This document shows, piece after piece, positions 1 through 64,000 of a stretch of 64,000 nt of DNA. Every line of letters starts with the position of its first letter. The stretch's first letter is position 1. The translations under genes were made by a program, and so were the position numbers. This DNA comes from a virus, in IMG/VR virus record IMGVR_UViG_3300045988_129382, positions 64,001 to 128,000 of that record, one strand, 5' to 3'. The notes beneath the pieces were generated by a model. It was not told where the DNA came from. It did not search any database and was given only the letters and a program-made list of their open reading frames with translations.

Positions 1-88
1 AAACCATATCGATATCTGTATGGATGGCAAAGAGTGGAATGAAAACAATCCTGGTGGTGCTAAAGATAATGGTGGTTATAGAGGTTAA
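1..88 (+). CDS. 3' end of an upstream gene (partial, enters from outside the window)
   Basis: Frame 2 is open from the window edge to TAA at 86-88 (...ENNPGGAKDNGGYRG*). Too short to name. Confidence 0.4.
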   Translation, partial: NHIDICMDGKEWNENNPGGAKDNGGYRG

Positions 89-96
89 TACTTTGT

Positions 97-912
97 ATGG
101 CTATAAATAGTAGTGATTTTTATGGTAGTCTACAAGCCCCTACAGAGTTAGGTGGTATATTTCGAGCTAGGGTTGAGAATAATGTAGACCCATTGGGTAT
201 TGGTAGAGTACAGGTACGTGTACCCATGATACATCGAACTGTTGCTAGTGGTGGTACCGCTACAGAATCACTTCCGTGGGCAAGCTATTGCTCTTCTATT
301 GGTGGTGGCTATAACTATGGTTCGTTTATTGTACCTGAGATAGGTGAGTATGTATGGGTGATGTTCGAGGATATGGACTCAAATAAACCTGTATATTTGG
401 GTTCTGTGTTTGGTACTGATTCTACATTAGAGAAGAGATATGGTAGTGAGAAGACTACTGGTATTTGGAATGGTGTAGTTGGTGCTAATGAAGTTCCTCT
501 TGAATCTCAACGTGAATCTCCTACTCATAAGATGATTTACAAATCGAGACATGGTTCTATGATGTACTTCGATACAGATGAAAAAACAAATTCAGTAGGT
601 ATCGAAGATGCTAATGACCAAAAATTCAAGATTTCTTCTGCTGAGGGTAAAGTGTTTACTCTCATGGAGGGTGAAAATAGTGTATTAGTTAAGATACATG
701 ATGGTAAAATTGATATAGGATATGAAGGTGGTAGGGGTATTCAAGTTATACCTGATAGTGGTGATATTGTGTTAAAAGCAAGTGGTGCCACTATTACGTT
801 ATCTGATTCTATCACTATGAAAGCTGATAGTGTTAATGTTAAGTCTAGTTCATTTAAGGTTAATTCTAACAGTATTCGTATGCAAGCTGGTAGCATTAAG
901 ATTATAGAATAA
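97..912 (+). CDS. Baseplate central spike/hub protein, gp5 / gpV (VgrG-like OB-fold) family
   Basis: 'FRARVENNVDPLGIGRVQVRVPM' fits the DP..GRV.VR.P signature of phage baseplate V/gp5 spikes. It lies immediately upstream of the gp25-like and J-like genes. Confidence 0.7.
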   Translation: MAINSSDFYGSLQAPTELGGIFRARVENNVDPLGIGRVQVRVPMIHRTVASGGTATESLPWASYCSSIGGGYNYGSFIVPEIGEYVWVMFEDMDSNKPVYLGSVFGTDSTLEKRYGSEKTTGIWNGVVGANEVPLESQRESPTHKMIYKSRHGSMMYFDTDEKTNSVGIEDANDQKFKISSAEGKVFTLMEGENSVLVKIHDGKIDIGYEGGRGIQVIPDSGDIVLKASGATITLSDSITMKADSVNVKSSSFKVNSNSIRMQAGSIKIIE

Positions 913-989
913 ATACCTATTTACATATATGGGTTTATATGTTATACTCTTTGTATAGTTAAGTTTTTCTTTTCATTTTTCTTAACTAT

Positions 990-1015
990 GGGGAGTTCTC
1001 CGAAAAGAACTCCCC
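990..1015 (+). terminator. GC-rich hairpin (GGGGAGTTCT-ccgaaa-AGAACTCCCC), possible terminator or processing site
   Basis: Perfect 10-bp stem read directly from the sequence. Only a weak T-run follows. Confidence 0.4.
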
Positions 1016-1049
1016 GCTCCTTTCGATATAACATAATACAATCCTTAAA

Positions 1050-1087
1050 ATAGCGTACACGTTTTATATATGTGTACGCTATTTTTT
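1050..1087 (+). terminator. Rho-independent terminator
   Basis: ATAGCGTACAC / GTGTACGCTAT 11-bp stem followed by TTTTT, in the intergenic gap after the spike gene. Confidence 0.7.
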
Positions 1088-1145
1088 GTGTTAATTTCAC
1101 TATATGAATTAATTATATATTAATGGGAGAGGTATAGGTGATAAT

Positions 1146-1625
1146 ATGGCTTTTTATTATAATGAGGAATTTAAAGATACAATAGCTGGTAGTGGATTAT
1201 CCCTATCAAAAACATTTAAACAGAATTTACGAGATGGTAAGGGTATAACAAATGTAATTAGTGGGGAAGATAAGATTAATGAAAGTATCTACACTATACT
1301 ATCTACAAGGGTTGGGGAGAGGTTTTTTCTTCCTGAATTTGGTAGTCGGTTACATTTAGTTGTATTTGAGCAAAATAGATTTGTAGCACATGATTTAGTT
1401 TCAATTTACGTGAAGGAAGCTTTAGGGAATTGGGAGAAAAGAATTGTTGTAGAGGATGTTAGTATTGGGAATAATTGGGAAGATTCAAATATCGTACCAG
1501 TACATATAACATATAGGTTAGCTAATAGTAATATCATAGGTTCATACGTATACCCATTTAATAGGACGATTGATGGTGTAGATATGTATGAATTCGGTGG
1601 TGCTGTTAGTACTACATCATACTAG
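1146..1625 (+). CDS. Baseplate wedge protein, gp25 / GPW family
   Basis: 'INESIYTILSTRVGERFFLPEFGSRLHLVVFE' matches the conserved GPW_gp25 core (iL.T..GER...P.fGs.l). AGGTGA RBS. Confidence 0.8.
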   Translation: MAFYYNEEFKDTIAGSGLSLSKTFKQNLRDGKGITNVISGEDKINESIYTILSTRVGERFFLPEFGSRLHLVVFEQNRFVAHDLVSIYVKEALGNWEKRIVVEDVSIGNNWEDSNIVPVHITYRLANSNIIGSYVYPFNRTIDGVDMYEFGGAVSTTSY

Positions 1626-1640
1626 AAAGGGGGTTAGTTT

Positions 1641-3086
1641 TTGGCTAATAGTAATAATACATTGTCTTATACAAATAGGGATATTGTTAGTATTCGTAAA
1701 GAATTGATTAACGCTATACCTAAGTTGACAGATAGGTGGACAGATTTTAATGAATCTGACTTAGGTATTACACTTATTGAGTTAATGGCTGGTGTACAGG
1801 ATATGCAGAACTTTTATCTTGATGCACAGGCTTTTGAGACATATTTAGATACAGCTGTTCAAGATAAGAATGTACGAGCATTACTTCGGTCTATGAATTA
1901 TAGAATACCATTAGCAAAATCATCTGAGTGTAAGGTAAGGATTGTATTTGTTAATAATGATGATAGAGAGATTACTATACCTAAGTACACTTCTTTCACT
2001 AGTAGTATTAATTCTAGTATTGTAAACTTTGTAGCTAAAGATACAATTACACGTAGTGGTCAGTTTGATTACATCGATATTCCAGTTATGGAAGGTGTAG
2101 CAAGGTCTATTACATGGTCTAAAGATGATTTCACTAGTAATAGAAATGTTGATGGTGATATTTCAAGACGTATCTATTTGGGATATAAGAATGTTTCAGA
2201 TGGTTCTGTTGAAATAGTGCAACATGGTAACGTATGGAAAGAGTGTAATGATGCATTACTAAAATACGAGGGTGGCAGATGGTATTCTGTACATGTTGAT
2301 AGCGATGGACAGGTATATGTGTTAATGTCTGTAAACTTCTTACAGTTAATTGAAGATGGTGAGAGTTTAGATATTAATTTTGTAACAACAAATGGTATTA
2401 ATGGTATTATCGATATGGATGTGATAGATACTATTAATATGAATATACAAGATGTACAAAGGATATATAATACAACAAAGTCATATGATGCATCAAACTC
2501 ACCTAGTAGTGCTGATTTACAAAACATGAAAGTTCTTGCTAGACGTAATGCTATTACTATGGATAGGTATATTACTTTAGAGGATTTTGAGACGGCAGTA
2601 TATGAACAGCCTTATGTGTTTCAGGCTGTAGTTAAAGATTGGAAGTATTCTGATTATGTTACAGAGCCTTATATTGTTAAGGTGTGGGCAGTTAACACTT
2701 TGGGTGAATCTTTAGGTGAGTTAACACGAGAAAAGTTAAAGAAAGAATTAATGTCTAAGGCTATTGCTGATGTGACTGTTCACGTATTAGAGGTTGAGAG
2801 TGTTGACTTTAATATTGATGTTGACGTTGTATTATCTCTAGATAATGAGACAGCTAGAGAAAGGCTTAGGTCTGAGATAGCATCATACTTGTATATGACA
2901 TATCGTGCTGAGAATATGTCTTTTGGTAGAGACATATCTTATTCACTTATGACATCTAGGGTTAAGGCTTATTCTCCTTATATTAAAGATGTATTGGTGA
3001 GAACACCTAATAAAGATGTTGAGGTTGGTAATATACAATTCCCTAAATTGGGTAAGGTAACAGTTAGGGTTGTAGAAGAATTGTAG
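1641..3086 (+). CDS. Baseplate J-like (gp6-like) wedge protein
   Basis: TTG start after an AAAGGGGG RBS. The N-terminal 'DFNESDLGITLIELMAGVQD' region is typical of Baseplate_J proteins. It follows the gp25-like gene, the usual synteny. Confidence 0.7.
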   Translation: MANSNNTLSYTNRDIVSIRKELINAIPKLTDRWTDFNESDLGITLIELMAGVQDMQNFYLDAQAFETYLDTAVQDKNVRALLRSMNYRIPLAKSSECKVRIVFVNNDDREITIPKYTSFTSSINSSIVNFVAKDTITRSGQFDYIDIPVMEGVARSITWSKDDFTSNRNVDGDISRRIYLGYKNVSDGSVEIVQHGNVWKECNDALLKYEGGRWYSVHVDSDGQVYVLMSVNFLQLIEDGESLDINFVTTNGINGIIDMDVIDTINMNIQDVQRIYNTTKSYDASNSPSSADLQNMKVLARRNAITMDRYITLEDFETAVYEQPYVFQAVVKDWKYSDYVTEPYIVKVWAVNTLGESLGELTREKLKKELMSKAIADVTVHVLEVESVDFNIDVDVVLSLDNETARERLRSEIASYLYMTYRAENMSFGRDISYSLMTSRVKAYSPYIKDVLVRTPNKDVEVGNIQFPKLGKVTVRVVEEL

Positions 3087-3095
3087 GGGTTATGT

Positions 3096-4421
3096 ATGAA
3101 GCTAATTGATAGAATAAAAAATAGTAAATACATGACTTTAATACCTGAGAAGTATAGAGAGAATGAAAATTTCTTAGTTTTCTTCTACTTGTTAACACAA
3201 CAGTTTGATATTAATGAAGAGAACATACGGAATTTCACCTCATTAATTAATAATGATAAAGTACCTATGAAGTTTCTACAGTCTTTGGGTGCTTTTAATA
3301 ATTATACTTATCAGCATTTAGCTAAGAATGATTTCAATAGAGAACTTTCAATGCGTATGTTTAACATTTGGGAGCAGAGGGGTTCTAAAAAATCAATTAT
3401 AGACGCCGCAACGTGGGGTGATAATGTTGGTTGGGTTGGTGGTGACTTATGGATTCCTGGTTATTATCAGCCATCACAGTCTGCTACATTTGAGTTGCCA
3501 CGTGATAAAATCTTTAGGCATAGCATATCTAAGTTTTCAAGTACACATGTATTTGAAGATGGCAAAACATATATGCCTGGAATTATACTATTGTCTGTTC
3601 CAAATCTAACTAAGGAAGTTAAACGTAGGATTTATGAAGTAACACCTGCTGGTAGGAAGTATATATTTCAGATTGAGTCATCATTCTTTCCTAATGATGG
3701 GATAGATAATTTAGAGATAGGTTCTTTTAATGAATTATCTTTCTACAAGAAAATGAGGATATATCCTAAGAATGTGTTTGAAGAAAATCCACCATATGAT
3801 AGGGATACTGACATAGATTTCACTTATGAGATAGATATGTTAGTTGATATGGAAGAGCTTTGGGATATTCTTATTCACAGTGAGACTAGAGGTCGTAGGT
3901 ATCATAGTGGTCATTTGACTAATATTACAAATAACGAATATATTATGAATATGGCATGTTCTACGTTACCTATTTCTGTATTAACACATAAGTTTTCTGT
4001 TGATGGGAATGATAGTTTAACAGATAGTAGTTATAAAAAGGCTGATACTGGTGAGTATTTAGATACGTATAATAATAAGGGTATTGACTCTATTACACGT
4101 GATATTAATAGTGTTTATAGTAACAGTTTAGATTTAGACGTACATAAAGAGGTACGTCTGACTGCAATACGTAGTGAGAATTCATCTATAAGGTCTAAGC
4201 ATGGTAAGATGAGTGGTATAACTACTAGTGTTGTTGATGCTTTTGTTGAAGCAGAGCCTATTTTACCTAGTGACTCTTTATATTCAGTTGATGATGTAGC
4301 TGATTTACATGAGTGGGATTATAGAGATGAATTTTATTCTCATGGTGTTGAGTTAAATACAGATAGGGATTTATCTGTTAGATTAGAGTTTACACATACT
4401 TCATTTAGTAGTATTTCTTAG
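3096..4421 (+). CDS. Baseplate / fibre-attachment protein (occupies the position of P2 gpI-like proteins)
   Basis: 441-aa ORF directly after the J-like gene. Assigned by synteny only; no sharp motif. Confidence 0.4.
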   Translation: MKLIDRIKNSKYMTLIPEKYRENENFLVFFYLLTQQFDINEENIRNFTSLINNDKVPMKFLQSLGAFNNYTYQHLAKNDFNRELSMRMFNIWEQRGSKKSIIDAATWGDNVGWVGGDLWIPGYYQPSQSATFELPRDKIFRHSISKFSSTHVFEDGKTYMPGIILLSVPNLTKEVKRRIYEVTPAGRKYIFQIESSFFPNDGIDNLEIGSFNELSFYKKMRIYPKNVFEENPPYDRDTDIDFTYEIDMLVDMEELWDILIHSETRGRRYHSGHLTNITNNEYIMNMACSTLPISVLTHKFSVDGNDSLTDSSYKKADTGEYLDTYNNKGIDSITRDINSVYSNSLDLDVHKEVRLTAIRSENSSIRSKHGKMSGITTSVVDAFVEAEPILPSDSLYSVDDVADLHEWDYRDEFYSHGVELNTDRDLSVRLEFTHTSFSSIS

Positions 4422-4491
4422 GTGTTTAAGTAATATATAATAGTATAATTTATTTTAGTATATAGAAAATATATTTAATGGGGGAACAGTT

Positions 4492-5034
4492 TTGGCTATT
4501 TGTACGTTAAAGGCACATGTTTCTAGGGCATTAGATTTTTACAATAAAGATGACATTTACTTCGCTATTGGTAAATCTACTCCGTGGAGTGCTAGTGATA
4601 TTGATAATTTTGATACAGCGAGGGATTATGAAAATAATCCACCTGTACCTAAAAATACAGATGACATGAAAGAGATTGTTGGTTTTAAAAAAGCTGAGTT
4701 TAAGGCTATGGTAGTTCAAGATGATAATGGTTCTTTGGAATATCGTGGTGTGAATTGGCGAATCGTTTCACCTACAGATGCTGTAACTGAAGGTGCTAGG
4801 TGGGTATATATCTCAACTGAGTTGTCTTATGATGAATTGCCAACAGATAAACCATATCGTCAAGTTGGTATTTATACTGGTTTAAAGAAATCTGGTTCTG
4901 TTCAGGGTAATGTGTACAATCTTCTACCTAATCAAGTATCAGATAAAGGTTTATTAGAGGTAATTGACTTTAGGAAGCCTGTATATCGTGATAGTGATGT
5001 TAGGGAAAAATTGAAAATTATCTTAGAGTTTTAG
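4492..5034 (+). CDS. Hypothetical structural protein
   Basis: 180-aa ORF with a TTG start after a GGGGGA RBS, inside the baseplate module. Confidence 0.55.
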   Translation: MAICTLKAHVSRALDFYNKDDIYFAIGKSTPWSASDIDNFDTARDYENNPPVPKNTDDMKEIVGFKKAEFKAMVVQDDNGSLEYRGVNWRIVSPTDAVTEGARWVYISTELSYDELPTDKPYRQVGIYTGLKKSGSVQGNVYNLLPNQVSDKGLLEVIDFRKPVYRDSDVREKLKIILEF

Positions 5035-5057
5035 TCGTGAAATGTTAGGAGATATAG

Positions 5058-8000
5058 ATGAGCGTTGTTTCACAAAGTCCTTATTATGATAGGTATGATG
5101 ACGTAAATTCAGAGCATAGGAAAGCTGGGTATACTAGAGTTTTAGCTATTCCCGGTAGGGCAGAACAGGCATCTGAGTTTAATGAAATTCAGTCTATTCA
5201 AGAGGATTATTTATCACGTATTGGCGATTCCTTATATAAAGATGGGTTTGTCATTAGTGGTTGTGAAGTAAATATTGCAAATAATTTTATCACTATTGGT
5301 GCTGGTAGAATTTATTTAGGTGGTTTAATTCGCAACACAGATGAAGTTAAATTAGCGATTACAGGTGTTGGTAAAGAGAGAGTTGTAGCTACATTAGTTA
5401 CTAGTGTTGTTACTGCTACGCAAGATAGTTCTTTACGTGACCCTGCCCAAAATGCTGAGAACTACAATCAAGTTGGTGCTAATCGGTTAAAACAAGTTGT
5501 AGCTTTCTCAGTTATTAGCGATTCTAGTGCTTTGGGTGATTATTCTGCTGTAGTATACAACTTAAATGATGGAGTTGTAGTAAAAGAGGCTAAAACAGAT
5601 AACTATTCCATTTTAAATGATGTACTTGCTAAACGTACATATGATGAAAATGGTAACTATAAAGTAGATGGGTTAGACCTACAGTCTGTTACTGAAGATG
5701 AAGGTGACAAGATTCGGTTGTATGTGAGTGCTGGTAAGGCTTATATTCGTGGTTATGACGTAACTAAGCCAGCTATGAGTAGTATTTTATTGAATAAATC
5801 AAAATCTACTAGGGTAGTTACAAGTGAATCTCACTATTTTAAATCTTCAATTCGTAAATATAAGCTTTCTAATTCACCAGTAGCATCAATTCAAAACTTT
5901 ACTGCTAGTGTTCTTGTAACAGGCGAACGTAAGTTTAGGGGTAATGTTAAAGGTGGTCAAGAGGCTTTAAATAATACACCTGTACAAAGTATTGTTAGTG
6001 TTTATACTAAAAACGCACAAAACAATAAAGAAACTGTATATGTTGCTGGTAGGGATTATTCTTTGTATTCAGACCAAGTGGATTGGTCTTTAACAGGTGA
6101 TGGTGCTACTGAGCCTGTTCAAGGTACTACATATTATGTAGATTACATCTTCAACTATTCTATGCGTGAGGGTACTGATTTTAGGGTTGAAAATACAGTT
6201 GATGGTTCATACATTGTATTGCTAGACAATGGTAGTAAACCTACAGAAAACTCTTTGATGTACTTTACATATAACTTCACATTAGCTAGACGTGATTTAA
6301 TTTTGTTAGATAGCGATGGTTATTTGAGTGTTATTGAGGGTACACCTGATAGGGTTGAGGATTTAATTATCCCATATAATGGTTCATCTGCATACTTAGA
6401 ATTAGGTTATGTTGACGTATATCCTACTGATGCTTTAGGTACAAGTACAAGTGGCACTAAGTTGTCTAGCGTAACAAATTATGATGGTGTTAGGTTAACA
6501 CAGGATAACTTGTTATTAATGATGCGTAGGATTAATAAGTTAGAGGATAGCATTGCATCATTAGATATGGAACGTAGTATTGAGGCTGGTGAGGATTTAT
6601 CAAGTCTATCTGGTTACTTTACTGATAGCTTTGAAAATATCAATAAGTCAGATTTAACATATACAGATACAGCTAGTAGATTATCCTATACAGCTTGTAT
6701 TGACTTTGATAGAGGTGAGTTGACAACATCTGCAACTATTGGTAGTGTTGATATGACGATTGATGATAGGTCAAGTGATAGTTATGCTACATTTGGTAAC
6801 ATCATTTCTGCACCATATCAAAATGTATTGGCAGTTAGTCAGACATATGCTACTGGTACTATGAATGTTAATCCTTATGCTAGTTATGGGCCGATTTGTA
6901 AGATTGAGTTAGACCCTGCTATCGATAATTGGGTTAACACGAATAAAATTAATGTATTTAATACTGTTGAGGATGTTAAATACGATACAACAACTAAAGT
7001 ATATAGTCATGGTTATTGGTCTAGAAATGCTACTAAAAATCTTAGGGGTTATATGCGTACTGAACGTAAGGAAACAACAACTAAGGGTGAGGTTACAACT
7101 TCTAATAGTGTTTCTGAGTCAGTAGCTAAGTCAGTATATGAGTATATGCGTGTTAAGGATGTAAAAGTTAAAGGTTTTGCTTTTGGGCCGAACGCTAGAA
7201 ATATTAGAGGTTTATTTAATGGTAGACCTATTAGTTTGACTTCTACAGGCACAAGCACAACAGGTACATCTTATGTTGTTGAAGGTAAAACATATACAAC
7301 AGTTAATGCAGATGGTAATGGTACTGTAACTTGTAAGTTTACTGTGCCGGATAAAACTCCTTGTGGTACAGTAGCTTTCCAAATGCAAGCTACAAATTCT
7401 AGTGGTGAGGTTCATACAGGTACAGCTAACTATACCGCTAATGGTACTATTTTAACAACAACTGTTACAAATACAACTGCTGTTACACAACATTATAAAG
7501 TGTTGGTTGAGGTTGATAACTTATATGCTAATGACCCATTGGCACAGTCATTTATTATGGATAATGTATATGATAGGAACTTAGTTAAGTTAGATTTATA
7601 CTTCGCTAAAAAATCTTCTACAAGACCTGCTGTATTACAAATTCGTAATATGGTTAATGGCTATCCTGGTGAAAAAGTTTATGCTGAGGTAGTTATTGAC
7701 CCTAAAGATGTTAAAATTCCTACAGATAAGAATGTTCCTGTAGCTACTGAGGTAGTATTGAATCAGCCTGTATATTGCTACGCTAAACAATACTATTGTT
7801 TCGTAGTACTTTCTGATAGTAACGACTATGAAATGTACGTAGCTAATATGGGGGATAAATTCTTAGGTAAGAATGAGCAATTAGTTGTTAACCCATATGC
7901 TACTGGTGTATTATTCAGTTCTTCTAATGCTAGTACATGGACAGCACATCAAGGTACTGATTTGATGTTTAAATTATATCGTACTCAATATACAGGTAAT

Positions 8001-8726
8001 GGTGAGATTGTATTTAATAACGTACCTTTAACTGATATTACTGGTGTTATGTTGGATGCTTCTTATGAAGTTGATAGCGATAGTGATAGTAAAGACGTAT
8101 CTTCTAGTAGAACAGGTTTGAAATGGTTCTATCGTTTCACTAAAACAGGTGCTGGTGAGGTTCCATCTGATTGGTTGAGTATTGATACTTTGGTATTTAG
8201 GGATTTACAGTCTTATGCTAGGAATATTGACTTAAAGGCTGAAATTACAACTGATTTTAGTACATCACCATTTATTGCTAGAGATAGGGTTGCCCTACGT
8301 ACATTCTTAGATAGTAAACAGTCTACATATATTTCTAAATCTATTGATGAGACAAACTTCGCTAACCCTTATCAAGCATTGAAGATTAGTTATCAAGCCG
8401 CTTTACCACAAAATACATCTATGGAAGTATTTTATATGGATAAAGAAGATGGTGATTGGGTAAAATTAGCAACTGATAATAATACTGTTAATGTTGGTGG
8501 TAATACTGTTAAAACTGTATCTTTGGATTCCATTACAAATGTAGATGAAGAGTTTAAGCAGTATACATGGAATATTAATAAGATTAATAGCATGGTTACT
8601 AATAATGCATCTAGGGGTTCTAAGTTCTTTAAGATTAGAATTGACTTAAATACTACACAGGCATTTAATCGTCCTAGAGTTAAAAAGCTTGCTTGTATCT
8701 TTAAAGAAAAAGAATATAGGACTTAA
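5058..8726 (+). CDS. Large baseplate / adsorption-apparatus structural protein
   Basis: 1222-aa ORF with an AGGAG RBS. Its Ser/Thr/Asn/Val-rich, beta-type composition is typical of large baseplate proteins. A terminator follows. Confidence 0.6.
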   Translation: MSVVSQSPYYDRYDDVNSEHRKAGYTRVLAIPGRAEQASEFNEIQSIQEDYLSRIGDSLYKDGFVISGCEVNIANNFITIGAGRIYLGGLIRNTDEVKLAITGVGKERVVATLVTSVVTATQDSSLRDPAQNAENYNQVGANRLKQVVAFSVISDSSALGDYSAVVYNLNDGVVVKEAKTDNYSILNDVLAKRTYDENGNYKVDGLDLQSVTEDEGDKIRLYVSAGKAYIRGYDVTKPAMSSILLNKSKSTRVVTSESHYFKSSIRKYKLSNSPVASIQNFTASVLVTGERKFRGNVKGGQEALNNTPVQSIVSVYTKNAQNNKETVYVAGRDYSLYSDQVDWSLTGDGATEPVQGTTYYVDYIFNYSMREGTDFRVENTVDGSYIVLLDNGSKPTENSLMYFTYNFTLARRDLILLDSDGYLSVIEGTPDRVEDLIIPYNGSSAYLELGYVDVYPTDALGTSTSGTKLSSVTNYDGVRLTQDNLLLMMRRINKLEDSIASLDMERSIEAGEDLSSLSGYFTDSFENINKSDLTYTDTASRLSYTACIDFDRGELTTSATIGSVDMTIDDRSSDSYATFGNIISAPYQNVLAVSQTYATGTMNVNPYASYGPICKIELDPAIDNWVNTNKINVFNTVEDVKYDTTTKVYSHGYWSRNATKNLRGYMRTERKETTTKGEVTTSNSVSESVAKSVYEYMRVKDVKVKGFAFGPNARNIRGLFNGRPISLTSTGTSTTGTSYVVEGKTYTTVNADGNGTVTCKFTVPDKTPCGTVAFQMQATNSSGEVHTGTANYTANGTILTTTVTNTTAVTQHYKVLVEVDNLYANDPLAQSFIMDNVYDRNLVKLDLYFAKKSSTRPAVLQIRNMVNGYPGEKVYAEVVIDPKDVKIPTDKNVPVATEVVLNQPVYCYAKQYYCFVVLSDSNDYEMYVANMGDKFLGKNEQLVVNPYATGVLFSSSNASTWTAHQGTDLMFKLYRTQYTGNGEIVFNNVPLTDITGVMLDASYEVDSDSDSKDVSSSRTGLKWFYRFTKTGAGEVPSDWLSIDTLVFRDLQSYARNIDLKAEITTDFSTSPFIARDRVALRTFLDSKQSTYISKSIDETNFANPYQALKISYQAALPQNTSMEVFYMDKEDGDWVKLATDNNTVNVGGNTVKTVSLDSITNVDEEFKQYTWNINKINSMVTNNASRGSKFFKIRIDLNTTQAFNRPRVKKLACIFKEKEYRT

Positions 8727-8772
8727 TCTATAATTTTAGTTTAAGATTTCAAGTATATATAGTATTGATAGT

Positions 8773-8808
8773 ATAGAGATGTGGTTATGACTACATCTCT
8801 ATATTTTT
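8773..8808 (+). terminator. Rho-independent terminator
   Basis: ATAGAGATGT / ACATCTCTAT 10-bp stem followed by ATTTTTAT. Confidence 0.7.
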
Positions 8809-8836
8809 ATTACATAAGATAAGAGTGGGGGTTAAT

Positions 8837-9052
8837 ATGCCTGAAAGAGTACAAAGAATGTTCTGTACGATGTTTAAGAAGACAGATGAAGAGCAAAAGA
8901 ATTATGATGCTAGGTTAGAGTTGGCTAAGGCTAAAGAGGATTTAGCTGTAACAACTGATACTTTAAATAGAGCAATGCAGATGATAGAGAGCTTATCTAG
9001 TGAGTTATCATCTATACGAGAAGAGTTGAAAGATACAAAAGAGGGAAAATAA
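8837..9052 (+). CDS. Small charged coiled-coil protein
   Basis: ATG at 8837 is preceded by a GAGTGGGGG RBS. The track start at 8825 is a GTG inside that RBS. Confidence 0.55.
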   Translation: MPERVQRMFCTMFKKTDEEQKNYDARLELAKAKEDLAVTTDTLNRAMQMIESLSSELSSIREELKDTKEGK

Positions 9053-9990
9053 TGGGTGTTTTAAAGAGTTATAATTCTGATAACATAGATTGGAATATTG
9101 GTGCATTATATTCACATGATGATTATATACAAAAGTTATTTATTGTGATGAGAGAGTTAGGATTAGTCAATCCTATTAAATATGTATTTGGTACTATACC
9201 AACTGTATTAGTTGGGGGTAGGGTTACACCTAAAGATGCATCAATGGAAGATGCTTTTAAGATTATTGATAGATATAATCAGTTAGGTGTTGGTTGTAGG
9301 TTAACATTTTCTTCTATGTACGTAACTAAAGAAGATTTGAAAGATAGTGTTTCTAATCAACTAATGCAACATTTAGAGGATAACAATCAAAAATATGGGG
9401 TTAGAATGAATGGTATTATTTTGACATCTGAGTTGTTAGGTGAATATATCTATAATACTTATAATTCTTTAGAGTTAATTTCATCACAAGTTAAGCCGTC
9501 TGTTGAAGTTGGGTTAGGTAACGATACAGTAGATTATTATAATAGATTGTTTGATTTATTTGATATTGTGGTAGTAAATCCTAATAAATGGAATGATGCT
9601 AATATAATTCATGGGTTAAAACATATTGATAGAGTTGAGTTTATAACTAATCATAGGTGTTTCCCTGATTGTCCTAAGGCTGGAGAACATTATATTGCTC
9701 AGGTAGATTTAAGCAAAAAATTACTCAGTGGTGAGGATTGCTCATTAGAGAAAGATAAATTAGATACAATTAATACATGGTGTTTAGATGTTAGAGAGCG
9801 TTTTCCCTTGTTGGGTGTTTCAATGTCTGAATCCGAGATTAATTTATTAATAGATAATGGTGTTAAGCACTTTAAGTTAGAGGGAAGAGATAATGATACT
9901 TTCTGTTTTTTGAGAGATGTTGGTGACTACATTTTTAACAATCAATATTTCTCTAGGATAGCACATAGTATCATGGGTGAGGCTATATAG
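9052..9990 (+). CDS. Hypothetical protein (possibly a U32-peptidase-like TIM-barrel enzyme)
   Basis: 312-aa ORF overlapping the upstream stop codon. The C-terminal 'KHFKLEGRD' faintly resembles the KIEGR signature of U32-family proteins. This is weak evidence. Confidence 0.5.
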   Translation: MGVLKSYNSDNIDWNIGALYSHDDYIQKLFIVMRELGLVNPIKYVFGTIPTVLVGGRVTPKDASMEDAFKIIDRYNQLGVGCRLTFSSMYVTKEDLKDSVSNQLMQHLEDNNQKYGVRMNGIILTSELLGEYIYNTYNSLELISSQVKPSVEVGLGNDTVDYYNRLFDLFDIVVVNPNKWNDANIIHGLKHIDRVEFITNHRCFPDCPKAGEHYIAQVDLSKKLLSGEDCSLEKDKLDTINTWCLDVRERFPLLGVSMSESEINLLIDNGVKHFKLEGRDNDTFCFLRDVGDYIFNNQYFSRIAHSIMGEAI

Positions 9991-9991
9991 T

Positions 9992-10807
9992 ATGTCAACA
10001 AGAATAGAATCAGAAGATGGTGAGGAACTCTGGGGCCCAGATATTTTTGGTAAATACTCTATTGATAAGATAAAAGTAATTGCTGAAATATTAAAGGGTG
10101 TATTCAAAGATAATCCTATTACATTTGTCAATCAGTCTAAGGCTGATGATGACGTATATACAAAGACAGAAAGTAATACTCTTTTCATTTTAAAGAGTGA
10201 TTTTAATAATATTGCTGGTGATTTGGTAAAGTCATTAGCATCTAGCTACCTTAAAGAGTTAGCTAATACTCAGGGTGTTGCTAGTGTTACAGATGTTAGG
10301 ACATTAGAGAAAGTTTCTAATTATTTGACTAGAGCATGTTTTGGTCAGACATATACAGAAATTAAAGATTTAGCTAGTATGAGTATCGCTCCTTTACCTG
10401 ATAGGGTTCAACAAGTTGAGACTCAGATGGTTTCTATAGATACAAGAATAAATCATACTATGAATGTTGTATTTGAGACAAATAGAGATGGTTCTTTTTC
10501 TAGTGTTTCAAAGATAGCAACTAAAGAGGAGTTAAAGTCTATTAATGATAAAATGGGTAGTGGGAATGTGACAGTTAGGAATTCAAAGAATGTTATTGAT
10601 GCTGTTAATCGGTTGGATAAGAGTATTGTAGCATTAGAATCAATTTCTGACTTTGTAAATACATTATCTACGACTGTAAACACATTATCTAGTACAGTTG
10701 ATAGATTATCACGTACAGTTGATAGGATAGATACATTAGTTGGTAATGATGTGTTAAGGACAACTAGTAAAACAATTACTGGTGCTATTAATGAGTTAAA
10801 GGTGTAA
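9992..10807 (+). CDS. Tail-fibre-like coiled-coil structural protein
   Basis: ATG at 9992 after a GGTGAGG RBS. Heptad-like repeats 'VNTLSTTVNTLSSTVDRLSRTVDRIDTL'. Confidence 0.55.
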   Translation: MSTRIESEDGEELWGPDIFGKYSIDKIKVIAEILKGVFKDNPITFVNQSKADDDVYTKTESNTLFILKSDFNNIAGDLVKSLASSYLKELANTQGVASVTDVRTLEKVSNYLTRACFGQTYTEIKDLASMSIAPLPDRVQQVETQMVSIDTRINHTMNVVFETNRDGSFSSVSKIATKEELKSINDKMGSGNVTVRNSKNVIDAVNRLDKSIVALESISDFVNTLSTTVNTLSSTVDRLSRTVDRIDTLVGNDVLRTTSKTITGAINELKV

Positions 10808-10822
10808 GAGGGGTAGTAGTTA

Positions 10823-13800
10823 GTGGAAATTAAACCTTTTAAGACAATAAATGGGAATGGGTACTCATTTAAGGAGATATGGAAGATTTACGATGAGCAG
10901 TTCAACATTCTTCGAGACATTATATTATCTTTGGGTGATAAGTATCAGGTTGAAAATTTTAGTGGTAGTGACAGTAAGGTCATTACATTAAATACACCTT
11001 ATAATAGTAATCAAGTGTTCGTGTATTGTAATGGTGTACTTCAGTGGAAAGATAGGGATTATCGAGAAAATTCACCTACAGAGATTGAGTTATTATTTGA
11101 TAGAAAAGCTACTGATGATGTTCGCATTGTTACGATTAAATCCAATGTAATTAAGAATGATTTACATCAATATTTACAAGATATCAGTTCTGTGGTAGCT
11201 AATGCTAAAGAACAGTATGATTCTGCTAGGAATTTAGAATCAAGGCTTGTTGAATTATACTCCTCTTTACAACAAACTCATTCATTATATACAAATAATT
11301 CAACTGCAAGTCTTGTTACTGATTTGACAAGATTAAAAAGTGAGTATGAAAAAGTAAATACAAGTGTTACTGCTTTAGATAAAAAGTTAAAAGACTTAAT
11401 TGGTAGTAGTGAATACATTTTAACAACTTTAAATATTGATGATTTAAAAGAGTTAGTTAATAGTATTAAGTTAAAGATAGATGAGTTGTCTAGTGAAAAG
11501 TCATTAGATATTATTTATCCTATGTTTGGCTCTAATCAAAATGGTCCCGATGCTAGTGTTCATGACGTAGGGGAGTGTACTTTTGTTGGTATTGATAAAA
11601 AGTATTGGTTCATGATTGATACGTTCTCTAAGTCAACAGGTGATGGTGGTTATAGTTCAATTAAACGTGCTATGCAAGAAAATGGGATTACTAAATTTGA
11701 GTTCTTGCTAATCACTCATTGGCACAAAGACCACTACGGCAACGCTATACGCTTTATGAATGAGGGTTTAGTGGGTAAGGTTTATGTGCAAGACGTAACT
11801 AAATATCCAAATGGTATTAGTGGTGCGTATGGCATGCCTTATGCAGTGTTGAAGTCTGTGTATGACGAGCATAAAAATACAGCACAGGCTAGGAGTATTC
11901 CTTTTAGTTCTGCACCTACTGGTGAGATTGATTTTCATGGTGCTAAGTTATTATTCCACAATAATGATTCAACAGCTATTGCTAAGCACAATTCTACTTG
12001 GGTTAATGAAAATTACAATAACACCTCTATTTGTTTATTGGTGTCATATATTGGTAGAAATTTCTTAGCACAAGGTGATGGTGATAAAGAGGTAATGAAA
12101 GAATACTTAGATATTCTTCCATCTAATATTGATTTATTAAAGTCTAATCATCATTCAATAGCAACAATGCCACTATCTTTTAGGAAATTAAGACCTAAAG
12201 ATGCTATCATTACTGCTAATAAGTGGCAGTTGGCACATGATACTGTTGTGTTTAATTATCAGTCATTCTTGTTTGATATGGGTTCAAGTGTATATTTCTT
12301 AGCTAATCAGAAAGAAGATATACACATTTCATATAGTTCATTATATGGTGTTGCATACAATAAAAAATTAGAGGTTGGATATCCAGATAACTGTGCATAT
12401 ACAACACCTGACCCTAATGGTCATATCTTTGTAGATTGTAATTATAATGGTAACAATAGTACAGGTGATAAGGATAAGCCTTTCAAATATTTATCAGATG
12501 CTGTTAGGTTCGCTCATATCAACTATATGAAAGAGATTTGTGTGAATATCGCTCCTGGTGATTACACAGGTGATATTAAACATTATAATTTTGTAAATTA
12601 TAATGCAAATACAGTAACACTTATTAATTTTATTGGTTTACGTGGTAAAGTTAGATTTATTAATAGTGGAACTACATCTGCATATTTGCCACCTATCTAT
12701 GTGGCTATGTGTGATAATGTTACATTTGAGAATATCACATTTAAAGTTGGAAGTATGTATACATCTAATGCTGTTAATAAACTAACTAGCTTTAATAATG
12801 TTAGTGTTACAAATGCAACTGCTTTGTTTAGTAGGTGTACATTTACTGTTGATAATACAGATATCACAAATAAAGAGACATCTAATTCTTCATTTAATAC
12901 AATTCATGTAGATGCTTTTGGTTCAAAAGTTAAGATTGATACATGTACTTTAAGTGGTAAAGTTAGGTATGGTATTAGGTCTGCTGAGGGTTCTGTTGTA
13001 ACTGTTGTAGGTTCAAATAATATTAATAGTAGTGTTGCTACTGTATATTATGCTACAGAGGGTGATATTAATGTTAATGGTACAGCAACTAAGAATACAT
13101 CTAATGAATCAACTGTTGGTGGTAGGGTTAGTTTTCTAGATGTAGCTTCTACACCAACATACCCTAATACTACACGTGGTCAAGTTATTGGTACACGATT
13201 ATCACAAAAATATGGTGGAAAATTAGGTTATGTTTCTGATGGTAATGGTGGGTATTCTTCTATAGACCATTTTAATCGGAGTGGTAATTTAGATAACAAA
13301 CCTGATTTTGAAGGTCAATTCGCTTATGATAAGACAAATAAACGAGTAGGTTTCGCCTTAGGCTCAACTAATAAGTCTGATTGGTTAGAGTTATCTGCTA
13401 ATAATAGTATTGGTGGTGTCAAAGAGTGGAAACAGGGTGGTACTTATAGTTATGGTGATTTTATAAGTAATTCACAGGGAAATCTTTTTTATTATAGAGG
13501 TGGTGACATTTCTTATCGTAGTGGTACATCTGTTGATAGTCAGATTAGTGGCGATTTGAGGGTTGTTGAGTCACAGGGTGGTAGATTTGTAAATATTAAC
13601 CCAAATAATCATGCTCATACATCTTTTGCAATGTTACATAATAAGACTGAAAATTTTGAATTGCCAACTACTAATAGTGAGATGAGTAAATTAGGTATGT
13701 TTATTACATATTACACTAAATATGTTTTTAGTGGTCAACCTACAAGGTATGGTCAGTTAATCAATATACCTCCTGGTATTGACAATACAGAGGAAGCAAT

Positions 13801-14272
13801 GCAGATTTGGATTGAGCAAAACTCTGGTCAGATGTATGTTAGGGGTGGTAATTGGCAAGGCAATGTTGCATCTAGAAATTTCCAACCTGTATATCCTGAT
13901 AATTTTGATACTGTTGATTATTTGTTTAAAGGTGTAACAACATCTAGAGATGATGCTAGAAGTAGAAATTTGAGACTAGCAAGGTCTATGGATAACTATA
14001 AAGTAGTAACTTTTTATTTAACACCTGATAATAGTAATGACTTTTCTGTTTCATGTCCTTTTGAGGTGTCTGACTTTAAGAATATGTTAAATACACTTAA
14101 AAAATCAGGAGTTCCTACAAATTGTTACTTATTGAATAAGCATCAGTTATGGTGGGGATTAAAGCTAAATGAAGGTACACTATCCTCAACTAGCATTGCT
14201 GATATTACGTGGGATGAGAATTGTAAATTAGTTGGTGTTACTGGGTGGCCGAGGAAATTTAATTTAGATTAG
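10823..14272 (+). CDS. Tail fibre/spike protein with an embedded metallo-beta-lactamase-fold hydrolase domain and a beta-helix-like region
   Basis: GTG start. The N-terminal ~230 aa are coiled coil. 'LLITHWHKDHYGN' (HxHxDH, nt 11717-11734) is the MBL-fold metal motif. Downstream are Asn/Thr/Val-rich repeats ('VTFENITF...') of the parallel beta-helix type. Confidence 0.65.
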   Translation: MEIKPFKTINGNGYSFKEIWKIYDEQFNILRDIILSLGDKYQVENFSGSDSKVITLNTPYNSNQVFVYCNGVLQWKDRDYRENSPTEIELLFDRKATDDVRIVTIKSNVIKNDLHQYLQDISSVVANAKEQYDSARNLESRLVELYSSLQQTHSLYTNNSTASLVTDLTRLKSEYEKVNTSVTALDKKLKDLIGSSEYILTTLNIDDLKELVNSIKLKIDELSSEKSLDIIYPMFGSNQNGPDASVHDVGECTFVGIDKKYWFMIDTFSKSTGDGGYSSIKRAMQENGITKFEFLLITHWHKDHYGNAIRFMNEGLVGKVYVQDVTKYPNGISGAYGMPYAVLKSVYDEHKNTAQARSIPFSSAPTGEIDFHGAKLLFHNNDSTAIAKHNSTWVNENYNNTSICLLVSYIGRNFLAQGDGDKEVMKEYLDILPSNIDLLKSNHHSIATMPLSFRKLRPKDAIITANKWQLAHDTVVFNYQSFLFDMGSSVYFLANQKEDIHISYSSLYGVAYNKKLEVGYPDNCAYTTPDPNGHIFVDCNYNGNNSTGDKDKPFKYLSDAVRFAHINYMKEICVNIAPGDYTGDIKHYNFVNYNANTVTLINFIGLRGKVRFINSGTTSAYLPPIYVAMCDNVTFENITFKVGSMYTSNAVNKLTSFNNVSVTNATALFSRCTFTVDNTDITNKETSNSSFNTIHVDAFGSKVKIDTCTLSGKVRYGIRSAEGSVVTVVGSNNINSSVATVYYATEGDINVNGTATKNTSNESTVGGRVSFLDVASTPTYPNTTRGQVIGTRLSQKYGGKLGYVSDGNGGYSSIDHFNRSGNLDNKPDFEGQFAYDKTNKRVGFALGSTNKSDWLELSANNSIGGVKEWKQGGTYSYGDFISNSQGNLFYYRGGDISYRSGTSVDSQISGDLRVVESQGGRFVNINPNNHAHTSFAMLHNKTENFELPTTNSEMSKLGMFITYYTKYVFSGQPTRYGQLINIPPGIDNTEEAMQIWIEQNSGQMYVRGGNWQGNVASRNFQPVYPDNFDTVDYLFKGVTTSRDDARSRNLRLARSMDNYKVVTFYLTPDNSNDFSVSCPFEVSDFKNMLNTLKKSGVPTNCYLLNKHQLWWGLKLNEGTLSSTSIADITWDENCKLVGVTGWPRKFNLD

Positions 14273-14282
14273 GTAGGTATAG

Positions 14283-16739
14283 ATGTATAAAATTCCGTAT
14301 AAAATGGTTGAGATAGTTACAGAAAGTGGTGAGACTTTAACACTAGAAGATGTGTTAAAGTCTATGCCAACTGTACCTATGGCTTTATACACAGGAAATG
14401 ATGACTTTACTAAAGAGAAGATAGAGGACGTTATTAACTATCTTAAAGCTAATGGTGGTGGTCAGTTTACCATACCTGAAAATCCGCCGATTCATAAGTT
14501 AACTATCGATGTACATAGAAATAAGTTTCAAGATTATGTAGTACATTTTATCTACAATGATTATCGTTACCCTATTGGTACAGAGAAACGACCTTATACA
14601 GATGAGAGTTGGCAAGCTGGGGACATTATCTACAATCTAGATATCTTAAACTCAGATGATAAATGTACTATGTGGTTCTGTAAAGAGAGTGGTTCTGCTA
14701 CATCAAGTGGTAAGTGGTCGCAACAATCTATATGGCAATTATCTTCTAGTGAGATTGATGATTTAGTAGTATCTCACGTGGGCTCTTCTATAGGGCCGCT
14801 TGTACAGAAAGAGGTAGGTTTACAGGGGCCTGCTATGATGTCTAGTGAGGTTACTAAACAACTTGACGCTAAAGTTCCTAGTAAGGTTGAGTCAGAGGTT
14901 ACTAAACAGCTTGCTAGTTCAGTTCCAGCACAGGTTTCTAGTATTGTAGATGACAGTCTTTCTAGAGAGGTATCTAAGAGGGTTGATACAGTAGTTACAC
15001 CTATCATTAATAGTAGGTTAAGTAGTACATTATCTGATACAGCTGTTACTAGGATGATTAATGAGAAGGTAGACCCTAAAGTATTATCTATTACTGAGGA
15101 AGCTAAGAGAGTTGTAAATACAAAGGTTACAGAAGCAACTTCAACTTTATCTAATACAGTTAATAACTATATAGATGAGGCTAAGAGGAAGTTAGGTGCT
15201 ATTACTACTGTTACTGCAAAAGATGTAGATGATAAGATTAAAGAATCCTCTAAGGCAATTAACACTAAGATTGATAATATTGTAGATACTAGGTTAGCTA
15301 ATCTTAGGACTGGTCATAGCGATATTGTCGCTACAGAAGAGTATAAGATGGGTGCTGATGGTGTTGTTGATGATACAGCTAAGTTTGAGCAGTGCGTTAA
15401 TGATGCTAGGGGTAAAATCTTAATTATTAGTCCTGGTGTATATAAGTTGTCTAAGAACATCTTTATTGGTGAGTGCAAGGATGTTATTGTATTAGGTTCT
15501 TTTAATAATAAAGTTCCTTTCATTAAGAATGATGATATGTTTATTACTTCACCTACTAATATTGAATACATTAGGTCTGTAGAGTTAGATACAAATAAGG
15601 TTAATCAGTGTCAGGGTTTTGCATATAATTCTAATAGAAATGAGTTTGTACTTGCTACTATTAATTCAGACAATACAAATCAAGTATTGTATATTTTAGA
15701 TGGTGATGATTTAAACACTCAAAAACGTAGAGTAGATTTTAGTGATGTAGAAAAATTAGGTCATTGTAATACGATGACATATAACAAAGATACTAATACT
15801 TTGTATGTATGTAATGGAGATACTAATTCTAATCCATTTAGGATGGCTAAGTTAGATAATAACTACTCTATTACAGGTGTACATACTGATTCTGCACAGG
15901 TTAAGAAATATAACTTCGCATATGACCCTATCACTAAGTGTTATTGCTCTATCATGCCTGGTGATAGGACTATAGGGGTTAGACATGTATTTATCTTAGA
16001 TAGCAATTTTACTGTTATTAGAGAGTTTGATGTTGATTTCTTAACAAAAGACTATAACAATAATGGTGCTATGTTCTATAATGGTACGATTATGTGTGCT
16101 AGTTTACATGCTATCTTACAATTCGATGTATTTGGTAATGTTAAGACTGTAGTTGATATTGATAAGGCTTATGAGATTGAGGACTTTGATATTAAGAATG
16201 GTGTAGTATATTTTGCTGTGTTAGAAGGGCATAATGTTCATATCTTTAGTGGTATGCACAATAAATTCAATTCTATACACATTAATAATATGAAAGTAAA
16301 TCGTCTATTACTTGCTAATAATTCTCCTTTATTAGGTTTAACTGCTGATGGTAAAGAAATTAGCTTAGCTAAGGTTGGTAAATCTGGTTCGTCTGAAATT
16401 GGTGATAAATCGACTAATACTATTTTAATTGGTAAAGATGTTAAAACTTGGGATGGTGGTGATGCATCATATTCATTATTATCAACTAAACATTATGGGA
16501 ACGCAATTTATTCTAAGAAACAGATTGATGATGCGTTTGTTAAGAAGGCTGAGTTAGTTAAATTGTCTATAGATGTAAAACCTGATTTCGTTGGACAATT
16601 AGCTGTTAGTGGTGGTAAGTCTTATATAGCACTTAATAATACAGGTACAGATGGTTGGAAGCCTTTAGGTGGTGCTAGTCCATTAGATGCTGTTGATAGG
16701 ATTAGGTTTACAAATGGTGCTGAGTTGTGGATTGATTAG
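14283..16739 (+). CDS. Receptor-binding / tail fibre protein 1 (long form)
   Basis: The C-terminal ~430 aa are paralogous to ORF 18881-19963 ('QCQGFAYNS..EFVLA..SDN.NQVLY...LGHCNT.TYN'). The N-terminal part contains 'SEVTKQL' repeats. Confidence 0.6.
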   Translation: MYKIPYKMVEIVTESGETLTLEDVLKSMPTVPMALYTGNDDFTKEKIEDVINYLKANGGGQFTIPENPPIHKLTIDVHRNKFQDYVVHFIYNDYRYPIGTEKRPYTDESWQAGDIIYNLDILNSDDKCTMWFCKESGSATSSGKWSQQSIWQLSSSEIDDLVVSHVGSSIGPLVQKEVGLQGPAMMSSEVTKQLDAKVPSKVESEVTKQLASSVPAQVSSIVDDSLSREVSKRVDTVVTPIINSRLSSTLSDTAVTRMINEKVDPKVLSITEEAKRVVNTKVTEATSTLSNTVNNYIDEAKRKLGAITTVTAKDVDDKIKESSKAINTKIDNIVDTRLANLRTGHSDIVATEEYKMGADGVVDDTAKFEQCVNDARGKILIISPGVYKLSKNIFIGECKDVIVLGSFNNKVPFIKNDDMFITSPTNIEYIRSVELDTNKVNQCQGFAYNSNRNEFVLATINSDNTNQVLYILDGDDLNTQKRRVDFSDVEKLGHCNTMTYNKDTNTLYVCNGDTNSNPFRMAKLDNNYSITGVHTDSAQVKKYNFAYDPITKCYCSIMPGDRTIGVRHVFILDSNFTVIREFDVDFLTKDYNNNGAMFYNGTIMCASLHAILQFDVFGNVKTVVDIDKAYEIEDFDIKNGVVYFAVLEGHNVHIFSGMHNKFNSIHINNMKVNRLLLANNSPLLGLTADGKEISLAKVGKSGSSEIGDKSTNTILIGKDVKTWDGGDASYSLLSTKHYGNAIYSKKQIDDAFVKKAELVKLSIDVKPDFVGQLAVSGGKSYIALNNTGTDGWKPLGGASPLDAVDRIRFTNGAELWID

Positions 16740-16817
16740 ATTTTAATCTTAAATTCATAATCATTGTTTGTTATTAAATTATATATAGGTAGTGTTACAA
16801 AGGTAGGGGGTAGTTCC

Positions 16818-17147
16818 ATGAAAAGCAATACTTTTTTTAGAGGTACTACCCCTACTCTTGAAATTAGCATGGGTAGGGGTATTAAGGTTGAGGATATAGA
16901 CAGTTTGATTGTCTATTTTTCACAAGGTATCACCATACTGAAGAAAAAACTTGAGGATGTTAAAATTAATAAGACGACTAATGAGGTGTATGTATCTCTA
17001 AGTGAGTTAGAGACATATATGTTTAGTCCTAGTGTTGTTAATGTACAACTTCGATATAAATTACTAAATGATACAAATATTTATAGTACTCATATATATC
17101 CTTTTAGGGTGTTGAAACAAGTATGTGATGAGGTATTTATCGAATGA
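16818..17147 (+). CDS. Hypothetical structural protein
   Basis: ATG at 16818 after an AAGGTAGGGGG RBS. The track start at 16764 has no RBS. Confidence 0.5.
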   Translation: MKSNTFFRGTTPTLEISMGRGIKVEDIDSLIVYFSQGITILKKKLEDVKINKTTNEVYVSLSELETYMFSPSVVNVQLRYKLLNDTNIYSTHIYPFRVLKQVCDEVFIE

Positions 17148-17464
17148 ATGAGGGTGTAATTAAATCTAGTGGCACATTCAGTAAAGTTAGTATAAACTCA
17201 AAATATGTTAATATCAATTCACATATGGGGGTAGACACTAATAGTAGTGGTACACTAGAGACTTCTAATAGAGTTAAAGTTACTAAAGATGAAGTTAAAG
17301 ATATGCTAAAGGAAAAACAAGATAAGTTAATTGCTGGAAATGGTATCTTATTAAATGAAGAGACAAATGTGATATCAGTTTCAACAGAAAAGATTGTTGT
17401 TAATGAGGGTGATAATATTTCTGATTTAACAGCGTTGTATTTACTGGCTAAGGGTGAAAATTAA
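17144..17464 (+). CDS. Tail-fibre repeat protein (short)
   Basis: ATGA overlap with the upstream gene. Contains 'KQDKLIAGNGILL', the same repeat as in the next gene. Confidence 0.55.
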   Translation: MNEGVIKSSGTFSKVSINSKYVNINSHMGVDTNSSGTLETSNRVKVTKDEVKDMLKEKQDKLIAGNGILLNEETNVISVSTEKIVVNEGDNISDLTALYLLAKGEN

Positions 17465-18225
17465 TGGCAGATTTAAAGGATAATTTACAGAATCTTGCGA
17501 CTCAGTTGGGTACGGATGTAAAAAATATTAAAGCATCTGTAAAAACTACAGATGATAAAATTGGTACGTTAGGCTCTTTGTCTACGACTAATCAATCTTC
17601 AATCGTTGAAGCTATCAACGAGGTTAAAGCTAATATCGTTACTGCTCAGGGTGGTGCTGTAACAGAGCAAGCTGTTGATACAAAGTTACAAGCTAAACAG
17701 GATAAGTTAACTGCTGAGGGTAAAATTTCAATTAATAAGGATACTGGTACAGGTTTAACTAAGATTACTGTAGACTTGTCAGATTATGTTGAAAACAGTG
17801 CTTTGACAACTAAGTTAGGTGACTACACAACTACAGTAGGTTTAAATACTAAACTAGATACTAAACAAAACAAATTAACAGCTGGTAGTGGTATTACATT
17901 AGATGCAGATGGCACTATTAAAGCTAGTGTTGATTTAAGTACTATGGCAACTAAACAAGAGTTAACAGATAAAATTCAAGAGGCTGTTACTAACCTTGTT
18001 AATGGTGCTGATGCTACTATGGATACATTTAAGGAAGTTCAAGATGCTTTAAATAGTGATAAGACTGTTACAACAGCATTGACTACATCTGTTGCTAACA
18101 AATTAGATTATAGTCAAGCACAGTCTTTATCAACTGTACAAAAACAGCAAGCATGTGCTAATTTAGGTATTGGTGACCCTACAGTGGATTTAGTGAGTGT
18201 GTATACAACCGCAAGAGATAGTTAG
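17464..18225 (+). CDS. Tail fibre protein with KQ(D/N)KLTAG repeats
   Basis: Two or more copies of 'L..KQDKLTAEGKISI / KQNKLTAGSGITLD'. The N-terminus 'MADLKDNLQNLATQLGTDVKNIK' is shared with the next ORF. Confidence 0.65.
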   Translation: MADLKDNLQNLATQLGTDVKNIKASVKTTDDKIGTLGSLSTTNQSSIVEAINEVKANIVTAQGGAVTEQAVDTKLQAKQDKLTAEGKISINKDTGTGLTKITVDLSDYVENSALTTKLGDYTTTVGLNTKLDTKQNKLTAGSGITLDADGTIKASVDLSTMATKQELTDKIQEAVTNLVNGADATMDTFKEVQDALNSDKTVTTALTTSVANKLDYSQAQSLSTVQKQQACANLGIGDPTVDLVSVYTTARDS

Positions 18226-18238
18226 TGGGTGATTGCTT

Positions 18239-18880
18239 ATGGCTGATACTAATACACAATTAGTGCAGAATATACAGACATTGGCACAGACTGTTGGTAG
18301 AGATATCAAAGATATTAAGACAAGGGTAAATTCTATTTCTAGTGGTGGTAGTGGTTCTAATGTTGACACTTCTAGACTAGCTACTAAAGAAGAATTAAAG
18401 GTTGTAGAGAATAAAATACCTAAAGCTAGTGGTGTTCCAACTCTTGACTTTACTGTAGAAAATAATGGTGATGTGTATGTTGATATTACATATCCTGAGG
18501 TAAGTAATACACCAACAACAAATACACAGACTGATACTATAGCTTATGGTACTACTAAGATTTATGACGTTGTGTGGGGTGTTGCAGTTCCAGGAGCCGC
18601 TGGTACAGGTAGAGGTTATTTAGAGTATAGTCCTATTAGTGGTTTTGGTAAACTTCACTTAGATATTAAAATGACACAGCCTAGTGGTAATGGTGGTACT
18701 ATTGCTACACTACCAGCTAATGCTCCTGTACCTATGAGATTAATAGAGACAGCGGTTGATGTTAGTAACAATAGTATTTATGTTGAACCTAACTCTAGGA
18801 ATATTAAGGGTTGGGGTGTTCAGGGCAATAATACGAGGTATATTTTTGATATTATAGGCTTTTGGAAGGAGATTAAGTAG
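18239..18880 (+). CDS. Tail fibre-like protein
   Basis: ATG at 18239. The N-terminus 'MADTNTQLVQNIQTLAQTVGRDIKDIK' parallels that of ORF 17464. Confidence 0.55.
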   Translation: MADTNTQLVQNIQTLAQTVGRDIKDIKTRVNSISSGGSGSNVDTSRLATKEELKVVENKIPKASGVPTLDFTVENNGDVYVDITYPEVSNTPTTNTQTDTIAYGTTKIYDVVWGVAVPGAAGTGRGYLEYSPISGFGKLHLDIKMTQPSGNGGTIATLPANAPVPMRLIETAVDVSNNSIYVEPNSRNIKGWGVQGNNTRYIFDIIGFWKEIK

Positions 18881-19963
18881 ATGGCAAGAGTTAAAATAGG
18901 TAGGATAACTTTACCAAACCTATCTCCTTTCATAGTTAGGGATGTTAGGAATATTAAGAAAGTTGCTACACTCAAACTAAATGCACCTATTATTCAGTGT
19001 CAGGGTTTTACTTATAATAGTAAGACTAGGGAGTTTGTGTTAGCATGTATTAGTTCTGACAATAACACACAAGTATTATACAACTTAAATTCTACAGACT
19101 TTTCTAGGACGAAGACTGTTCAGTATACAGATAAGAATAGATTAGGTCATTGCAATACATTAACTTATAATAGTAAGATAGATAAAATTATTGTAACTAA
19201 TGGTGCAGTAAATGTGAATCAGATTACATACTTAAATCCTGATTTAAGTATTGATACAACTAAGACTATATCAGGTAAGGCTTTTAATTTAGCTTATGAT
19301 GATGAAACTGATACGTATGTATCTATTGTTCCTGGTGTTGACAATTCATCACGTAACTTAGAGTATTATGATGCTAGTTTCACTAAAACTAAGTCTGAGA
19401 CAGTGACTGTAAATTCTAAGAATAATGATTCCAATGGTGCTTTATTTTACAAAGGGCAGGTAGTTTTTGCTACTGAGTATTTGGTGAATAAATCATCTGT
19501 TGGAATTCAGTTCCTAGAAACATTAAGTGGTTTAGAGGTAGAGGATTTTGCTGTAAAAGATGAGAACATCTATATGGCAGTTAATACAAACTCTGGTGTA
19601 GACATATACTGTCATTACTCTAACATGTACTTCATAGATAATATAGCTACAAAAGATAACTTATCTTTACCTAATAACATACCTTTGTATGGTACAGATA
19701 CAACTGGTGCATTTAGAAATTTAATTAAATGTTCTAGTGGTAATGGTACTGAGGTTGGTAATCAAAAATCACCGATGGCTTTAGTTGGTACAAGGGTAAC
19801 ATGGTTTGATGATAAAGGTGTATCTAGAACCCTGTTATCTACAAAAGAGTTAGATGGTGTAGGTGAAAATAAAGAGGGTAAGGTTATTTATAGAGCATCT
19901 GAGATAGACAAGATGTTTACTGATGTTTTAAATAAGTTAAAAGAAATTAATTCTAAGTTGTAA
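18881..19963 (+). CDS. Receptor-binding protein 2 (short paralog)
   Basis: 360 aa, alignable along its length with the C-terminal part of ORF 14283-16739. Confidence 0.6.
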   Translation: MARVKIGRITLPNLSPFIVRDVRNIKKVATLKLNAPIIQCQGFTYNSKTREFVLACISSDNNTQVLYNLNSTDFSRTKTVQYTDKNRLGHCNTLTYNSKIDKIIVTNGAVNVNQITYLNPDLSIDTTKTISGKAFNLAYDDETDTYVSIVPGVDNSSRNLEYYDASFTKTKSETVTVNSKNNDSNGALFYKGQVVFATEYLVNKSSVGIQFLETLSGLEVEDFAVKDENIYMAVNTNSGVDIYCHYSNMYFIDNIATKDNLSLPNNIPLYGTDTTGAFRNLIKCSSGNGTEVGNQKSPMALVGTRVTWFDDKGVSRTLLSTKELDGVGENKEGKVIYRASEIDKMFTDVLNKLKEINSKL

Positions 19964-19977
19964 GAGGGCTGTATAGT

Positions 19978-21576
19978 ATGATAATTGAAGAAATTGTTAA
20001 TGAGATTGATAAGTTTATTACAAAGTACAAAGCATTAAAGTCTGATAATCAAACTTTGACTCAATTTAAGTCTGATGTTAAAACTGCATTGAATAATAAA
20101 GGTATTATCAGTACTAATGTTGATGAAGATGTAGTGCAGTCTATTACTAATTATACTCCTAATTCTATTGGAGCTAATCTTGATGCTAATTATCTAAAGA
20201 CTGTTGGTTTGTTACCTAGTAATTTTAGTGGTAATCCTACTGAGAGAGATTTGATTGTAAATAAATACTTATTTCAAGATTCTAATGATAGTCGTAAATT
20301 TATTTCTTCTAATGATTTACTAAGTGTAAGTGTTCAACTAGATGGTAAGGAAGTTACTAGTTATAGTCGAACTTCTACAAGAAGTACTTCTGAGGAAGGA
20401 ATTGATATAAATAAATATAATATCCCGTTGGGTGGGTACTATATTAATGCTTTTAAATTTAACAAGTCAGGAAACTATTCTTTAAATTTAGATATGGGTA
20501 ATTTATCTTTAAGTAAAGTAATTAATTATGTTGAAGAAGATTTGACTTCTATGTCTGATTTCCTAGTTTACGCTACCAATCTAAAATCTAATCGTGTAGT
20601 TGGTTACGATACACGTAAAATAGAAACTATAGACAAATTAGATAGAACTAAACTAGATGGTGATATGGTTCAGCTTTTTATTAGAGTAGAGCGTAATTTG
20701 AACGCTATGGGTAGTGCTAAAGAAAAACTAGGGTATGTCTACAATGTAAGAACAGGTAAAGCTTTCTTAGTGGATGTGGCGTGGTTATCCTCTGACTTTA
20801 GCAGAGTTCCATCAAAGTTTAGAAATTCATTATCTACAATTATTTATGATAATAGAATTGATGTTCTTACTAGTGCATACTCATTTGCATTATCTGTAAA
20901 TGGTGATGATAAGAACCATACAACATTTATTTCTGATATTGATTATCAAGAAGGAGATACTCTTGTGTTTGCTTTCTATAAAGAAAGAAATAGAGATGAA
21001 GCTCATGAGTTTCCTACTAATGTAGTTGAGAAATATTTAAAAACTATTTCTAGTGCTATTAGTTCTGAGCAATTTGTTCAGGATGATGCTACATATAATA
21101 TGGGTAGGTTGGTTAGTACTAACGATTTAAGTCTAGCAGGACATGAGGATAATTTTACAGAGTTAGCGGGTAAAGTTGAAATTTATGAAAAAGGTGTAAA
21201 ATTCATGCCTACCGCATTGTCTTTAAAAAATACAGAGGGGCAAGGGCCTATTATGGCTTTAGGCATGCTAACAGAAGAATTTATGCCTACAGTAGGTATA
21301 GATTATTATGTAATAGATTTATCCAAACTACCAAGCAATAACATAGCTTTACCTAGTGAGACACCTGTTGCTATTGCAAAGGATTTCGCTAACGTAATAA
21401 TTAAGGTAAATAAAGACAACGTAATTGGTAATAGCGAAACAATCAAGATTAATGGACATACAGGTCAATCAATCAAAATTAATGGCTCTGATTTTGTTAA
21501 AACTGATAATGGTAAAAATTATCTGTATTCATTCAAAAAAGATGGTATTCAAGAATTAAAGCCTTTTGTATGGTAA
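19978..21576 (+). CDS. Hypothetical (probably structural) protein
   Basis: 532-aa ORF with an AGAGGG RBS. It is the last gene of the fibre module. Confidence 0.55.
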   Translation: MIIEEIVNEIDKFITKYKALKSDNQTLTQFKSDVKTALNNKGIISTNVDEDVVQSITNYTPNSIGANLDANYLKTVGLLPSNFSGNPTERDLIVNKYLFQDSNDSRKFISSNDLLSVSVQLDGKEVTSYSRTSTRSTSEEGIDINKYNIPLGGYYINAFKFNKSGNYSLNLDMGNLSLSKVINYVEEDLTSMSDFLVYATNLKSNRVVGYDTRKIETIDKLDRTKLDGDMVQLFIRVERNLNAMGSAKEKLGYVYNVRTGKAFLVDVAWLSSDFSRVPSKFRNSLSTIIYDNRIDVLTSAYSFALSVNGDDKNHTTFISDIDYQEGDTLVFAFYKERNRDEAHEFPTNVVEKYLKTISSAISSEQFVQDDATYNMGRLVSTNDLSLAGHEDNFTELAGKVEIYEKGVKFMPTALSLKNTEGQGPIMALGMLTEEFMPTVGIDYYVIDLSKLPSNNIALPSETPVAIAKDFANVIIKVNKDNVIGNSETIKINGHTGQSIKINGSDFVKTDNGKNYLYSFKKDGIQELKPFVW

Positions 21577-21757
21577 CTTTTGTCCTATAATTTATGTTGT
21601 GAAGTAGATATAAAATACTACTTGAATATTAAAGCTTCTGTTTTAGGTATTTGGAATATAATTTATATTTCTAAGGATTAAACAGTAAGTATTAGATAAT
21701 AATTAAATATACATAAGATATTCATAAAATAGATAGTATTGGTGAGAGGTGTATCTT

Positions 21758-22174
21758 ATGGACTTTAATGGTTTAAAGAATGTTACACCTATCTTCCAAA
21801 CACTATTAAATAATGCTAAGAGTGGTATTCCTAAGAAAATTCAAGTTTTCATAGGAATACTTGCTCTTATTTGGTTATTACCAATAGTGTTAGATATAGT
21901 GTTTGTTGTTTTAGGTGTATTTTATGATTATAAGCCTGATATGATACTAAAGTTTTTACCGAGGTTAGAACAGTTAATTAGTATACTCACAGGTGTTTCT
22001 GCTGTTGCGTGTTTAATGGCGATTATCGGTTTATTTACAGATTCAGATGGTGATGGTATACCTGATTCTGTTGATAAAGATAATAAAACACCAGTAACAA
22101 ATAATAGTATTCAAGTCAATGTAGGTTCTGATGGAAGTAAATCTCCTAAGTTACCATTACACATTGACAAATAA
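21758..22174 (+). CDS. Membrane protein, holin candidate
   Basis: ATG at 21758 after a GGTGAGAGG RBS. It has 2-3 hydrophobic helices ('VFIGILALIWLLPIVLDIVFVVLGVF', 'GVSAVACLMAIIGLF') and an acidic tail 'DSDGDGIPDSVDKD'. Confidence 0.45.
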   Translation: MDFNGLKNVTPIFQTLLNNAKSGIPKKIQVFIGILALIWLLPIVLDIVFVVLGVFYDYKPDMILKFLPRLEQLISILTGVSAVACLMAIIGLFTDSDGDGIPDSVDKDNKTPVTNNSIQVNVGSDGSKSPKLPLHIDK

Positions 22175-22226
22175 TTTGTTTTAGTAGGTATTTTTTAGTA
22201 TGCGTATGCTTTATAGGAGATGTTTT

Positions 22227-22868
22227 ATGATTGGAGATTTAAGCAAGGAATATGAATCCAATGGCGATATCGGTGCTATCTCTACTGGTGAGGGAGATTA
22301 TGGTGGTAAGTCATATGGTATGTACCAATTAGCTAGTAATGTGGGTTCTGTTGATGATTTTATTGCATGGGGATTAAATTCTGAGTATAGTTGGATTGCA
22401 GAAGAGTTAGATAAATATGAGATTGGTTCATATGATTTTGACAATGCTTGGACATATTTTGCGAATAATGACTATGAGAATTTCTACAACATGCAACATT
22501 CTTATGCTATTCATAAGTATTATGATGTATCAGTTGAGTTGTTAAGGGAACATTTATTTAACATTGAAAATCATAGTGAGACTATGAAAGATGTAATTTT
22601 CTCTAGGGCAATTCAATATGGTACTGGTAATATTGTAGAAATGTTTGAAGATGCATTAGTAATTATGGGTGAGAAATTAAATCTTGATTTACAAAATCTT
22701 TCTTATGTAGATGAGAAACGATTTGATTACGATTTAATCACCTCTATCTATGACGTTTGTATGACTACAGAGTGGAATAATTCTTCTTTAAGGGAAAACT
22801 TAAATCATAGGTTTAGGGAAGAAAAAGCTAAGGCTATTCAAATGTTGTCTGATGAGTTAGGAATCTAG
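22227..22868 (+). CDS. Lysozyme/transglycosylase-like protein, endolysin candidate
   Basis: ATG at 22227 after an AGGAG RBS. 'EYESNGDIGAISTGEGDYGGKSYGMYQL' resembles the ES...GA.G.yQ core of the lysozyme-like/SLT superfamily. It is adjacent to the membrane protein. Confidence 0.4.
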   Translation: MIGDLSKEYESNGDIGAISTGEGDYGGKSYGMYQLASNVGSVDDFIAWGLNSEYSWIAEELDKYEIGSYDFDNAWTYFANNDYENFYNMQHSYAIHKYYDVSVELLREHLFNIENHSETMKDVIFSRAIQYGTGNIVEMFEDALVIMGEKLNLDLQNLSYVDEKRFDYDLITSIYDVCMTTEWNNSSLRENLNHRFREEKAKAIQMLSDELGI

Positions 22869-22877
22869 GTGATTCAT

Positions 22878-23156
22878 ATGGGTTTCATTGATAAGTTAAT
22901 AGAATGTATTAGAGTTTTATTCTTAGGTAAGAGTATTGATAGTGTTGTTACGTCTACACAAGACAAAGTAGTAGGTACAGTTAATAATACTGTTGATGAA
23001 GTTTCTTCTAAGGTAGATACAAAAGTTAATGATATCACTGATAAAGTAGATAACATTACTGATACAGTAGATGGTAAAATTGACGATGTATCTAATAAAG
23101 TTGAAGATATTGTTGAGAACTCTAAAAAATTAGGTATTAACATTAGGAAAAAATAG
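22878..23156 (+). CDS. Small protein with a hydrophobic N-terminus and V(D/N)..V(D/S).KVD repeats
   Basis: ATG at 22878 after an AGGTGA RBS. Repeats read 'VNNTVDEVSSKVDTKVNDITDKVDNITDTVDGKIDDVSNKVEDI'. Confidence 0.5.
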   Translation: MGFIDKLIECIRVLFLGKSIDSVVTSTQDKVVGTVNNTVDEVSSKVDTKVNDITDKVDNITDTVDGKIDDVSNKVEDIVENSKKLGINIRKK

Positions 23157-23164
23157 TGTATAAT

Positions 23165-23200
23165 AAGAGTGTATCATTTTATTGGTACACTCTTATTTTT
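23165..23200 (+). terminator. Rho-independent terminator
   Basis: AAGAGTGTA / TACACTCTT stem followed by ATTTTT. Confidence 0.7.
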
Positions 23201-23218
23201 ATGTGTGGGGATTGATTT

Positions 23219-23833
23219 ATGGGACTATTTGATGTTGATGGTATAGGGTTTAAAAGTAAAGAAAAAGCTAAGAATGAAAACTCTTTTGATATGGGGGTTG
23301 ATATCTCTAAAGTAGATAATAGTTTAGTTAATACAAATAAGACTAGTGGTAGTGATTTTGATAAGACACTTGTAGGTGAGATAAATCCTTTGGTTAAGGT
23401 TGATGTTATCAATCATTATTTTAAGTTAAGTGATTTGTTAAGGGAGTATGGGTGCTATATTGATGGTTCTACTATGTATTGTCCTTTTCATGATGACGAT
23501 ATTACAGGTAAGCCATCTGCTAAATATCATTCAGATACAGACTTGTTGTATTGCTTTTCAGAAAATAAGGTCTACAGTTCATATCATGCATTAAAGATTT
23601 TATTTGGTAAGGATGTAAACCTAATCTTTAAAAAGATATGGTCTACACTATCTAAAGAAGAGAGATTGTCTTATATTGGTAAGCATGATGAAAAGGTTAA
23701 AGATGTTGTAGTAGAGGATACAGGCTGGGATTATTATAACAAGAATGTCTTGTCTACTTTTAAGGTTGGTAAGGTATCATATGAACAGTATAAAAACGCT
23801 TTATATAAAGTATTATCATTAATTCAAGAATAA
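23219..23833 (+). CDS. Primase-type CHC2 zinc-finger-like protein (degenerate finger)
   Basis: 'YCPFHDDDITGKPSAKYHSDTDLLYCFSENK' matches the first half of the DnaG CHC2 finger (CPFH..x..PS). The second CxxC is missing. Confidence 0.45.
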   Translation: MGLFDVDGIGFKSKEKAKNENSFDMGVDISKVDNSLVNTNKTSGSDFDKTLVGEINPLVKVDVINHYFKLSDLLREYGCYIDGSTMYCPFHDDDITGKPSAKYHSDTDLLYCFSENKVYSSYHALKILFGKDVNLIFKKIWSTLSKEERLSYIGKHDEKVKDVVVEDTGWDYYNKNVLSTFKVGKVSYEQYKNALYKVLSLIQE

Positions 23834-23861
23834 AATAGTATGAATTTTAAGTAAATTGTAG

Positions 23862-23890
23862 TTGTAAAGTTACTTAAAATTAAGTATAAT
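23862..23890 (+). promoter_or_regulatory. Sigma-70/SigA-type promoter candidate
   Basis: TTGTAA (23862-67), 17-nt spacer, TATAAT (23885-90), upstream of gene 23949. Confidence 0.5.
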
Positions 23891-23927
23891 AGATACAGTA
23901 GAAAATGTTACTACAGTATCTATTTTT
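23891..23927 (+). terminator. Rho-independent terminator abutting the promoter
   Basis: AGATACAGTAG / CTACAGTATCT stem with one central mismatch, followed by ATTTTTA. Confidence 0.55.
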
Positions 23928-23948
23928 ATTTAAAAGAGGAGAAATGCT

Positions 23949-24131
23949 ATGGCTAAGATTACAGCTATTCGTTTACCTAATGGTAAGGTTAAGATTACTA
24001 ATTCAGATATTAGTGGTATTATTGGGGAAGAGTTCAATTCATCTGATGACTTCTTCAATAAATACAAAACAATTAATGAATCTACAGGTGTAGAGAATGA
24101 TTGTGTGTTGTTAGAGTCAATCAATGGCTAA
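23949..24131 (+). CDS. Small hypothetical protein
   Basis: 60-aa ORF with a strong AGAGGAGA RBS. Confidence 0.6.
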   Translation: MAKITAIRLPNGKVKITNSDISGIIGEEFNSSDDFFNKYKTINESTGVENDCVLLESING

Positions 24132-24603
24132 TGTTCCTGTTATAGGTAATGGACTTGCTGTAATACCATTACATACTAGGGGTACAAGTAAGAAGAAAAA
24201 TAAAAGAGTTGCTGATTATTTAACTAGGAGTACTTTTTTAAAACTGTTAGTAGAATATTCAGATATAGAGAAGATGGATATCGTATATTTAACTGGTATG
24301 GGTGTTATGTATCAAGACGATATATTAGATGGTTCTGTTACTTTAAGAGATATCATACAAAATACTAGTTGGTGTAATATAGTTGCTGAAGAACTGTATC
24401 GTTTATGTCTATCATTAGGTACAAATAGGATAGTTCTTCTAGCTAGAAGCGATAGATTTTTAAAGCTTGCTAAGACTCTTAGGTCTAGAGGTGTTATAGT
24501 TGAAAATCCTATAATGGGTGTATTGTCAGAGAGGTATGCAATTAAGATACTTTTCTCTAAAACTAAGTTATTAGTAAATACAAGTGGTGGATTTTCAAAA
24601 TGA
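24124..24603 (+). CDS. Hypothetical protein
   Basis: 159-aa ORF overlapping both neighbouring genes. No motif recognised. Confidence 0.55.
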   Translation: MANVPVIGNGLAVIPLHTRGTSKKKNKRVADYLTRSTFLKLLVEYSDIEKMDIVYLTGMGVMYQDDILDGSVTLRDIIQNTSWCNIVAEELYRLCLSLGTNRIVLLARSDRFLKLAKTLRSRGVIVENPIMGVLSERYAIKILFSKTKLLVNTSGGFSK

Positions 24604-24998
24604 GTAGAGAGTTACCTTTATTTTTACAGAATTTAACATGTGATATTACTGATTGTGTGTTTACATTAAAGTTGGTAGGTAGTACTTTTCAATATAATGC
24701 ACAAGAGGTGTTACAGGCTATACTAGATAATAATATGGTTAATAGAGTTATACTAGAATTAGTACGTGAGCCTGAAAATGTTCATGATAAGCATGCTGTA
24801 AAAGTTATGCTATCCGTTGATGGCTATAGTGGTACATATCATGTTGGGTATGTATCAAGAGATATAAGTGAGACAATTAGTTTTCTTCTACAAGATGATG
24901 ACTTATGTGTACATATTTCAGATGTATTCATGAGTGGTGGTGGATTAGATTACTATGTAGGTCTTATGTTTAATTGTAGATTTAAAAGAAAGGAATAA
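24600..24998 (+). CDS. HIRAN-domain protein
   Basis: 'LVGSTFQYNAQEVL...VILELVREPENVHDKHAVKVML...HVGYVSRDISE' fits the HIRAN pattern (G..y...L.rEp.N..D.nAi.V...GYv.r..a). Confidence 0.6.
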   Translation: MSRELPLFLQNLTCDITDCVFTLKLVGSTFQYNAQEVLQAILDNNMVNRVILELVREPENVHDKHAVKVMLSVDGYSGTYHVGYVSRDISETISFLLQDDDLCVHISDVFMSGGGLDYYVGLMFNCRFKRKE

Positions 24999-25007
24999 AA
25001 TCTATCT

Positions 25008-28000
25008 ATGGCTAATGAGAAAGCTAAGAGTGATTATAAACATTGGGTAGGTGCTGTTCCTAAGATAGAGAACTGGTATAAGAATTTTAACTTTGTATTA
25101 GTTGAAAGTATGGAAGACTTAAAGAGTATCTTTAAAGATAAAAAAGATTACTATATGGCTTTCGATACAGAGACTACTGGTTTAGATTTTGAGGAGATTG
25201 ACTTAGTAGGGTATTCCTTTTGTTTAGATGGGAAGACAGCATACTACGTTCCTGTATATCATTTTCAATATGATGGGAACTTGGGTGAGGAATCTGTAAA
25301 GTTCATCTATGAGCGTATGTGCGAAGCTAAAAAAGTATTCATGTATAATATGCGGTATGATGCACGTATTATGGAATATTATGGGTATAAAGAGAATAAA
25401 GCTGATTTAGATAAAAGACGTTGGATGTATGCTAAGTTTGATATGTCTAAGGTTGATTACTATGATGTTTCTGTACCTGTATGGTTAGCTGATACAAACC
25501 AAAAATATCCTAGTCTTAAATGGTCTAGTTTACATTTCTTAGGGATTGAACAGTTACACTTTGATGAGGTAATTGAAAATGCTGGCTCATTCTTCTATTT
25601 AAACCCGTCTGAAAATGAAGATACAGTGTTTTATGCCGCCGCAGATGCGTTGTGTACATTTTTACTTGCGACTGCAACAGTTAAGTATTTTACAGAGGCA
25701 AAACATTCGGCTAAGTTTGATAATCTAATGTTATATCCATTATTACATTATGAAAATGAGAAGATTTGGTTAGATGGTGATGTTCTTAAAAATCTTTACA
25801 TTACAGCTACTGATAGAGTAGATAAGATGGAGAGAGATGTGTACGCTATGATAGGTGGGCAGATTAATTTAAACTCACCTGTACAAGTTGCACAAGCTTT
25901 TGAGAGGTTGGGAATTGATACTGGTGAGCGTACATCTAAAGGTACTATGTCCGTTGGTATTAAAATATTGGCTGATTTACCTAAAGAGTATGTAGAAAAG
26001 TTCCCAGCTTTAAAATCATATATCAACTATAAGAAAACAGCTAAATTAATATCTTCATATATTAAACCTTTGTTGAAAGAGTATGAACGTAGGGGTTATT
26101 GTAGGTTCGCTTATAAAACTACTGAAGTACCAACTGGGAGGCTTGCTTGTGGTAAGGATGGGAAGAATTCTTTCTTTAGCCCGATTAATGCACAATCCCT
26201 GCCTAAGCCACATGTAAAGATGGAAGACGTATTTGACTTAGGTGATAGAAATTTATTCTCTAAGAAAGATAATATCATTATGGGGTATAAGTTTGTTTAT
26301 TCTTCTTATGATGAGGAAGGAAAACATATTATACCTGATGACCCAACATATATTGGATGGGTAGAGGGTATGGATGATGACTTAAATATACGGATGGCTA
26401 TTTCCCCTAAAATGTTAGAAGATAGCAATGATGCTGAATTCCTGTACTGTAGCTTTGACTATGCCGCGGAGGAGTTACGTATCGCCGCTAATTTAAGTCG
26501 TGAGCCTAATTGGGTTGATGCTTTTGTACATGGGGATGACATTCATAAAAGGTGTTATTCTTTAGATACTGAGTTTTTAACTAGGGATGGTTGGAAAACT
26601 TATGAGCATATTGGTATTGATACTGAGATTGCACAGTATAATGAAGATACTAAAGAATTAGAGTTTGTTAAGGCTGGTCATGCTTATTTCAATGAAACAG
26701 ATACAATGTATCATTTTGTTGGTAATAATACGGATTTATTAGTAACTCCTAATCATCGTATGTATGATAAAGGTAGGGATAATTGGTATATAAAACGTGC
26801 AGATGAGTTATATAAGAAACATTCCTATCGTACAATTTGTAGTCCTGTATCTACTAAAGTATTTAGAAGTTCAGATGATATTGTAGATAGTGGGGTTATT
26901 CACATAGGTAGTACATATCACAAAGATGGATATGATATTTCAGTTGATGATTTTGTAGAACTTCTTGGGTATGTTATTACTGATGGTGGTACATGTTTAC
27001 GTAGTAATGGTTCTAAGACTGTATACTTTTCTCAGTCAGATGTAAAATCAGAAGTGTTGTCTAAGATGCAAAAACTTAATGCTAGATTAGGGAATATTTT
27101 TGATGAAAAAGTTACTATCTGTAAAGGTAAAGAAATTAATATTTGTGGTAGGACTTCCACGTTAAGTGGTGATTTTCATGTCTTTTCTGTTACAAGTTCA
27201 GCTTTATTTGATACTATTGTTAGCTATATAGGTGGTAATCTTAAAAAAGATAGGGTTTTGTCTGATAAGATGTTACATTTTAGTGATAGATTATTAGAAA
27301 AATTCTTCTTAGCTATGTATGATGGCGATGGTTTACATGATAACAGAAAGGGTAGAGAAAATTCTAAAACTATATTAGTACAGTCTAAAAAACTAGTTGA
27401 ACAGTTACAATTAATTCTTATTAATTTAGGGTACTCAACTAATATTAAAGATGTTTCTCATAGATACAGTGTTTCTTTGTATAAACTTAATTGTGTCAGA
27501 GGTAAGAGAGATGTTAGGGGTTCAAACAAGAATACTAAGATTATTAAGTATGATGAGCCTGTTAAATCTGTGTGTTTTGCAGTTCCTAGTTCGTTGTTGT
27601 TCGTGAGACGTAATGGTAAGACATCAGTTTGTGGTAATACAGCCGTAGCTATCTGGGGTGAAGAGAACTATAATAGGGATTATCGTAAGATGGCAAAGTA
27701 CGCCAACTTCTCTATTTTGTATGGTGCTAGTTCTCATTCATTGTATGCTGATAGTAGGTATGGTTTTAAGTCTTTACAAGAAGCAGAAGATTTCTATGAT
27801 AAGTATAAGAAAGCATTACCTACATTATTCCAGTGGCAAGATAGGTTAATCTATAGTGCTAGACGTAAAGGCATGTTACAGACATTCTTTGGTAGACCAC
27901 GTAGGTTACGTTCTTATTATGAGAATAAACAGATAGGTTTTGCTAATCGTAGTGCTGGTAACACAAGTGTACAGGGTGTTGCTGGTGATATTCTTAAAAT

Positions 28001-28286
28001 GGTAATGATTAAGTTGTGGAGAGCATTATTTAATAATGAAGAATTCAAGAACGATGTTGCTTGGAGGGTTGCCATTCACGATGAGATTGGTTATACAATA
28101 CGTGCTACTAAATTAATGCGTATATTAAAGATTATTAAAGAAACACAGTCTGTTAAGTTACCAGAGTGGCCAGTAGAGATTATTACTGACCCATCTGTTG
28201 GGTGGTCTATGGGTAGAGTATATGATTTTCATATGGTTGAGGATGATTCTGAATTAGGGTATCATTTTGAACCTGATTTAGCGTAG
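25008..28286 (+). CDS. polA: Family-A DNA polymerase (Pol I-like, with 3'-5' exonuclease domain) containing an intein
   Basis: Exo I 'AFDTETTGL'; motif A 'FDYAAEELRIAANLS'; 'GDDIHKR' then insert then 'TAVAIWG' (the DIHxxTA motif); motif B 'RKMAKYANFSILYGAS'; motif C 'AIHDEIGY'. Confidence 0.9.
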   Translation: MANEKAKSDYKHWVGAVPKIENWYKNFNFVLVESMEDLKSIFKDKKDYYMAFDTETTGLDFEEIDLVGYSFCLDGKTAYYVPVYHFQYDGNLGEESVKFIYERMCEAKKVFMYNMRYDARIMEYYGYKENKADLDKRRWMYAKFDMSKVDYYDVSVPVWLADTNQKYPSLKWSSLHFLGIEQLHFDEVIENAGSFFYLNPSENEDTVFYAAADALCTFLLATATVKYFTEAKHSAKFDNLMLYPLLHYENEKIWLDGDVLKNLYITATDRVDKMERDVYAMIGGQINLNSPVQVAQAFERLGIDTGERTSKGTMSVGIKILADLPKEYVEKFPALKSYINYKKTAKLISSYIKPLLKEYERRGYCRFAYKTTEVPTGRLACGKDGKNSFFSPINAQSLPKPHVKMEDVFDLGDRNLFSKKDNIIMGYKFVYSSYDEEGKHIIPDDPTYIGWVEGMDDDLNIRMAISPKMLEDSNDAEFLYCSFDYAAEELRIAANLSREPNWVDAFVHGDDIHKRCYSLDTEFLTRDGWKTYEHIGIDTEIAQYNEDTKELEFVKAGHAYFNETDTMYHFVGNNTDLLVTPNHRMYDKGRDNWYIKRADELYKKHSYRTICSPVSTKVFRSSDDIVDSGVIHIGSTYHKDGYDISVDDFVELLGYVITDGGTCLRSNGSKTVYFSQSDVKSEVLSKMQKLNARLGNIFDEKVTICKGKEINICGRTSTLSGDFHVFSVTSSALFDTIVSYIGGNLKKDRVLSDKMLHFSDRLLEKFFLAMYDGDGLHDNRKGRENSKTILVQSKKLVEQLQLILINLGYSTNIKDVSHRYSVSLYKLNCVRGKRDVRGSNKNTKIIKYDEPVKSVCFAVPSSLLFVRRNGKTSVCGNTAVAIWGEENYNRDYRKMAKYANFSILYGASSHSLYADSRYGFKSLQEAEDFYDKYKKALPTLFQWQDRLIYSARRKGMLQTFFGRPRRLRSYYENKQIGFANRSAGNTSVQGVAGDILKMVMIKLWRALFNNEEFKNDVAWRVAIHDEIGYTIRATKLMRILKIIKETQSVKLPEWPVEIITDPSVGWSMGRVYDFHMVEDDSELGYHFEPDLA
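26553..27638 (+). mobile_element. Intein (362 aa) with a LAGLIDADG homing-endonuclease domain, inside the polymerase
   Basis: In-frame insert. It starts with Cys ('CYSLDTEFLT', block A) and has 'VTPNH' (block B TxxH). The two LAGLIDADG motifs are 'LLGYVITDGG' and 'FFLAMYDGDG'. It ends '...SVCGN' followed by a +1 Thr. Confidence 0.85.
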
Positions 28287-28295
28287 GGGATTATT

Positions 28296-28832
28296 ATGGA
28301 AGAGTTTATTTTTGATAGTTTGACTCTTGATGACCTAGTTAAGTATGTAGATACATCAAAAGTATTTAATATTACTAAGGGTGAATTTAATCAAGTTAAA
28401 GTATATCTGGCAAGTTATGAAGATGAAAAGCTAGGTAGTGCAGTTGAGCGTTTAGATGTTGCTTATCACATTGGTAACAGGTGGTCTTTGGTAGATATGG
28501 CTAAAGTTGATGGTTTTAATGAAGTACCATTGAGTTGGTTGTTATCTGATGTGGGTAATATTGATGACTGTTTAGTTATTTTACGTAGAATGTCTAATAT
28601 GGTTCTAGACAAGAATAATTCTAGCTTATCTACGTATATTTATCATATTGTTGATGATGCTTATAAGTTTGTTACTTCTAATGCTTTAATGAATGGTAAA
28701 TTAGCTAGATATGGTATTAGGTTAGATGGTTCTATTGATAATATTCTTGATATTATCAATAACAATGTTGATAATGATTACGATAAGAATTCATTAATTT
28801 CTTTTATTAAGAGTGGTGTTGCTAATGAGTGA
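28296..28832 (+). CDS. Hypothetical protein
   Basis: 178-aa ORF with a GGGGA RBS. No motif recognised. Confidence 0.55.
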   Translation: MEEFIFDSLTLDDLVKYVDTSKVFNITKGEFNQVKVYLASYEDEKLGSAVERLDVAYHIGNRWSLVDMAKVDGFNEVPLSWLLSDVGNIDDCLVILRRMSNMVLDKNNSSLSTYIYHIVDDAYKFVTSNALMNGKLARYGIRLDGSIDNILDIINNNVDNDYDKNSLISFIKSGVANE

Positions 28833-29121
28833 TATGTTAGAGTTGGTTCAGTTAGGTAAAAATGTACGATACATTAGAGTTAATGTATTAGAAACAACAA
28901 TATCTGAATTCTCTAATTTAACTGGTATTAGTCGAGATGTAGTGTGTAGAATTGAAGATTTAAGGATGGGTAAGGGTTCAAAGACTTGCCCGTCTGTGTC
29001 TACTATATTAAAGTTGTGTAAATCTCTAAACATTGAAATTGGTGATATTATGGGTAATGATATATCTTCTAATGAAGATGCTTTACATAATTTAAAGGAG
29101 GTTGTTTCTTGTGGCAATTAG
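28825..29121 (+). CDS. XRE-family helix-turn-helix DNA-binding protein
   Basis: 'TTISEFSNLTGISRDVVCRIEDLRMGK...STILKLCKSLNIEIGDIMG' is an HTH_3-type pattern. The ATG at 28825 is preferred over the GTG at 28813. Confidence 0.6.
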   Translation: MSDMLELVQLGKNVRYIRVNVLETTISEFSNLTGISRDVVCRIEDLRMGKGSKTCPSVSTILKLCKSLNIEIGDIMGNDISSNEDALHNLKEVVSCGN

Positions 29122-30445
29122 TGTTGGTAGAACTTTAAATGAGTTAAAGCAGATGTCATTTGATTGTGGTATCACAATTCCTAATAGAGAAGATGGTAAG
29201 TCTTTAAAGAAAGAGGATTACATATTACCGATTAGAGAGCATAATCTTTCTATTAGATATGGTAGTGTTGAGAATACTCCTGAGCATTTAAAGTTAATGT
29301 TACAGTTAAAATCACCTATGTTGGCTGGTAGGATTGATTCTTTTAAAGAAGAACAGCAACAAGAGGTGTGGGATTCAGATAATTGGTCAATGGAACAGAA
29401 GTTAAATGGGGTTAGATGTTTTATTATTAACGATGGTACAGGTATTCACTTATATAGTAGACATAATAGTGATATTGACTTGCTTCCCATAGAGTTTACT
29501 GAAAAAGTTAAATTACCTAAAGATTTCTCATATGGTAGGTTAGATAGAACTTTTATTTTAGATTGTGAGTTAACATCAGATAACCCTAATATATGTACTG
29601 TGTTAGATGGTTATGGAGTAGATACAAGTTCTCAGTTACAAGCAGTTACATCTATCTTAGGTTCTAATACTGATAGGGCATTAGATATTCAAGATTTTAA
29701 TGATTTAGACTTAGTGTTTAATGCATTTGATTGCATTTACTGTGATGATAAATGGATAATGGATATTCCTTTGTATGAGCGTAGGGAATACTTATCGACT
29801 GTTATCGATATGTTGGTAGATGCTAACTTTAATGCTAGACCTGTTAAATATGTAGTGGATAATAAGAAAGAGTTTTATAAGCATTTAATTAGCTTAGGGT
29901 TAGAGGGTACTGTAGCTAAACGATTAGATGGTGTATACGTACCTGATACAACTAGGAATTTTAAAGGATGGGTTAAGTGTAAGAGGTCTTTGTCTGACTC
30001 ATTGAGTGCATTTAATTCACAATCATCATTAAGTGCTTTTGATACATTAGATGATGTAAGTGGCGATATAACTTTTTCATTTGGTGACACTATTGATGCT
30101 TTTATTACAGGCTATGAGTTGGGTAATAAGGGTTCTGCGTTTGAGAACATGATAGGTTCTATCTGTGTTTCTGTGTATGTTGAAAAAGAAGATGGTACAC
30201 AGGAAGTTAGGGAGATTGGTAAGTTCAGTGGTTTCAATCTTGATATGCGTAAGAATATGGGAACTGTTGTAAATGGTAAGACAGTACTTAAACCAGAATA
30301 CTATGGTAAAGTTGTAGAGATTGATGGGCAACAAATTACTAAAAATGGTAGGTTCGCACATTGTGTATTTATTGGGTTTAGATACGATAAGTTAAAGGAT
30401 GCTTGTATTCTTAAAGAAGAGTTCTTAAAATCACAACTACTATAA
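29111..30445 (+). CDS. ATP-dependent DNA ligase
   Basis: Motif I 'EQKLNGVR' (KxDG with Asp replaced by Asn); motif III 'FILDCELT'; IIIa 'FNAFDCIY'; IV 'EGTVAKRLD'; V 'GWVKCKR'. The GTG at 29111 lies 9 nt after an AAGGAGG RBS. Confidence 0.75.
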   Translation: MAISVGRTLNELKQMSFDCGITIPNREDGKSLKKEDYILPIREHNLSIRYGSVENTPEHLKLMLQLKSPMLAGRIDSFKEEQQQEVWDSDNWSMEQKLNGVRCFIINDGTGIHLYSRHNSDIDLLPIEFTEKVKLPKDFSYGRLDRTFILDCELTSDNPNICTVLDGYGVDTSSQLQAVTSILGSNTDRALDIQDFNDLDLVFNAFDCIYCDDKWIMDIPLYERREYLSTVIDMLVDANFNARPVKYVVDNKKEFYKHLISLGLEGTVAKRLDGVYVPDTTRNFKGWVKCKRSLSDSLSAFNSQSSLSAFDTLDDVSGDITFSFGDTIDAFITGYELGNKGSAFENMIGSICVSVYVEKEDGTQEVREIGKFSGFNLDMRKNMGTVVNGKTVLKPEYYGKVVEIDGQQITKNGRFAHCVFIGFRYDKLKDACILKEEFLKSQLL

Positions 30446-30511
30446 TTTTTACTTGATTTTAAGTAAAGATAGTGTTAAAATTTTATTATCTAATGTTTTG
30501 AGGTGCATTAT

Positions 30512-31093
30512 ATGAATTACAATAAATTAGATATGAATGTGTTCATAGAAAAACTCTTAGAACATGTAGAGATGTGTCCTTGTCTTTTAATAGGTAAGTA
30601 TGTTACTGAGTTTAAAAAGGTATACAAAGATACAATAGAACGTGTGTATACATTAGATGACGTAAGGAATTTAATAGATTCATATGATGGCATTTCTAAT
30701 GTAAATAGTAAGTTCTTAGTATTAGATGGTATTGGCTTTTTATCTCATGTAGGTCAAAACTCCTTATTAAAGTTTATTGAGGAATCTAAGTTACCTATCA
30801 TCATATTGTCTTATGGTGATAAAATCTCACCAATTATCATGTCTAGGATGAAGATAATCGTTAAGAGGTGGGACGTTGTTAAGAATTTAAATTTCTCTAG
30901 TGTTGCTGATACAATAGCATACATAAACGAGAAGAATTCTACACGAGAGGATAAGATGAGTGAGTTTGATGAGGTACAGATTATGGCTAATATGTGTCCT
31001 AGTCTATACTCAATCAAACAGCAAGCTGGTGATAGATATGGGTATACTAATAGTAGGTTAATAAATCTAATGGTTGGTACTAAGAATAGGTGA
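30512..31093 (+). CDS. Clamp-loader-like protein (Pol III delta'/gamma-like)
   Basis: 'FLVLDGIGFLSHVGQNSLLKFIEESKLPIIILS' resembles the clamp-loader box 'iDea..l...aqNALLKtLEEP...fiL'. No obvious P-loop. Confidence 0.4.
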   Translation: MNYNKLDMNVFIEKLLEHVEMCPCLLIGKYVTEFKKVYKDTIERVYTLDDVRNLIDSYDGISNVNSKFLVLDGIGFLSHVGQNSLLKFIEESKLPIIILSYGDKISPIIMSRMKIIVKRWDVVKNLNFSSVADTIAYINEKNSTREDKMSEFDEVQIMANMCPSLYSIKQQAGDRYGYTNSRLINLMVGTKNR

Positions 31094-31097
31094 TTCA

Positions 31098-31826
31098 ATG
31101 GGTGATTACAGTTTAATCAACAAAGTAGTGAAAGTTGAGGATAGTAAAGAGGGAATAAACTATTTAGATTTAGTTTGTTTCATGTACCCTAACTATGAAT
31201 TACGTACTGAGTTCAATATTTTAGATGGTAATACTGATATTATATTTGTTGGTAAAGTTAATTCTAGTGTTGTAAAGTCATTAAAAGAAAACACTAGAAG
31301 TTTTATAGCAATTAATAATATAGGTATTCAAGATATTGACATGACGATTAGGGATATAGCTATTAAGGTTCTCTATGATAGATTTAATAAAGAGCCTAGT
31401 GATAAGACGCATACAATGTTAACTTCTATGACAGAATATGATTTTATTAAGTACTTTAAATCTTTTTGGGTATTAGGTAGGTCTAAGATTGATTCTGTTG
31501 ACATATCTTTATGGGATTTATATTGTGTATTAGGTAAGTCTAGACACGATATACTTAAAATATATTTAGAGTTACGTGAGGTTTATTCTGACAGTATGAT
31601 ATTTGGTGGTGTACTATCTTTTTTAGAAAAGTCTAGGAACTTAGAAGATGTTGTTACTAATAGTGGTAAGTATCTTAGGTTGCTAGTTGATTTCAATAAA
31701 TCATATGATAAAATGATTGTACCTATTATTCAGAAAGTTTACACGATGGAGTGTAGAAGTGATTCTGATAGAGAGTATCGCACTTTATGGTTGTTAATGC
31801 AGTTAGGTAAAGGAAACATGCTATAA
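31098..31826 (+). CDS. Hypothetical protein (possibly a second clamp-loader subunit, by position only)
   Basis: ATG at 31098 after an AGGTGA RBS. No motif recognised. Confidence 0.5.
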   Translation: MGDYSLINKVVKVEDSKEGINYLDLVCFMYPNYELRTEFNILDGNTDIIFVGKVNSSVVKSLKENTRSFIAINNIGIQDIDMTIRDIAIKVLYDRFNKEPSDKTHTMLTSMTEYDFIKYFKSFWVLGRSKIDSVDISLWDLYCVLGKSRHDILKIYLELREVYSDSMIFGGVLSFLEKSRNLEDVVTNSGKYLRLLVDFNKSYDKMIVPIIQKVYTMECRSDSDREYRTLWLLMQLGKGNML

Positions 31827-32245
31827 TGTCTATACTTGAAATTGAATTAGAAATGAATAAGGTTGCTAAGGATTTACAAGATAGAATCTATCAAGTGTAT
31901 GATACATATTTGGTAGAGAATAGAAAAATCATAGACTTGCCTACATATGAAGCTTTGTATCGTAGTCCTAAGCTACAGTACGAGGTTTCAGAAAGATTGA
32001 TACGTACTATAGATGTATTAAATGATTTAAAGTTACGTATTAGTGTCGTCAATAAGAATTTGTCAGAGATGAAGAATTTACAGGTGACAACAAAATCAGA
32101 TTATCAGTTAGTAGCTAATCTTAAATCTAAGGTAGGTAGGTACTATGATGAGTTTACTGAGCATAAGTTTCAGATTTCTGATTTAATTAAAAATGCTAAT
32201 AACAAACTTAATACAATTAATGCTGTTAGGTTTGTTAATGAATAA
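31826..32245 (+). CDS. Hypothetical protein
   Basis: 139-aa ORF overlapping the upstream stop codon. Confidence 0.55.
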   Translation: MSILEIELEMNKVAKDLQDRIYQVYDTYLVENRKIIDLPTYEALYRSPKLQYEVSERLIRTIDVLNDLKLRISVVNKNLSEMKNLQVTTKSDYQLVANLKSKVGRYYDEFTEHKFQISDLIKNANNKLNTINAVRFVNE

Positions 32246-32275
32246 ATTATTGTATTATGAAATGAAAGGAGACTT

Positions 32276-32842
32276 ATGGGAGAAAATGCTTTTAAGGACA
32301 GATTAATTCATGAATTTAAAGAATACTTTCCTAATGATAGTTCGTTACAAAACTTTTGTACATTAATTATCACTATGAAAGATAATCCTGATTACGCTTT
32401 ATCTGATGTTGATAGGGATGTATTAAGGAATTCTATTAAAGATTTGTCTGTTTTCACTTCATTAGGCATTTATACTAAGGTTCTTGGTAAGATGAGTAAT
32501 GATGTTAAAAAGCAGTTAGATGTGACTACAAGGAAGAGGGGTAGTAAGGTTTTAGGTAGCAATACTACGCCTAATAATGTGACAGCTACTGTATATGAAT
32601 CTAATAGGTTTGATTTAGGTTTTGAAATAGAGCCTGCCAAGGTTTCACATGTACAAAATGTACAAGGTCATAGCAAGTCTATTGGTGTTAAAGAGTATTC
32701 TAGTAAGTCTAATACATTTACATTAGATGGGGTTGATTTATCTTCTAGTAAAGAGATTCCTACAACTTCATATGAGACATATTCTGACTATGATACGTAT
32801 GAAGATGTCCCTACTGTTAATGTAGATGATTTAGATTATTAA
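32276..32842 (+). CDS. Hypothetical protein
   Basis: 188-aa ORF with an AAAGGAGA RBS. Confidence 0.55.
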   Translation: MGENAFKDRLIHEFKEYFPNDSSLQNFCTLIITMKDNPDYALSDVDRDVLRNSIKDLSVFTSLGIYTKVLGKMSNDVKKQLDVTTRKRGSKVLGSNTTPNNVTATVYESNRFDLGFEIEPAKVSHVQNVQGHSKSIGVKEYSSKSNTFTLDGVDLSSSKEIPTTSYETYSDYDTYEDVPTVNVDDLDY

Positions 32843-32902
32843 TTTTGGTAGTTAGCATATTGCTATTACAATATATTTTAGTTTCCAATAAGGAGAGTTA
32901 TT

Positions 32903-33751
32903 ATGTCTGAGATTGAAAATTTTGATGCAATGTTCAATGGTTCTAATGAATCTACACCTGTTACTGAAGTAAAAACAGAGAATGTTACAAATGAGGTAGC
33001 AACTGCTACGACTACAAGTGTAGCATCTCCTGATAGCTTTGTAATTAGCATTGAGAGTGCAGGTTCTAGTTTGTTAAGTGATTTGGGAATTAAACCTATT
33101 TCTTTTGGTGATAGGATTCAACGTGTTCCTATCGAAAAGTATAAAGCTAAACAAGGCAATATTGATAGAATTTCTATTATTTCTGAGCAAGTATTACCTA
33201 TTAAATATCATTATATTGAAGGTAAAGGTTCATACTTATGTACAGGTGGTAAATGTTGTCAATTAATGGGTGACCCAGCTGTTCGTTACTTAGTACCTAT
33301 TTGTGTGTATGATACAACTAAGAATGGTGACCCAGCATCTAGCAATATTGAATTAAAGGTATTGTCTATGGGTAATGAGTTATATCAAAATATTGGTATG
33401 ATTGCTAATGCTGGTAATGTACGTAGTTTGGGTGGTATTACTCATGTTGATATTACTGTTAATTGTACAGACGAAAAATATCAAAAATTATCTCTTATTC
33501 CTATTGGTGAGGCTATGTGGAGAAAATCAGCTAAGGCTGTTGAGTTCTTGAATAATAAATGGCAAGAGTCTGCAAGTGAAGCCTATAGGGCATTAGCACG
33601 TAGTGTTGATGAAGCTACATTTGTTAAATTATATGATGAGGCTAATTTTGGTGTAAAACCAGAGGAAAATCAAGGTTTTGGTGGTAGTGACAGCAACTTC
33701 AATTCCTTTGGTGGTGCATCAACTAGCAACTTTGATGAATTCTTTAAATAA
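32903..33751 (+). CDS. Putative ssDNA-binding protein (gp32-like architecture)
   Basis: AAGGAGAG RBS. Cys cluster 'CTGGKCCQ' (possible Zn site). Gly/Ser/Asn-rich tail ending in an acidic-aromatic tip '...NFDEFFK', as seen in many SSBs. Replication-gene context. Confidence 0.4.
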   Translation: MSEIENFDAMFNGSNESTPVTEVKTENVTNEVATATTTSVASPDSFVISIESAGSSLLSDLGIKPISFGDRIQRVPIEKYKAKQGNIDRISIISEQVLPIKYHYIEGKGSYLCTGGKCCQLMGDPAVRYLVPICVYDTTKNGDPASSNIELKVLSMGNELYQNIGMIANAGNVRSLGGITHVDITVNCTDEKYQKLSLIPIGEAMWRKSAKAVEFLNNKWQESASEAYRALARSVDEATFVKLYDEANFGVKPEENQGFGGSDSNFNSFGGASTSNFDEFFK

Positions 33752-33805
33752 TAAAAATAGTTAATAGTTGAAAGGATAGGGGTACTGGCATAATAATAAA
33801 ATAAT

Positions 33806-34465
33806 ATGTATGTACCTCTATTTTATTATTATATGGTGATTTTAGCTATAGACCCTAGTTTTAAGGCTTTATCATTTAGTTTGTATGATAGTGATACAAA
33901 AAAGGTTTACATTGATACTGTATCATATCCTCTAGGTACGTCTATAGGGTTTGAGAAGATATTTGATGCTGTTCATGTTCAGTGGTATCAGTTGCATAAC
34001 AAAATAGATGATTACATACAAAAAAATAACATATCTATTGATGTTGTTATTTCTGAAATACCACCACCTGTTGGTAACTTTTCAGCTGGTTTGTATGCAT
34101 TAGATTATACTATCTTAAATAGTTTATTTGAGAAGTATACAACAATAAAGGATTTATTTATATTGTCGCCGTCTTTCTTGACTAAGGTTCATGGTAGACG
34201 TGGGTATAAGAAGAGTGAGAGTACTGCTTTAGTTAAATACTTTATTGATGAAGTATTATCTGATAGTTTTGATGTGTATATACCTGATAGTGTTTCTGCC
34301 AAGGGAAGAGTATCAAAGGGAAGACTAAATAACGATAAAGCAGAGTCTTTTATATTTTTATTACGTTTAATGGTTAGACTTAATATTAATGGTTTAGCTA
34401 GTAAGATAAAGAGTGAGGTAGAGGGATTATCTCATGAAGGTGAAAAGTTATTAAGGAGTAGATGA
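33806..34465 (+). CDS. RuvC-like Holliday-junction resolvase
   Basis: 'ILAIDPSFKALSFSLYD' (the catalytic Asp motif of the RuvC/RNase H fold) and 'VISEIPP'. The start codon is uncertain (33806 or 33833). Confidence 0.5.
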   Translation: MYVPLFYYYMVILAIDPSFKALSFSLYDSDTKKVYIDTVSYPLGTSIGFEKIFDAVHVQWYQLHNKIDDYIQKNNISIDVVISEIPPPVGNFSAGLYALDYTILNSLFEKYTTIKDLFILSPSFLTKVHGRRGYKKSESTALVKYFIDEVLSDSFDVYIPDSVSAKGRVSKGRLNNDKAESFIFLLRLMVRLNINGLASKIKSEVEGLSHEGEKLLRSR

Positions 34466-35598
34466 TGGCAAAAAAAGAAAAGTCATCTGTTGATGATTTC
34501 GCAAAAAGTATTAAAAAGTTGTCTAGTGAGTATCATTCATTAGATGCTCCTGAGTTTGTTAAAAGTGGTTCAGTTGTACTAGATTCTATATTAGGTGGTG
34601 GTATTCCACGTGGTGTATTTATCTTGTTATCATCTGACAGTGGTTTAGGTAAATCTACAGGTGCATTACATGTTAGTAAGGCATATTGTATTCAAAATAA
34701 AAGGGTTTTGTATTTAGATTTCGAGAGTGGTGTTAATTTAGCACAGCTTAATTCTATGGGGTTATCTAGGTTTAGGTATGACGCTAATACAAACCCAGAT
34801 GGTAATTTCTTCTTATTCCAAATTCAAACATTTAGAGAAGCTGATAAGATTTTGGATGAGTTGGTTGAGAATGTTGATTTAGTTGTTATAGATTCTGCTA
34901 CAGCTATTCTAACTGAAAAGGTAAAAGAATCTTCGTCTGAAGACGTGCTACCAGGCATTGATAGTAGGGTTATGGCTACATTCTTAAAAAGACATAAGTC
35001 TACAAGTACACGTGCTGGAACTTCATGGATTATCGTAAATCAATTACGTACTAAGATTGCTATGGGTTATGGTCAACAAACTGCTGAAGTTGAGGCTGGT
35101 GGTAAAGCACTCAAATTCTACCCTGACATTCGCTTAACAATGAAGAAAGCATATAAAGGCACATTAGAGCGTACAGAACAGACAGCTGTAGGTGAGCAAA
35201 AAGTTCCTTTTGGTGCTATTTGTGAGATTAAAGCTGTTAAGAATAGATATGAGCGTCCAGAAATTCCTCTTAAATTAGCGATTATCTTTGGTAAGGGCAT
35301 TTCTAATGAATATGCATACTATGACTTCTTAGAACAACGAGGTAAGATTGTTAAAGCTGGTGCGTGGTATACTATTAAGTTAGGAGATTCTCCTAAAGTA
35401 CAAGGTATGAATGGTGTTATTGATTGGATTAACACTAATCGAAGTCTTGTTAAAGATTTCATTGAGTCTGAGGGTGGTTATCGTTTATTGTTAAATGAAG
35501 CTAGTACTGTAGACTTAATTGATGAATCTTATGATGAAGAGGTTTTTGATGGTACAGAGGTGTTTGACGAACCTACTGAGGATGATGGTGAAGAGTAA
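34462..35598 (+). CDS. recA: RecA-family recombinase
   Basis: 'LDSILGGGIPRGVFILLSSDSGLGKST' (Walker A), 'LVVIDSATAI' (Walker B), and 'IIVNQLRTKIAMGYGQQTAEVEAGGKALKFYPDIRL', which parallels RecA 'fINQiR.KIG...G.pe.ttGG.ALKFYasvRL'. Confidence 0.85.
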   Translation: MMAKKEKSSVDDFAKSIKKLSSEYHSLDAPEFVKSGSVVLDSILGGGIPRGVFILLSSDSGLGKSTGALHVSKAYCIQNKRVLYLDFESGVNLAQLNSMGLSRFRYDANTNPDGNFFLFQIQTFREADKILDELVENVDLVVIDSATAILTEKVKESSSEDVLPGIDSRVMATFLKRHKSTSTRAGTSWIIVNQLRTKIAMGYGQQTAEVEAGGKALKFYPDIRLTMKKAYKGTLERTEQTAVGEQKVPFGAICEIKAVKNRYERPEIPLKLAIIFGKGISNEYAYYDFLEQRGKIVKAGAWYTIKLGDSPKVQGMNGVIDWINTNRSLVKDFIESEGGYRLLLNEASTVDLIDESYDEEVFDGTEVFDEPTEDDGEE

Positions 35599-36911
35599 TG
35601 TCAGATAAAATAACTGTAGATATTAAAGACTTTCAATCTCTTAAAAAAGCATATATAGAGTTAACTCCTGGTATTACAGTTATCACTGGTGCAACGAATA
35701 ATGGTAAGAGTGCCATTATTCGTGCTATCGATTCTGCACTTTTTAATCTTGGCGATGATGCTATGGTTAGGGGTGGTCAGAGATACTATGGTATAAAGAT
35801 ATCAAATGGTAGTCATACAATGCTGATGGCTAGAGATAATGTTGGTAAGAATGAGAAAACTGCATATCAGTTCGATGAAGGGACTGTTCAAAAGAAAGTT
35901 GGTAGAGGTCAGTTAGAAGAGGTTTCACGTATGTTTAATATACGTGAGGTAAAAATGAACAATGGCACTAAGATGAAGATTAATTTTTGGTATCAAAACG
36001 ATAAACCTTTCCTAATGGATAAGACAGCAGGTCAACTATATGAGTTTTTATCATTGAGTTCTTGTGATAACTATGCTAGGGTGCTAAAATCTTTGGGTAG
36101 TGATGTTAGGTCAATTAATTCAGATATTAATACGTTAACCACAGAGATTAATACATATAAGTCCTTAATTAATGATAAAAAAGACTTCATCTCTAAGAAT
36201 GATGGGTTTGATTTAGTATATCAAGAGGCAATAGACGTTGATGCAATGGGTGATTTATTGTCAAATGTAGAAGGTTTATTAGACGATGTTGACATGTCAA
36301 ACAATACTATAAAAAAGCTTGATAACTTAAAGTCAAATATTGATATAAAAATCTCATCTATTGATATTGATAGTGTTAGTGCTTTATATCAAGATATCAT
36401 TTCTCTAGATTCTAAGGTATCTTCATTATGTGGGTTGTTGGATTACATCGATAGTACTGGTGGTAAGATTTCACAACTAGATAGTGAGCATAAAGAGTTA
36501 AAATCCAATATTAGTACGAATGACACTTGCATAAAAGATTTCTCTAATATCATTAATGATGCTGAGTGTTTACATGCTAAGATTGATATTGTATCTAATG
36601 CTTTGGTTGATGTTGAAGAAAATATTAAGTCTAAGGATATAATCGATACTAGATTAAGTTCCATTAATGGTGATTTGTGTACTTCTATCAATGATATATC
36701 TAGAGAAGTAAATATATTAGATGATAGCTTTAGTCAGTTAATGGTCATTGAGGGTTGCTTAAAAGAGTTAGATAGTAGCAAGGGAGTGTTGGATTCTTAT
36801 ACATCTAAGGTTGAAGATGTAAAAAGTAAACTATCTGAAAGTGATATCGAGTTTGAGCAGTTGAAGAAAGATATAGGGTATTGTCCTTATTGTAGAAGGG
36901 AGTTTTTATAA
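35598..36911 (+). CDS. sbcC: SbcC/Rad50-like ATPase, N-terminal half (Walker A + coiled coil + terminal CxxC hook)
   Basis: 'ITVITGATNNGKSAIIRAI' P-loop, followed by a long Ser/Asp/Ile/Leu-rich coiled coil. The protein ends '...IGYCPYCRREFL'. Confidence 0.65.
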   Translation: MSDKITVDIKDFQSLKKAYIELTPGITVITGATNNGKSAIIRAIDSALFNLGDDAMVRGGQRYYGIKISNGSHTMLMARDNVGKNEKTAYQFDEGTVQKKVGRGQLEEVSRMFNIREVKMNNGTKMKINFWYQNDKPFLMDKTAGQLYEFLSLSSCDNYARVLKSLGSDVRSINSDINTLTTEINTYKSLINDKKDFISKNDGFDLVYQEAIDVDAMGDLLSNVEGLLDDVDMSNNTIKKLDNLKSNIDIKISSIDIDSVSALYQDIISLDSKVSSLCGLLDYIDSTGGKISQLDSEHKELKSNISTNDTCIKDFSNIINDAECLHAKIDIVSNALVDVEENIKSKDIIDTRLSSINGDLCTSINDISREVNILDDSFSQLMVIEGCLKELDSSKGVLDSYTSKVEDVKSKLSESDIEFEQLKKDIGYCPYCRREFL

Positions 36912-36913
36912 AA

Positions 36914-37183
36914 ATGACTACAATCGAAGAGGTAAAAGCTAAGTTTAGTAGTGTTGAGAAGATTAATCAATCACTTAAAGATGAGTTAATTCGTACTGAG
37001 GAGCAGTTGAAATCAGCTAAAGATTCATATGATAAGGCTGTTAGTAAGTTATTTGAGTTGACAGATAAAGATACAATAGAGGATGCTAGGGTATATATTT
37101 CACAGCTTAGAGAAGAGTACGAAAATAAATTAAATGATTTAAATGACAAATTATCAGAATACTTAGATAAAGATGGTGAATAG
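36914..37183 (+). CDS. Small coiled-coil protein between the two SbcC halves
   Basis: 89 aa, a heptad-rich charged helix ('EELIRTEEQLKSAKDSYDKAVSKLFEL'). Confidence 0.55.
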   Translation: MTTIEEVKAKFSSVEKINQSLKDELIRTEEQLKSAKDSYDKAVSKLFELTDKDTIEDARVYISQLREEYENKLNDLNDKLSEYLDKDGE

Positions 37184-37823
37184 TATGGTTGATACTTCTA
37201 TTATTCGTAGGGTTATCGAGCATAAAGCAATGATAGATAGTGCTAAAAAAGATATAGCTAACATGTCTTATGCAATTAGCACTAAGTCTGAATCACTTAA
37301 AGAGTTAAATAACTTAAAGAATATAAGTGAGTTTTCCTTTAACTATCTAGATGTGTTAGTTAAGGAAGAGTCTGGTAAATTCATTAAGCATTTAAATAAC
37401 ATACTTGATTATGGTGTTAAATCAATATTTGATGATTGCAACTATTCTATTGAAATTAGGGTATCTGATAGTTCTAAGGCAACAATTCATCTAGTGTACG
37501 ATGACGAGAGTGGTATTAAGTTAGAGCCTGATATTAAAAATTGTGGTGGTGGTATTCGTACTGTTGTTGGATGTTTATCACAGATAGCATTTATAACACA
37601 TTATAGGTTAGAGCCTGTGTTATTTATTGATGAAGGGTTAAGTCAATTATCTAGTCAATATATTCCTAATTTCATGGAATTAATTAATCAGATGGCTGAA
37701 AAGAATGGTTTAAAGATTCTTTTAATTACACATGATGATAGGTTTACTTCATATGCAGTGAGACATTATGAAGTTTCTAAGGGGAATACTAAGTTGTTGA
37801 GAGGTGGTGAGTTAGGTGAGTGA
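37173..37823 (+). CDS. sbcC: SbcC/Rad50-like ATPase, C-terminal half (signature, Walker B, H-loop)
   Basis: 'CGGGIRTVVGCLSQIAF' (signature-like), 'VLFIDEGLSQLS' (Walker B/D-loop), 'LLITHDDRF' (H-loop). Confidence 0.6.
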   Translation: MVNSMVDTSIIRRVIEHKAMIDSAKKDIANMSYAISTKSESLKELNNLKNISEFSFNYLDVLVKEESGKFIKHLNNILDYGVKSIFDDCNYSIEIRVSDSSKATIHLVYDDESGIKLEPDIKNCGGGIRTVVGCLSQIAFITHYRLEPVLFIDEGLSQLSSQYIPNFMELINQMAEKNGLKILLITHDDRFTSYAVRHYEVSKGNTKLLRGGELGE

Positions 37824-38784
37824 TATTCATTTAAAGTTAGAATATGGTGAAAAGATTGCATTTATTTCTGATGTACATGTGGATAGTAAAATGCCTGACT
37901 CACGTGTGGATGATATCATTGTAACTCTTAAAGATAAATTAGTTGATATATTAAATAAATGTATTAATGAGAATGTAAAATATGTCTTTTTTGAGGGTGA
38001 TGTTGTCAATAGGGTTCAATGTCCATTTGAACCTATTACAATGTTGGCTGATATATTATTGCAGTTCAAACAGAAAGGGATGCAATGCTTCTCTATTCTT
38101 GGTAATCATGACATTGTTAGAAATTCACTAGAAAACTTAGATAAAAGTCCTATTCAGATTTTATTTAAGTTGGGTGTTTTAGAGCATATTAATTTAGATA
38201 CTAGAGTTATATTTAATGATAATGTTTTACTAACAGCTGTTGATTATACTGAATACCCTATAAAAGCAGATAATACGTATTCAGTTAATATATTGCTAGC
38301 ACATATGTTCTATGGTAAGAGTGGCTTTCTTTCTGATGAAAAACACAACCTAACTGATACTAATATCTTAGATTTGGGGTATGATTTAGTTGTGTTAGGT
38401 CATGACCATGAAGACTATGAAGATGTAGTTGTTGGCTCAACTAAGATAGTTAGACATGGTTCTGTTCTTAGAGGTACATCACATAATTACAATTTCACTA
38501 GAAAGCCTAATTTTGTCATTATTGATGACATAAATAAACCTAAAGAAGTTAGACGTGTAGAGATTGCTCATAGGGATTATAAAGATGTAGCTAGTGAGTA
38601 CATTTTAAATAAGAAAACATTTAGTAGTATTAATGCTCTACAGGATGTATTATCTAATCTAGCTGATAAGTTAGTTGATACTACTGAAACAGATTCAGAT
38701 AGGATTTACAATATCATTATGAGTGATGAGGAGTTACCTAATGATTGTAGGGAGTTGTTACTAAAATATATCAATGAGGTTTAA
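37816..38784 (+). CDS. sbcD: SbcD/Mre11-like nuclease (calcineurin-like phosphoesterase)
   Basis: 'IAFISDVHVD', 'FEGDVVNR', 'ILGNHD', 'LLAHM' and 'LGHDHE' are the ordered metallophosphoesterase motifs. It follows the SbcC-like genes. Confidence 0.8.
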   Translation: MSDIHLKLEYGEKIAFISDVHVDSKMPDSRVDDIIVTLKDKLVDILNKCINENVKYVFFEGDVVNRVQCPFEPITMLADILLQFKQKGMQCFSILGNHDIVRNSLENLDKSPIQILFKLGVLEHINLDTRVIFNDNVLLTAVDYTEYPIKADNTYSVNILLAHMFYGKSGFLSDEKHNLTDTNILDLGYDLVVLGHDHEDYEDVVVGSTKIVRHGSVLRGTSHNYNFTRKPNFVIIDDINKPKEVRRVEIAHRDYKDVASEYILNKKTFSSINALQDVLSNLADKLVDTTETDSDRIYNIIMSDEELPNDCRELLLKYINEV

Positions 38785-38790
38785 TTTTAA

Positions 38791-39996
38791 ATGGCTTTTA
38801 AGTTAGAAAATCAGTACACATATTTATTTGAGGATTTTCAAGTAAATAATGGGTATGATATATTCATGGGGTATCAAGATAAAAATACAACAGATGATGA
38901 ACGTGAGTATTTAGAGTCTGTAGTTAAGGGTTGGATTCTTGATAATAATTATGAGGTTGCTAGGTTAACATATAGTGATGATTACATGTTGTATAACGTA
39001 AACTCACTGATGTCTTTGAATATTTCAGATATTTATTCTGATGGTGAATTTGGTGTTAATAGTATAGGTGTTTCAGTACTACAAACCTTTTTCCCTGAAT
39101 TAGAGGGAGTTGACAAAGTAAAAGGTTGTTGTATGAGAGATTTTTGTAAGAGGTCAGAAAAATCTTTTACAAGATATGTACGTAAGCTTTTGAAGTATGG
39201 TAAATCACCTAATGATATGCGGAGTATGTTTGCCTTTGTTGGTGCAGGATATTGCTCTAATTTCAGACCAGCAACAGCTAAAACTATATATGAACTGTAC
39301 GGAAAAGGTAATTGCAAGGTGTTGGATACATCAAGTGGTTTTGGTGGTAGATTGTTAGGTTTCTTTACAGCTAAAAACACAGCTGAGTATGTAGGTATAG
39401 ACCCAAACACAGCAGATAGCTGTAATAAGTTTATTGAGTTTATGCAGATGCGTTTTGGGATTAATAAAAAAGCATATGTTAATAGGATAGGTTCAGAGGA
39501 TTTCACAGTAGAGAATTATCCTCAATATGAGAACTATTTTGATATAAGCTTTACATCACCGCCATACTTTGACACAGAGAAATATTCTGATTCTGATACT
39601 CAGTCATATAAGAAATTTAACACATATGATGCGTGGGTAGATGGATTTTATCGGAATACAATCTATAATAGTTGCAATGCATTAAAGTTAGATGGAACAT
39701 TCGCTATCAATATCTTTGAGAAAGTTGATAACATTAAAGAGTATACAGAGGAGTTTCTTAATGATTGTGGCTTTTATATCATTAAGGAAGATAAGTACTT
39801 GTTGCGTGTTATGAGTGGTACTCAAAAAGGTGAAGATGGTGAGTTCTACACCAGAAAAAAAGACTCATACAATTATGAGCCAATATGGGTAGCAAAACAT
39901 TACACAGAGTTACTTAAAGATGGATTAATGACACGAGAAAAAGCAGAGGAGTGTTATAATCGTGTAAAATTTGGTAATAAAAAGATTAGTATTTAA
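38791..39996 (+). CDS. DNA methyltransferase (amino-MTase, SPPY motif), paralog A
   Basis: Motif I 'VLDTSSGFGGRL' and motif IV 'FTSPPYF' (the S/D/N-PP-Y/F signature of N4-C/N6-A MTases). Paralog of 41222-42391. Confidence 0.7.
   Translation: MAFKLENQYTYLFEDFQVNNGYDIFMGYQDKNTTDDEREYLESVVKGWILDNNYEVARLTYSDDYMLYNVNSLMSLNISDIYSDGEFGVNSIGVSVLQTFFPELEGVDKVKGCCMRDFCKRSEKSFTRYVRKLLKYGKSPNDMRSMFAFVGAGYCSNFRPATAKTIYELYGKGNCKVLDTSSGFGGRLLGFFTAKNTAEYVGIDPNTADSCNKFIEFMQMRFGINKKAYVNRIGSEDFTVENYPQYENYFDISFTSPPYFDTEKYSDSDTQSYKKFNTYDAWVDGFYRNTIYNSCNALKLDGTFAINIFEKVDNIKEYTEEFLNDCGFYIIKEDKYLLRVMSGTQKGEDGEFYTRKKDSYNYEPIWVAKHYTELLKDGLMTREKAEECYNRVKFGNKKISI
39316..39570 (+). repeat. 255-bp block 100% identical to 41738-41992
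   Basis: Compared base by base. The block runs from AAGGTGTTGGATAC... to ...CACCGCCATACTTT and covers motif I to motif IV of the MTase. Confidence 0.9.
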
Positions 39997-40015
39997 TCAT
40001 AAGAGGTGCAAAAAG

Positions 40016-41218
40016 ATGAGTGAAGAAATGTTATTAGATGATATTAATGAGTTTGATAGTGTATTAGGTTTAGATGATAATACTGATAGTGGTGTAGAGG
40101 ATTCATTTGTTGATGAGTTTGCTAGTGAAGTACATATTTCCATTCCTACTAAAGAGATTAATACGATTTTAAATATCTCTAATGTATTAAAATCTAGTGG
40201 TGAGAATTCGTATGAGGGTAAACTGATTACATTTAGGGTAGAAGAAGGAAATGTTAGATTTATGCTTTCCGATAACAAACGTAGTATCTCTAAGTTTGTT
40301 AAACCTTTAAATAGTGAAAATCTTATTACAGATTTTATTTGTTTATCTTCTGGTTCTTTAGTACGAATTGTTAAGTTATGTGGTAGTGTGTTTACAGTTA
40401 TTGAGCGTACTGTTGAATCTGATGGTGGTGTTAATAAAGAGTACACGATTGCAGTTCATGGTGGTGAGGTTCGTGTAGATAATTACAATTCGGATGAATC
40501 TAGGTTTAATCATACATATGATGATTCTTATAGTAACACATCTAATAGGGAAAATTTAATCTCTTATATTAAGAGGTTATTTAATTATTCTCAAACAGCT
40601 GGAGGTAGAAGTCGTTTCTTATCATTTAAAGATAACACAATTACAGTAGAGTCTTATAATAACATGGCAAAATTGACATGTGATGATAACTTTGGTAGTG
40701 GATTTAGATTACATTTAGCTGATTGTAAGTTGTTAGCGTTATTATCTAATTCTGATAGTGGTGATAATATTTCATTTAATGCTAAGGGTGATTTGTACTG
40801 TGGTGATACATTTGTATTCAAAACAGAGGCTTTTACACTAGAGGATAACTCTATTCAACAATCTGTATATGGACGTATGGTGGTTGATAATAAGTGTGAT
40901 GTTTCTTTAGACCATTTACGTAAAATTATCGATTTAGCTTGTAACTTGCCTGAAACTACAGGTGATATTAATGTTACTTTTGGTGATAGTGTTTCTATTG
41001 AAATTGTTTCACGAAGAGGTAATTCAGTTATTAAATTAGATGCTTTAGATGTTAGTGGTATTTTTGACATTGGTTCAATCTCAATGAGTGCTAATGCAAT
41101 TAAACAGGTACTAAGTACATTTAATGGTTTCGACATTGCTACTTTGAGGTTAAGTCTTGATGGTGTAGCTTTAGATAACGAAGTTGTTAGTTCCTTTATT
41201 TTAAAGAAAGCTTTCTAG
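40016..41218 (+). CDS. Hypothetical protein, possibly a sliding-clamp (DnaN-like) protein
   Basis: ATG at 40016 after an AAGAGGTG RBS. About 400 aa with an acidic N-terminal tail. Size, repetitive beta-rich pattern and the nearby clamp-loader-like gene suggest a clamp. No sharp motif. Confidence 0.3.
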   Translation: MSEEMLLDDINEFDSVLGLDDNTDSGVEDSFVDEFASEVHISIPTKEINTILNISNVLKSSGENSYEGKLITFRVEEGNVRFMLSDNKRSISKFVKPLNSENLITDFICLSSGSLVRIVKLCGSVFTVIERTVESDGGVNKEYTIAVHGGEVRVDNYNSDESRFNHTYDDSYSNTSNRENLISYIKRLFNYSQTAGGRSRFLSFKDNTITVESYNNMAKLTCDDNFGSGFRLHLADCKLLALLSNSDSGDNISFNAKGDLYCGDTFVFKTEAFTLEDNSIQQSVYGRMVVDNKCDVSLDHLRKIIDLACNLPETTGDINVTFGDSVSIEIVSRRGNSVIKLDALDVSGIFDIGSISMSANAIKQVLSTFNGFDIATLRLSLDGVALDNEVVSSFILKKAF

Positions 41219-41221
41219 CAT

Positions 41222-42391
41222 ATGTTAATGACAAATAATTATAGCGATGCTTTTGAAGATTTCGCTATAAAAAATGGTCGAGATATTTTCACGATATATA
41301 ACGATACTAATACAACAGATGAAGAGAGAGAAAGATTAGTTGAATGGTTATTTAACTTAATTCGTTCTAGAGATAATGCAGTTCCTTTGCATATGTGGAG
41401 TGATGATATATTCAATAAGATAGTATCTAGTTTATGTGATATTGATACAAATGTAACATATCAAGATGGTGCATACAGTCTTAATAATATAGGTGCTAAT
41501 ATACTAACACAATTCTTTCCAGAAATTTTAGATGTTGTAAAGAGTGGTAAGGCAAGTCCTAGAGATTTCTTTAAAGATGATAAAAGACTTCTTGGGTATT
41601 GTAAGACTGTTCTAAAGTATTGCACTAGTCCTTTAGAGATGTTTAAAATGATGTCTTTTAGAGGTTCTAGTAGGTGTTATAATTTCAGACCAGCAACAGC
41701 TAAGGCTCTTTATGAGTTATATGGTAAAGAAAACTCTAAGGTGTTGGATACATCAAGTGGTTTTGGTGGTAGATTGTTAGGTTTCTTTACAGCTAAAAAC
41801 ACAGCTGAGTATGTAGGTATAGACCCAAACACAGCAGATAGCTGTAATAAGTTTATTGAGTTTATGCAGATGCGTTTTGGGATTAATAAAAAAGCATATG
41901 TTAATAGGATAGGTTCAGAGGATTTCACAGTAGAGAATTATCCTCAATATGAGAACTATTTTGATATAAGCTTTACATCACCGCCATACTTTAATATAGA
42001 ACGATATTCTGATGATATAACACAATCACATGTCAAATTTAACACATATGATGCGTGGATAGATGGGTTTTATCGGAATACAATTTATAATAGTTGTAAC
42101 TCACTAAAACTTGATGGTGTTTTTGCAGTCAATATTAGTTGGGTGGATAATATTAAAGAGTATACAGAAGAATTTCTTAATGATTGTGGCTTTTATATCA
42201 TTAAGGAAGATAAGTATCTTCTAAGAATTCACCCTAGAGAGAGTTCATATGGTAGTGATAAAATGTCTAAATATGAGCCAATATGGGTAGCTAAGCATTA
42301 TACTGAGTTGTTAAAAGATGGTATGATTACACGAGATAAAGCGGAAGAATGTTATCAACGAGTAAAATTTGGTAATAAGGGGGTATTATGA
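41222..42391 (+). CDS. DNA methyltransferase (amino-MTase, SPPY motif), paralog B
   Basis: Same motif I and SPPY motif IV as paralog A. The N- and C-terminal regions have diverged. Confidence 0.7.
   Translation: MLMTNNYSDAFEDFAIKNGRDIFTIYNDTNTTDEERERLVEWLFNLIRSRDNAVPLHMWSDDIFNKIVSSLCDIDTNVTYQDGAYSLNNIGANILTQFFPEILDVVKSGKASPRDFFKDDKRLLGYCKTVLKYCTSPLEMFKMMSFRGSSRCYNFRPATAKALYELYGKENSKVLDTSSGFGGRLLGFFTAKNTAEYVGIDPNTADSCNKFIEFMQMRFGINKKAYVNRIGSEDFTVENYPQYENYFDISFTSPPYFNIERYSDDITQSHVKFNTYDAWIDGFYRNTIYNSCNSLKLDGVFAVNISWVDNIKEYTEEFLNDCGFYIIKEDKYLLRIHPRESSYGSDKMSKYEPIWVAKHYTELLKDGMITRDKAEECYQRVKFGNKGVL
41738..41992 (+). repeat. 255-bp block 100% identical to 39316-39570
   Basis: See the partner copy at 39316-39570. 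Confidence 0.9.
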
Positions 42392-42925
42392 GTGTTTCAG
42401 TTAAGGTAAATAACATTACTAATAACTTCTATTCTGATGAGTGGTATACTGAGGTTGAGACTGTTAAAAAGATGTATGATTTATTAGGTGTTAAGGAGGG
42501 GGGCAACAGTTCTATGTCCCTTTGATACTGATAAATCATTGTACGTTCAGTATGGTATAGAATGTGGTTATAATGTAATTTATAATATAAGAGATTTTCT
42601 TGATAGGGATGTAACATATGAGTTTGACTATGTGATTACAAACCCACCTTTCAGTGTTAAAGATGATGTTATTGAAAGATGTTTAGAGTATGGTAAACCT
42701 AGTATGTTGGTATTACCTATGGATTCTTTGGGTGGTGTAAAAAGACATTCATTGTTTAAATCCTTTAAGTCATTTCCTAAAGTATATATTCCTACAAGAC
42801 GAGTTAATTATGTTGATGTTAATGGTGTTAAACGTAAGGGTGCATGTTTTCATTCCATTTATATGCATTTTAATCACTTTAGTTCAAGTTCAATTATGTT
42901 AGAGTGTGAAGAAGATAGTCATTAA
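42388..42925 (+). pseudogene. Small N6-adenine-type DNA methyltransferase (NPPF motif) interrupted by a frameshift at a G6 tract
   Basis: The ATG at 42388 overlaps the upstream stop and opens 'MSVSVKVNNITNNFYSDEWYTEVETVKKMYDLLGVKEGG', which stops at 42517-19. The other frame continues 'ATVLCPFDTDKS...FDYVITNPPFS...'. Removing one G from GGGGGG (42498-42503) fuses the two frames. Confidence 0.6.
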
Positions 42926-43019
42926 AGTAAATAAATAATAACATTCATTTATTATTTGTATATATACCTTTAGGTGATATATTTTCATAATCAGTTAGTA
43001 ATTTCTAGAGGTTATTGTA

Positions 43020-43307
43020 ATGGATAGAGAAATGAATAGGTTATTGGGTTTCTTGGGTACTAATGTTGATAGCAATGTTGGTATTGATTGGACTTGGACT
43101 GAGCTAGTTAAACATGCTGAGCAAGGTGATAAATTCTCTTTGTATCGTTTAACTCAGTTAGCACGTCATTCTGAGCAACCTGAAGTTAAAAAATATGCGA
43201 CTGAAGCCGTTGAACGTATTGAAAAAATCGTTGAGGAAGCCGCTAAATTAGAAGCTAGTCAAGTTACTACTAAAAGTGGTATCTACTTATCTAGCGAAGA
43301 ACATTAA
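43020..43307 (+). CDS. Small hypothetical protein (monocistronic unit)
   Basis: 95-aa ORF followed by a strong terminator. Confidence 0.6.
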   Translation: MDREMNRLLGFLGTNVDSNVGIDWTWTELVKHAEQGDKFSLYRLTQLARHSEQPEVKKYATEAVERIEKIVEEAAKLEASQVTTKSGIYLSSEEH

Positions 43308-43320
43308 GATTCTTCTATTT

Positions 43321-43350
43321 GAGGTGTAGTGTTTTACTACACCTCTTTTT
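43321..43350 (+). terminator. Rho-independent terminator
   Basis: GAGGTGTAGT-gtttt-ACTACACCTC perfect 10-bp stem followed by TTTTT. Confidence 0.8.
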
Positions 43351-43352
43351 AG

Positions 43353-43382
43353 TTGTAATATTTTGTAGTGGTATGTTATAAT
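43353..43382 (+). promoter_or_regulatory. Promoter candidate with extended -10
   Basis: TTGTAA (43353-58), 18-nt spacer, TGtTATAAT (43374-82). Confidence 0.5.
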
Positions 43383-43402
43383 CACTTTGAGGTGGTGATT
43401 AT

Positions 43403-43666
43403 ATGAATATTTACATTTGTGATGTTCCTTTTGATAGGGATACTTTTATTAATGTTTCCTTAGATAAGGTCTATGAATATTATGATAAGATAGAAGACGC
43501 AGATGCTAGGTCTAAGAGATATAATGATATTAGTAATGAGATAGATTGTATCAATCAAGAGATATGTGTGTTGAAAGAAAAGGTTTTTGAATTAGAAAAA
43601 GAAAAGTATCGATTATTTGGTGATAATTCTTCATTTTTAGTTGATAATTTTTGTAATATTCTGTAA
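43403..43666 (+). CDS. Small hypothetical protein
   Basis: 87-aa ORF with a GAGGTGGTGA RBS. Confidence 0.6.
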   Translation: MNIYICDVPFDRDTFINVSLDKVYEYYDKIEDADARSKRYNDISNEIDCINQEICVLKEKVFELEKEKYRLFGDNSSFLVDNFCNIL

Positions 43667-43673
43667 ATTAAGG

Positions 43674-43702
43674 TTGACATAGTTTAGTAGTGGTGGTATA
43701 TT
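43674..43702 (+). promoter_or_regulatory. Near-consensus promoter candidate
   Basis: TTGACA (43674-79), 17-nt spacer, TATATT (43697-702). The -10 abuts the annotated ATG at 43703. Confidence 0.5.
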
Positions 43703-43939
43703 ATGTGTAACAGTAAAGACGATATGAAATTTACTGCAACATTCTCAGATGACGATAAAGGTAAAGATTTTAAAGTCGGATTAGAGAATGTTATCTCAAC
43801 AGATGGTGTAAGTACTTCTGTTGAGTATGATGTCTTAAAAAAAGATGTAGAGGCTAAAATGGATTCAGAGATTGGTTCTTTTAGTTACTCTACGGATAAA
43901 AAAACAAATATCAAGATAGAAATACCTACAAAGGGTTAA
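43703..43939 (+). CDS. Small hypothetical protein (true start may be the ATG at 43724)
   Basis: 78-aa ORF. The first ATG lies upstream of the transcription start predicted from the adjacent promoter. Confidence 0.5.
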   Translation: MCNSKDDMKFTATFSDDDKGKDFKVGLENVISTDGVSTSVEYDVLKKDVEAKMDSEIGSFSYSTDKKTNIKIEIPTKG

Positions 43940-43963
43940 TTAGTATTAAAAGGAGATTATATT

Positions 43964-44254
43964 ATGGAAGAGAAACAGTTATTAGAAAAAGTTAAGAGAT
44001 ATAAAGATTTAAAAAATAAAATCTCTATTCTTGAAGCGGAGGCTAAAGAGTTAAATAAAGAACTTAAAGATTCTTTACGTGAGAGTGGTAAAGAAGAGTT
44101 CATTATTGGCAGTTATGTTGTTAAGTTACAATCTATCTCTAAAGATAGATTTAATTCAAAACAATTCAAGAATGAAAACTCTTTCTTGTATTCTAAATAT
44201 GTGTCTACTGTAAATGAAGAGCGATTACAGGTTACTGGAGGGGATATTTTGTAA
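43964..44254 (+). CDS. Small hypothetical coiled-coil protein
   Basis: 96-aa ORF with an AAAGGAGA RBS. Confidence 0.6.
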   Translation: MEEKQLLEKVKRYKDLKNKISILEAEAKELNKELKDSLRESGKEEFIIGSYVVKLQSISKDRFNSKQFKNENSFLYSKYVSTVNEERLQVTGGDIL

Positions 44255-44263
44255 ATTAAGCAC

Positions 44264-44292
44264 TTTACAAAACTTAATTTATAATATATAAT
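44264..44292 (+). promoter_or_regulatory. Promoter candidate for the ncRNA/tRNA cluster
   Basis: TTTACA (44264-69), 17-nt spacer, TATAAT (44287-92). An 8-bp inverted repeat AAATTAAG/CTTAATTT flanks the -35. Confidence 0.5.
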
Positions 44293-44551
44293 AACATATG
44301 TAATTGTGGTACGAGACATAATTATAACCGTGGGACACATGGGGGTAGCCTATTGTCTGGTTGTAAGACTTTTTTAAAATGATATTAAAAGAGCGAACCA
44401 TTGGGTATGAACATCTATTGACTTAGAAGTTAATAGGTGATGTCAGAAGCTAGGGTGTACTTTATACTATCACATTGTACACGTACAGGATTAATCTTAT
44501 AGGTTTGTAGTTACCTTGATTTCACTAGCTATTCAGAAAACTACTATGCAT

Positions 44552-44598
44552 GGTTCTATTGGTTAGGCAATTTAGAAGTTCAATTCTTCTTAGAACCA
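44552..44598 (+). ncRNA. tRNA-like minihelix lacking D and anticodon arms
   Basis: GGTTCTA (44552-58) pairs with TAGAACC (44591-97). T-arm AGAAG-TTCAATT-CTTCT (44574-90) has a T-loop-like TTCAATT. A 15-nt linker and discriminator A98 complete it. No CCA is encoded. Confidence 0.3.
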
Positions 44599-44628
44599 CA
44601 ATTAAAGTCCACTCTCATGATGTGTAGA

Positions 44629-44774
44629 TTGCGATATACTAGTGAGATATGGTCGGTGTTGACTTATCATCGAAAACAGCTGAAACACTGCAGGGTTTGT
44701 GGCTATAATGTCTTAGTTTTCATATGTCCTCATTATGGGTTCGACTCCCATATCGCCGGCATAGAGCTGGCGAT
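44629..44774 (+). ncRNA. Candidate structured RNA with a tRNA-like T-arm
   Basis: T-arm ATGGG-TTCGACT-CCCAT (44735-51). The following ATCGCCG can pair with TTGCGAT (44629-35; 6 of 7 positions pair, one a G-U wobble). Alternatively it forms the GC-rich hairpin TCGCCGGC-ataga-GCTGGCGA (44753-73). Confidence 0.25.
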
Positions 44775-44844
44775 GGATGACGTGTGTTCGCAAAACGCAT
44801 AGTAGTGTGTTGTCATCGTGAGGACGAATTCTAATATTTTTTAT

Positions 44845-44932
44845 GGAAAGGTGTCCGAGTGGTTTATGGTGACGGCCTTGAAAACCGTTGCACAGAGATG
44901 TGCCGTAGGTTCGAATCCTATCCTTTCCGCCA
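44845..44932 (+). tRNA. tRNA-Ser (anticodon UGA), CCA encoded
   Basis: Acceptor GGAAAGG/CCTTTCC; anticodon loop CTTGAAA; long variable arm; T-arm TAGG-TTCGAAT-CCTA; ends GCCA. Confidence 0.85.
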
Positions 44933-44933
44933 T

Positions 44934-45007
44934 AGGTCTTTAGTGTAGTGGTAACACGATAGGCTCCAAACCTATAAACAAGAGTTCGATTCTTTTAAGA
45001 CCTGCCA
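44934..45007 (+). tRNA. tRNA-Trp (anticodon CCA), CCA encoded
   Basis: Acceptor AGGTCTT/AAGACCT; D-arm GTGTAGTGGTAACAC; anticodon arm ATAGG-CTCCAAA-CCTAT; T-loop TTCGATT. Confidence 0.85.
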
Positions 45008-45017
45008 ACTTATATAT

Positions 45018-45109
45018 GGAGAGATGGTAGAGTGGCTTATTACACTTCCCTGCTAAGGAAGAGTGGGGATATATTTCCACCGTGGGTTCGAATCCCACTC
45101 TCTCCGCCA
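45018..45109 (+). tRNA. tRNA-Ser (anticodon GCU), CCA encoded
   Basis: Acceptor GGAGAGA/TCTCTCC; anticodon arm CTTCC-CTGCTAA-GGAAG; long variable arm; T-arm GTGGG-TTCGAAT-CCCAC. Confidence 0.85.
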
Positions 45110-45113
45110 ATAT

Positions 45114-45190
45114 GGCTCTATAGCTCAGGTGGATAGAGCAATGGTTTCCTAAACCATGTGTCACTGGTTCAACTCCAGTTAGGGCCACCA
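45114..45190 (+). tRNA. tRNA-Arg (anticodon CCU), CCA encoded
   Basis: Acceptor GGCTCTA/TAGGGCC; D-arm GCTC-AGGTGGATA-GAGC; anticodon arm ATGGT-TTCCTAA-ACCAT; T-arm ACTGG-TTCAACT-CCAGT. Confidence 0.85.
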
Positions 45191-45195
45191 TATAT

Positions 45196-45270
45196 GAACT
45201 CTTAGCTCAGGGGGAGAGCAGGTGACTCATAATCTCCAGGTCGGTGGTTCAAACCCACCAGGGTTCACCA
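45196..45270 (+). tRNA. tRNA with CAU anticodon (elongator Met or Ile2-type), CCA encoded
   Basis: Acceptor GAACTCT/AGGGTTC; D-arm GCTC-AGGGGGA-GAGC; anticodon loop CTCATAA with one T-T mismatch in the stem; T-arm GGTGG-TTCAAAC-CCACC. It lacks the three G-C pairs typical of an initiator tRNA. Confidence 0.8.
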
Positions 45271-45281
45271 AATTAAGTTTT

Positions 45282-45304
45282 GCATACTTCTTCAAAAAGT
45301 ATGC
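45282..45304 (+). other. Hairpin between tRNA genes (possible processing signal)
   Basis: GCATACTT-cttcaaa-AAGTATGC 8-bp stem with no T-run. Confidence 0.35.
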
Positions 45305-45310
45305 GTACAT

Positions 45311-45397
45311 GCCTGTATGGTGAAATTGGCAAACACGGCAGACTTAGAATCTGTTGAGGTAACACTCTTGTAGGTTCAACTCCTACTACAGGCACCA
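45311..45397 (+). tRNA. tRNA-Leu (anticodon UAG), CCA encoded
   Basis: Acceptor GCCTGTA/TACAGGC; anticodon arm GCAGA-CTTAGAA-TCTGT; long variable arm; T-arm GTAGG-TTCAACT-CCTAC. Confidence 0.85.
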
Positions 45398-45434
45398 TTT
45401 ATACATTATGTTATTAATAGAGAGGATACTAAAG

Positions 45435-45827
45435 ATGGAAAGAATTACAATTTTTAAGGGGTTTACTATTCCAGTTATTATTAAGGTTGATGAAAAGCAA
45501 CAAGTAATTACAGCATATAATACTAATTGTGAGTATCTAGCCGAAAATGCTTTTTATAAACTAATGCAAGGAAAATCTCAGATTGTTTATTTTGATTTCA
45601 AACCTAAGTTCTTTGATAATTTGAGATTAAAGAGTACATATAAAGCTAAAGCACGTTGTCATGATGGTGATGTGTTTGATGTTAATGTTGGTAAGGAAAT
45701 TGCAAAAGAAAAATTAGCTAACAAGCTAAGAAATTCCATTAAAAAGCGTATTGATGCAATTTTATTGCAACAGGCTATGTTGCAGAATGGTGTTGTATCT
45801 AGTAATGGTTATAAAGAATTACAGTAA
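45435..45827 (+). CDS. Hypothetical protein
   Basis: ATG at 45435 after an AGAGAGGA RBS. Followed by a terminator. Confidence 0.55.
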   Translation: MERITIFKGFTIPVIIKVDEKQQVITAYNTNCEYLAENAFYKLMQGKSQIVYFDFKPKFFDNLRLKSTYKAKARCHDGDVFDVNVGKEIAKEKLANKLRNSIKKRIDAILLQQAMLQNGVVSSNGYKELQ

Positions 45828-45843
45828 AATATTATAAATGTGT

Positions 45844-45877
45844 AGAGTGTATGTAGAGATATGTACACTCTTTTTTA
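45844..45877 (+). terminator. Rho-independent terminator
   Basis: AGAGTGTA / TACACTCT stem followed by TTTTTT. Confidence 0.7.
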
Positions 45878-45906
45878 TTATATAATAGGTGAGAGGTATT
45901 TTCAGT

Positions 45907-46173
45907 ATGATGTGTTTAGTGATTGCAAGAGATAGAAATGTAAAGTTAGATAGTAAATATACAATTAAAGATGCTATTGAACAGGTAGAGATGTTAGGTA
46001 ACAAGATGAATTTAAAAGGCACATTGCGTTACTATGGTTTGTCTTATGTTGAAGATAGGTCTTTCTTTTCTAAATATAAAGATGATTTTAATTTAAAAGA
46101 TATGAGGTCTTTATATAATCTAACTTTGGGTGAGTTGTGTAATTATAAGGATAGGTTAATCTATTCAGAATAG
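45907..46173 (+). CDS. Small hypothetical protein
   Basis: ATG at 45907 after a GGTGAGAGG RBS. Confidence 0.55.
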   Translation: MMCLVIARDRNVKLDSKYTIKDAIEQVEMLGNKMNLKGTLRYYGLSYVEDRSFFSKYKDDFNLKDMRSLYNLTLGELCNYKDRLIYSE

Positions 46174-46180
46174 GGGTTCT

Positions 46181-46435
46181 ATGATTCAAGTTGGTGATAG
46201 GGTAGAGCATAATACATTTGTATCTTTCATTGGTGAGGTTGTTGAGATTAGACCTTATAAAGATGAAACAAGTGTAGCTGTTAGAAATGATGAGGGCAAT
46301 ATTTTTTGGGACGATATCGCTACATGGGATTTAATACCTGACACAGTTATACACTATGGTAAAATTGACGATGATTTTGATGGTGAGACTATTGACGTAG
46401 AAGCTGTTATCGACTTAGGTAGTTTAGAGGGGTAG
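46181..46435 (+). CDS. Small hypothetical protein
   Basis: 84-aa ORF with an AGGGG RBS. Confidence 0.55.
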   Translation: MIQVGDRVEHNTFVSFIGEVVEIRPYKDETSVAVRNDEGNIFWDDIATWDLIPDTVIHYGKIDDDFDGETIDVEAVIDLGSLEG

Positions 46436-46525
46436 TCATCTACTTTATATATACTCTTAGCGAACATACGATATAAGAAATTATATTTTAATATATTATT
46501 AAGGTACAAAGGGGAAGTAACATAT

Positions 46526-47173
46526 ATGAGTGATGTTATCTCAGATGTTACTAACAATATAACGAATACAGCTAAGATTGTAGGGTATGTGGTTAGTAGT
46601 CCAGAAATTCATCATAGTACACATGGTGAAGACTTCTATGAGTTCTCAGTAAGAGTTCCTAGATTAAATAGTAGTGCATCAGATATCATCAGAGTTGAAA
46701 TTTCTGATAGGGTATATGATGTTAATAAGATAGATAAAGATGCTATCGTTTCTATTGAAGGTCAGTTTAGGTCATTCAATGAGCATAATAGCGAAACAGG
46801 TAAAATCTCTTTACGTTTATTCTTATTCACTAAGGATATTGAGATTTTAGATTCTGTAGAAGAGTTTACAAATAAAATTACTTTAAGAGGTTTTATTTGT
46901 AAAGATGTAGTACATCGTAGGACTCCTGGTGGTAGGGAGATTTCAGATGTTATATTATCAGTAAATAGATTATATAGTAAGTCTGATTACATTCCTTGTG
47001 TTGTATGGGGAAGAAATTCTAAATACGTTTATAAGATGGATGTTGGTACTGAAGTTGAGTTTGTAGGTAGGATTCAATCAAGGGTATATACTAAGAAGTT
47101 TAACGATGGTTCTGCAATAGAGCGTGAGGTATATGAGGTGTCAGTATCTGACGTTACTAAAATTAGTGATTAA
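46526..47173 (+). CDS. Hypothetical protein, possibly a tandem OB-fold (SSB/PriB-like) protein
   Basis: Two similar halves ('AKIVGYVVSSPEIHHSTHGEDFYEFSVRV' and 'ITLRGFICKDVVHRRTPGGREISDVILSV') resemble OB-fold SSB N-termini. Confidence 0.35.
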   Translation: MSDVISDVTNNITNTAKIVGYVVSSPEIHHSTHGEDFYEFSVRVPRLNSSASDIIRVEISDRVYDVNKIDKDAIVSIEGQFRSFNEHNSETGKISLRLFLFTKDIEILDSVEEFTNKITLRGFICKDVVHRRTPGGREISDVILSVNRLYSKSDYIPCVVWGRNSKYVYKMDVGTEVEFVGRIQSRVYTKKFNDGSAIEREVYEVSVSDVTKISD

Positions 47174-47189
47174 TTGAGGGGTTATATTT

Positions 47190-47687
47190 ATGAGTAGCAT
47201 ATTATCAGATGCTGTGGATTACAGTAGTAAAGTGATGCTAATACGTGGATATGCTTCATATTATACAGATGATGATTTAGTTAAAATTTTCAAAGTAGAT
47301 TCTTTGTATGAGATATTACACAATAATACTTATGAGGAGATTAGAACTAAGCTTTCAACAACATTAACAAATGTAAGAGATGGAATTTTTGATATTGGGG
47401 ATGTTGTTACTATAAAGAAGCCTATTAAGTTTGATGGTTCGTATAAAACTGTTAAAGGTGTTATTATTGGTAAGCATGTGAGATATCGAGATGAGAATCT
47501 AAAAGATTATTATACTGAGTTTGATATTATAGTACAGAGTGGTATTTATAATGATGGTTATAGTTATACCATTTACAGGGAAACAGAAGAGTATTTACGT
47601 TTAGAGAGTAAGGATATCGTAAATAAACTATACTTGCAGGATACATTAAAACGGATTAGTAGGATTGATGTTGAAGTGTTAGTATAG
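47190..47687 (+). CDS. Hypothetical protein
   Basis: 165-aa ORF with a GAGGGG RBS. Confidence 0.55.
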   Translation: MSSILSDAVDYSSKVMLIRGYASYYTDDDLVKIFKVDSLYEILHNNTYEEIRTKLSTTLTNVRDGIFDIGDVVTIKKPIKFDGSYKTVKGVIIGKHVRYRDENLKDYYTEFDIIVQSGIYNDGYSYTIYRETEEYLRLESKDIVNKLYLQDTLKRISRIDVEVLV

Positions 47688-47701
47688 TAGGGGTTGTTTC
47701 G

Positions 47702-48502
47702 GTGGATAATTCAAATTTAGGTAGTGGTTTATTAGTATCACCTTATGATAGTAGAGATTATAAGTTTAGGGATTTATTAAAGTTAGGTTCTGTAAATATT
47801 CCTTATGAGTATCAGAGTGAGGTATTCCCTTTTGTATATAATCAAGGAAAATCTCAGATGTGTTGTGCATGTTCTTATATTGCTGTTAGATATTTACAAG
47901 AATCAGATAATAGTCAATCTTCTTTATCTGTTCCTTTATCGCCAGCTTTCAATTATGGGTTACGCCCTGAAGAAGAGAATTTTGAGGGGATGTATCTAAG
48001 GACATGTTTAAAAGGTGGAACTGATGTAGGTTCTATTCTGTATGATGACATGCCTGGTTTCTACACAACTAATGAAGCTTATAGTAAGGTTAATAATAGT
48101 CTTGATTTGTATAGAAATAAAGCTGATGAATTTAGGATTGATTCATATTATGTATGTAGTTCTAGAAGAGAGATACAGGTTGCTATTTTAACAACTAAGG
48201 CAGTCATTACTGGTATTCCTATTTTTGATAGCTTTTATGATGTAGGTTCTGATGGTGTTGTGCAATATGATACTACAAGAGATGTGGTAAATTATGGTGG
48301 TCACGCTGTTACTATCACTGGTTGGGGTTATATTAATAATAAATTCCATTGGAGGCTTTTAAATTCATGGGGTACTGAGTGGGGTGAAGGTGGTTATGCT
48401 TGGTTACCTGAGGAATATCCTTGGATTGAAAACGCATATGTTATCGTTGATACATCAACAAAAATGAAGTTTAATGATTATATCAGTAAATTTTACTGTT
48501 AG
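47702..48502 (+). CDS. Papain-like cysteine peptidase (family C1A-like)
   Basis: 'NQGKSQMCCACSY' (Gln plus catalytic Cys region), 'YGGHAVTITGWGY' (His), and 'LLNSWGTEWGEGGYAWL', which parallels papain 'IKNSWGTGWGENGYIRI'. Confidence 0.75.
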   Translation: MDNSNLGSGLLVSPYDSRDYKFRDLLKLGSVNIPYEYQSEVFPFVYNQGKSQMCCACSYIAVRYLQESDNSQSSLSVPLSPAFNYGLRPEEENFEGMYLRTCLKGGTDVGSILYDDMPGFYTTNEAYSKVNNSLDLYRNKADEFRIDSYYVCSSRREIQVAILTTKAVITGIPIFDSFYDVGSDGVVQYDTTRDVVNYGGHAVTITGWGYINNKFHWRLLNSWGTEWGEGGYAWLPEEYPWIENAYVIVDTSTKMKFNDYISKFYC

Positions 48503-48520
48503 GGTATGGGGGATGACATA

Positions 48521-48868
48521 ATGAAGATTACATACAAACCGTCTTTAGGTAGAATATTAGCAATTATTTTCTTGGTTTTAGCATTTATTTCTATGGTCTA
48601 TTCATTAGCAGTGGACACATATTTACATTATAAGATTCGCTCTGGTGATTTAGAGTTATATAATATAGAATCAAAAGTAATTGATGGTGAGATATCTGCT
48701 AATGTGTTTGAGCGTATTGGTCGAATTGATGGATATGTGTTGTTATATGACACAAGAACGAATTTAGTGTATATTGGTGATGAAAAAGGGAATTTAACAC
48801 CATATTATGCTAATAGCAGTGGTAAACTTGTAATGTATGATAAGTCTAGTAATAGATTGTTATACTAA
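48521..48868 (+). CDS. Small membrane-anchored protein
   Basis: ATG at 48521 after a GGGGGA RBS. N-terminal TM helix 'LGRILAIIFLVLAFISMVYSLAV'. Confidence 0.55.
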   Translation: MKITYKPSLGRILAIIFLVLAFISMVYSLAVDTYLHYKIRSGDLELYNIESKVIDGEISANVFERIGRIDGYVLLYDTRTNLVYIGDEKGNLTPYYANSSGKLVMYDKSSNRLLY

Positions 48869-48871
48869 TAT

Positions 48872-48906
48872 ATAGAGGTTGAGTTAAGAACTTGACCTCT
48901 ATTTTT
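48872..48906 (+). terminator. Rho-independent terminator
   Basis: ATAGAGGTTGAG / CTTGACCTCTAT 12-bp stem (2 G-U pairs) followed by TTTT. Confidence 0.7.
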
Positions 48907-48915
48907 ATTTATTAC

Positions 48916-48944
48916 TTTACAATTATTTACAGTTATGGTAGTAT
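48916..48944 (+). promoter_or_regulatory. Promoter candidate with extended -10
   Basis: TTTACA (48916-21), 17-nt spacer, TGgTAGTAT (48936-44). Confidence 0.45.
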
Positions 48945-49008
48945 ATAAGTGTACTCTTTAGTATTGATTTTGAGAGTATTGATATTTTAAAAGATGTGGA
49001 GGTACATC

Positions 49009-49257
49009 ATGAAAAAAGATTTACAACAAAAGATTGAAAGTTCTTTAAGTCTAGATGATATTCTAGCATTAGAAAATGGTCTTAGTATTGCTGAAAATGT
49101 AGTAGGGGATGAAATCTATATTTTCAGGAATGAGGTAGGGAATGGGTATAGTATGATGTTCCGTACAAAAAAAGAAAATGAATTGTATGTAGAGGATTTT
49201 GACGAAGATGGCAATTTAGTCAATGTTCATTATGATACAATTAATGGTGAGGAGTAA
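49009..49257 (+). CDS. Small acidic protein (candidate antitoxin, by position only)
   Basis: ATG at 49009 after a GGAGG RBS. It ends 6 nt before the MazF-like gene. Confidence 0.5.
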   Translation: MKKDLQQKIESSLSLDDILALENGLSIAENVVGDEIYIFRNEVGNGYSMMFRTKKENELYVEDFDEDGNLVNVHYDTINGEE

Positions 49258-49263
49258 AATAAA

Positions 49264-49950
49264 ATGGCTACACAAATGAATGATGAGTATACACGTGTAA
49301 CAAAAGGAATGGTCTTTATCTATGATATTGATGAGGATAAAGACAAAAAACAATTTAATACTACAAAGTATAATCGTCCAGATTGCACTGAGTATGGTCG
49401 TAGACCGTGGGTAGTGGTTTCTGATAATAAATCTATTGATAAGATTTGTACGATTGCACCTATGTCTACAGGTCAATATGGTAAGGGGGATAAAATTAAA
49501 ACTCATGTTGATTTAACTCTTAATGGTACTAATACATGCATTATGTTAGAGCAGATGCGTTTTGTTAATACCCATGAGTTGAAGGAGTATGTAACTATTT
49601 TATGTAACAGCACAATGCGTTTAGTTGATGACGCAGTGGCTTTTCATCTTGGATTAAATCTCTACAAACCAAATAAGGTAGTTTCTATGCCAGCTAGTAA
49701 GAAGGCTTATGAAGTTATTAATGAGAAAAGTTCTGTAGAGGTTAAAGAGGCAACAAAAGTAAATACAAAAAAGTCTGAGACGAGAGGACGTAGAACTAAA
49801 TATGATAAAGATTCTTTAAAAGAGATTCTATCGGATTATAAAACTATGTCTGAGGAAGATTTCTCAGAGAAGTATAAATGTAGAAATCATCAAGCGTATC
49901 TATATAAAGGATACTACATTAAAAAACTGTATAAAACAAACTTTAAATAA
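49264..49950 (+). CDS. MazF/PemK-like domain protein with a basic C-terminal extension
   Basis: 'KGMVFIYDID...EYGRRPWVVVSDNKSIDKICTIAPMST...THVDL...NTCIMLEQMRFVNTHEL' fits the PemK pattern (G.i..vd....E..g.RP.vVvs....v.PiTs....v.l....s.v..dqirtvd..rl). Confidence 0.55.
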   Translation: MATQMNDEYTRVTKGMVFIYDIDEDKDKKQFNTTKYNRPDCTEYGRRPWVVVSDNKSIDKICTIAPMSTGQYGKGDKIKTHVDLTLNGTNTCIMLEQMRFVNTHELKEYVTILCNSTMRLVDDAVAFHLGLNLYKPNKVVSMPASKKAYEVINEKSSVEVKEATKVNTKKSETRGRRTKYDKDSLKEILSDYKTMSEEDFSEKYKCRNHQAYLYKGYYIKKLYKTNFK

Positions 49951-49968
49951 GAAGTGAAAGATGATATA

Positions 49969-49999
49969 ATAAGGACTAGGTATTCTAGTCCTTATTTTT
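49969..49999 (+). terminator. Rho-independent terminator
   Basis: AAGGACTAG-gtatt-CTAGTCCTT stem followed by ATTTTT. Confidence 0.8.
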
Positions 50000-50025
50000 A
50001 TGTTTAGAATGAAGGTGATTGTCTT

Positions 50026-50481
50026 ATGTGTAGTGAAGCTATAAAAACTGATATAGATTTATTACTAGAGGATTTAGGGAGTGCTGAAAATCTCAATCAT
50101 GAATGTATCATTTTGTATGATAATCATGTATGTAAGGTATTCAATAAGGATTATGCTGTAAATGAAGATAATGTACTTCTATTTGATTCATTGTTAGATT
50201 GGAGAGAAAGTGCTTTAAACACGTATCAATTAAAAAGTTTACTTTCTTCTTTAGTGGGTACAGATACTAAAATGTTATTTACAGCTTATGATGGTTCTAC
50301 ACATGGTTATGTTACAAGTTATATGACTAACAAATATAGCGACTATGGTGTCAATGTAAGGGTTATAGCTATAGGCGATAAAACTAAAAATATAGTTGGT
50401 AGAGAGAATCACGAGATAGATGTAGAAGAGGGTAGAATTTATGAAGATAAGATAACTATGGATTTCAATAGGAGACTATAG
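50026..50481 (+). CDS. Hypothetical protein
   Basis: 151-aa ORF with a GAAGGTGA RBS. Confidence 0.55.
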   Translation: MCSEAIKTDIDLLLEDLGSAENLNHECIILYDNHVCKVFNKDYAVNEDNVLLFDSLLDWRESALNTYQLKSLLSSLVGTDTKMLFTAYDGSTHGYVTSYMTNKYSDYGVNVRVIAIGDKTKNIVGRENHEIDVEEGRIYEDKITMDFNRRL

Positions 50482-50590
50482 TTATCTGTTGGTCTATAGT
50501 GATTCTGACTACAGACTGTACTAAATAAGAACATAATAAAAGTAATACTATATACACTAATACAATTAACAATGATATTAATCATATAAT

Positions 50591-50626
50591 AATTACTATA
50601 ATTACTATAATTACTATAATTACTAT
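50591..50626. repeat. Tandem direct repeat, 9 bp x 4 (AATTACTAT)
   Basis: Four perfect abutting copies, read directly from the sequence. Confidence 0.95.
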
Positions 50627-50711
50627 AAGAAATATAATCATCAATATAATTAATTTCTTCTAACGAAGAAAAGAATTATATTTCAAGTAGGGATAGGTTA
50701 ATATAACTGAT

Positions 50712-50766
50712 ATAATTGATTATAAAATAATTGATTATAAAATAATTGATTATAGTTGATTGATGG
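50712..50766. repeat. Tandem direct repeat, 15 bp x 3 (ATAATTGATTATAAA) plus a TTGATTGATGG tail
   Basis: Copies at 50712, 50727 and 50742 (the last is degenerate at its end). Confidence 0.95.
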
Positions 50767-50805
50767 AAGTGAGATATAGGAGATAAAACACAGGAGGATA
50801 TTGTA

Positions 50806-50878
50806 ATTAATAGAGATTGATTAATAGAGATTGATTAATAGAGATTGATTATAATAGGACTGATTAATATAGAGGCTG
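50806..50878. repeat. Tandem direct repeat, 14 bp x 3 (ATTAATAGAGATTG) plus 2 degenerate copies
   Basis: Perfect copies at 50806, 50820 and 50834. Degenerate copies ATTATAATAGGACTG and ATTAATATAGAGGCTG follow. Confidence 0.95.
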
Positions 50879-50880
50879 GT

Positions 50881-50946
50881 TGATATAGGGATATATGATA
50901 TAGGGATATATGATATAGGGATATATGATATAGGGATATATGATAT
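50881..50946. repeat. Tandem direct repeat, 15 bp x 4.4 (TGATATAGGGATATA)
   Basis: Perfect copies at 50881, 50896, 50911 and 50926, plus a partial copy at 50941. Confidence 0.95.
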
Positions 50947-51282
50947 CAATGAGTTGAGTATATTAGGTTGGATTATGTACATCGTGATAGTGGCACATAG
51001 AATATGAGAAGATAATATGTGTGATGTATGTAAGAGAGGGTAGAGTGTGCTAAATGAGAAAAACACGCAAGAGAGTAACTGTATGGATAGGGTATGTTAG
51101 TAATATAGGTTAGAAGTGTCCTATAGATGCGAGAATATGTATTCTATTGATAGAGATGGTAAGAGGATGAGTGACACTATTTAAAAAAATAAATAGTATT
51201 TGAATATAGAGTAATATAGAAGACCGTTGCGATGTCAATGAGTTGATTAATGGTGATTGATGTCAGTTGAGGTGATTGAGTT

Positions 51283-51723
51283 ATGGAGATTAAGGAATTA
51301 AAAGAAGAGATACTTAAAAGATATGGTAGATATTTATTTGGTATAGTAGATATTGATGTATGGTATGATAGGGTAGAGATAGTGAGTCGAGTTGAGATAC
51401 GAAAAGGTGGTAGAATACATCAACATGAAGGTACAATAGTGGTAGCTATTGATAGGGATGTAGTTGATACTAAAAATGTAAAAGAATGTCTATATAGTAT
51501 TAAATTAGGCTCTATTAACTATCTAAAAATTAAGTGTGATGAGTTTAGGAAAGATACGACTGGTGGTAGTGCTGGGTTAGTCAGTCGGTTGTATTATATT
51601 GCAATAGATGATAGAGATATGGGTGATAAGATATTAGATATCATGGGTAACATACATGGTTTAAGTGAGTGTAAAGGGTTTAATGAAATTACATTTAATG
51701 TACATGTACATAACCTACTATAG
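51283..51723 (+). CDS. Hypothetical protein, paralog family member 1
   Basis: 'LKRYGRYLFGIVDIDVWYDRVEIVSRVEI' aligns with 'VTKYGMVLFGDVGIWVYDNRVEIYNHISI' of the next ORF. Confidence 0.6.
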   Translation: MEIKELKEEILKRYGRYLFGIVDIDVWYDRVEIVSRVEIRKGGRIHQHEGTIVVAIDRDVVDTKNVKECLYSIKLGSINYLKIKCDEFRKDTTGGSAGLVSRLYYIAIDDRDMGDKILDIMGNIHGLSECKGFNEITFNVHVHNLL

Positions 51724-51759
51724 TTGATAAGTATGAGAATGGTTGAGGGATTAGATTAA

Positions 51760-52251
51760 ATGAATACAGAAGAAATAATACATAGAGCATTGAATGATTC
51801 AGTAGTCAAAGCTATAGAGGGGATAGATACTGAGTTATATAATAGGGTTAAAGATTTATTGAGTCGGATAGTAACTAAGTATGGGATGGTACTATTTGGT
51901 GATGTAGGTATATGGGTATATGATAATAGGGTAGAGATATACAATCATATCAGTATAGCTAAGAAGAGGTATAAACATGAATGTAAAGGTTTGTTGGTAG
52001 TATGGTATAACAGTAATGCTAATAAACTAGGTAATATAAAGAGTGTACAATTCATGAGAGATAGCTATATGAGATTGGTTGATGCAGATGTGTATGAATT
52101 AAGTGAGAGAGTGGATGATATAGCTATGGGGTTAAGGGATAGTAATGGTAGGGAGAGAAATCACGTTGTAGTCAAGGGTGTGTTGGGTAAGTTAAGTGAT
52201 ACAAATGATTTGGTAGGTATAGGTAATATAAAGCTACACAAAGCGTATTAG
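51760..52251 (+). CDS. Hypothetical protein, paralog family member 2
   Basis: See 51283-51723. GAGGGA RBS. Confidence 0.6.
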   Translation: MNTEEIIHRALNDSVVKAIEGIDTELYNRVKDLLSRIVTKYGMVLFGDVGIWVYDNRVEIYNHISIAKKRYKHECKGLLVVWYNSNANKLGNIKSVQFMRDSYMRLVDADVYELSERVDDIAMGLRDSNGRERNHVVVKGVLGKLSDTNDLVGIGNIKLHKAY

Positions 52252-52447
52252 TAGAGGTAATAGTAGAGGTATTGGATACTATGGGAAGATATGTATGGTT
52301 TAGATTAAAAGACATGATTTCAGTTAAGGTTAGTTATAGAGGGTGTTCTAAAGAATTTGAATATTTTTCTTGTGGTAGATGGTCATAATAGTTAATAACA
52401 TTATAGCTAACATAACATTACAAAGCTGTACAGATATATACAAAATC

Positions 52448-52463
52448 ATTCTATATATTGTAA
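52448..52463. promoter_or_regulatory. NrdR-box-like palindrome 1
   Basis: attCTATATATTGTaa against the NrdR consensus acaCwAtATaTwGtgt. The 11-nt core matches completely. Confidence 0.5.
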
Positions 52464-52475
52464 TTATGTATTAAT

Positions 52476-52484
52476 TGGTATACT
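52476..52484 (+). promoter_or_regulatory. Extended -10 promoter element upstream of nrdD
   Basis: TGgTATACT. A possible -35 TTGTAA lies at 52458-63 (15-nt spacer). Confidence 0.4.
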
Positions 52485-52495
52485 ATATATAGTAA
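52480..52495. promoter_or_regulatory. NrdR-box-like palindrome 2
   Basis: ataCTATATATAGTaa has a perfectly palindromic core ACTATATATAGT. Its centre is 32 bp from box 1, and it overlaps the -10. Confidence 0.5.
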
Positions 52496-52564
52496 AACCT
52501 AGTGGTAAAAATGTACTAAATGGTATTTGGTAATGATACAGTGTTTATTAATTATAGGAGGATT

Positions 52565-54844
52565 GTGTTGATAACAGAAGATATGGTTGAGTTTAATCAA
52601 AATGATGAGACTATTGTTGATAGTGTTAACAATGTATTAAAGCGTGATGGACGAGTTGTAGTATTTGATAGTGGTAAAGTATTCAATGCTATGTTGAGTG
52701 CGTATAGTAGTTTACATGATAGTATTGATAGTGAGTATATTAATGTATGTAATGATGCTATTAATACTATATTAGATGAGTATGATGCATTAGACGATAG
52801 AATATTGGGTGTAGAGGATATACAAGACATCGTAGAGAATACATTGTTGGATTCTAAATATAATGATGTAGCTAAGGCATATATACTCTATAGAGATAAG
52901 CGTAGTCAAGAGCGTGGTAATTTAATTGATACAGAGTTACAAGAGTTACTAAGTGGTGATAGTGAGTATTGGAATACAGAGAATTCCAATAAGGATGTCA
53001 AATTAAATACTACGTTAAGGGATTATATTGCTGGCATTGTGAGTACAGATATAGGTAAGCGTAAGTTACTTCCTAAAGATGTGGTAGAGGCACATGACAA
53101 AGGACTTATTCATCAACACGATATGGATTATATCGCTGAGTATCGTACTAATTGTGAGTTAATCAATTTAAATGATATATTACAGAATGGTACAGTAGTA
53201 AATGGTGTAGGGATAGATAAACCTAAAAGGTTGTTAACTGCATCAACGATAGCAAGTCAGATTGTGTTAGCAGTTACTAGTCTAACTTATGGTGGAGCTA
53301 GTATTAATCTAGGTCATTTAGCACCATTTGTGAGAGATAGTTATAATTGGTATGTCAATAAATATAAGAGTTGGGGATTAGATGATACTGATGTAGTTGA
53401 GTATGCTAAACGTGACCTAGCTAAAGAGGTAGAGGATGCGATTCAGACATTCAATTATCAAATTAATTCATTTACAAACAGTAATGGTCAGAGCCCGTTT
53501 CTAACAGTATTTATGTATCTAGGTGGTGAGACTGAGTATCGTGATGAATTAGCTATGCTAATTGAAGAAATGTTAAAACAGCGTATACAAGGTTTCAAGA
53601 ATGAAAAGGGTGTATATATCAGTCCAGCGTTTCCTAAGTTAATCTATGTGTTAGAGGAAGATAATATTCATGAAGATAGTCGCTATTGGTATTTAACAGA
53701 GTTAAGTGCTAAGTGTAGTGCTAAGAGGTTGGTTCCTGATTACATTTCAGAGAAGAGAATGAAAGAACTAAAAGATGGTGATGTATTTAGTTCAATGGGT
53801 TGTCGCAGTTTCTTGTCAGTTGATACATTTACAGAAGAATTTGGCAATTTAGCTAAGGCATTAGATTATGATGGTAAACATAAATATTGGGGGAGATTCA
53901 ACGTCGGGGTTGCAACAGTTAATTTAGTTGATGTATCATTAACAGCCATATCTGATGTTGTTAATAGTGGTTATGTGTATACTATAGATGATATCATTAA
54001 ACGATTTTATGATGTATTAGAAGAGCGTTGTGAGTTATGTCATAAAGGGTTACAGGTACGTATTAATCGGTTAGAGAATACAACAAGCGATGTAGCACCT
54101 ATTTTATGGCAACATGGTGCATTAGCAAGGCTAAATAAGGGTGAGACATTATATCATTTAATACATAATGGATATGCTACAGCTAGTTTAGGGTATGCTG
54201 GTTTGTATGAGTGTGTAATGGCATTAATCAATAAGAGTCATACAACAGAAGAGGGTATGGAGTTAGGTAAAGCTATCATGCAACGATTGAATGATATTTG
54301 TAATCGTTGGAAAGATGAAGAGAATATCGGATATAGTTTGTATGGGACTCCTTTGGAATCCACTACGTATAAGTTTGCTAAGTGTTTACAACAACGATTT
54401 GGTAAGATAGAGGGTATAACAGACCATAGCTATATTACGAATTCGTATCATACATGCGTTCGTGAGGAGATAGATGCATTTACAAAACTCAAATTAGAGA
54501 GTGAGTATCAAGCATTAAGTCCTGGTGGTTGTATCAGTTATGTAGAAATACCTAATATGCAGAATAACATTAAAGCTGTATTGGATATTATTAAATATAT
54601 TTATGATACAATTATGTATGCTGAATTGAATACTAAATCAGATTATTGTCAAGAATGTGGTTTTAGTGGTGAGATTCAGATTAAAGGTGATACAGGTCAT
54701 TTGTATTGGGAGTGTCCTAATTGTGGGAATACTAATCAAGATACAATGAACGTGTGTCGCCGCACGTGTGGTTATTTAGGTACAAACTTCTTTAATCAAG
54801 GACGTACTGAGGAGATTAAAGATAGGGTATTACATTTAGATTAA
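52565..54844 (+). CDS. nrdD: Anaerobic ribonucleoside-triphosphate reductase (class III RNR)
   Basis: N-terminal ATP-cone ('VLKRDGRVVVFDSGKV'). C-terminal Zn ribbon 'CQECGFSG...CPNCGN' and glycyl-radical motif 'RRTCGYLG'. The start is GTG 52565 (after AGGAGG) or ATG 52583. Confidence 0.9.
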   Translation: MLITEDMVEFNQNDETIVDSVNNVLKRDGRVVVFDSGKVFNAMLSAYSSLHDSIDSEYINVCNDAINTILDEYDALDDRILGVEDIQDIVENTLLDSKYNDVAKAYILYRDKRSQERGNLIDTELQELLSGDSEYWNTENSNKDVKLNTTLRDYIAGIVSTDIGKRKLLPKDVVEAHDKGLIHQHDMDYIAEYRTNCELINLNDILQNGTVVNGVGIDKPKRLLTASTIASQIVLAVTSLTYGGASINLGHLAPFVRDSYNWYVNKYKSWGLDDTDVVEYAKRDLAKEVEDAIQTFNYQINSFTNSNGQSPFLTVFMYLGGETEYRDELAMLIEEMLKQRIQGFKNEKGVYISPAFPKLIYVLEEDNIHEDSRYWYLTELSAKCSAKRLVPDYISEKRMKELKDGDVFSSMGCRSFLSVDTFTEEFGNLAKALDYDGKHKYWGRFNVGVATVNLVDVSLTAISDVVNSGYVYTIDDIIKRFYDVLEERCELCHKGLQVRINRLENTTSDVAPILWQHGALARLNKGETLYHLIHNGYATASLGYAGLYECVMALINKSHTTEEGMELGKAIMQRLNDICNRWKDEENIGYSLYGTPLESTTYKFAKCLQQRFGKIEGITDHSYITNSYHTCVREEIDAFTKLKLESEYQALSPGGCISYVEIPNMQNNIKAVLDIIKYIYDTIMYAELNTKSDYCQECGFSGEIQIKGDTGHLYWECPNCGNTNQDTMNVCRRTCGYLGTNFFNQGRTEEIKDRVLHLD

Positions 54845-54868
54845 CAATTCTATTAATAGAATAAACTA

Positions 54869-54897
54869 TTGTAAAGTAGTGTAAATTTTGGTATACT
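54869..54897 (+). promoter_or_regulatory. Promoter candidate with extended -10
   Basis: TTGTAA (54869-74), 17-nt spacer, TGgTATACT (54889-97). Confidence 0.5.
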
Positions 54898-54938
54898 TTA
54901 GGTGTAGGTAAAGACTTATACCTAAAGTATACTTTTTT
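54892..54938 (+). terminator. Rho-independent terminator overlapping the promoter -10
   Basis: TATACTTTAGGT / ACCTAAAGTATA 12-bp stem followed by CTTTTTT. Confidence 0.7.
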
Positions 54939-54962
54939 ATTTAAAATAAAAGGATGGTTATT

Positions 54963-55166
54963 ATGAAAAAATCTAGTTATGAGCAAGACGTATATATTTT
55001 ATTTACTACGTCTGATTTGTTTAGTTCTCCTTTGTTGGGTGTGTATGCCTCTAAAGAGGAAGCTGAGGCTGAGTACTTAGAAGTACAAGAAGAGTATTGT
55101 TTGGAAGACTATGAGTTAAGTATTGAGCATAGTACATATAATTTTAAATTCAAAGAAGGTGTGTAA
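54963..55166 (+). CDS. Small acidic hypothetical protein
   Basis: ATG at 54963 after an AAAGGATGG RBS. Confidence 0.55.
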   Translation: MKKSSYEQDVYILFTTSDLFSSPLLGVYASKEEAEAEYLEVQEEYCLEDYELSIEHSTYNFKFKEGV

Positions 55167-55168
55167 CT

Positions 55169-55519
55169 ATGGTTAGCAATGAATTTATTCAAAGTTTATT
55201 ATTGAGATATTCTACATATTTGTTTGGTGGTAAATGTACAATAGTAGTTATGGGTGGTGCTATGGTAGTGTCATGTAAACAAATTGATGGTGGCATTGAG
55301 TATACTGCGGATTATGTCTTTGAATATGATGGTAAAGATACTGCTGATTTAGTAGGTATTGATGTTAAGATTATTGATACTATAAATGGGGTTGAATCTT
55401 TTAGTGTTCAATCTAAGAATACATGTTATAACTATAGTACATTACAATTTGTAGCACAGACAATGATTGATAATGATTTAGATTTAGTAGAGTGTGCTAA
55501 AGTTATTATTAAGGGCTAA
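55169..55519 (+). CDS. Hypothetical protein, distant member of the 51283/51760 paralog family
   Basis: 'LLRYSTYLFGGKCTIVVMGGAMVVSCKQI' aligns with the [RK]Y..(Y/V)LFG motif of the other two members. Confidence 0.55.
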   Translation: MVSNEFIQSLLLRYSTYLFGGKCTIVVMGGAMVVSCKQIDGGIEYTADYVFEYDGKDTADLVGIDVKIIDTINGVESFSVQSKNTCYNYSTLQFVAQTMIDNDLDLVECAKVIIKG

Positions 55520-55533
55520 TAGGTTGTGATAGT

Positions 55534-55692
55534 ATGGATGTGAAAGATAAAATTCTTGTAGATATACAAGAAAATAAAAAGTATAAAGATTTAGATATTG
55601 TTGGGTTTAGTGGAAGTGATGCTACTCTTATACGTAACATTTTCTCTAGATATGATGAAGATTTTAAAAAGATGGCTAAAGAGGATAATTAA
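55534..55692 (+). CDS. 52-aa ORF immediately upstream of the Doc-like gene (antitoxin-position ORF)
   Basis: Not in the supplied track because it is under 60 aa. It reads MDVKDKILVDIQENKKYKDLDIVGFSGSDATLIRNIFSRYDEDFKKMAKEDN*. Its stop lies 2 nt before the ATG at 55695. Confidence 0.4.
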   Translation: MDVKDKILVDIQENKKYKDLDIVGFSGSDATLIRNIFSRYDEDFKKMAKEDN

Positions 55693-55694
55693 CT

Positions 55695-56060
55695 ATGTTA
55701 CGTGTTAGTGTCACTGAGGTGATTTCTATGCATGAAAACGTCATAAATGTTTATGGTGGTGTTCATGGTATTAGGGATAAAGGGTTATTATCCTCTATTG
55801 TTATTGGTGTTTTTCAAACATTTGGTGGTAATGAGTTATATCCTACAGATAAAGATAAAGTTTGTAGGTTGTATTATATGTTTGTTACTAATCAAGTATT
55901 TTTAGATGGCAATAAGCGTACTGCTACAGCATTGTGTATGTTTCTTAATAAAAAGTACAGTATAAAATCAAATGTCTTTGATGTTAATAATCCTCATAGA
56001 CTATCTTTAGATGTTGCTAATGGCAACATTTCATATGATGACTTATTAGAAATGTGGTGA
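55695..56060 (+). CDS. Doc/Fic-family (death-on-curing-like) protein with a Gln in place of the motif His
   Basis: 'VISMHENVINVYGGVHGIRDKGLLSSIV...' and 'NQVFLDGNKRTA' compare with the Doc motif 'H.F.D(A/G)NKRTA'. The Gln codon CAA is at 55893-95. Confidence 0.7.
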   Translation: MLRVSVTEVISMHENVINVYGGVHGIRDKGLLSSIVIGVFQTFGGNELYPTDKDKVCRLYYMFVTNQVFLDGNKRTATALCMFLNKKYSIKSNVFDVNNPHRLSLDVANGNISYDDLLEMW

Positions 56061-56067
56061 TTAGTTT

Positions 56068-56310
56068 ATGGATATAGAATCATATAAAAATAGAGTAATT
56101 GCTAAGATAAATTCCATGTCAGATGAAGATTTAAGCATGATTTTTAGTGAGGTTCTAGATGGGTATGAAAAACCAATTCCGTTGATGGCTATACCTATTG
56201 TAGTTCCTAGTCTTAGTATTAAACGTACATTTATATTAGTGTTTAGGAGATGTAATATGTATCGAAAGTGTGGTGATGTTGTTGCGATATGCAGGACTAA
56301 AAGAAAATGA
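56068..56310 (+). CDS. Small hypothetical protein
   Basis: 80-aa ORF whose 3' end overlaps the start of nrdG. Confidence 0.45.
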   Translation: MDIESYKNRVIAKINSMSDEDLSMIFSEVLDGYEKPIPLMAIPIVVPSLSIKRTFILVFRRCNMYRKCGDVVAICRTKRK

Positions 56311-56788
56311 TATAGTCGATGGTGAAGGTATATGCGTTTCCTTTTGGGTTCAAGGCTGTTGTCATAGGTGTGATGGTTGCCATAATCCTGATACATGGGA
56401 TATTAATGGTGGTTTAGAATTATCTAATACCTATGTTGATGATATCATTAGCTTATTATCAAAGAATGGAATACAAAGAAATTTAAGTATTTTAGGCGGA
56501 GAGCCTTGTTTAGATAGCAACGTGAGTATTGTGTTACCACTTGTTAAAAAAGTTCATACAGAGGCAAAATTCTCAAAAATATACCTATGGAGTGGCTTTA
56601 CTTTTGAAGAATTACTACAACGTGATAACACAAAAGAGTTATTACAGTATATTGATGTTCTTGTAGATGGTAGGTTTGAGTTAGAGCATAGAGATATTAC
56701 ATTAAAGTTTAGGGGTTCACCAAATCAACGTGTAATAGATGTTCAAAAGTCTTTATCTAGTGGTAAAGTTGTGTTATATTGTACATAG
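56276..56788 (+). CDS. nrdG: Anaerobic RNR activating enzyme (radical SAM)
   Basis: 'IVDGEGICVSFWVQGCCHRCDGCHNPDTWD' corresponds to NrdG 'vDGpGiR..vF..GC...C.GC.N..tW'. 'LSILGGEP' is also present. Confidence 0.85.
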   Translation: MLLRYAGLKENDIVDGEGICVSFWVQGCCHRCDGCHNPDTWDINGGLELSNTYVDDIISLLSKNGIQRNLSILGGEPCLDSNVSIVLPLVKKVHTEAKFSKIYLWSGFTFEELLQRDNTKELLQYIDVLVDGRFELEHRDITLKFRGSPNQRVIDVQKSLSSGKVVLYCT

Positions 56789-56825
56789 TAGATAACATTG
56801 ATTAATATATAAAGGAGATTGTATT

Positions 56826-57329
56826 ATGACTGTTAAAATGCAAGAAGATTACAGAATTGGCGATTATGTGGGTACTTTTGGTTTAGTATGTTCTGCTTGC
56901 GATGATTTTTTACAATCATTGGAAGATGATATCGACTATAAACGTGTGAGTGATTTACATGGTATGGTAGTTATTGCAACAAATAAAGATAGAGATAAAA
57001 TTTCTTTTATTGTTAATGATGTGCGTTTTGATTATCGTGATGGTAGATTATACTTTAATGATTACATGGATGCATTGTATGAAAGACCTTATATTCTACA
57101 TTTAGTTATTGCTACTTTTAATGAAATGTTATTACATGATGTAGGTATTAGTAATAAAAGTTGTATTCAGAATTGTGTAACAGCATTTTTATTGTTACAG
57201 GGTTGGTTTGAGGATAAACGTATTTCTGATTTAGAGTATGAAATTGAAGAAAGTGATAGACGACAAGCCGCACGTGAAAATGCTGAGTTTTGGGAAGAGT
57301 ATTATTTCTTTAATCCTAATGATGTTTAA
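56826..57329 (+). CDS. Hypothetical protein
   Basis: 167-aa ORF with an AAGGAGA RBS. Confidence 0.55.
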   Translation: MTVKMQEDYRIGDYVGTFGLVCSACDDFLQSLEDDIDYKRVSDLHGMVVIATNKDRDKISFIVNDVRFDYRDGRLYFNDYMDALYERPYILHLVIATFNEMLLHDVGISNKSCIQNCVTAFLLLQGWFEDKRISDLEYEIEESDRRQAARENAEFWEEYYFFNPNDV

Positions 57330-57341
57330 TAAGAGGTGTAT

Positions 57342-57764
57342 ATGATAGGTTTAATTAATAAAATTTTGTATTACTTTGACATGATGTTGGTAAGTATTAA
57401 TAGTACTGAGGGTAGTCTTGTTAAAATTGAAAATGATTTAGGTAAAACTAAAGAGGTTGCTACTAAGGTAGTTCAGATTAGTTTAGCTATTAGTGAGATT
57501 GTAGTTCTTTTGTATAAAGTCTACGGTGTATTTTTAAACACTTCTACAGTTCTTCAAGGTGGTGCTTTGGGTGTAAGTGAAGAAAAGAATAATTCCTATA
57601 AAGCTATGAAAGACTTGCAAAAGAATGTAGATATTGAATTATTACAAGCTGTGTTAGAAGATAGTACAACTGTACCTGATAGTTTCATTGATAAGTTGCA
57701 TGCTGATGTAGAGGCTTATAAAGATAAATTAAATAGTCGAGTTGAAGCACGTAGTGATAACTAA
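57342..57764 (+). CDS. Hypothetical protein
   Basis: ATG at 57342 after an AAGAGG RBS. Confidence 0.55.
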   Translation: MIGLINKILYYFDMMLVSINSTEGSLVKIENDLGKTKEVATKVVQISLAISEIVVLLYKVYGVFLNTSTVLQGGALGVSEEKNNSYKAMKDLQKNVDIELLQAVLEDSTTVPDSFIDKLHADVEAYKDKLNSRVEARSDN

Positions 57765-57782
57765 TTAATAGGAGATTAAATT

Positions 57783-58154
57783 ATGTTATTATATTTTGCT
57801 TTGGATGATGAAGACACTTGTTTCCATTCTTCTAAGATTTTTAACAATCTTGAAGACTTATATAAAGAGTTAATGGATTATCGTAAGAATGTACATTTTG
57901 TTTATAGTGTTACATTGTACGTCTATGATACTAATAGCAATAAGGGTTGTACTATTATCATTATGGCTAATGATATTACATCTCTTTCATTTGACGTTTT
58001 AAAGTCATATGTTGGTATTTTTACTGAATATTATTATAGAGATGATATGGTTGTTACATCTATTAAGTGTGATATTGTAGGTGATGGTTGCGGCAACTTT
58101 GGGTATGATTACGTAACAGTTACTTTTGATGATGAGTCTGAATTAAGATTGTAA
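57783..58154 (+). CDS. Hypothetical protein
   Basis: 123-aa ORF with a TAGGAGA RBS. Confidence 0.55.
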   Translation: MLLYFALDDEDTCFHSSKIFNNLEDLYKELMDYRKNVHFVYSVTLYVYDTNSNKGCTIIIMANDITSLSFDVLKSYVGIFTEYYYRDDMVVTSIKCDIVGDGCGNFGYDYVTVTFDDESELRL

Positions 58155-58161
58155 AGTAGAT

Positions 58162-58209
58162 AAATACGCTAATGTGTGGTACAATAGTACTGTATATTAG
58201 CGTATTTTT
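58162..58209 (+). terminator. Rho-independent terminator (long loop)
   Basis: AAATACGCTAAT / ATTAGCGTATTT 12-bp stem with a 22-nt loop, followed by a T-run. Confidence 0.55.
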
Positions 58210-58215
58210 ATTAGA

Positions 58216-58515
58216 TTGGTGGTGAATTATTTGGTTGAGACAATATTGCAGTTAATTTCTTGTCATTTAATTGGTGATTATGTACTACAGAGTGAGTTCT
58301 TGGCAACAACTAAAGGGGAGAACTATTATCATCTTTTTGTACATTGTTTCTTGTATTGCATACCTTTTTGTGTGTTATTTGGGTTTTCTGTACATATCGT
58401 ATCCATTTTTGTGGTACATTTGATTGTAGATAATCTTAAAGCTAGGTATAATGCAATAAATTATGTTGAAGACCAATTAATTCATTATTTGGTTTTAGTA
58501 CAGTTCTTATTGTAG
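58216..58515 (+). CDS. Small integral membrane protein (DUF3307-like)
   Basis: 'HLIGDYVLQS' followed by several hydrophobic helices. TTG start; the start codon is uncertain. Confidence 0.5.
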   Translation: MVVNYLVETILQLISCHLIGDYVLQSEFLATTKGENYYHLFVHCFLYCIPFCVLFGFSVHIVSIFVVHLIVDNLKARYNAINYVEDQLIHYLVLVQFLL

Positions 58516-58527
58516 AAAGGTTGGGTT

Positions 58528-59106
58528 TTGGTTTTGGGTATTGATTTGTCTAAAGTATCAATTAATATTAAGGATATTTCTGATGATACAAAGAGAGGTT
58601 TTGAGGTGTGTTCTAGTGGTGTAGAGTTTGATTGTAAGTTACCTACTAGGAGTACTACGCATAGTGCTGGGTATGATTTCTATGCTCCGTATGATGTTGT
58701 AATTCCATCATTATGGAAACAGGTAGGTAAGTATCTATTACATTCATTATTACATTTCTCTCTTAATAGTTATAAAGAAGTTATTAGACCTACAATGATT
58801 AAAACATATATTAAATCATATATGGGAGATGATGAGGTGCTATATATTTATAATCGTTCATCTAGTCCAATCAAGAAAGGTTTGATTTTATCTAACTCCG
58901 TTGGGGTTGTGGATAGCGATTTTTACAACAATGAAGATAATGAGGGTAACATTGGTGTGGCTTTCTATAATTTCTATCCTTTTGATGTTACGATTGAAAA
59001 AGGTGATAGGGTTTGTCAGGGTGTATTCGCTAAATTTTTAAAGGCTACAAATGATACTGTTCTTAACAATACACGTGGTGGTGGTTGTGGTAGTACTGGT
59101 AAATAG
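58528..59106 (+). CDS. dut: dUTP diphosphatase (trimeric dUTPase) with an internal insertion
   Basis: Motifs 'SAGYDFYA', 'NRSSS', 'GVVDSDFYNNEDNEGNIG', 'RVCQGVF' and 'RGGGCGSTGK'. About 30 extra residues lie between motifs 1 and 2. Confidence 0.85.
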   Translation: MVLGIDLSKVSINIKDISDDTKRGFEVCSSGVEFDCKLPTRSTTHSAGYDFYAPYDVVIPSLWKQVGKYLLHSLLHFSLNSYKEVIRPTMIKTYIKSYMGDDEVLYIYNRSSSPIKKGLILSNSVGVVDSDFYNNEDNEGNIGVAFYNFYPFDVTIEKGDRVCQGVFAKFLKATNDTVLNNTRGGGCGSTGK

Positions 59107-59123
59107 GTTTTGGTGAGGTAGTT

Positions 59124-59405
59124 ATGGTTCTAAATAAAGTAGAGATTTCATATGATAATATTGAAAATAACAATATTAAATATGATACTAAGAAAGCGTT
59201 GTCTATGATTTTAGATGATGATACAAATAAAGAGGGTACATCTTTTATGATTAACCCTAAGGCTTTAAATTCATTATTGAAAGCCTTAGAGAGTGTTAAT
59301 GCAGTTGATAAGATTGCAATTATACCTACTATTTATAAAGGTGATTGTATGTATATTATCACTAAATGTTTTGGTAGGGTTGATGCTTTATTATGTTCTG
59401 AGTAG
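59124..59405 (+). CDS. Small hypothetical protein
   Basis: 93-aa ORF with a GGTGAGG RBS. Confidence 0.55.
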   Translation: MVLNKVEISYDNIENNNIKYDTKKALSMILDDDTNKEGTSFMINPKALNSLLKALESVNAVDKIAIIPTIYKGDCMYIITKCFGRVDALLCSE

Positions 59406-59414
59406 GTGGTAGGT

Positions 59415-59972
59415 ATGAAGTATTTTATTTCTGATTTACATCTAAATAAGAATGGTATTAATAAAGTGTCTGGTGTAGATTCACAATTACATAATCATTT
59501 TGTATCTACAATGTGGAATACAGTTATTACAGATGATGATGAGGTCTATATCGTTGGTGGTGTTGGCGATTTATCATTACTAAGCACTTTAAATGGTAGT
59601 AAGATTGTATTGATTGGTAAGTCAGATTTAGATAGGTTCAGTCAGTATGTGTCATCTGTGTCCACTAAGAGGGATGCAATTCTTGATAAGGAAATGTATC
59701 AAACATATTGTAAGAATGAATTTAATGTACAGGTTTTATTTAGAGATACATTAGAAGTCACTTTATGTACTAATGAGATTATTAGGCTGTGTGTTGATTA
59801 TGAAAATGCTACAACGTCTAAGATGTTTACATTGGCTAGTGGTATTGGTAATTATCAGAGGTTATTTGGTAGTGGGATGAATTTAAGTTCATTTGTTAAC
59901 GGCTATAAACCTGTTTCTGAGTATGATATTATTTCAAGTATTCGGAGGGGTTCAGATGAATTACTTTACTAA
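59415..59972 (+). CDS. Degenerate metallophosphoesterase-like protein
   Basis: 'YFISDLHLNKNG' (DxH motif) and 'VGGVGD' (GD motif). The GNHD motif is replaced by 'GKSD'. Confidence 0.35.
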   Translation: MKYFISDLHLNKNGINKVSGVDSQLHNHFVSTMWNTVITDDDEVYIVGGVGDLSLLSTLNGSKIVLIGKSDLDRFSQYVSSVSTKRDAILDKEMYQTYCKNEFNVQVLFRDTLEVTLCTNEIIRLCVDYENATTSKMFTLASGIGNYQRLFGSGMNLSSFVNGYKPVSEYDIISSIRRGSDELLY

Positions 59973-60207
59973 ACATAAAGATAAGTTTCTTAGGTTAGTG
60001 TCTTTATTTATCAAATATCTACTATTTTATATAGCATCTATTGTTTTCTTTGAGTGTTTTCTGTTCTTATTGTCTTTGATTATTGGTTCAGATGCTTATA
60101 TCTCATTTAGAATAATTGTTAATGTAGTAGAGTTCTTTGAGACTGCATTATTTATTATAATGATTCCTATTCTTTTCTTTTGTGAAGTATTCAATGTGGG
60201 TTTTTAG
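59956..60207 (+). CDS. Small membrane protein
   Basis: ATG at 59956 after a GGAGGGG RBS. Two to three hydrophobic helices. Confidence 0.5.
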   Translation: MNYFTKHKDKFLRLVSLFIKYLLFYIASIVFFECFLFLLSLIIGSDAYISFRIIVNVVEFFETALFIIMIPILFFCEVFNVGF

Positions 60208-60228
60208 GTTAATGGTGGTGATGGTTAA

Positions 60229-60807
60229 TTGGTAGATGGTAAGATACTATTCTTATGTGGTAAGGGTGGTACAGGTAAAGATAGTGTGATGGGTTGTTTG
60301 GTACAGAAATATCCTGATGATTTTGAAAGGTTTGTTATTACAACAACAAGACCTATGCGTGATGGTGAGGTTGATGGTGTTGACTATCATTTCTGCAATA
60401 GGGAAGACTTCGCACGTAAAGTGGTAAATAATGAGTTTTGTATTGTCGAGTATTATAATGTAGTTAATGGCAACTCAAATTATTATGGTGTAGGTGATAT
60501 ACCTAATAATAACGATAAAGTATATGTTCTTTGTGGTACAAATACTCAATATGATAAATTGAAAGCTAGATATGGCGATAGGGTTATTGGTGTGTATCTG
60601 TATAATACAGCATATACAAGTTTAACACGTATGTTATCTAGGCTTAGAGATAGGAAAGAAGCTAATGTGTTAGAGGCTTGTCGTAGGGTATTATCAGATA
60701 GTCAAGATTATATGTATATTGATTTTAAGTCTTTTAATTTATTGATTAATACAGAAGATTGTACATTAGCTGATGAAGTTTCTTTAATACATAAGTTATT
60801 TGAGTAG
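60229..60807 (+). CDS. Guanylate-kinase-like nucleotide kinase
   Basis: P-loop 'LCGKGGTGKDSV' and 'TTTRPMRDGEVDGVDYHF', which corresponds to GMP kinase 'tTR.pR.gE.dG.dY.F'. TTG start. Confidence 0.7.
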   Translation: MVDGKILFLCGKGGTGKDSVMGCLVQKYPDDFERFVITTTRPMRDGEVDGVDYHFCNREDFARKVVNNEFCIVEYYNVVNGNSNYYGVGDIPNNNDKVYVLCGTNTQYDKLKARYGDRVIGVYLYNTAYTSLTRMLSRLRDRKEANVLEACRRVLSDSQDYMYIDFKSFNLLINTEDCTLADEVSLIHKLFE

Positions 60808-60818
60808 AGAGGTGTTCT

Positions 60819-61739
60819 ATGAAGGTAGCTTATTTAAGTGATATTCGGATTAATAATCTTGTGGGAGAAGAGACTTGGCTTAATGAGTCCTTTGATTATT
60901 TTAGTTCAATTATGGCTCAGTTTATTAGTCGTTATTCTGATACGATTGATTATTTAATTCTAAATGGTGGGATATATTCTGATAGTACTAGATTTCTTGA
61001 ATTTGTTGATTTTCTAGACACTTCGTTTACATCTCATGATATACATACAAAAGTACTTTTTAATGTAAGTAATATAGAGTATTATAGTAATTCAGTCTTT
61101 GTAGATAAGGTAGGTCAGTTTTATGATACTGATAAGAAGTTTAAAAATCATAGATTATATCTACCACGTAATCCTATCATAACTAAAGATACATGGATAT
61201 TTGGTGTTGATACATGGTATGACTATTCTCTATATAGAGGTAAACCTATTTCTTTAAAAGATATTACTAAGAAAGATAATCGTGGTTTCTTTGGTAAGTT
61301 GTTTAATAAACGAGTTAACCTAGATAACTTTAATATAACAGATGAGAGTGATTATGCTTTTGGGTTACAAAATACTTTTGATGTGAAGCATACAAATGAT
61401 TGTGTAGATTCCTTTAGGCATATATGTGATAGGTATGATAGAACTATTGCACAACCCACTAACAAAGTTGCTTGTGGTTATTTTTATAGCAATGCTTTGT
61501 TTTTAAGTGATAATCCTAAAAGGGATGGGTATAATGATGCTTTCAGTGGTAGCTTTAAGTTTGATGATACATTTAAATCTCATGGTATCACTGAGTATGT
61601 GTGTGGGAAAGCAAGTTCTTATCGTAGTCATATTACTATGGATGGTATTATGTATAGGAATAGTGCTACAACATTACGTAAAAAAGGTTTCATTACAACA
61701 GATTGTGTGTTAGGTGATGTGTTGGTAGTTGATTATTGA
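60819..61739 (+). CDS. Hypothetical protein (possibly a degenerate phosphoesterase)
   Basis: 'KVAYLSDIRINN' resembles the DxH motif but with His replaced by Arg. This is weak evidence. Confidence 0.45.
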   Translation: MKVAYLSDIRINNLVGEETWLNESFDYFSSIMAQFISRYSDTIDYLILNGGIYSDSTRFLEFVDFLDTSFTSHDIHTKVLFNVSNIEYYSNSVFVDKVGQFYDTDKKFKNHRLYLPRNPIITKDTWIFGVDTWYDYSLYRGKPISLKDITKKDNRGFFGKLFNKRVNLDNFNITDESDYAFGLQNTFDVKHTNDCVDSFRHICDRYDRTIAQPTNKVACGYFYSNALFLSDNPKRDGYNDAFSGSFKFDDTFKSHGITEYVCGKASSYRSHITMDGIMYRNSATTLRKKGFITTDCVLGDVLVVDY

Positions 61740-61785
61740 TAATTGTTATCAACGCTGATTTGGTTTAGGTTAATGGTGGTAGCTT

Positions 61786-62586
61786 ATGAAAGTTATTGAC
61801 GTAGATAGTATTTTAGAACATAAGAAGAGTATAGCGTACAATACTAATAATGAGAGATACTTATCTAAGCTAGAGGTTTTACAGGTTTTATATGATGAGT
61901 TACCTAGTGTTTGTGATTTACGTGCTGATAGTGTGTTAGATTCTAGTAAGTATGTTCAACTAGCTAGACACTATATCTATAAGAATTATCGGTTACTTAG
62001 GTATAGTGATATTAATAAGTTAGGGTTAAAAAACTCTTTGACTCCTTTTCATCATAACTTTATTAAAAATATGGGTGGTGCTGTGTTGGTTATTTTTAAT
62101 ACACTAAATAATAAACCAGTATCATGTGTATTTAGGGGAATAACAGAAAAAGAGTTCATAGATTATAGTGCATTACAATCTATGTATGGCTTTGATATGA
62201 TAGACCCTAATTTTAAGTATGGTGATTGGATAGTTATTGTTGAGGGTTTATATGACGCTGATGTATTGCGTTCAATATATCCTAATGTGTTAGCAATGCA
62301 GACATCTAATGTTAACTCATTACAGGGCGAGATATTGTTATCTATGACAAATAAATTTATTGTAGCATTTGACAGCGATACAGCTGGTAGTGTTGGTTTT
62401 GATAAAGCGTATCATAGGTTAAAACGTGACAATACAATCGTACAAAGGTTACAAGTGTATGGAAATGATAAAGACGTTGGCATGTTGGAAGAGTTTATAC
62501 ATAATAATGATGAATATTCTAAACGTAAGACGTATTATACAAATACAATAGATGAATTAAGGAAAGGTAGTATACTGGGATGGTAG
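61786..62586 (+). CDS. TOPRIM-domain primase-like protein
   Basis: 'IVIVEGLYDADVL...FIVAFDSDTAGSVGF' gives the TOPRIM Glu and DxD motifs. Confidence 0.6.
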   Translation: MKVIDVDSILEHKKSIAYNTNNERYLSKLEVLQVLYDELPSVCDLRADSVLDSSKYVQLARHYIYKNYRLLRYSDINKLGLKNSLTPFHHNFIKNMGGAVLVIFNTLNNKPVSCVFRGITEKEFIDYSALQSMYGFDMIDPNFKYGDWIVIVEGLYDADVLRSIYPNVLAMQTSNVNSLQGEILLSMTNKFIVAFDSDTAGSVGFDKAYHRLKRDNTIVQRLQVYGNDKDVGMLEEFIHNNDEYSKRKTYYTNTIDELRKGSILGW

Positions 62587-63005
62587 ACAATCAAGATACA
62601 AAACAAGATAAAAAAGTAGTTGCTTTTGCTGATAAAGGTAGTAAAGAGTTAAATCATAGCGTTAAACGTAAAGAGTTTGTTGAGGTTATGGAACAGATTT
62701 TTGAGCGTATGAATGAGACAAATCATTATTTGATGGAAGATATCAATTCTATGTACGCTAATCAAGTATTCCCTGTACAAATGGGACATGCTGTAATTGA
62801 GGAGTTGTTGGTTGAAAAAGGTATTATCACTAAAGAAGAGATTGATGAGGCTTTAGAAAAACGTAAACAACAGTTATTAGAAAAAGCTAAGGCGATTAAA
62901 ACAAATGAAAATGGCGATGAAGAGTTAGCTAATGATGAGGAGTCTAAGGCTATTGAAAATGAAGCTGTTTTAAATGCTATGGCTGATACAGAAAGCACTA
63001 CATAA
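62580..63005 (+). CDS. Hypothetical acidic protein
   Basis: 141-aa ORF overlapping the upstream stop. Followed by a terminator. Confidence 0.55.
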   Translation: MVDNQDTKQDKKVVAFADKGSKELNHSVKRKEFVEVMEQIFERMNETNHYLMEDINSMYANQVFPVQMGHAVIEELLVEKGIITKEEIDEALEKRKQQLLEKAKAIKTNENGDEELANDEESKAIENEAVLNAMADTESTT

Positions 63006-63031
63006 GATAAATAAAAAATATAAGTTTACAT

Positions 63032-63063
63032 AATGCATAGTTGAGATATACTATGCATTTTTT
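63032..63063 (+). terminator. Rho-independent terminator
   Basis: AATGCATAGT / ACTATGCATT 10-bp stem running into TTTTTT. Confidence 0.75.
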
Positions 63064-63079
63064 GTTGTAGGTGGTGTAT

Positions 63080-64000
63080 ATGGGCGATAAAGTTTTTAGT
63101 AATAATATACGACTAAAGTATAATTATGATAGGGATAAGGTTGGTAATACTGTATTTAGACCATATGTCTATGATAGTAATGGTACTACTAATTTTCCCG
63201 GTAGTTTCTCTAATATAGAGATGGTACATCCGTTGAATAGTCCTGATAATGGATTTAAGTTACGTTATGACTTTGCTAGTAAAGATAATATACAAGGTGG
63301 TAAGAGACGTTTCTTATTTTTTAAGGGTACAAATGGTGTAAATTCAATGTTTTCTGCATCTGATAGTAATATGGTTAACGATGTGCGTATTAATAGTAAT
63401 TTTTCAATTTCGATGCAAGCAAAGAATTTAAATGATTATATTATCCTTAAACATGATTTAAGGTTTGATAAAGGAACATTGAAGTATAAAGATACAAATA
63501 ATAGAATTTATACTGTTGAGGGACTAGGTAATTTTGCAAGTGAAACTGACTATAAGTCTAGAGATAAATTTTATGGCTATGGTCAGCCTGTTTCATATCA
63601 GTCTTTTAATATCGATAGTAATGGTAAAAACACTAATCGATATATCACTCCTGATATAGACGTGTTTAAGAATAGTGGTTATTCATGTTTCATGTTGTTA
63701 GTTCATTTTACTATTAGGTTAAAAACTTACAGTGGTGATTGGGGTACTTTTACTATGTATTGTTTTGTACCTGTGTGTTTTTATGATTTAGGTGTATTGA
63801 ATAATGGTAATAGTTCAAGTAATTGGGGTTTAGGGGCTAAGTTAAATTCTGGTGATAGTTATTCATATTCTTCATCAATATCTATCCAGAACATGCTAGG
63901 TACTACTTTAGATGAGAAAATTTGGGGTGGTAATGGTGTCAACTTATTTAGTGGTAAAATTACAAACAACTTAGAATATGCTAGGTCTATTCCTGATGTG
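63080..64000 (+). CDS. Hypothetical protein, 5' part (runs off the window end)
   Basis: ATG at 63080 after a GTAGGTGGTG RBS. I translated 307 codons with no stop to the window edge (MGDKVFSNNIRLKYNYDRDKVGNT...). It is not in the supplied track. Confidence 0.6.
   Translation, partial: MGDKVFSNNIRLKYNYDRDKVGNTVFRPYVYDSNGTTNFPGSFSNIEMVHPLNSPDNGFKLRYDFASKDNIQGGKRRFLFFKGTNGVNSMFSASDSNMVNDVRINSNFSISMQAKNLNDYIILKHDLRFDKGTLKYKDTNNRIYTVEGLGNFASETDYKSRDKFYGYGQPVSYQSFNIDSNGKNTNRYITPDIDVFKNSGYSCFMLLVHFTIRLKTYSGDWGTFTMYCFVPVCFYDLGVLNNGNSSSNWGLGAKLNSGDSYSYSSSISIQNMLGTTLDEKIWGGNGVNLFSGKITNNLEYARSIPDV

What the first reader, a model, noticed from the sequence alone, without database searches (positions are those of the whole stretch)
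50482..51282. 800-bp gene-free region with four different tandem direct-repeat families sharing a TGATT(A/G) core: candidate origin, iteron or centromere-like element
Within about 360 bp there are four arrays: 9 bp x4 (AATTACTAT, 50591-626), 15 bp x3 (ATAATTGATTATAAA, 50712-56), 14 bp x3 plus 2 degenerate copies (ATTAATAGAGATTG, 50806-78), and 15 bp x4.4 (TGATATAGGGATATA, 50881-946). The copies abut with no spacers. Two families (the 15-bp ATAATTGATTATAAA and 14-bp ATTAATAGAGATTG units), together with the flank 51241-51280 (GAGTTGATTAATGGTGATTGATGTCAGTTGAGGTGATTGAG), carry TGATT(A/G), giving a dozen or more potential protein-binding sites. The only ORF here (50821-51066, minus strand) merely translates the repeats (ISYIP x4). 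Multi-family iteron blocks next to AT-rich DNA are typical of replication origins, partition sites and packaging recognition sites. Which role applies here is inference. The 15-bp TTGATT units also mimic tandem TTGATT-16-TAAAAT promoters.
Basis: partly seen in the sequence, partly recalled or inferred. Interest (0 to 1): 0.75.

Follow-up and report, generated by a model that had tools for sequence, protein, structure and literature searches.

The report
Hypervariable repeats around a phage RNA
An 800-base gene-free stretch in a ~200-kb phage from the human mouth holds a conserved folded RNA and two conserved hairpins; the tandem repeats seen there are real but are fast-changing, lineage-specific expansions between those elements, not conserved protein-binding iterons.

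Summary
The four tandem arrays exist exactly as described and are the four strongest tandem repeats in the 64-kb window. Comparison with about 35 related contigs (33 distinct versions, two clades plus intermediates, human oral metagenomes) changes what they mean. Copy numbers differ between strains whose flanking proteins are identical. Relatives carry 32 unrelated repeat units at several hot-spots, and only 7 contain TGATT. Two full-length genomes have no arrays at all. The conserved parts lie between the arrays. Just after the upstream gene is an RNA hairpin with a covarying stem and an invariant loop, GAUUCUG. Next comes an invariant 40-nt near-palindrome that looks like a terminator. Further on is a ~210-nt + strand structured RNA with no Rfam match, 99% paired and with 11 pairs changed on both sides. 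My best reading is a transcription-control and non-coding-RNA locus that heads the nrdD gene block. The arrays would then be slippage expansions in its unconstrained AT-rich spacers, and some of them multiply promoter-like −10 elements. Iteron or centromere roles are not supported. A replication origin cannot be excluded: the AT-richest DNA of the window is here, and repeat formation is confined to this locus. Interest is moderate.

The parts
50026..50481 (+). 'Up' gene: a 151-aa protein of unknown function that is always the upstream neighbour of the element
   Evidence: Present in every relative, 93-97% identical in clade 1 and 64% in clade 2. No Pfam, PHROG or PDB match. The AF2 model is unusable, pLDDT 45.8.
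50491..50517 (+). Hairpin 1: 10-bp stem with an invariant 7-nt loop GAUUCUG (50501-50507), starting ten bases after the up gene's stop codon
   Evidence: Eleven distinct versions show compensatory and G.U changes that pair only on the + strand, while the loop never varies. It is the only such hairpin in the window. Folding energy is -8.6 kcal/mol.
50521..50642 (.). AT-richest segment of the whole 64-kb window (13-14% GC). It contains hot-spot 1, the 9-bp x4.4 array at 50589-50628
   Evidence: A sister strain has x3.4 copies, and other lineages carry a 15-bp ACAATAATACTATAT array here or no array.
50643..50682 (+). Invariant near-palindrome AATATAATTAATTTCTTC-TAAC-GAAGAAAAGAATTATATT followed by UUUC (UUUUUU in clade 2). 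Probably the intrinsic terminator of the upstream unit, possibly also a protein-recognition site
   Evidence: RNA folding energy -12.3 kcal/mol, z -5.05. Arms are 16/18 complementary. It is 95-98% identical across clades whose flanking genes are ~70% identical.
50712..50754 (.). Hot-spot 2: 15-bp x2.9 array (ATAATTGATTATAAA), lying next to an extended -10-like TGATATAAT
   Evidence: Relatives carry TGATATAATTGAT x3.1, a 26-bp unit x4.1 in which each copy has TGATATAAT, or nothing.
50806..50873 (.). Hot-spot 3: 14-bp x4.8 array (ATTAATAGAGATTG). Its degenerate 3' copies overlap the conserved block TATAATAGGACTGATTAATATA (50849-50870)
   Evidence: This unit occurs at x3.8 to x9.5 in relatives, TAGATTGATT occurs at x2 to x6 in others, and the array is absent in L005 and L043. 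The block is conserved in both clades.
50881..50946 (.). Hot-spot 4: 15-bp x4.4 array (TGATATAGGGATATA), immediately upstream of the RNA block
   Evidence: The sister strain has x2.4, some relatives have one copy, and clade 2 carries the unrelated GGATTCATAGGAAT arrays here.
50973..51180 (+). Conserved structured RNA block of ~210 nt: two long imperfect hairpins and a short hairpin with a variable loop, joined by invariant purine-rich single strands (GUAAGAGAGGGUAGAGU, CAAGAGAGUAACUGU, UAGAGAUGGUAAGAG)
   Evidence: RNAalifold gives 54 pairs. 99.3% of cells are paired and the covariation score is 0.205 against <=0.066 for slid registers, with 0/500 shuffles reaching it. With 25 sequences, 99.0% are paired and 11 pairs changed on both sides. 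Alifold energy is -34.1 on the + strand and -0.8 on the - strand. 1-nt indels exclude coding. No Rfam hit at E<=10. One copy per genome region.
51176..51197 (+). AU-rich hairpin (ACUAUUUA-loop-UAAAUAGU) followed by AUUUG. Possibly the 3' end of the RNA; its 5' arm overlaps the last predicted helix of the RNA block
   Evidence: -5.0 kcal/mol. A hairpin is present in all versions, but stem length and loop differ, and clade 2 has no U-run.
51233..51282 (+). Hot-spot 5: degenerate duplication of the leader and Shine-Dalgarno region before the next gene
   Evidence: Relatives carry TAATATAAGGATAT x4.9-5.8, TGGTATGAGAA x4.4 or other arrays here.
51283..52251 (+). Two paralogous small genes (51283-51723 and 51760-52251) of a family found only in this phage group, present in 0-3 copies among relatives
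   Evidence: The AF2 model has pLDDT 79.6 and an alpha+beta fold with no PDB match (TM <=0.31).
52252..52519 (.). Second array-prone non-coding region, directly upstream of nrdD (52520-54844)
   Evidence: Relatives carry arrays at +637 to +965 from the RNA anchor. In L013 this region is fused to the RNA locus because the paralogs are missing.

Best explanation
The gap between the 151-aa 'up' gene and the nrdD gene block is a transcription-control and non-coding-RNA locus, not an iteron array. The proposed order on the + strand is as follows. The upstream transcript carries a hairpin with an invariant loop, the kind of signal that is typical of a protein- or RNA-recognised operator. It then runs through the AT-richest DNA of the window into an invariant terminator-like palindrome. 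A promoter region follows. It leads into a ~210-nt structured RNA that is at least as conserved as the neighbouring genes and that heads a + strand block (paralogs, nrdD, nrdG, dUTPase and others) containing strong intrinsic terminators. My favoured specific role for the RNA is a cis-acting leader that modifies elongation or termination for that block, working like put, EAR or conAn2; this step is inference. The tandem arrays are recent replication-slippage expansions in the unconstrained AT-rich spacers between these constrained blocks. They come and go quickly and are dispensable. Where a unit contains a -10-like or TTGATT hexamer they multiply promoter elements, so they may tune expression. 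Shown here: the arrays, their turnover, the conserved blocks, the RNA structure and its strand. Inferred: the transcription start and end, the RNA's role, and slippage as the mechanism.
For: Arrays vary while the flanks stay fixed. L002 has both flanking proteins 100% identical to the window but 1, 1 and 2 fewer units in three arrays, which accounts for the 801 versus 748 nt lengths. There are 32 unrelated unit families in 33 versions. Two full-length contigs, L005 (213 kb) and L043 (201 kb), have no arrays. The conserved blocks sit between the arrays. Between clades the RNA block is 78% identical and the palindrome 95%, against 70-72% for the flanking genes. RNA structure is supported; 17% of paired cells are G.U, and alifold gives -34.1 on the + strand and -0.8 on the - strand. 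Hairpin 1 covaries with G.U pairs that work only on the + strand. The palindrome folds with z = -5 and is followed by a U-run. Intrinsic terminators are enriched on the + strand in this neighbourhood, 12 found against 2.8 expected, including 54890 and 58163 downstream of the RNA. Each lineage has a good sigma-A-like element between the palindrome and the RNA, and several of these are created or multiplied by arrays. Strong Shine-Dalgarno sites and an SPO1-like structural module fit a Firmicutes-type host with sigma-A promoters. Precedent for a small gene followed by a long antiterminator RNA in Gram-positive mobile elements comes from PMC8191782, and for put RNA from PMC9378689. In yeast, transcription is a positive predictor of tandem-repeat mutability (PMC5814968).
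Against: No promoter-like site is positionally conserved in all versions, so the RNA's 5' end is unknown. Its 3' hairpin is weak and lacks a U-run in clade 2. No expression data exist. The up protein lacks the ConAn1 domain PF17362, and the RNA has neither the GC-rich segment nor the 20-bp terminal inverted repeats of conAn2. Most covariation separates just two clades, so independent events are few, although add some. Relaxed constraint alone does not obviously explain why arrays are so dense here and absent from every other intergenic gap within +/-6 kb. A DNA-level process such as origin firing could be the cause.
Confidence: 0.5

Rival explanations
1. Replication origin of the transcript-primed kind, as in T4 ori(uvsY)/ori(34) (promoter plus unwinding element) or ColE1 RNA II. 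A + strand transcript would form a stable R-loop in the AT-rich or purine-rich DNA and prime leading-strand synthesis. The arrays would be either scars of repeated initiation and fork stalling or auxiliary binding sites.
For: The AT-richest 100-nt windows of the whole window lie at 50521-50690. Array formation is confined to this ~2-kb zone whatever the unit sequence, which suggests a DNA-metabolic process tied to position. The transcript is extremely purine-rich and C-poor (15 C in 208 nt), and GC skew peaks at 0.62 just downstream; that would favour RNA:DNA hybrids. The phage has T4-style replication and recombination genes: UvsX-like recombinase, clamp-loader-like protein, SSB and Mre11/Rad50-like proteins. 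A satellite's non-coding region with four repeat families proved to contain its origin (PMC7145576).
Against: No conserved iterons exist. DnaA boxes are fewer than the window average. No initiator gene is recognisable nearby. There is no skew inflection: all genes are on one strand and the cumulative skew is monotonic. RNA helices kept by compensatory change point to a function of the folded RNA, which an R-loop primer does not require, although ColE1 RNA II is a counter-example.
Confidence: 0.2
2. Boundary of a direct terminal repeat, or a packaging or concatemer-processing region. Short repeat arrays next to terminal repeats are known from T7 (SRL/SRR) and from the herpesvirus 'a' sequence (my own knowledge, not checked here).
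For: At least 13 of about 38 independent contigs end inside this ~0.8-kb region, where I estimate about 1.2 by chance from the contig lengths. SPO1-like phages have long terminal repeats (general knowledge), and the structural module here is SPO1-like.
Against: More than 20 contigs, including about 15 of full genome length, read straight through the region and have it at arbitrary internal positions, so it is not a non-redundant terminus. Contigs also break at other repeats: the L001 and L044 contig ends lie near the 84%-identical duplicated genes at ~38-42 kb. Within-sample repeat heterogeneity therefore explains the breaks more simply. No terminase gene is within the window's annotated genes.
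Confidence: 0.07
3. One reading: the arrays are iterons or centromere-like sites, meaning multiple copies of a TGATT(A/G) site bound cooperatively by one phage or host protein.
For: TGATT[AG] is enriched in the window's copy, 8 found against 1.4 expected. One TGATT site, GGACTGATTRATATA, is conserved in all versions.
Against: The site count is 2-9 and falls to 2-3 in array-less genomes. Only 7 of 32 unit families contain TGATT. Unit periods of 9, 10, 13, 14, 15 and 26 bp show no common helical phasing. No ParA/ParB/ParR-like or Rep-like neighbour was found, and the downstream paralog is an alpha+beta protein with no match to any solved structure, including DNA-binding proteins.
Confidence: 0.05
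4. Assembly artefact: the arrays are errors of short-read assembly.
For: The region is a strong assembly-break hot-spot.
Against: An identical 801-nt sequence appears in an independent ENA assembly. The same unit families were recovered in up to 6 distinct versions from different samples and assemblers. Copy-number differences are exact multiples of the unit.
Confidence: 0.02

Closest known systems
conAn bipartite antitermination system of Gram-positive conjugative elements (pLS20 conAn1 + conAn2; PMC8191782)
   Same: A small protein gene is followed directly by a 260-600-bp non-coding region whose RNA is the active part. The module sits at the head of a long same-strand operon studded with intrinsic terminators, in a mobile element of low-GC Gram-positive bacteria, and sequence conservation between systems is poor.
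   Different: The up protein has no PF17362 domain. The RNA here is C-poor and lacks a GC-rich segment and 20-bp terminal inverted repeats. A terminator-like palindrome lies between the gene and the RNA. No functional data exist. Tandem arrays are not a described feature of conAn.
HK022 put RNA and Bacillus EAR RNA (cis-acting RNA antiterminators; PMC9378689, and as discussed in PMC8191782); lambda nut boxB hairpin (own knowledge)
   Same: Structured RNA lies just downstream of a promoter and upstream of terminators. Hairpin 1 resembles boxB-type operators in having an invariant loop on a freely covarying stem.
   Different: put (~70 nt) and EAR (~120 nt) are smaller, no Rfam family matches this region, and no N-like protein is identified.
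Iteron-containing origins, for example the non-coding region of the Vibrio satellite PLE, which has four repeat families of which only one is the RepA_N iteron (PMC7145576), and lambda or plasmid oriV (own knowledge)
   Same: A large non-coding region with several direct-repeat families next to AT-rich DNA.
   Different: In those systems the iterons are conserved and an initiator gene is adjacent. Here the repeats are not conserved, can be absent, and no initiator is recognisable.
Transcript-primed origins: T4 ori(uvsY)/ori(34) and ColE1 RNA II (own knowledge)
   Same: A promoter plus an AT-rich unwinding region, and a purine-rich, structured transcript.
   Different: No mapping data exist, and the AT-richest part lies upstream of the structured RNA rather than downstream of its promoter.
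Variable-number tandem repeats and contingency loci in bacterial promoters (own knowledge); transcription-linked repeat instability (PMC5814968)
   Same: Perfect short tandem units change in copy number between near-identical strains, and some lie in promoter DNA and alter the number of promoter hexamers.
   Different: This has been little described in lytic phage genomes. Here many unrelated units arise in one ~2-kb zone rather than one unit at one site.

Membership tests
Iteron-type replication origin | Several copies of one conserved repeat (typically 17-22 bp) retained in number and sequence among relatives | tested here: not met
   Copy numbers differ between strains with identical flanks. 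There are 32 unrelated units, and array-less genomes exist.
Iteron-type replication origin | Adjacent gene for the cognate initiator (Rep, O-like or DnaA-like) | tested here: inconclusive
   No Pfam, PHROG or PDB match of that kind in the neighbours. The downstream paralog's fold has no match to any solved structure, DNA-binding proteins included. The up protein remains of unknown fold.
Iteron-type replication origin | AT-rich unwinding element beside the repeats | tested here: met
   50521-50690 has the lowest GC (13-14%) of all 100-nt windows in the 64 kb.
Iteron-type replication origin | DnaA boxes | tested here: not met
   No box with <=1 mismatch in the region. At <=2 mismatches there are 2.5 per kb against 5.2 per kb window-wide.
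Iteron-type replication origin | Replication starts here | not testable with these tools
   Needs marker-frequency or coverage data from infected cells.
Partition centromere (parS/parC) | Adjacent ParA/ParM and ParB/ParR genes, with the repeat array acting as their operator | tested here: not met
   No such domains in the flanking genes or in the other window genes scanned.
pac/cos site or genome terminus | No reads or contigs cross a non-redundant terminus; the site usually lies near the terminase genes | tested here: not met
   More than 20 contigs span the region at internal positions. No terminase is among the scanned genes. A terminal-repeat boundary cannot be tested.
Intrinsic terminator (palindrome 50643-50682) | Stable stem-loop followed by a U-run on the transcribed strand | tested here: met
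   Folding energy -12.3 kcal/mol, z -5.05. It is followed by UUUC in clade 1 and UUUUUU in clade 2. The stem has no G-C-rich core, so the consensus scan missed it.
conAn antitermination system | ConAn1 processivity domain (Pfam PF17362) in the upstream small protein | tested here: not met
   Not found even at E<=10 in the up protein of either clade or in its neighbours.
conAn antitermination system | 260-600-nt RNA element directly downstream of the small gene and upstream of operon terminators | tested here: met
   This is a layout match only: a 0.64-1.15-kb non-coding region containing a structured RNA, with terminators at 54890 and 58163.
conAn antitermination system | Read-through of terminators in cis | not testable with these tools
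   Needs a reporter assay.
Any Rfam RNA family | Covariance-model match | tested here: not met
   No hit at E<=10 in 50300-51500. No hit at gathering score in the window or in four relatives other than tRNAs and an unrelated RAGATH-18.
Type III toxin-antitoxin (ToxI-like repeat RNA) | Tandem ~34-36-nt repeats followed by a ToxN/AbiQ-type toxin gene | tested here: not met
   Units are 9-15 nt in the window (7-39 in relatives), are not conserved, and no such toxin domain lies downstream.

The most novel reading that the evidence does not exclude
The locus is a phage regulatory module built on RNA. It would consist of an operator-like hairpin and a large, previously undescribed structured RNA that acts in cis on RNA polymerase (processive antitermination) or primes replication. 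Its output would be tuned by rapidly evolving tandem arrays that multiply promoter elements, which would amount to a contingency locus in a lytic ~200-kb phage of the human mouth.
Probability: 0.15. Interest if true: 0.75.

Novelty: new variant of a known kind. Interest (0 to 1): 0.5.

Why it matters
Three points make this matter. First, it is a caution for genome scans: several repeat families packed into one gap look like iterons, but comparative data show that here they are unstable by-products, or at most tuning elements. Second, it uncovers a candidate new structured RNA and an operator-like hairpin. Both are conserved above the level of the neighbouring genes, in a common but uncultured group of ~200-kb, distantly SPO1-like phages from the human oral cavity, and both sit at the head of the nucleotide-metabolism genes. 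[quoted passage not shown] Third, a ~2-kb zone that keeps generating unrelated perfect tandem arrays is a natural system for asking what drives repeat formation in phage DNA. It also explains why metagenomic assemblies of these phages so often break at this spot.

Tried and rejected
- Megablast of the region against 50,697 phage records found no match.
- Rfam found nothing at E<=10.
- A search for a second copy of the RNA block or the arrays elsewhere in the window found none.
- The sigma-70 scan showed promoter-like sites are not enriched in the region (9 found, 16.9 expected), and none is positionally conserved in all versions.
- A CsrA-sponge reading was rejected because GGA motifs are not enriched in clade 1 and only slightly above expectation in some clade-2 versions.
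- A small protein gene inside the RNA block is excluded by 1-nt indels and by the absence of a conserved ORF.
- The RNA as a leader specific to the downstream paralog family was rejected because L013 lacks both paralogs and the locus abuts nrdD.
- The host or prophage clue failed: the genome-contig scan gave only chance 17-mer hits.
- Attempts to find a third clade failed: the IMG/VR protein-profile scan and a second DNA anchor returned nothing new.
- PDB sequence searches with the three neighbouring proteins found nothing.
- The AF2 model of the downstream paralog has no informative fold match, TM <=0.31.
- The AF2 model of the up protein was too poor to use, so no fold search was run.
- An exhaustive profile search for the up protein found 16 distant small proteins with no Pfam or PHROG label. 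Three genomic contexts showed no shared long non-coding region, and the one 687-nt gap hides a 93-codon ORF.
- pLS20 could not be fetched from the plasmid collection, so the conAn test used the Pfam domain named in the paper instead.
- The GAUUCUG loop might pair with the conserved CAGGA/CAGAA block, but both sides are nearly invariant, so this pairing is untested.
Full report
**1. The observation**

The four arrays are present at the stated coordinates:
- 9 bp x4.4 at 50589-50628
- 15 bp x2.9 at 50712-50754
- 14 bp x4.8 at 50806-50873 (85% matches)
- 15 bp x4.4 at 50881-50946

Three of them are 100% perfect. Together they are the four top-scoring tandem repeats of the 64-kb window, with scores of 80-132 against 70 for the next best. 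The interval 50482-51282 has no + strand ORF. At 801 nt it is the largest non-coding gap in the window, where intergenic gaps over 70 nt add up to only 3.8 kb. An independent ENA assembly (L001, a 200,143-bp scaffold) carries an identical 801-nt sequence, so the arrays are not an artefact.

**2. The genome**

All ORFs of at least 100 aa that look like genes are on the + strand. GC content is ~31% and GC skew is strongly positive throughout. The window encodes:
- baseplate and tail proteins, including a gp16.2-like protein 32% identical to that of Bacillus phage SPO1
- a DNA polymerase, a ligase, a clamp-loader-like protein, a UvsX-like recombinase, Mre11/Rad50-like proteins and SSB
- six tRNAs
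- MazF-like and Doc/Fic-like proteins, NrdD, NrdG and a dUTPase

Related contigs are 199-213 kb long and come from human oral metagenomes. Nothing similar is present at the DNA level among deposited phages. The genome scan returned only chance hits, so there is no host or prophage clue.

**3. Comparative anatomy**

I collected the homologous region in four ways: through the flanking proteins, through two invariant DNA anchors, through exact-protein look-ups, and from metagenome contigs. This gave about 35 independent contigs and 33 distinct versions. They fall into two clades, with the up protein 64% identical between them, plus intermediates. Alignment shows a mosaic of invariant or near-invariant blocks separated by hot-spots where tandem arrays appear.

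The arrays are unstable:
- L002 has both flanking proteins 100% identical to the window but has 3.4, 3.8 and 2.4 copies where the window has 4.4, 4.8 and 4.4. This accounts exactly for the 53-nt length difference.
- L006 and L007 are near-identical but have TAGATTGATT x6 versus x2 and TGATATAGGGATATA x1 versus x3.4.
- Across all versions there are 32 unrelated unit families, 7-39 bp long, with 2-9.5 copies, mostly perfect. Only 7 contain TGATT.
- Two full-length contigs, L005 (213,346 bp) and L043 (201,051 bp), have no arrays at all.
- The TGATT[AG] count is 2-9 per version and 2-3 in the array-less ones, against ~0.8 expected.

A high number of TGATT sites is therefore not a conserved property.

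Array formation is nevertheless tied to this locus. In the 33 versions, arrays scoring at least 60 occur only from about -610 to +1830 nt relative to the RNA anchor. That span covers this gap and the next non-coding gap before nrdD. No arrays occur anywhere else within +/-6 kb.

**4. What is conserved**

(a) Hairpin 1 (50491-50517) starts ten bases after the up gene's stop codon. Eleven versions have different 10-bp stems that stay paired through compensatory and G.U changes valid only on the + strand, while the loop GAUUCUG never changes. It is unique in the window.

(b) A stretch of 13-14% GC contains the most AT-rich 100-nt windows in the 64 kb.

(c) An invariant 40-nt near-palindrome lies at 50643-50682. 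Its folding energy is -12.3 kcal/mol with z = -5, and it is followed by UUUC, or UUUUUU in clade 2. It is 95-98% identical between clades whose flanking genes are ~70% identical.

(d) Short conserved blocks include GTAGGGAT, AACACAGGAAGATAT and TATAATAGGACTGATTRATATA.

(e) A ~210-nt block lies at 50973-51180. 1-nt indels at several places rule out coding. RNAalifold predicts 54 pairs in six helices. On that structure:
- 99.3% of cells pair and 9 pairs changed on both sides, against 0-2 in registers slid by 1-3 columns
- the covariation score is 0.205 against <=0.066, and no shuffle out of 500 reaches it
- five further lineages keep 99.0% pairing, raise the both-sides count to 11, and add an independent U-A to G-C switch
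- 17% of paired cells are G.U
- the consensus fold is -34.1 kcal/mol on the + strand and -0.8 on the - strand
- the single-sequence fold is -50.3 against -26 kcal/mol

Between clades this block is 78% identical, against 70.5% and 71.8% for the flanking genes. No Rfam family matches, and there is one copy per genome region.

(f) A weak AU-rich hairpin follows the block.

**5. Transcription context**

Canonical intrinsic terminators are enriched on the + strand of 42.5-62 kb: 12 found against 2.8 expected. They include one at 49968 just before the up gene, and 54890 and 58163 downstream. No sigma-A-like promoter is positionally conserved in every version. Each lineage does have a good candidate between the palindrome and the RNA block, for example TTGATA-16-TGaTATAAT in clade 2. 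Several arrays are multiplied copies of the extended -10 element TGATATAAT: 13 bp x3.1 in L004 and 26 bp x4.1 in L228. The downstream neighbours vary. There are 0-3 tandem paralogs of a small family confined to this phage group, and nrdD always follows. The RNA is therefore tied to the up gene and the nrdD block, not to the paralogs.

**6. Interpretation**

The parts that selection preserves are RNA-level signals on the + strand and a terminator-like palindrome. I therefore read the locus in four parts: the end of one transcription unit (hairpin 1 and the palindrome), a promoter region, a structured RNA heading the next block, and arrays that arise by slippage in the unconstrained AT-rich spacers.

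The layout resembles the conAn system of Gram-positive conjugative elements. There, a small gene is followed directly by a long RNA-encoding gap, ahead of a same-strand operon with internal terminators, and the 260-600-nt RNA is the antiterminator (PMC8191782). It also resembles put and EAR (PMC9378689). That is my favoured specific mechanism, but it is inference. The ConAn1 domain PF17362 is absent, and the conAn2 hallmarks are absent too. So this locus is not a member of that family.

**7. Rivals**

An origin cannot be excluded. The AT-richest DNA, the purine-rich transcript, the T4-like replication genes and the positional confinement of array formation all fit a transcript-primed origin. 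Against it: there are no conserved iterons, no excess of DnaA boxes, no recognisable initiator and no skew inflection.

A non-redundant terminus is excluded, because more than 20 contigs read through the region at arbitrary internal positions. A terminal-repeat boundary remains possible but is unsupported.

At least 13 of about 38 contigs end inside the region. Summing 1600/L over the contig lengths gives about 1.2 expected by chance. Repeat heterogeneity is the most economical explanation. Contigs also break at the other repeat in the window, the duplicated genes at 38.8-42.4 kb. In one sample, two contigs stop on either side of the arrays (L011 and L031).

**8. Limits**

No expression, replication or terminus data are available. 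The ends of the RNA are unknown. Much of the covariation separates only two clades. The neighbouring proteins are uninformative: the up-protein model is unusable, the paralog model has no fold match, and distant relatives of the up protein carry no annotation and share no context.

**9. Verdict**

The iteron/centromere interpretation is not supported, and an origin remains possible on other grounds. What is really there is a conserved regulatory and non-coding-RNA locus inside a zone of hypervariable tandem repeats. This is a new variant of known kinds of element and is of moderate interest.

Noticed in passing
window 50482-51282 and homologous loci (L008, L011, L015, L016, L017, L031, L050, L051, L053, L060, L070, L073, L083; gap in L012/L030): At least 13 independent metagenome contigs end inside this ~0.8-kb region, roughly ten times the number expected from their lengths. 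In one sample two contigs stop on either side of the arrays. The locus is an assembly-break hot-spot for this phage group.
   Followed up: partly
window 38791-39996 and 41222-42391 (repeats at 39188-39487/41610-41909, 39724-39797/42143-42216 and 39871-39980/42269-42378): Two paralogous ~400-aa genes lie 2.4 kb apart and are 83-95% identical at the DNA level over several stretches, with a weak methyltransferase-like PHROG hit. The ends of two full-length contigs (L001, L044) fall near them.
   Followed up: no
L005 1755-1815: A RAGATH-18 RNA (Rfam RF03064, 62.7 bits) lies ~4 kb upstream of the element in one relative. The window has no such hit.
   Followed up: no
L226 4976-6398: In one relative nrdD is called as a 198-aa fragment followed by a weak HNH_3 ORF. 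This suggests a homing-endonuclease or intron-type insertion in nrdD.
   Followed up: no
window 49264-49950 and 55695-56060: The phage encodes a MazF/PemK-like protein (228 aa, with a C-terminal extension) and a Fic/Doc-like protein (121 aa). Neither has an obvious adjacent antitoxin. A papain-like peptidase lies at 47702-48502.
   Followed up: no
window 49000-55000: Local composition is anomalous. AT skew turns positive only here (+0.02 to +0.12), and GC skew peaks at 0.62 at 51-52 kb (0.55 at 52-53 kb), so the + strand is unusually purine-rich around and downstream of the element.
   Followed up: no
window 51283-52251; L007, L013, L019, L033: The small paralogous family downstream of the element (conserved motif LFGDV..WVY.DRVEI) varies from 0 to 3 tandem copies among relatives and is found only in this phage group.
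   Followed up: partly
window 44845-45397: A block of six tRNA genes (Ser-TGA, Trp, Ser-GCT, Arg-CCT, Met, Leu-TAG) lies in a locally GC-richer stretch 5 kb upstream.
   Followed up: no
window 50501-50507 and ~50791-50797: The invariant hairpin-1 loop GAUUCUG could pair with the conserved CAGGA/CAGAA of the block AACACAGGAAG 290 nt downstream (5 bp, with one U.G to U-A change between clades). This possible long-range interaction could not be tested because both sides barely vary.
   Followed up: partly
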